20,000 nt of DNA from an uncultured Gemmatimonadota bacterium (GTDB lineage Bacteria > GCA-2686955), in assembly GCA_964490075.1 (NCBI GenBank), contig CAZBBK010000025.1:50548-70547 (forward strand), given 5' to 3'. This document shows, in pieces, positions 1-20,000 of this stretch. The position numbers were made by a program, and so were the translations under genes. A model generated the notes under the pieces. That model ran no database searches, was not told the origin of the DNA, and saw only the letters and a list, made by a program, of their open reading frames with translations. Numbering within the stretch: position 1 is the first letter of the stretch; every line of letters begins with the position of its first letter.

Positions 1-175
1 TCGTGACCGGAAACCGCGCCGAAACTCGCGACTCCGGCCACGGAAACAAGAGTTGTGACCGATGGCCGACGGTGGCTCGCGGCTTCGGCGCTGCGCGGAG
101 ACCGACGCCATCGATTCCGACTCGAACAACCCAGAAAACCTCGGCGATCTCTGCGTCCTCTGAGGCCTCAGCCCT

Positions 176-1123
176 TCACTCCCCCCGAATCCGCCGCTCG
201 GAGTCGCCCGCACCGCCCGGCCCGAGCAGCGCCAGGCGAATCAGCCCGGCGCCGCAGCGCAGCCGCGCCCGCCCCGCGCGCCCGCCTCGCAGCGGCACCA
301 CCAACACCCCCTCGACGAGGCGCGCCAGACCCGCCAGCGCGACCAGCGGCGCGATCCGCCGCCACGACCCCCCGCGCAGTGCCCAGTAGACCAGCCAGCT
401 ACGCCAGTGCTCCACGTGGCGCGCGGCCGACCAGGCCGGCCCGGTGCCGCCCCCCCGGTGATCCGCCACCGCGCGCGGCTCGTACTCCACATCGCCGCCG
501 AGCGCCCGCAGCCGATCGCAGAGATCGACATCCTCGCAGTAGAGAAAGAAGCGCTCGTCGAAGCCTCCCAGCTCGCGGAAGAGCGCGGCCGGCAGCAGCA
601 TCAGCGCCCCGCTGACCCAGTGCGGGCTGCACGCGAGCGCGCGCTCGGCGGAGACCATCCGCAGCGCGCCCAGGGCCGGAATCCAGCGCGCCAGGGCGTC
701 GAGGCGCAGCGCGATCAGCAGCAGATGACGCAGCGCCGGACGGCGCCCGAAGGAGAGCTCGTCGGCGCCATCGGGAGCGATCAGGCGCCCCCCGACCAGC
801 GCCCGCGGCCCGGCCGCCCGCGCCCGCTCCCAGAGCGCCTCGACGGCCCCCTCCCGCAGCTCCGCGTCCGGATTGAGAAAGAGCAGGAGATCGCCGCCGG
901 CCAACCGGGCACCGGCGTTGCAGCCGGCCGCGAAGCCGCGGTTGCGCTCGACTCGCACCAGGCGCACCCCCGGCGGAAGCGTGTCCTCGTTCACCCCCAT
1001 CCCCTCGGCATGCCCGTGATCGACCACGATCAGCTCGCAGCCCGCCGGCACCGCGGCCAGCGCGGCGTGCAGCCGCTCGCGCGCGCCGTAGGCCACGACG
1101 ATAACGCTAAGTTCTTTCCGCAC
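176..1123 (-). CDS. Glycosyltransferase family 2 (WbbL/RfbF-like GT-A fold)
   Basis: N-terminal LSVIVVAY, IVVDH, NRGFAAGCNAG, LLFLNPD, WVSGALMLL, GGFDERFFLYCEDVDLC are typical GT2 motifs. GTG start. Confidence 0.92.
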   Translation of the reverse strand: MRKELSVIVVAYGARERLHAALAAVPAGCELIVVDHGHAEGMGVNEDTLPPGVRLVRVERNRGFAAGCNAGARLAGGDLLLFLNPDAELREGAVEALWERARAAGPRALVGGRLIAPDGADELSFGRRPALRHLLLIALRLDALARWIPALGALRMVSAERALACSPHWVSGALMLLPAALFRELGGFDERFFLYCEDVDLCDRLRALGGDVEYEPRAVADHRGGGTGPAWSAARHVEHWRSWLVYWALRGGSWRRIAPLVALAGLARLVEGVLVVPLRGGRAGRARLRCGAGLIRLALLGPGGAGDSERRIRGE

Positions 1124-1130
1124 CAGTGCC

Positions 1131-1139
1131 TGCTATGCT
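1131..1139 (+). promoter_or_regulatory. Extended -10 element (TGcTATGCT), probable leaderless promoter of the aminotransferase
   Basis: TG-n-TATGCT ends 6 nt before ATG 1146; no Shine-Dalgarno in the 22-bp divergent gap. Confidence 0.6.
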
Positions 1140-1145
1140 GAAACG

Positions 1146-2276
1146 ATGACCGAGGTACGTCTCTCCGAGCCGAGCCTGGGCGCCCTGGAGCGCCGCTACG
1201 TGGAGCAGTGTATCGAGAGCGGCCGCCTGGCGGCGGGTGGCGCCTTCGAGGCCCGCCTGGAGCGCGAGATCGCCCGCCACCTGGAAGTGCCCCCGGCCCA
1301 GGTGGTCGCGTGCGCTTCGGGGACCGCCGCGCTGACCCTGGCGCTGCTCGAGCTGGAGGTCGGCCCCGGCGACGAGGTGGTGGTGCCCCAGCTCAGCTAC
1401 GTCGCTCCCGCCAACGCAGCTGCTTGCCTCGGCGCGCGGCCGGTGCTGGCGGCGGTCGACCGGCGCTCTGGGCTGCTCGACCCGGCCGAGCTGGAGCGCC
1501 TGCTGGCCGATCGCGCGCGGGCCCGCGGCCGGGCTCCGAAGGCGGTGATCGGCGTCGACCTGCTGGGCCGGGTGGCCCCCTGGGAGAGCCTGCTCGAGAT
1601 CGCCGACGCCCACCGCAGCACCTTGATCGAAGACGCCTGCGAGGCGCTGGGGGCGACCGGCGCCGGGGGGCGACCGGCGGGAGCCTTCACAGCAATCTCC
1701 TGCCTGAGCTTCAACGGCACCAAGACCGCCAGCGGCGGCTCGGGCGGCGCCCTTCGCCTCGCCGAGCCCGGCGCCGCCGACCGTGCCCGGATGCGCGCCA
1801 ACCACGGCCGCCGCCCGGGTCGCGACTTCGTGCACGAGCTGATCGGCGGCAACCTGCGCATCTCCAACCTGCACGCCGCCGTCGCATGCGCGCAGATGGA
1901 GCGCCTCGACGAGCTGATTCGGGGACGGCGCCGCGTCGGAGCGCGCTACCGGGAGGCGGTGCGGCGCCGCGGCTTGGCGCTCGACTGGCTCGCGGTGCCG
2001 CCCGGGACCCGTCACCTGGACTGGCTCCCCCCCTGCCTGGCGAGCGACGCCCAGACCCGCGAGCGAATCCTCGACGCCTGCGAGAACGAGAGCATCGAAG
2101 CCCGCCCCTTCTTCGCGCCGCTCCACCAGCTCCCCCCCTTCCGGGACTGCCCGCGCGGGAGCGGCGCGGCCGCCGAGGATCTCGCCGCGCGCGGCATTCT
2201 CCTACCCTCCTCGGCGTCGATGTCCGACGTTCTGGTCGACCGCATCGTCGACCTCATCGCACATTCCCTCCCATGA
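1146..2276 (+). CDS. DegT/DnrJ/EryC1/StrS family PLP-dependent nucleotide-sugar aminotransferase
   Basis: SGTAALTLAL, GPGDEVVVP, IEDACEALG (PLP Asp), SFNGTK (PLP Lys), GGNLRISNLHAAV, GILLPS. Confidence 0.93.
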   Translation: MTEVRLSEPSLGALERRYVEQCIESGRLAAGGAFEARLEREIARHLEVPPAQVVACASGTAALTLALLELEVGPGDEVVVPQLSYVAPANAAACLGARPVLAAVDRRSGLLDPAELERLLADRARARGRAPKAVIGVDLLGRVAPWESLLEIADAHRSTLIEDACEALGATGAGGRPAGAFTAISCLSFNGTKTASGGSGGALRLAEPGAADRARMRANHGRRPGRDFVHELIGGNLRISNLHAAVACAQMERLDELIRGRRRVGARYREAVRRRGLALDWLAVPPGTRHLDWLPPCLASDAQTRERILDACENESIEARPFFAPLHQLPPFRDCPRGSGAAAEDLAARGILLPSSASMSDVLVDRIVDLIAHSLP

Positions 2277-3349
2277 TCGCCCTCCTCCGCACGAAATCGC
2301 CGCCCCTCGCCGCCGCCGCCGCCGTCCTGATCGCCGGCTGCAACGATCTCTGCTGTGCCCCCGAGGGCGACCCGGCCGAGCTCGCGCTGCGCCAGGTCGT
2401 GCTCTCCGGCCGCCCCCTGGCCGGCGTCGTGGCCGATCCCGCGGGCTATGCCTGGACCTCGCAGGTGATCGGCCCCGGCTACCTGGTCTCCCCCGAGGGC
2501 GACACCGAGCGGCTCCAGGCCCCGATCGGCCTCGGCAGCGACCGTGCCGCCCTCGACCTCGATGCCGCCGGCCGTCCGATCTACGGCGTCTGGTACCGCG
2601 GCGTGGCGATCGCCGATCGCGCCGACTCCACCATCGACTACACCGTCTACGACGGCACCGGCGGCTGCCTGCCCTCGAACCGGGTCACCGCCGTGCGCGG
2701 CAATCCCGACGGCTCGATCCTGGTCGCCGTCGCCCGCAGCGAGGGCATCACCCGCGTCGACCCGGCCCAGGGCGGCGCTCCCTGCCCGCGCTGGACCTCG
2801 GAGAACAGCGCCATGGCCCTGGGTCCCGGCGTCGACGACACCGACGGCTGGATCGCCGGCATCAGCCAGGCCCGGAACGGCGAGCGTTGGGTCGCCGTCA
2901 ACCAGGACGCCCTCTATCGCTGGCGGGACGGCGGCACTCCCGCCGACCCCGACGACGACCAGTGGACCGCCTACCTGCCCTCCGATCGGCCGGAGCTCAC
3001 CTCCACGCAGTTCGCCCACCTGACCCGCGGGCCGCTCGGCGGGCTGTGGGTGGCGACCCAGGACGGACTGATCGTGGTTCGCGACGGAGTCTGGACCCGC
3101 GTCACCGAGCTGATCAGCCTCTCGGTGCAGCACGTCGATTTCGGGCCGGAGGGCTTCGCCTGGGTGTCGACCGGGGACGGAATCTCGGTGCTCTCGGTCG
3201 AGACCTTGCGCGAGCGGGCCCAGTACGGTCTCTTCTCCGGCCTGCCGGACCGCTCCGTCACCGCGATCGCCTTCGACCCCACCGGCACCTACGCCTACGT
3301 GGCCACCGGCGAAGGCATGGCGATCATGGACCGCGTCGACGGCGATTGA
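2273..3349 (+). CDS. Lipoprotein with Reg_prop-type beta-propeller repeats (358 aa)
   Basis: ATG 2273 overlaps the upstream stop (ATGA). Hydrophobic signal ending in lipobox LIAG-C23. Repeats LPSNRVTAV, GGLWVATQDGL, AWVSTGDGIS, GLPDRSVTAIAFD, YVATGEGMA. The ORF-track N-terminus (1208-2272) is a shadow frame of the aminotransferase. Confidence 0.8.
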   Translation: MIALLRTKSPPLAAAAAVLIAGCNDLCCAPEGDPAELALRQVVLSGRPLAGVVADPAGYAWTSQVIGPGYLVSPEGDTERLQAPIGLGSDRAALDLDAAGRPIYGVWYRGVAIADRADSTIDYTVYDGTGGCLPSNRVTAVRGNPDGSILVAVARSEGITRVDPAQGGAPCPRWTSENSAMALGPGVDDTDGWIAGISQARNGERWVAVNQDALYRWRDGGTPADPDDDQWTAYLPSDRPELTSTQFAHLTRGPLGGLWVATQDGLIVVRDGVWTRVTELISLSVQHVDFGPEGFAWVSTGDGISVLSVETLRERAQYGLFSGLPDRSVTAIAFDPTGTYAYVATGEGMAIMDRVDGD

Positions 3350-3360
3350 CGCGCCTTCGA

Positions 3361-5046
3361 TCAGCCCTTCACGATGTTGTCGATCACCAGGTAGGTCGTC
3401 GCCACCTGCCCGACCACCGCCACCAGCTCGCGGAAGAGCTGCCAGTAGTCGCGCGGTTCCTTTCCTGGGATCCAGATCGTGTCGCCGGGGCGGATCGGCG
3501 TCTCGTCGTCGAGCTCCAACCACTGGCCGGTCGACCCGGCCACCAGCCGGCGCTCGCTGCGGTCGGCGCGATCTGTGGTGCCGCCCGCCCGCTCCACATA
3601 GTGGGCGAAGCCGGCTCCCTCCAGACGCGCGTAGCCGCCGGGCCGCATCACGGCGCCGGAGACGTAGACCATGTCATCGCGGCTCGGCACCCGAATCGCA
3701 TCGCCGGCGCGCAGCAGCGGATTCTCGGACGGATCGTCGAGATCGTCGAGCGCCACGTAGATCACCCGCGCCGCCAGCATGCGGCGCTGCAGCTGGTACT
3801 CGAACTCGCCGTGCTCCTGGATCGCCCGCGGAGTCATCCGAATCCGATCGGTGGTCGGATCGAGGCGCAGATCCTCGCCCTCGCGCATCACATAGGTCTC
3901 GTGTGAGACCGCCTCGGCCGTGAATCCGCCGGCCAGCAGCAAGATATCTCGGACGGTGTCCTCGTCGGGCAGCAGCGGGTATTGGCCGGGGAAGCGCACC
4001 GCGCCCTCGACGGTCACGGTGGCCGGGGCTCGGCGCTCCGCAGAGGAGGGCACGAAGATATGGTCCCCCGGCTCGATCTCCGCCAGCGCGGCGCGCGCGG
4101 CGTTGGTGATCACCCGATCCCCATTGCGGCCGGCGCGCTTGATGAGAATGAACTCCGACGCCTCGGCGGTGACACCGCCCGCCAGACGCAAGAGATCGAG
4201 CGCGCTGTCGTGGGCCAGGAGCTCGTAGACACCAGGCGCATAGACCGCGCCGTCGATGCGCACCAGCTGGCGATCGCTCGGAATCACCAGCCGGTCGCCA
4301 CCCCGCAGCACCGGGTTCTCGGCTCCCGGCCAGCCCAGCCGGGCGGCGGCCGCGTCGATCGGCCGCGGGGGCTCGCCGGCGCGGTGCAGGTAGACCCGGC
4401 GCCATTCGGGAGCGATCGGGGCGGCCTCCTCCGCCGCTTCCGGTTCCTGCTCCGCCAACCGCTCTTCCTCCTCGACCTCCGGCACCACGATCTGGGCCGT
4501 GCGCAGACCGCTCGGACCGACGCGCGCCTTGCCCAGGGCCTCGTCCAGCACATCCGTGACGCGCGTGAAGGGGGTCGCCAGGAACTCCCCCGGAAAGGGC
4601 ACCGCGCCCGCCAGCCGGACTCGGAAGGTGCGCGTGTTGCGCAGCCGCACCTGGATCTCGGCGCCGGGGTAGTAGCGCTGAAGAGTGGCGGCGACCTGGC
4701 GCTCGGCCTCGGCGACCGAGAGCCCGTCGACCTGCAGCGCACCCCCCGGTGTGACGGTCAGGGAGCCGCTCGGACCCACCCACTCGAAGCGCCGCTCCTC
4801 GGCATCGCCGAGGATCAGGATCTCGAGCTGATCGCCCGGACCGAGGGCGTAGGTCGAAGGGTCGACCGCGCCGGGCGGCACCGTGGTGGCCACCGGCGCT
4901 CCGGCCGCCCCGGTCGCTCCCGCGTCGCCCCCGAGAGAGAGGGCGCCGGGCAACAGATCCTGCGGCTCCAGGGCGCGCCCGCTGCCGGCCAGAGCGAGGA
5001 TCGAGACCGTCGCCGCCGCCACGACGCGCTGCACGCGACTCATCAT
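3361..5046 (-). CDS. Polysaccharide export protein (Poly_export domain plus multiple SLBB domains; Wza/KpsD-like)
   Basis: Start ATG 5046 overlaps the rmlA-like stop (ATGA). Signal-like N-terminus, YALGPGDQLEI, repeated SLBB motifs (LAGAVPFPGEF, IDGAVYAPGVY, VEGAVRFPGQY, VSGAVMRPGGY; LxxAGG; xxGDxIxVP), C-terminal hydrophobic helix. Confidence 0.88.
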   Translation of the reverse strand: MMSRVQRVVAAATVSILALAGSGRALEPQDLLPGALSLGGDAGATGAAGAPVATTVPPGAVDPSTYALGPGDQLEILILGDAEERRFEWVGPSGSLTVTPGGALQVDGLSVAEAERQVAATLQRYYPGAEIQVRLRNTRTFRVRLAGAVPFPGEFLATPFTRVTDVLDEALGKARVGPSGLRTAQIVVPEVEEEERLAEQEPEAAEEAAPIAPEWRRVYLHRAGEPPRPIDAAAARLGWPGAENPVLRGGDRLVIPSDRQLVRIDGAVYAPGVYELLAHDSALDLLRLAGGVTAEASEFILIKRAGRNGDRVITNAARAALAEIEPGDHIFVPSSAERRAPATVTVEGAVRFPGQYPLLPDEDTVRDILLLAGGFTAEAVSHETYVMREGEDLRLDPTTDRIRMTPRAIQEHGEFEYQLQRRMLAARVIYVALDDLDDPSENPLLRAGDAIRVPSRDDMVYVSGAVMRPGGYARLEGAGFAHYVERAGGTTDRADRSERRLVAGSTGQWLELDDETPIRPGDTIWIPGKEPRDYWQLFRELVAVVGQVATTYLVIDNIVKG

Positions 5047-5780
5047 TCGCACGCTCGCCGCGCCGCGGCCGCCTCGGCGACCAGGTCGGTTGCGCGCCGC
5101 AGGGAGTCGAAGGTCCCGGCGTCGGTCCACCAACCATCGAGGACCGAATAACGCATCTCAGCGCGCTCGATGAAGTGGTTGTTGACGTCGGTGATCTCGA
5201 GCTCGCCGCGCGCCGAGGGCTCGAGTCCCTCGATGATCTCGAACACCGACGCGTCGTAGAGATAGACACCGATCACGGCATAGGAGCTGGCCGGCCGGGT
5301 CGGCTTCTCGACGATGCGCACGATCCGCTCGCCCGCGATCTCCGGCACGCCGAAGCGCTCGGGATCGGGCACCTCCTTGAGCAGAATGCGCGCCCCCCTG
5401 GGGCTCTCGCGAAACGCGGCCACCGCGGGGGCGATGCTCTTCTCGATGATGTTGTCGCCCAGGATCACGGTGATCGGCTCGCCCTCGGCGAAGTCCTTGG
5501 CCAGCGAGAGGGCGTCGGCGATTCCCCCTTCGCCCTCCTGGTAGGCGTAGTGCATCCGCTTCAGGCCGAAGTCCTTGCCGTTGCGCAAGAGCTTCAAGAA
5601 GTCGCCCGCCGAGTCGCCGCCGGTGACCACCAGGATCTCTTCGATGCCGGCATCGACCAGCTTCTCGATCGGGTAGAAGATCATCGGCTTGTCGTAGACC
5701 GGCAGCAGGTGCTTGTTGGTCACCCGGGTCAGTGGATTCAGCCGGGTGCCGAGACCGCCGGCCAGAATGACGCCCTTCAT
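5043..5780 (-). CDS. rfbA: Glucose-1-phosphate thymidylyltransferase-like sugar nucleotidyltransferase (short RmlA/SpsI type, 245 aa)
   Basis: MKGVILAGGLGTRLNPLT, NKHLLPVYDKPMIFYP, LGDNI, SARGELEITD, WWTDAGT. ATGA overlap with the ugd stop. Confidence 0.88.
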   Translation of the reverse strand: MKGVILAGGLGTRLNPLTRVTNKHLLPVYDKPMIFYPIEKLVDAGIEEILVVTGGDSAGDFLKLLRNGKDFGLKRMHYAYQEGEGGIADALSLAKDFAEGEPITVILGDNIIEKSIAPAVAAFRESPRGARILLKEVPDPERFGVPEIAGERIVRIVEKPTRPASSYAVIGVYLYDASVFEIIEGLEPSARGELEITDVNNHFIERAEMRYSVLDGWWTDAGTFDSLRRATDLVAEAAAARRACE

Positions 5781-7099
5781 GACGCGACGCTCCCGCGGCC
5801 GAAGCCGTCGTAGTGGAAGCCGGCCTCGATCACGTTGGCCGGGTCGTAGATGTTGCGGCCGTCGATCACCACCGGGTTCCTCATCGACTCGCGCACCCGA
5901 TCCAGGTCGAGCTCCTTGAAGGCATCCCATTCGGTGACCACCACCATGGCGTCGCAGCCTTCCACGGTCTCGTAGACCGAGCGGCAGAGCTCGACATCCC
6001 AGCCGTGGCGAAGCGCCTCCTCGCCGGCCACCGGATCGTGGGCGCGCACTCTCGCCCCGAGCGCGCGAAGCTCGGCGATGATGCGCTCCGAGGGGGCGGC
6101 GCGCAGGTCGTCGGTGTTGGGCTTGAAGGAGAGCCCGAGCAGGCCGATGGTGCGCCCTTTCAGATCGCCCAGCACCCGGTGGAGCTTCTGGATGACGCGC
6201 AAGGGCTGCGCGTCATTGACCTTCATCACCGCGTCGACGATCTGCAGATCGTAGCCGGCGTTGGCGGCGATCTCCAGCAAGCCCTCGGTGTCCTTCGGGA
6301 AGCAGGAGCCGCCGTAGCCGATGCCCGCGTGCAGGAACTTCGGCCCGATGCGGGAGTCCATCCCCATCCCCTTGGCCACCGTGTCGATGTCGGCGCCGAC
6401 CCGCTCGCAGACGTTGGCGATCTCGTTGATGAAGCTGATCTTGGTCGCCAGGAAGGCGTTCGAGGCGTACTTGATCATCTCGGCCGACTCGACGTTGGTC
6501 GAGATGATCGGCGTCTCCAGCGGGGGGATCGAGAGCGGATCGTAGATGGTGCGCATGATGTGCAGCGCGCGCGCCGAGCTGCAGCCGAGCACGATCCGGT
6601 CGGGGCGCTTGAAGTCGTTGATCGCCGAGCCTTCGCGCAGGAACTCGGGGTTGGAGACGATGTCGAAATCGAACTCCTGCTCCTGCCGGCTGCGGATCAG
6701 ATCCTGCACCCGGGCCCCGGTTCCGGCCGGCACGGTGCTCTTGTTGACGATCACCTTGTAGCCGTTCATGTAGCGGGCGATCTCCGCGGCCACCGCCTCT
6801 ACGTACTTCAGGTCGACACCTCCCCCCTCCTTGGGCGGCGTGCCGACGGCGATGATGATCACCTCGGAATCGATCACGCCCTCGCGCATCGAGGTGCTGA
6901 AGGAGATGCGCTCCTGCTTCTGGTTCTGCTGCACGAGCTCGGCCAGTCCGGGCTCGAAGATCGGCATGATCCCGTTCTCGAGGCCGTCGATGCGGTCCTC
7001 GTCGATGTCGACGCAGATCACCTCGTTGCCGAGGTCGGCCAGGCAGGTGGCGGTCACCAGACCGACATAGCCGGCACCGACGACACAGATCTTTTTCAT
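5777..7099 (-). CDS. ugd: UDP-glucose/GDP-mannose dehydrogenase family (UDP-glucose 6-dehydrogenase)
   Basis: GAGYVG NAD-binding motif, NKSTVPAGT, SNPEFLREG, KYASNAFLATKISFINE, GYGGSCFPKD (catalytic Cys), FKPNTDDLR. GGAG upstream of ATG 7099. Confidence 0.95.
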   Translation of the reverse strand: MKKICVVGAGYVGLVTATCLADLGNEVICVDIDEDRIDGLENGIMPIFEPGLAELVQQNQKQERISFSTSMREGVIDSEVIIIAVGTPPKEGGGVDLKYVEAVAAEIARYMNGYKVIVNKSTVPAGTGARVQDLIRSRQEQEFDFDIVSNPEFLREGSAINDFKRPDRIVLGCSSARALHIMRTIYDPLSIPPLETPIISTNVESAEMIKYASNAFLATKISFINEIANVCERVGADIDTVAKGMGMDSRIGPKFLHAGIGYGGSCFPKDTEGLLEIAANAGYDLQIVDAVMKVNDAQPLRVIQKLHRVLGDLKGRTIGLLGLSFKPNTDDLRAAPSERIIAELRALGARVRAHDPVAGEEALRHGWDVELCRSVYETVEGCDAMVVVTEWDAFKELDLDRVRESMRNPVVIDGRNIYDPANVIEAGFHYDGFGRGSVAS

Positions 7100-7193
7100 T
7101 TTGGGGGCTGCTCCGGAGGGAGGCGCGCGGGCGCAAAACACGGCCCGCTATGGAAGCGCTCAGGCGGCTCTTGGTCAGTGGATAAACGTTGCG

Positions 7194-7202
7194 ACTTTAG
7201 CA
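7194..7202 (-). promoter_or_regulatory. Extended -10 (TGcTAAAGT), candidate promoter for the ugd-rfbA-export operon
   Basis: Minus strand reads ...ttggtg-N18-taaagt with TG-n before the -10, about 95 nt upstream of the ugd start. Confidence 0.45.
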
Positions 7203-7243
7203 AAGCCGATTCTGGCCCACCAAGGAATTCGGGGCGCGCCGCC

Positions 7244-7269
7244 GGGTCCCGGCAAAGTCGCCGGGACCC
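7244..7269. repeat. Perfect 10-bp inverted repeat (GGGTCCCGGC-aaagtc-GCCGGGACCC)
   Basis: Read directly from the ugd/alr divergent intergenic region. Confidence 0.8.
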
Positions 7270-7371
7270 TTCCCGCGGAGATGGCGTTGACTCACCCCGC
7301 GATCCCGGTGGATCCTGTCGCGGACCCGCGCCGCGGGCTTCGCGCCTTCCCCCTTTTTCGAGAGATCACCC

Positions 7372-8532
7372 ATCGTCACGCCGCCGCTGAGCTGGATCGA
7401 GATCGATTCCGACGCCCTGGACCACAACCGCCGCCTCTTCTTGCGGATGATCGGCGAGGGCCGGGCACTGATGCCGGTGGTCAAGTCCAACGCCTATGGG
7501 CATGGCCACGAGCTCATCACCCGCGCCCTGGCCGCGGCGGGCACGGGCTGGTTCGGGGTCAACTCGCTGGACGAGGCGCTGCGGACGCGGCGGCTGGCCC
7601 CCGACGCGCGCATCCTCGTCCTCGGCTACGTGGCGCCCGAGGCATTTCCCGAGGCGGTCGAGGCCGATGTCGACCTCACCCTGACCAATCCCTGCGAGAT
7701 TCCGCTCCTCGACCGGGCGGCGCGGGCAGCGGAGCGCCGCGGTCGATTTCATCTCAAAGTGGAGACCGGGACCCATCGCCGCGGGGTCCCCGCGGAGGAG
7801 TTCGACCAGGTCGCCGAAGCGGTTCGAGCGGCTTCGCCCCTGCTCTGTTGCGCCGGCCTCTCGACCCATTTCGCCAACATCGAGGACACGCTGGACCACA
7901 GCTACGCCCAAGAGCAGCTGCGCCGCTTTCGCCGGGCCGAGGCCGACCTGGCCGCTCTGAGGCTGCGCTTCGAGACACGCCATACGGCCTGCACCGCGGC
8001 CACCCTGCTCTTTCCCGACACCCACTTCGACCTGGCGCGGGTCGGCATCGGCCTCTATGGCCTCTGGCCGAGCCGCGAGACGCGCCTCTCGTTTCGGATG
8101 CAGGCGCGGCGCGAGGTGGAGCTGCGCCCCTGCCTGACCTGGAAGGCCCGCATCACGCAGATCAAGAGGGTGCCCCCCGGCTCGGACATCGGCTACGGCA
8201 GGTCCTACCGGACCGGATCGGAGAGCCGCATCGGCGTGCTCTCGGTGGGCTACCACGAGGGCTACGATCGGCGCCTTTCCAACGTGGCGCACACCCTCGT
8301 CGGCGGCCGCCGCGCCCCGGTCCGCGGCCGGGTCTGCATGAACATGACGCTGATCGACCTCAGCCACGTGCCGCAGGCGGCGGTGGGCGACGAGGCGGTG
8401 CTGCTGGGGCGCCAGGGCAAGGAAAGCGTCAGCGCCGAGGACCTGGCCGGCTGGTCCGGCACCATCAACTACGAGATCGTCTCGCGGATTCACCCCGATC
8501 TGCCGAGGGTGGCGGCGCGGGGCGGGGGGTGA
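7372..8532 (+). CDS. alr: Alanine racemase (start probably non-canonical ATC at 7372)
   Basis: SWIEIDSDALDHN, VVKSNAYGHG (PLP Lys), HLKVETGTHRRG, STHFA, RVGIGLYG, IGYG (catalytic Tyr), GYHEGY, GRVCMN, GTINYEIV. Conserved N-terminus extends upstream of the ORF-track TTG at 7441. Confidence 0.93.
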   Translation: MVTPPLSWIEIDSDALDHNRRLFLRMIGEGRALMPVVKSNAYGHGHELITRALAAAGTGWFGVNSLDEALRTRRLAPDARILVLGYVAPEAFPEAVEADVDLTLTNPCEIPLLDRAARAAERRGRFHLKVETGTHRRGVPAEEFDQVAEAVRAASPLLCCAGLSTHFANIEDTLDHSYAQEQLRRFRRAEADLAALRLRFETRHTACTAATLLFPDTHFDLARVGIGLYGLWPSRETRLSFRMQARREVELRPCLTWKARITQIKRVPPGSDIGYGRSYRTGSESRIGVLSVGYHEGYDRRLSNVAHTLVGGRRAPVRGRVCMNMTLIDLSHVPQAAVGDEAVLLGRQGKESVSAEDLAGWSGTINYEIVSRIHPDLPRVAARGGG

Positions 8533-8548
8533 TCGGGGCGGGCTGCCG

Positions 8549-8956
8549 CTACTCCGACGGCCGCCAGGCCCGCCCAATATCGGTCTGGGAGAAGTCGTCG
8601 CCTTTGAAGAGCAGCGGCAGACCACGCACCTTGGCCAGCGCGTAGCCGAAGAGGCCGCCGAAGTTCAGCTCGGTCTTGTGCCCGCTCCCCTTGCCGAAGG
8701 TCACGAATGCGGCATAGGCGGCATCCATCTCGGCCGGGCCGGGGGGGACGAGCTCGAAGACGGGCAATCGCAGCAGATCGTCCAGGAGCAGCACCGCACG
8801 CTGGCCGCGCCGGCCGTGAACCACCAGGCGTGCCTCGACGACCGAGACCGTGCTGATCAGGGCCCGCTCGGCTTCCTGGAGCAGACGCACGAAGACATCG
8901 CGCTCGGGCTGCGCGAAGACGATCGCCACCAGGGCAGAGGTATCGACGACGATCAT
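8549..8956 (-). CDS. vapC: PIN-domain toxin, VapC family (VapC30-like), possibly inactive
   Basis: MIVVDTSALVAI, VSVVEA, LNFG(G)LFGYALAK, PLLFKGDDFSQTDI. ATGA overlap with the antitoxin stop. Confidence 0.92.
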   Translation of the reverse strand: MIVVDTSALVAIVFAQPERDVFVRLLQEAERALISTVSVVEARLVVHGRRGQRAVLLLDDLLRLPVFELVPPGPAEMDAAYAAFVTFGKGSGHKTELNFGGLFGYALAKVRGLPLLFKGDDFSQTDIGRAWRPSE

Positions 8957-9192
8957 CGTGGCAGGCCCTGCGGGTTCCACTCGAGCGGGTCATGGGCATC
9001 GGATCGGTCGGGGATCAGATCGAGCTGAGCCAGCAGCGCGGCCATGCGTTCATTGACCCCGATTCCGCAACCGACCTCGTTGAGCAGACGATCCACCGCC
9101 CGTTCGACCGCGGCGGTCTTGGTCAGACCCGCGATCTTCGCCAGCTGCTCGACTTTGCGGACGACCGTGGGATTGGCGATTTGCAGCGCCAT
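8953..9192 (-). CDS. vapB: VapB antitoxin (Rv0623/VapB30-like ribbon-helix-helix, 79 aa)
   Basis: MALQIANPTVVRKVEQLAKIAGLTKTAAVERAVDRLL and C-terminal WNPQGLPR match this family's pattern. Directly upstream of vapC; GGAG RBS. Confidence 0.88.
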   Translation of the reverse strand: MALQIANPTVVRKVEQLAKIAGLTKTAAVERAVDRLLNEVGCGIGVNERMAALLAQLDLIPDRSDAHDPLEWNPQGLPR

Positions 9193-9225
9193 GGCACTCT
9201 CCGGAATAGTGAAATAACCATTGTC

Positions 9226-9254
9226 AATATACATTCCGATGATGCCGCTGGCAA
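9226..9254 (-). promoter_or_regulatory. Sigma70-type promoter of vapBC (TTGCCA-N17-TATATT)
   Basis: Minus strand -35 at 9254-9249, -10 at 9231-9226, 17-nt spacer, in an AT-rich patch. Short inverted repeat CGGAAT...ATTCCG (9202-9238) spans the -10 and may be the autorepression operator. Confidence 0.7.
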
Positions 9255-9294
9255 TCATGCCCGCAGCCCGCGCCAAGGGCCCTTCTCGCCCAGA

Positions 9295-10008
9295 TCAGGA
9301 CGCCCCACTCCCCATCTGCTCCACCAGCGCCATCGTCGCCGCGCGCGGATCCCGCGCCTGCGTGATCGGCCGCCCCACCACCAGGAGGTCGGCGCCGGCC
9401 GCGATCGCCGCCGCCGGGGTCGCGACCCGGGCCTGATCCTGGACCGCGCTGCCCGCCGGCCGGATGCCAGGGGTGACGATCAGCGCATCGGGGTCGAGCG
9501 CCCGGCGCAGCGCCGCCGCCTCACGGGCCGAGGCCACCACGCCGGCCAGTCCCGCCCGACGACCGGCGCGCGCCCGCTCGAGCACCTCGCTCGGATCGCC
9601 GACCGCCCGGCTGGTGAGCACCGTGATCCCGAGAATCGCCGGCGCCGCCACCGTGCTCTTCGCTGCCTGCTCCGCCGCCCCTTCGAGCGCGGCGCGCAAC
9701 ATCTGCTCCCCGCCCGCGACGTGCACCGTCAGATAGCGCACGCCGAGCGCGGTGGCGGCCCGGCAGGCGCCGCCGACCGTGGCCGGAATGTCGTGGAACT
9801 TCAGATCGAGAAAGAGGTCGAAGCCGAGCTCCGCCAGCTCCTCCAGAGCCCGCGGACCGCTCGCCACGAAGAGCCGGGGGCCGATCTTGACGGTCTTCAC
9901 CAACCCCACCAGGCGCCGCGCCAGCGCCAGGGCGGGAGCGAGATCCTCGTAGTCGAGCGCCACGGCGAGGCGCGATTCCGGCTTCGGCAGCAGGGTCGGC
10001 TGCGGCAC
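9295..10008 (-). CDS. pyrF: Orotidine-5'-phosphate decarboxylase
   Basis: LAVALD, VKIG, FLDLKFHDIPATV (catalytic DxKxxD), TVHVAGG, ITVLTS, VTPGIRP, DQARVATP, LVVGRPIT. Confidence 0.96.
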   Translation of the reverse strand: MPQPTLLPKPESRLAVALDYEDLAPALALARRLVGLVKTVKIGPRLFVASGPRALEELAELGFDLFLDLKFHDIPATVGGACRAATALGVRYLTVHVAGGEQMLRAALEGAAEQAAKSTVAAPAILGITVLTSRAVGDPSEVLERARAGRRAGLAGVVASAREAAALRRALDPDALIVTPGIRPAGSAVQDQARVATPAAAIAAGADLLVVGRPITQARDPRAATMALVEQMGSGAS

Positions 10009-10089
10009 GGGGGACCGTCCTTTCTTGGAAGGGTCCCCCAGGGTGCCGCGGCCCGCGCGATCGGGTCAATCCTTTCGCCCGGCTTGCGC

Positions 10090-10095
10090 TAATCT
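10090..10095 (+). promoter_or_regulatory. -10 element (TAATCT), probable leaderless promoter of the sulfatase-like gene
   Basis: TAATCT ends 6 nt before ATG 10102; no SD. Confidence 0.55.
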
Positions 10096-10101
10096 CGCGC
10101 C

Positions 10102-11496
10102 ATGGGATCGATCGCGCTCGCATTCTCGACTCTGCTCGTTCTGGGGCAGGTCACGCCGCAGGCACCGGAGACGGAGCAGCAACCCCTCGGGGGCGGGATC
10201 GTGCTGATCGTGATCGACACTCTCAATCCCGCCCGCCTGGGCTGCTACGGGGGACCGGCGGCCACGCCGACGATCGACTCCCTGGCGGCCAGCGGCTATC
10301 TCTACGAGGACGTGTGGTCGGAAGCGACCGTCACCGCGCCGGCGATGGCCTCGATCCTCACCTCGCGCCACCTGGTCGGACACGGCGTGCTGCGCAACGG
10401 CGACTTCATCGACTCGGAAGTCGCCCGACTGCCGCAGGAGCTGCGCCGCAAGGGTTACCGAACCGGAGCCTTCGTCTCCAACGGGGAGCTCGATTCCGGC
10501 TTCGGCTTCTTCCGCGGCTTCGATCTCTACGACGATCAGCTCAACCGGGTCGAGCGCAACCGTCCCAACATCTTCGAGCGGCTGGCGCCGGACACGGTGG
10601 AGCGCGCCCTCGACTGGCTGGGGCTGGTGCGCCACGAGTTCTTCTTCGTGCTGCTGCACCTGAACGACCCCCACGGACCCTACGACCCGGTTGCCGGGCT
10701 GCCGGCCAAGAGGAGCACCGGCAAGAGCCTGAAGATCTCCCGCGACAACTTCCCGCGCGGGGCGATTCCGGCCTACCAGGCGCTGCCCGGGCGGCGCGCC
10801 AGTGGCGACTACCTGGCCGCCTACGATGCCGAGATCGAGCAGGCCGACCGGGCGCTCGACAACTTCTTCGCGGGTCTGCGCGCGTTGGGCGTGGCGGAGC
10901 GGACCGTGACGGTGCTGACCGCCGACCACGGCGAATCGCTCGGCGCCCAGGGCCTCTACTTCCAACACGGCTCGGGCCTGGGCGAGGAGCAGCTGCGGGT
11001 GCCCCTGATCTTCACCGGACCGGCCCTGCGCCAGGGCCGCAGCGCGCGCGCCGTCTCGACCCTCGACGTGATGCCGACCCTGCTGGCGGCGGCTGGGATT
11101 CGGCTGCCGGGTCTGGCCGGCGTGAGCCTGCTGCGCGACCTGACCGGGCGCGCCGGGGTCACCGTCGAGTCGCGCATGCGCCATGCCACTCTGTCGGCTC
11201 CGCTGCGGCCGCGCATCGACGGCCAGTGGACCCTGATCCGCGCGGTGTCGAAGGATGGCTGGAAGCTGATCCGCGACCGCCGCCGCCACCGCGTGCAGCT
11301 CTTCGATCTGAGCTCCGATCCGCACGAGGAGCACAACCTGGCACGGCGCCGCAAGCACCGGGACAAGCTCGAGGAGCTGGACGCCCTGATCCAGGAGTGG
11401 GAGGTGCGCCACCCGATCCCGGAGAAGTGGAAGCACAGCTGGCTGCCGCCCACGCGCGAATGGGCGCGCCTGCGTGCGCTGGGCTACATGGATTGA
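10102..11496 (+). CDS. Secreted sulfatase-like / alkaline phosphatase superfamily hydrolase
   Basis: Signal-like N-terminus, LIVIDTL, TPTIDSLA, GYRTGAFVSN, GFDLYDD, HLNDPHGPY, YDAEIEQAD, TADHGE, DVMPTLL, LFDLSSDPHEEHNL, LRALGYMD. Confidence 0.9.
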   Translation: MGSIALAFSTLLVLGQVTPQAPETEQQPLGGGIVLIVIDTLNPARLGCYGGPAATPTIDSLAASGYLYEDVWSEATVTAPAMASILTSRHLVGHGVLRNGDFIDSEVARLPQELRRKGYRTGAFVSNGELDSGFGFFRGFDLYDDQLNRVERNRPNIFERLAPDTVERALDWLGLVRHEFFFVLLHLNDPHGPYDPVAGLPAKRSTGKSLKISRDNFPRGAIPAYQALPGRRASGDYLAAYDAEIEQADRALDNFFAGLRALGVAERTVTVLTADHGESLGAQGLYFQHGSGLGEEQLRVPLIFTGPALRQGRSARAVSTLDVMPTLLAAAGIRLPGLAGVSLLRDLTGRAGVTVESRMRHATLSAPLRPRIDGQWTLIRAVSKDGWKLIRDRRRHRVQLFDLSSDPHEEHNLARRRKHRDKLEELDALIQEWEVRHPIPEKWKHSWLPPTREWARLRALGYMD

Positions 11497-11503
11497 GGAG
11501 CGC

Positions 11504-11869
11504 ATGCTGAAGGTCGTCTTGCTGCTGGCGCTCTGCGCCATCGCGGCGCTGCAGCTCAGGCTGCGCTACCGGTCGCCGGCCACGCTGCGAGCGATCGCGG
11601 CGGCGCTTCGAGGCGGTGCGCCGCTGGTCGACGTGCGCACCCCGGCCGAGTTCGCGGGCGGGCATCCGCCGGGGGCGATCAACATCCCCCTGGCCGAGCT
11701 CCAGAGCCGCGTCGGCAAGCTGCGCAAGCAGAAGAGCAAGACCCTCGTGCTCTGCTGCGCCAGTGGAGCCCGAAGCCGGGCCGCGGCACGCCTCCTGCAC
11801 GCCGCGGGAATCGACCAGGTGCTGGACCTGGGGCCGGGATCGAACCACCGGCGGCTGCCCGCGGAGTAG
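11504..11869 (+). CDS. Membrane-anchored single-domain rhodanese (PspE/GlpE-like sulfurtransferase)
   Basis: GAGGAG RBS before ATG 11504, N-terminal hydrophobic helix, LVDVRTPAEFAGGHPPGAINIP, active loop CASGARS. Confidence 0.9.
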   Translation: MLKVVLLLALCAIAALQLRLRYRSPATLRAIAAALRGGAPLVDVRTPAEFAGGHPPGAINIPLAELQSRVGKLRKQKSKTLVLCCASGARSRAAARLLHAAGIDQVLDLGPGSNHRRLPAE

Positions 11870-13231
11870 TCACTCCACCCACAAGAGCACGGGGTTCGTC
11901 AGCTCCGCGTTCGGCTCTCCGAGGGCCCCTACCAGTCCCTGCGAGCAGTATTCCTCACCGGGGTTCCAGGTTGGCGGCACAGTGAGCTGAAGACGGAGAA
12001 TCCCGTCCGCGGGGAGCGGTCCGAGCTCACGTTCGTGGGCCGCGGGAAGAGGCAAATATAGATCGCCGTACGGCGTCGGGCGGGGCGGGTCTTGGATGTT
12101 CGGATCCAGGCCCAGGGTCAGCTCTTCGGTGCCCGGCGCTCCGACGACCCTGACCTCGAGAGCCGCACCGGGAGCGACTGCTCCCAGGTGATAGAGATGG
12201 GTGTAGAACTCGTCGGCACCAATGTCGGCTACATTCTGCGCGATGCGCGGATCTCCTTCCCGGTCGCTTTCGGGCAGGGCTGGAACCGCGTTGGTGCCGG
12301 CGTTGCGGCAGGGAGAATCGTAGGTCAGATGGAAGTCGTCGGTGCCCGCGAAAAGGGGATCGGCGTCGATCATCCCCGGTCCCCAGTCGAGCTCGCACTC
12401 GGCGTCGAGAAAAACCCCGTCTCTTCCGGCGTCGACATCGCAATGGCTGATCGTCATCGAGGAATGATAGAGATGACTTCCGATCCAGATCTGTGGTCCT
12501 TCCGATGCCTGGTTGCGCCAGAAGAGAGAGTTGACCGCCGTCGGGTCGGAGAAGAAACAGTGGAGACCGCCGCCGCGTTCGATGGCCGTGTTTCGCGCGA
12601 CAACGGTGTTGACGATGTTGACGTCGCAGTGCTCGCTCAGGTAGATCCCCCCACCGTCGTTGTCGGCCCGATTGCCGGCGACGATGCAGTTGACGATTTC
12701 TGGGAAGCTCCAATAGAAGCAGTAGATTCCCCCTCCGTAGCTCTTCGCACTGTTGTTTGCGACGATATTGTCGATGAGCAGCGGCGCCGCACCGTCGCAG
12801 TGGATCCCGCCACCGAAGCCCATGTACGGGCCGGCGCTGTTTTCGACGATGATGTTGTTCCGAATGGTCGGACTGCTCTGCATGCAGAGCAGTCCAGCGC
12901 CATCCATGCTGCGCCCTCCAGTGATCGTGAAGCCCTCGAGAACCGTGCTGCGACTCTCGGTGCCGGTGAACATCGCGACCGGCCCGGCTCGATCGCCGTC
13001 GATCGTCGTCACCGAGGGACCCTTGGCGCTGCGCACGGTGATCCGCTTGCCCAAGAGATCGATGCTCTCCACGTAGGTTCCCGGGCGTACGATGACCTGG
13101 TCGCCGACGTTCGAAGCGGCGATCGCATCCTGAATCGTCGGGTGGTCGTCGGGCACGAGGATCTCCGCGCCGAGTGCCGCGCTCACGGCGACCGGGGCGA
13201 GGGGGATTCGCAGAAATCGACGATGGAGCAT
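11870..13231 (-). CDS. Secreted right-handed parallel beta-helix repeat protein (pectin-lyase-like fold)
   Basis: Signal-like N-terminus, ILVPDDHPTIQDAI, VRPGTYVE, TTIDG, repeated NxA..GGGIxC..P.IxN units, DADPLF, SPCRNAG, DIGADEF, then a ~110-aa C-terminal domain. Confidence 0.85.
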   Translation of the reverse strand: MLHRRFLRIPLAPVAVSAALGAEILVPDDHPTIQDAIAASNVGDQVIVRPGTYVESIDLLGKRITVRSAKGPSVTTIDGDRAGPVAMFTGTESRSTVLEGFTITGGRSMDGAGLLCMQSSPTIRNNIIVENSAGPYMGFGGGIHCDGAAPLLIDNIVANNSAKSYGGGIYCFYWSFPEIVNCIVAGNRADNDGGGIYLSEHCDVNIVNTVVARNTAIERGGGLHCFFSDPTAVNSLFWRNQASEGPQIWIGSHLYHSSMTISHCDVDAGRDGVFLDAECELDWGPGMIDADPLFAGTDDFHLTYDSPCRNAGTNAVPALPESDREGDPRIAQNVADIGADEFYTHLYHLGAVAPGAALEVRVVGAPGTEELTLGLDPNIQDPPRPTPYGDLYLPLPAAHERELGPLPADGILRLQLTVPPTWNPGEEYCSQGLVGALGEPNAELTNPVLLWVE

Positions 13232-13347
13232 GGTGCGCCCCCGGATCGGAGCTGGATCGTGAACGGTGACCTACACCGCAGTGTTACCTCTTCTCTGTCG
13301 GTGGGCAATGCTCGAGTCGGCAGCCGGCCCGGGCCCGATCACGCGCG

Positions 13348-13376
13348 TTGCGTTTTTATAACAACCGTTATACACT
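13348..13376 (+). promoter_or_regulatory. Sigma70-type promoter (TTGCGT-N17-TACACT) containing palindromic operator TATAAC-N4-GTTATA (13357-13372)
   Basis: Read directly; lies 25 nt upstream of ATG 13402 with GGAGG RBS. A TetR gene is in the same operon. Confidence 0.78.
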
Positions 13377-13401
13377 GCCCGGAAACACCACGGAGGTTCT
13401 C

Positions 13402-15060
13402 ATGCGTGACGTTGACACCATCGTGATCGGTTCCGGGGCCGGCGGCCTCGCCTGTGCCCTGGCCCTGGCGCAATCGGGGCAGCGTGTGCTGGTGCTCGAG
13501 CAGCACGAGGTGCCGGGAGGCTGGTGCCACTCCTTTCGTCTCGGTGGCTATCAGTTCAGCCCCGGCGTGCACTATGTCGGCGAGCTGGAGCAAGGTGGGG
13601 GCCTGCGCCGGATCTACGAGGGACTGGGAGTCTCGCGCGATCTGGTCTTTCTCGAGCTCAATCCCGAGGGATTCGACCATCTGCTCGTAGGCGACGAGCG
13701 ATTCGACATTCCCAAAGGGCGCGTGCGCTTCGAGGAGCGGCTGAGCGAGCGCTTTCCTCACGAGGCGCGCGGGATTCGGCGCTACCTCGATCTGGTGCAG
13801 CGCACCGCGACCGAGCTCGGCCAGGCCCAGAAGACCGCCACGCCGCTCGATCTGGCGTCGCTCCCCTGGCGGATTCGTCATGTGCTGCGCTGGGGACTGA
13901 CCTCGCTCGACCGCGTGCTCGACCAGCACGTTCACGATCCACTGCTGCGGGCCATTCTGTCGATCCAGGCCGGGGACCATGGTCTGCCGCCCTCCCGGGC
14001 GCCCTTCGCGCTGCACGCGGCGATACAGGCCCACTACTTCGGCGGGGGGTTCTACCCCATGGGTGGCGCCCAGTCGTTGCCGAAGGCTTTCGTTCGGGCC
14101 CTGCGCAGGGCCGGCGGCGAGATTCGGTTGAGTGCGGCGGTCGATCGGATCCTGATCGACGGCGAGGGCGCGGCGGTCGGCGTGCGACTGGCGGGAGGCG
14201 ACGAGATCAGCGCCGCGCGCGTGGTCTCCAACGCCGATCCGGGCATCACCTTCGGTCGCCTGGTGGGACGCGAGAGGCTGAGCGAGCGCTTGCGGCGCAA
14301 GCTGGAGCGCACCCGCTGGTCGATCTCGGGGCTCTCGCTCTTCGGCGCATGCGACCTGGACCTGCCGGCCATGGGCTTCGACTCGGGCAACTATTGGTAC
14401 TCGCGCAGCACCGATCTCGAGGCCCCCTACGATTTCTCCGGCGGCTCCACCGGGCTCGACGACGAGACGCTGCCGGGCCTTTTCCTGACCGTGAGCACGT
14501 TGAAGGATCGCACCAAGAAGGCCCGCGGCCGGCACACCTTCGAGGCCTTCACCTTCGTGCCCTTCGCTGGCTTCGAAACCTGGGCGGACTCGCGCCATGG
14601 CGACCGCCCGAACGCCTACCTCGAGCTCAAGAAGCGTCTCGAGCCACGCATGCTGCAAGCTCTCGACAAGGTCGTGCCGGGTCTCTCCCGGCACATCGTC
14701 TTCAGCGAGCTGGCGACACCTCTCACCAACGCGCACTACGTACGTTCGACCGCCGGTTCCTTCTACGGCACCGAGAAGAGCCGCTGGCAGATCGGGCCCT
14801 TCGGGTTCGGCGTGGCGACCGAGATTCGTGACCTCTGGCTTTGCGGCGCGAGCACCCTGGGCCACGGGGTCATGGGAGCCACCGCCTCGGGGCTGGCGGC
14901 CGCGGCGCGCATCTTGCGCTGCTCGTGGCGCGACCTGCTCGATCAGCGGGGTCCCGAGCTGCGGATCTACCCGGCCGACGATCCGGATGCGTGGCCCGAG
15001 GGACTGCGCAGAAAGGTCCGCGGCGCCGAGCGTGGCCGGTCGGTCGCGGCGGCCTCGTGA
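13402..15060 (+). CDS. Phytoene desaturase / retinol saturase family FAD-dependent oxidoreductase
   Basis: VIGSGAGG Rossmann motif, LVLEQHEVPGG, FSPGVHYVG, YPMGGAQSL, VVSNADP, ATPLTNAHY, LWLCGAST-GHGVMGATASG. Confidence 0.9.
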   Translation: MRDVDTIVIGSGAGGLACALALAQSGQRVLVLEQHEVPGGWCHSFRLGGYQFSPGVHYVGELEQGGGLRRIYEGLGVSRDLVFLELNPEGFDHLLVGDERFDIPKGRVRFEERLSERFPHEARGIRRYLDLVQRTATELGQAQKTATPLDLASLPWRIRHVLRWGLTSLDRVLDQHVHDPLLRAILSIQAGDHGLPPSRAPFALHAAIQAHYFGGGFYPMGGAQSLPKAFVRALRRAGGEIRLSAAVDRILIDGEGAAVGVRLAGGDEISAARVVSNADPGITFGRLVGRERLSERLRRKLERTRWSISGLSLFGACDLDLPAMGFDSGNYWYSRSTDLEAPYDFSGGSTGLDDETLPGLFLTVSTLKDRTKKARGRHTFEAFTFVPFAGFETWADSRHGDRPNAYLELKKRLEPRMLQALDKVVPGLSRHIVFSELATPLTNAHYVRSTAGSFYGTEKSRWQIGPFGFGVATEIRDLWLCGASTLGHGVMGATASGLAAAARILRCSWRDLLDQRGPELRIYPADDPDAWPEGLRRKVRGAERGRSVAAAS

Positions 15061-15695
15061 GTCGGGATTCTCGGGCGACACCGCGCACCCTGCGCGAGCT
15101 GCGGCGCGCGCAGATCGTGGCGCGGGCGCGCGCAATCGTCGCGGAGCAGGGGCTCGAGGCGCTCACCTTCGGTGCCCTCGAAGAGGGCCTGCACTTCACG
15201 CGCGGCGTGATCACCTACCACTTCCGCAACAAGAGCGAGATCGTCGAGGCGGTGTTGCGCAGCGCCGTCGACGAGATCAACGAGCGCACCCGCGAAGCCA
15301 CGCTCGCGGAGGGCTCACTCGCCGACAAAATCCACGCGGTGATCTCGACGACGACCATGGGATTCCTGGAGAACATCGAGGCGACGAAGATCATCGTGTC
15401 GTTCTGGAGCCGCATCCAGTCCGATCCCTCGGCGCGCCGCCGCAATGCAGACCTCTACGACGGCTTTCGCGCCAAGACCCGCTCGGTGCTCTTGCAGGGA
15501 CGTGTCTCCGGCGAGCTCGCACCGAACACCGATATCGACGCCGTCGCAGCGGCGATCGTGGCTGTGGTGATCGGCATCGTGACGCAGTCCTACTTCCAGC
15601 CCGAGACGATCGATCCCCGCACTCTGATCGAAGTCGCGGCGCGGGCCGTGGCGTCGATCGTGGTCGAGGGCGCGACCGGGTTACGATTGTCGTAG
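15057..15695 (+). CDS. TetR/AcrR family transcriptional regulator (BetI-like C-terminal domain)
   Basis: GTG start overlapping the upstream stop (GTGA). RRAQIVARARAIVAEQGLEALTFGALEEGLHFTRGVITYHFRNKSEIV is a TetR HTH. Confidence 0.9.
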   Translation: MSRDSRATPRTLRELRRAQIVARARAIVAEQGLEALTFGALEEGLHFTRGVITYHFRNKSEIVEAVLRSAVDEINERTREATLAEGSLADKIHAVISTTTMGFLENIEATKIIVSFWSRIQSDPSARRRNADLYDGFRAKTRSVLLQGRVSGELAPNTDIDAVAAAIVAVVIGIVTQSYFQPETIDPRTLIEVAARAVASIVVEGATGLRLS

Positions 15696-15727
15696 CAGGT
15701 TGCCGACACGACTACCGTAACGGGTCG
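15673..15727. repeat. Imperfect ~20-bp inverted repeat spanning the TetR stop
   Basis: cgaccgggttacgattgtcgt ... acgactaccgtaacgggtcg; core GTTACGatTGTCGT / ACGACtacCGTAAC. Confidence 0.6.
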
Positions 15728-15798
15728 GAGACCGGGGCCATTGACGGAGTGAATGTCGAACGCAATCGACCTCCGCTCCGGCTCAACGAGGAGGAATC

Positions 15799-17280
15799 AT
15801 GGCTCGCTACCACCTCTCATGCGTTCTCGCGTCGGCGGCAGTCACCGCGCAGGGCGCTACCCTACGAGTGCCCGCCGACCATCCAACCCTCCGCTTGGCC
15901 ATCAGCGCCGCCTCGCCCGGAGATACCGTACTCGTCGCGCCGGGGACCTACACCGGGTCCGGCAACCGCGGCCTCACGCCCAAGAGCGCGATGACGATCC
16001 GATCGGAGCGCGGCCCCTCGGCGACGATCATCGATTGCGAGTATCGGAATCGGGCGTTCTTCTTCGAGGGCTACTCGAACGAGGCGCTCGTGGCCGGGTT
16101 CACGATTCGCCATGGTGCGGACCCGCCGATCGGCTGGTACGGCGCCGGAGTGGTGTTCTGGAACTGCACGGCGGAGATTCAGAGCTGCATCATCGAAGAC
16201 GGGGAGTTCGTGAGCGAGGGTGGCGGCATCGCGTGCTGGGGCGAAGGACACCACCCGCGAATCACCAACTGCATCATTCGCCACAACCAGGCGTCGAAAG
16301 GGGCCGCGATCTACGCGGTCCAGCCATCGGTCACCATCGAGAACTGTCTCATCACTCAGCACAGCTCCGATTCACTGCATTTCTCCGGTGTGCCGGTCGC
16401 ATTGGGTTCCGGTGCCAAGACGCTCGTTTCCGGCTGCGCGATCGTGAACAACCAGAGCCACCAGCAGGCGGCGGGATTGGAAGCCGGTGATGGATCGATT
16501 CGCCTCCACAACACCGTGGTAATGGACAACACTCTGGATCCACGCTACGCATATTCAGCCGCGTCGGCACTGTTCCTGTCGGGAAGCGCCGAGGTCGAAG
16601 CCTCCAATTGCGTGTTCGCCGCCAATCGCCTGAACAGCTACGCCGGCGGCGCCATCATGGTTCGAGGCCGGGCCGAGCTGAATGCCACGAACTGCACCGT
16701 GGCGGACAACGAATGCGGGCGCGGCACCAGCATCGTCTGCGCCAAGAGCGGCGTGATCCGACTCGAGAACATGATCGTCCGCGGCGCCGGGGATTCCGTG
16801 CTGGTCGTGCAAGACGACGCCGAGCTCAGCGCGACCTATAGCAACATAGAAAGCGGCTGGCCGGGACTGGGCAACGTGGACCTGGATCCCGACTTCCTCA
16901 CCTTTGCCGGCATGCCCTATCTGTTGCACCCCTTGAGCTCCCCCTGCATCGACACGGGCAATCCGGCCATCGAAGACGACATCTACGACTGGCATCCGCG
17001 CTGGCCGGCGCGCTTCGAGAACGACGCCCATTCCGACATGGGAGCGTACGGCGGACCCGACAACCGATCCTGGGCCGCGTTCTTCCAGCGCGCCGAGTTG
17101 GCCGGGACCCAGCTCGATCTCGAGAGAGCGTGGGAGGCGTGGATTCAGCGGAGCTACCTCGAGAGGACCTCGTGGATTCCGCGCGCGGCTTCCATCACGA
17201 CGTCGAGCTTGTGCCAGGCAGCCCAGTTCTCACACCAGGCTACTCGAAAAGAGGCATACGCAGAGGTAGAGGCAGATTGA
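15799..17280 (+). CDS. Secreted right-handed parallel beta-helix repeat protein
   Basis: GAGGAGG RBS, signal peptide ending TAQG-A, LRVPADHPTL, VAPGTY, TIIDC, GGGIAC/PRITNCII repeats, GNVDLDPDF, SPCIDTGNP, DMGAYGGP. Confidence 0.85.
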   Translation: MARYHLSCVLASAAVTAQGATLRVPADHPTLRLAISAASPGDTVLVAPGTYTGSGNRGLTPKSAMTIRSERGPSATIIDCEYRNRAFFFEGYSNEALVAGFTIRHGADPPIGWYGAGVVFWNCTAEIQSCIIEDGEFVSEGGGIACWGEGHHPRITNCIIRHNQASKGAAIYAVQPSVTIENCLITQHSSDSLHFSGVPVALGSGAKTLVSGCAIVNNQSHQQAAGLEAGDGSIRLHNTVVMDNTLDPRYAYSAASALFLSGSAEVEASNCVFAANRLNSYAGGAIMVRGRAELNATNCTVADNECGRGTSIVCAKSGVIRLENMIVRGAGDSVLVVQDDAELSATYSNIESGWPGLGNVDLDPDFLTFAGMPYLLHPLSSPCIDTGNPAIEDDIYDWHPRWPARFENDAHSDMGAYGGPDNRSWAAFFQRAELAGTQLDLERAWEAWIQRSYLERTSWIPRAASITTSSLCQAAQFSHQATRKEAYAEVEAD

Positions 17281-19945
17281 GAACTGGGGCGGCACGCCAG
17301 GCCTCATCGTCGATGGACCGGACCTTCGCAAAGCGGGCATCCAGACCACGAATCCGCACTTGCTCCAACCACCGCTCCGCTTGATCCACTGAAAGACCCC
17401 GCTCGAGTAGAGCATCTGACAACCACTGGTACTCCTCACGGATGTTAGTCGCGAAGAGGTAGGGGTCATCCGACCCGACCGCAATCGACACATAGTCACC
17501 ATCGTCTTCGTTCGATGGGGGGCGCAGTCGCCAAAGTCCATGGTGGGAGAGATCGCCTGCGTTTTCGATCAGCACATTAGACGTGGGATTCACCTCAACG
17601 ATCAGGCCTCGTCGACCGATCTCCCTGATCAACGATCTTTGTACTTGCGTCAGCGCGCCAGCGTCTCCATCCATCACCGGGTGGCAATCGACAAGCCGTC
17701 GGCCTCGTACATACACGGACTTGTCCGTCAAATAGGCCCACACCAGCTTTTGCGCCCGTGGGATACGTCGCATTGGCCGGTACCCGCTGACAAAACCGAG
17801 GGTCGCGAGCACCGGCTGGGAGTATAGCCCATCCAGCAGGGCCAACAGGTCCGTCATAGACACCGGAAAACCAAACCACTCTTGGCCCAGTTGCTCGGCC
17901 GTGTACCGAATCCAAACCAAACGCCCGGGGGATGCCGGTAGACGCCAAGCGGAGTAGCGTCGCCACTCCCAGGCCAAATCCAAGACACGATCCTCCAGGG
18001 GAATGCTCAAAGGACCCGAGTCGCGAGCCCAGGCTTCGCAATCCACTCCCGCGGCGAAGGCGTGACCAAGGCGGTCGCCCTCACGCAGACCGAGATATCG
18101 AAGGCACTCGGAAACCCGGCGCAGGCCCGTTGCGAGGTGTACGAAATCTTCGCCGCAGTGGACGGTTCTCCGAATTGCCGCTTCCGGTCTGTTGTAACTA
18201 TCACGATTAGGATCTCCCCGCGCGATTAGGGACGCCGCTTCAGATACGTAGTTGAAGGCAGGGGCAACAACCCAATTCGGTACGCCTGACTCGTCGGCGG
18301 CACAATCGATACCGCAAATCAGTTGACGAGCCCCCAAGTAGGTGTTGAACGCGCCAATGATTGAGGACGCTGCGTTTCGTACTGCCAGAAAGGCCCTACG
18401 GTATCGGTATCCTTGGCTCAAGTGATCGGGATTGGCCAAGGAGCACATTCCCGCTACGCTAGGGGTTTCAAGATCGGCCAGCTCACCGCGGTTCTTCCGG
18501 AAATGCAGCACCACGCCATACTCGAGCTCTCCTGCCGCTGGGATATCCCGCTTCGCTCGCAGAATCCCACGATTCACCTCCCTCAGTTGTTCCCTCAGCT
18601 CGAACGCGTCGGTATCAGGCCCGAATCTGATCTCCAGTGATCGAAGGCCCGCCCCGAGACCTGCTGTACTTGCGCCCGCGTAGGCCAGTCGGTCCATCGA
18701 CACTCGGTTGCGCAGCGGAGACATGCGTCCATAATGGCGAATGAATGAAAGCAAGCTCGGCGTGCGAGGTCGCTGGACGACGTAGCGGTAGAACAGACAT
18801 TGGATTCTGACGACCTGCCAGAAGTACCTCTCGAAGCCCTCGTCCGGCTGCCCTCGTCCTGTCTGCTCGTCTATGTATTCCAGCGCCCGGATGCACCAAC
18901 GGAGATCCGCGTGCCTCGCCGATTGCCCCCGTCGCGGAAATACCAACTCCACTGGATCGCTGTTGGATCCTGTCGTTGGCCCACCTTGGATCCTCTGATA
19001 GATCCACTGCAATTCCCAGTAGTTCGCCCCCCATGGATCACGTCTGCTATTCAATCGCCCCCTCAGAAGCTCTTGGAGCCCAAGCCCCAGCTCTCGCGTC
19101 TCGGGAGGACTAAGGCGAGAAAACACTTCCCTAATGTAGTCAAAGAACCGTACATCATTGGGGCGCGACGACCAGGCCAGGAATCCAGCAATAAGCAGGC
19201 GCGCGATCGCAGCTCGAAGTAGCCATGGAGCAAACTCTCGTCCCTCGGTGAGCTCTGCGCCAGAACTAAAGAAGCTCCGTGGATCATGTATCCGAGCAAT
19301 CTCGCTCATGAGAGCCGCCCAGTAGTCTCGGAATCTGGGCATCGCCCCTAGATGGCAGTGCACCTCCGCATATCCCCGCTCGAAGAGCCTTCGCGACAGA
19401 GAGGGCGAGAGAGCCTCCACCTCTACGGACGATACACCTGGATTGGCCAACACTCCGGCCGCAAGAAGATCCTCCGGTAGTGCAAACTTCAACCAGCGCC
19501 ACGCGCGCCGCGCGAGAGGACCATCGAGCAGCATGCGTTCATCAGCCGGCGTCGCCGGCTTCCCGCTGTCCGCATTGGCCGAACTCGGAACGAGCGGCCG
19601 CACCTTCGGCCGAGCGGCCCCCTCTTCGATCTCAAGGTAGCGTCCGGAAATCTGCCGCAAAAGGTCCGCCAATGGAACAGCCACTGGGGCGGTGGGATCG
19701 ACACATGAGAACCACAGCTGATCTCGCAACAAAGCGATCTCGTCCACCCGCAGAGTCGGCGCTTCCCCCAGGATCGACTTCTCGGCCTCGCGCCAAAACG
19801 AGTTGTTACGAGAATCCCTGATCAAAGACGGACCCGCAACTGCAGTCACTCCCATTCGGAAACTCGCCTCCGACGCGAACGGAAATGCGCATAGCTCAGC
19901 CACGGCATGTTCGACAGGCGCGCCGATTCGGCGAAGTTGTGGCAT
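17240..19945 (-). CDS. rdrB: Large adenosine deaminase-family protein, RdrB-like (RADAR anti-phage effector type)
   Basis: Complete ADA motif set over 901 aa: EVHCHLG (HxH), LEIRF, GIDCAADE, TVHCGEDF (His, catalytic Glu), GDRLGHA, EVNPTSNVLI, GSDDP. HxGEDFxHLxxGLR..E..GDRLGHA is recalled as the RdrB pattern. Lower GC than the flanking genes. Confidence 0.72.
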   Translation of the reverse strand: MPQLRRIGAPVEHAVAELCAFPFASEASFRMGVTAVAGPSLIRDSRNNSFWREAEKSILGEAPTLRVDEIALLRDQLWFSCVDPTAPVAVPLADLLRQISGRYLEIEEGAARPKVRPLVPSSANADSGKPATPADERMLLDGPLARRAWRWLKFALPEDLLAAGVLANPGVSSVEVEALSPSLSRRLFERGYAEVHCHLGAMPRFRDYWAALMSEIARIHDPRSFFSSGAELTEGREFAPWLLRAAIARLLIAGFLAWSSRPNDVRFFDYIREVFSRLSPPETRELGLGLQELLRGRLNSRRDPWGANYWELQWIYQRIQGGPTTGSNSDPVELVFPRRGQSARHADLRWCIRALEYIDEQTGRGQPDEGFERYFWQVVRIQCLFYRYVVQRPRTPSLLSFIRHYGRMSPLRNRVSMDRLAYAGASTAGLGAGLRSLEIRFGPDTDAFELREQLREVNRGILRAKRDIPAAGELEYGVVLHFRKNRGELADLETPSVAGMCSLANPDHLSQGYRYRRAFLAVRNAASSIIGAFNTYLGARQLICGIDCAADESGVPNWVVAPAFNYVSEAASLIARGDPNRDSYNRPEAAIRRTVHCGEDFVHLATGLRRVSECLRYLGLREGDRLGHAFAAGVDCEAWARDSGPLSIPLEDRVLDLAWEWRRYSAWRLPASPGRLVWIRYTAEQLGQEWFGFPVSMTDLLALLDGLYSQPVLATLGFVSGYRPMRRIPRAQKLVWAYLTDKSVYVRGRRLVDCHPVMDGDAGALTQVQRSLIREIGRRGLIVEVNPTSNVLIENAGDLSHHGLWRLRPPSNEDDGDYVSIAVGSDDPYLFATNIREEYQWLSDALLERGLSVDQAERWLEQVRIRGLDARFAKVRSIDDEAWRAAPVLNLPLPLRMPLFE

Positions 19946-20000
19946 TAGGTGTCATGCTCCCACAATTCCTGCCGCAAATCGGGCCAGAGATTCCGCAAGT
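19945..20000 (-). CDS. 3' end of a probable upstream partner gene (partial, product unknown)
   Basis: Minus frame ...LRNLWPDLRQELWEHDT* ends in TAA overlapping the deaminase ATG (TAATG). An alternative open frame ...LAESLARFAAGIVGA* stops at 19952. Only 56 nt visible. Confidence 0.4.
   Translation of the reverse strand, partial: LRNLWPDLRQELWEHDT

Follow-up and report, generated by a model that had tools for sequence, protein, structure and literature searches.

Which enzyme does an open reading frame of 901 codons encode when it carries the active site of an adenosine deaminase but is about 2.5 times as long, and when it lies against the end of a contig? The window, which is the whole stretch of 20,000 nucleotides analysed here from an uncultured Gemmatimonadota bacterium (assembly GCA_964490075.1, contig CAZBBK010000025.1), contains such a frame in its last part. 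An earlier note, made from the nucleotide sequence, had proposed that the product is the effector of a RADAR-like defence system, perhaps from a divergent branch with a different partner or substrate. RdrB, the enlarged adenosine deaminase of RADAR, forms a dodecameric hollow shell, and heptamers of the ATPase RdrA dock on this shell. The analysis indicates that the open reading frame is very probably RdrB of a RADAR anti-phage system whose upstream partner, rdrA, was lost at the contig break. The RADAR part of the earlier proposal has held, with curated models, profile comparisons, the fold along the entire protein and the arrangement of genes in relatives in its favor, while the novelty that it suggested gains no support.

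The gene and its active site

The rdrB-type gene is intact and occupies 17240..19945 on the minus strand, starting with ATG. It had been described as reaching 20000, but bases 19946-20000 belong to an upstream gene. Since relatives match the protein at an E value of 5e-155, the reading frame is not a chance one. The product joins an adenosine-deaminase core to the three large insertions of RdrB, namely an N-terminal extension, one insertion interrupting the core and another following the final catalytic histidine. The extension and the two insertions noticed earlier fit the measured spacing: 195 residues precede HxH, HxH and HCGE are 397 apart, and 157 separate RLGH from NPTSN.

All five deaminase motifs are located where they had been reported, each in a single copy and all on the minus strand. 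HCH (residues 196-198; 19352..19360) provides the first two metal-binding histidines, corresponding to H152 and H154 of Escherichia coli RdrB. HCGE (residues 596-599; 18149..18160) contains the third histidine and the catalytic glutamate and aligns with the E. coli-type HVGE (H498, E501). RLGH (residues 625-628; 18062..18073) carries the last catalytic histidine, after which the third insertion starts, and aligns with the E. coli-type DRLGH (H530). In NPTSN (residues 786-790; 17576..17590), N786, S789, and N790 are invariant. SDDP (residues 825-828; 17462..17473) holds the Asp-Asp pair of the adenosine deaminase active site, with D827 nearly invariant. An alignment of 65 sequences showed H196, H198, H596, E599, H628, and D826 to be invariant, and likewise R625 and G627. 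The four histidines and the glutamate match the histidine tetrad and glutamate of the E. coli enzyme, whose active site is given as H152, H154, H498, H530, and E501 in PMC9994260.

The gene downstream of rdrB in the window is convergent. Scans of the rdrB region for promoters, terminators, tRNAs, and repeats returned nothing above chance.

Relationship to RdrB and to other deaminases

Profile scoring, structure comparison and a tree including adenosine deaminases had been suggested as checks, and all three placed the protein with RdrB. The PADLOC RdrB models matched it at 7.1e-33 and 4.9e-25 and the NCBIfam RdrB model at 8.7e-40, whereas the best-scoring model of adenosine deaminases reached 4.3e-08; among family models, only those of RdrB outrank the plain deaminases. 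With a profile of the window's branch, the structures of E. coli RdrB came first (2.5e-61, profile positions 337-864), followed by adenosine deaminases at about 1e-9. The predicted model superposes on E. coli RdrB over its whole length. Trees were built with FastTree and with a quick IQ-TREE run (LG+G4), long branches being flagged in both. The IQ-TREE tree was rooted on two ADA-like paralogues from the same genome; in it a branch with support 100 has all 31 RdrB-type rows beyond it, and among these rows the window's branch is nested (24 rows, support 99).

An adenosine or AMP deaminase with a housekeeping role in purine salvage shares with the window protein a TIM-barrel amidohydrolase core and the catalytic residues (TIGR01430, PF00962), and the Pfam A_deaminase model does pass its threshold, with 29.2 against 27 bits for residues 766-845. 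The chance that the gene belongs to this class is nevertheless negligible. The NCBIfam adenosine deaminase model (TIGR01430) reaches 32.6 bits against a cut-off of 216.55, and only over the same residues. Housekeeping enzymes measure about 330 aa as compared with 901, lack the RdrB insertions and have no ATPase partner, whereas the relatives of the window gene are paired with an ATPase. In addition, the tree separates the protein from the ADA-like paralogues, the gene is absent from the four other genomes of the phylum, and its composition is foreign. By score, length and insertions, tree, distribution, composition, and ATPase pairing, a housekeeping identity is refuted. Cad1, a deaminase of type III CRISPR systems that carries a fused CARF domain at its N-terminus, aligns with the window protein only in the core. 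No match to the PADLOC CARF_ADA model was detected in the window protein, and superposition places the N-terminal part of the latter on RdrB.

Among known RADAR types, the window protein resembles an E. coli-type RdrB with 27% identity over 583 residues (E 6e-37). The E. coli type and the annotated Aliivibrio rdrB product share 21-24% (E 7e-20). The protein thus lies inside known RADAR diversity, as it is no further from the E. coli type than that type is from the Citrobacter type, and the divergence beyond known RADAR that had been suspected does not stand when measured against two validated types. Compared with RdrB of the E. coli P0304799.3 type (PDB 8fnv, 8fnw, 8hr7), it is about 100 residues longer, and its first ~330 residues show no pairwise sequence similarity. 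The N-terminus, which had been regarded as unplaceable, is conserved across the branch. Residue 18 of the model aligns to residue 1 of the E. coli RdrB chain, so that this region corresponds to the "insertion 1" of RdrB described in PMC9994260. The same text reports the acidic triplet E595-E597 as essential for the 3-fold interface of E. coli RdrB. In a pairwise alignment this triplet falls on gap, gap, and Pro in the window protein, and for this reason an E. coli-like assembly is not assured.

RADAR of the Citrobacter rodentium type (Aliivibrio pVSAL840, Salmonella pIndS104-CTX), which is presumably what NF041743/NF041744 and PADLOC PDLC02217/02218 model, has in common with the window's branch the two-gene rdrA-rdrB order and the catalytic C-terminal third. 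The branch profile matches RdrB of this type only at positions 535-864 (181-193 bits), and the first 90-150 residues of the branch have no profile match to other RdrB types. On NCBIfam NF041744 the window protein obtains 137 bits, far under the equivalog cut-off of 800. A Pantoea protein with 1675 bits to the E. coli RdrB of known structure is still a "hypothetical protein" in RefSeq and reaches only 90 bits on the PADLOC RdrB model, less than the 112 bits of the window protein. NF041744 seems to cover one RdrB subtype only.

The nearest relatives outside the branch are RdrA/RdrB-like pairs on plasmids of Bacillus cereus, Cetobacterium somerae, and Aureibacter. They match nearly the whole branch profile (345 bits), form its sister group (support 97), show the same gene order, and are also annotated as "hypothetical protein". 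They differ in belonging to clades apart from the window's branch (support 99) and in their low-G+C hosts. Experimental tests of these plasmid pairs were not found in the literature searched. The Aureibacter pair comes with a SLATT gene.

The partner gene in relatives and its presumed remnant at the contig edge

Of 80 loci from relatives, 73 have an RdrA-like open reading frame immediately upstream of rdrB and in the same orientation. The seven others have less than 650 bases upstream and hence no room for it, which makes the pairing 73/73 where it can be assessed. Compared with seven RdrA-type proteins, the partner family gave an hhalign probability of 99.4 (E 3.5e-21, 341 columns), and its best match in the PDB is E. 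coli RdrA at 5.5e-10. The NCBIfam RdrA model matches 42 of 48 partners; the PADLOC RdrA model is weak on them (12 of 18, best 5.9e-10). Conserved G-x-G-K and D-D columns mark an AAA+ core in which the Walker A, Walker B, and sensor motifs are recognizable; in the partner family Walker A reads G-x-R-G-x-G-K-T, and a D-D-x-D motif is also present. Judged from these sequence features, the partner family is an RdrA homologue with an AAA+ core, and the different partner that had been envisaged is not borne out in the relatives. The C-terminal half of the partners does not align to known RdrA.

Further components of the locus were also sought. Of 16 loci from relatives, 9 have known defence families no more than 6 kb away, a count that stands without a random-locus control. 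PADLOC returned 0 matches in 16 loci for a conserved third gene, and the downstream reading frames of 14 loci belong to unrelated families or to no Pfam family, except for a SLATT gene (SLATT_2) that follows the pair in locus L084.

In the window, the contig stops at base 20000, which leaves 55 bases ahead of the rdrB start codon. What is left of the upstream gene is its 3' end at 19945..20000 on the minus strand, 17 codons and a TAA stop, presumed to be the remnant of rdrA; its translation closes with ...LWEHDT. The last base of this stop is also the first of the rdrB start codon, giving TAATG. In the relatives the start codon overlaps the partner stop in 41 of 73 loci, mostly as NTGA; this form often arises by chance, and the overlap consequently carries no weight as evidence of coupling. 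Four of the 73 loci have the TAATG/TGATG form, to which the window belongs. The partner C-termini of relatives are unconserved and hence offer no basis for matching the 17-codon remnant. An overlap of the contig end with the rest of the assembly was looked for, and its last 15-127 bases match no other contig; metagenome contigs scanned for an exact 34-base match to this end yielded none. In the assembly, the NCBIfam RdrA model found one P-loop match only (E 0.43), a profile built from 60 partner reading frames gave P-loop noise with a best E of 0.012, and lists of low-G+C contig ends and of reading frames running off contig ends included no RdrA candidate.

These searches bear on a reading in which RdrB is an orphan in decay, with no working RdrA partner or another upstream gene, and the protein is inactive or repurposed. 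The RdrA-like gene that was not found in the assembly would agree with it, as would the long end branch of the window rdrB, 1.13-1.38 in the two trees, and an excess of substitutions. Of 140 columns with a conservation of 85% or more in the branch, the window protein deviates at 18, the branch median being 6; this is the third highest count among 65 sequences, and five of the deviant columns are invariant in the other 64. The changes could reflect relaxed constraint. However, the 901-codon frame is unbroken and has kept every catalytic residue, a reading frame on the same strand precedes it with its stop overlapping the start codon, and the relatives with room for a partner always have one. 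Since the assembly consists of 136 contigs and is 95% complete, a gene missing at a contig end is unremarkable. Decay is on balance improbable.

The preferred reading, RdrB with its partner lost at the break, predicts an rdrA gene for an AAA+-type ATPase of 700-1100 aa directly upstream. By homology with the E. coli system, this ATPase would sense infection and then dock on RdrB. In E. coli RADAR, infection leads to an accumulation of ITP and dITP. The window copy, by analogy, would have such a partner, an E. coli-like assembly, the same substrate, and a role in defence.

It has also to be considered whether the branch forms a separate RADAR subtype, whose RdrB does without the acidic residues of the 3-fold interface and whose RdrA has a C-terminal half with no relation to those characterised so far. 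Such a subtype, which may differ in assembly, phage trigger, or adenine nucleotide, is rather unlikely, although less so than decay. More doubtful still, and slightly below decay, is a different chemistry in which an RdrB-like shell and an RdrA-like ATPase would act on another adenine nucleotide or generate a signal instead of depleting ATP/dATP. In its favor are the first 90-150 residues, with no profile match in other RdrB types, the partners' C-terminal halves, which cannot be aligned with known RdrA, and the unconserved E595-E597 patch; a bioRxiv abstract (10.1101/2024.12.20.629578) describes the product of a deaminase as an immune signal. Against it, the protein has the same metal-binding and catalytic residues as E. 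coli RdrB and superposes on it throughout; moreover, according to PMC9994260, validated RADAR systems need not resemble one another in sequence at the C-terminus of RdrA or the N-terminus of RdrB. No new mechanism is revealed; the fold and active site of the enzyme and the family of its partner equal those of the E. coli system.

Extent of the branch and origin of the window gene

The species-genome collection contains 164 DNA stretches with relatives belonging to the window's branch, and metagenomes contain at least 150 clusters of them at 50% identity. Most members are uncultured and annotated as hypothetical; Corallococcus, Archangium, Actinoplanes, Jiella, and Desulfoluna butyratoxydans are among the carriers that have been cultured. 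This is a large environmental branch of RADAR that carries the label "hypothetical protein" and scores far under the curated cut-offs for both RdrA and RdrB; for this reason RADAR may be under-counted in surveys. PMC9994260 lists 270 RADAR systems. If the branch were indeed a separate subtype, it would be one that standard annotation misses. A search for further literature on RADAR phylogeny or on RADAR in myxobacteria found none.

The window adds a RADAR system to a phylum that the searched collection represents by no more than five species genomes. The rdrB gene is present in one of these five genomes, and in none of 40 other relatives in which it was sought. Its G+C content is 0.596; the genome averages 0.684 (sd 0.028), which puts the gene roughly 3 SD lower, and a value as low is found in only 0.32% of 4019 windows of the genome. 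The G+C at third codon positions is 0.63, compared with 0.77-0.93 in the neighbouring genes. Given the low G+C and the absence of the gene from the four other genomes of the phylum, rdrB was probably acquired horizontally.

Gene, motifs and family assignment

An open reading frame of 901 codons with an ATG start occupies positions 17240-19945 of the window on the minus strand and encodes the deaminase P0001. The five deaminase motifs reported in the earlier note were each found once in this protein (HCH at residue 196, HCGE at 596, RLGH at 625, NPTSN at 786 and SDDP at 825), with 195 residues N-terminal to HxH, 397 between HxH and HCGE, and 157 between RLGH and NPTSN. The gene span proposed there, 17240..20000, holds for 17240-19945 and fails for the last 55 bases, which are the final 17 codons of a separate same-strand ORF upstream of rdrB, its TAA sharing one base with the rdrB ATG. 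The window forms the final 20 kb of contig C25, which stops at window base 20000, so this upstream gene is unreadable. No overlap of the contig end with any other contig of the assembly (G000; 136 contigs, 95% complete) was found, and exact matching against metagenome contigs recovered no DNA beyond base 20000.

The gene is very probably a RADAR rdrB whose rdrA has been lost to the contig break. Curated family models assign P0001 to RdrB alone. It matches the PADLOC RdrB profiles at 7.1e-33 and 4.9e-25, in agreement with the earlier proposal of a RADAR-like effector. The NCBIfam RdrB model matches at 8.7e-40 and the strongest plain adenosine deaminase model at 4.3e-08. At 137 bits, the RdrB match falls far short of the NCBIfam equivalog cut-off of 800. 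The Pfam A_deaminase match is confined to residues 766-845. A profile of 16 relatives, through its positions 337-864, matched the cryo-EM chains of E. coli RdrB at 2.5e-61; adenosine deaminases came next, near 1e-9. The AlphaFold model, made from a 65-sequence alignment, is confident (pLDDT 89.3, pTM 0.93), and RdrB chains fill its first eight Foldseek rows (E 6e-27, TM 0.64/0.74); the best ADA reaches a TMq of 0.27.

The structural study PMC9994260 describes RdrB as an ADA core with three insertions: the first is an N-terminal extension, the second splits the core, and the third follows the last catalytic histidine. All three occur in P0001, and the N-terminus, which the earlier note could not place, corresponds to insertion 1 of that structure. 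The histidine tetrad and glutamate of P0001 (H196, H198, H596, H628 and E599) are invariant across 65 sequences and align with H152, H154, H498, H530 and E501 of E. coli RdrB. The assembly, substrate and defence role of P0001 are what we infer.

Some observations stand against this assignment. The whole assembly (136 contigs, 95% complete) yielded no RdrA-like gene. P0001 departs from the branch at 18 of 140 well-conserved columns, the third highest count among 65 sequences (median 6); at five of the 18, all other sequences share one residue. The acidic triplet E595-E597, essential to E. coli RdrB assembly according to the same study (PMC9994260), pairs with gap, gap and Pro in P0001 in a pairwise alignment.

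Placement among RADAR types

Other RADAR-type pairs were gathered from plasmids by tblastn. They comprise an Aliivibrio pair annotated as rdrA and rdrB, a Salmonella pair, a Pantoea pair in which the deaminase matches the solved E. coli RdrB at 1675 bits, and unannotated pairs from Bacillus cereus, Cetobacterium, Rhizobium and Aureibacter; a SLATT gene comes after the Aureibacter pair. P0001 and the E. coli-type RdrB are 27% identical across 583 residues (E 6e-37); for the E. coli type and the Aliivibrio rdrB the figure is 21-24% (E 7e-20). The PADLOC RdrB model gives the E. coli type only 90 bits, under the 112 of P0001. In PMC9994260, the three RdrB proteins tested are reported to have a mutual identity of only 24-28%, confined to the C-terminal part. 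P0001 thus lies inside the known spread of RdrB. With the branch profile, the Bacillus and Cetobacterium proteins reach 345 bits, those of Pantoea and Aureibacter 227 and 224, and those of Salmonella, Rhizobium and Aliivibrio 181-193.

A quick IQ-TREE run (LG+G4, 33 rows) was rooted on two ADA-like paralogues from assembly G000, ORFs of 416 aa (C112:126-1376, stretch L002) and 453 aa (C14, stretch L003 424-1785). Both are of ordinary size and lie near each other in the tree. The 31 RdrB-type rows all fall beyond one branch with support 100. The branch of P0001 (24 rows, support 99) is nested among them and joins, with support 97, a sister group of Bacillus, Cetobacterium and Aureibacter. FastTree, run on 72 rows, gave a concordant tree, and long-branch warnings attach to both trees.

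Relatives and their upstream partner

A word-index protein search returned only 18 relatives of P0001, the closest at 37% identity. A species-genome scan returned 164, the best 80 of which span at least 10 phyla by record titles. In an exhaustive profile search the number of representatives was 4513 at E <=1e-3, 3487 at 1e-10 and 2524 at 1e-30, and all 150 among the matches listed score at least 825 bits. The branch is large, poorly annotated and environmental.

At 73 of the best 80 of these 164 loci, a same-strand ORF matching the upstream-protein profile ends at the deaminase start; the remaining seven have less than 650 bases of upstream DNA. The profile was made from 60 of the 73 ORFs, and 13 matches are therefore new. 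Sequence comparison identifies these partners as distant RdrA proteins, and the different partner envisaged in the earlier note gives way to them. The alignment by hhalign with seven RdrA-type proteins (probability 99.4, E 3.5e-21, 341 columns) covers the ATPase half. The top PDB match is E. coli RdrA at 5.5e-10, with the runner-up at 1.2e-3, and NCBIfam RdrA is the most frequent match (42 of 48 partners, best 1.4e-15). PADLOC RdrA matches weakly (12/18, best 5.9e-10), and Pfam AAA_16 occurs in 26 of 30. The C-terminal halves gave no alignment with known RdrA; PMC9994260 reports the same lack of alignment for RdrA C-terminal halves in general. The RdrA-like gene is broken over two or three frames in loci L008, L033, L058 and L084, which reflects frameshifts or assembly errors. 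At locus L014, another RdrA-like ORF with a weaker match (17023-19569, minus strand) lies 4.4 kb downstream on the opposite strand.

Within 6 kb of the pair, a known defence family (E <=1e-10) occurs in 9 of 16 loci scanned, a raw count without a random-locus baseline. PADLOC mad2, mad3 or mad8 matches (E 1e-16 to 1e-49) are a recurrent neighbour at this distance, in six of the 16 (L016, L025, L038, L042, L045 and L053). Acidobacterial loci have a same-strand downstream ORF of 262-283 aa whose start coincides with the RdrB stop or lies just ahead of it (L025 12868-13719, L029 12877-13665, L036 12877-13668, L055 12825-13628); for the three scanned (L025, L029, L055), neither Pfam nor PADLOC gave a family. 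The ORF may represent a sub-branch accessory gene. In a Fibrobacter relative from the window's branch, a SLATT gene (L084 9691-10269; SLATT_2, E 4e-19) lies directly 3' of the deaminase, as does an annotated one on the Aureibacter plasmid (L091 6295-7002). Such genes resemble the RADAR accessory RdrD.

Origin and surroundings of the gene

rdrB has a G+C content of 0.596, where the genome averages 0.684 (sd 0.028) and only 0.32% of 4019 windows are as low; its GC3 of 0.63 compares with 0.77-0.93 in adjacent genes. In the collection searched, which holds only five species genomes of the phylum (three in the organism's family and one more in the class), rdrB is present in one, that of P0001 itself; it was found in none of 40 other relatives. 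The RdrB gene tree departs from taxonomy in both FastTree and IQ-TREE. Because of the odd composition, the patchy distribution and this departure, the gene was probably acquired horizontally. The inner edge of the foreign segment is placed at 17240-17280, since the shift in G+C and GC3 starts there. Over the same 41 bases, the stops of rdrB and a convergent beta-helix gene (15799-17280, plus strand) overlap.

The remainder of the window is ordinary chromosome, also encoding alanine racemase, OMP decarboxylase, a sulfatase, a TetR regulator and two beta-helix proteins. A polysaccharide synthesis and export cluster at 176-7141 includes a family 2 glycosyltransferase, a DegT aminotransferase, a Poly_export/SLBB protein, a nucleotidyl transferase and UDP-glucose dehydrogenase; positions 2276-3360 have no clear gene call. 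Between alanine racemase and pyrF lies a PIN-domain gene (8549-8980, minus strand; Pfam E 7.9e-15), overlapped by a small upstream ORF (8953-9276, minus strand), and the two may form a VapBC-type toxin-antitoxin pair.
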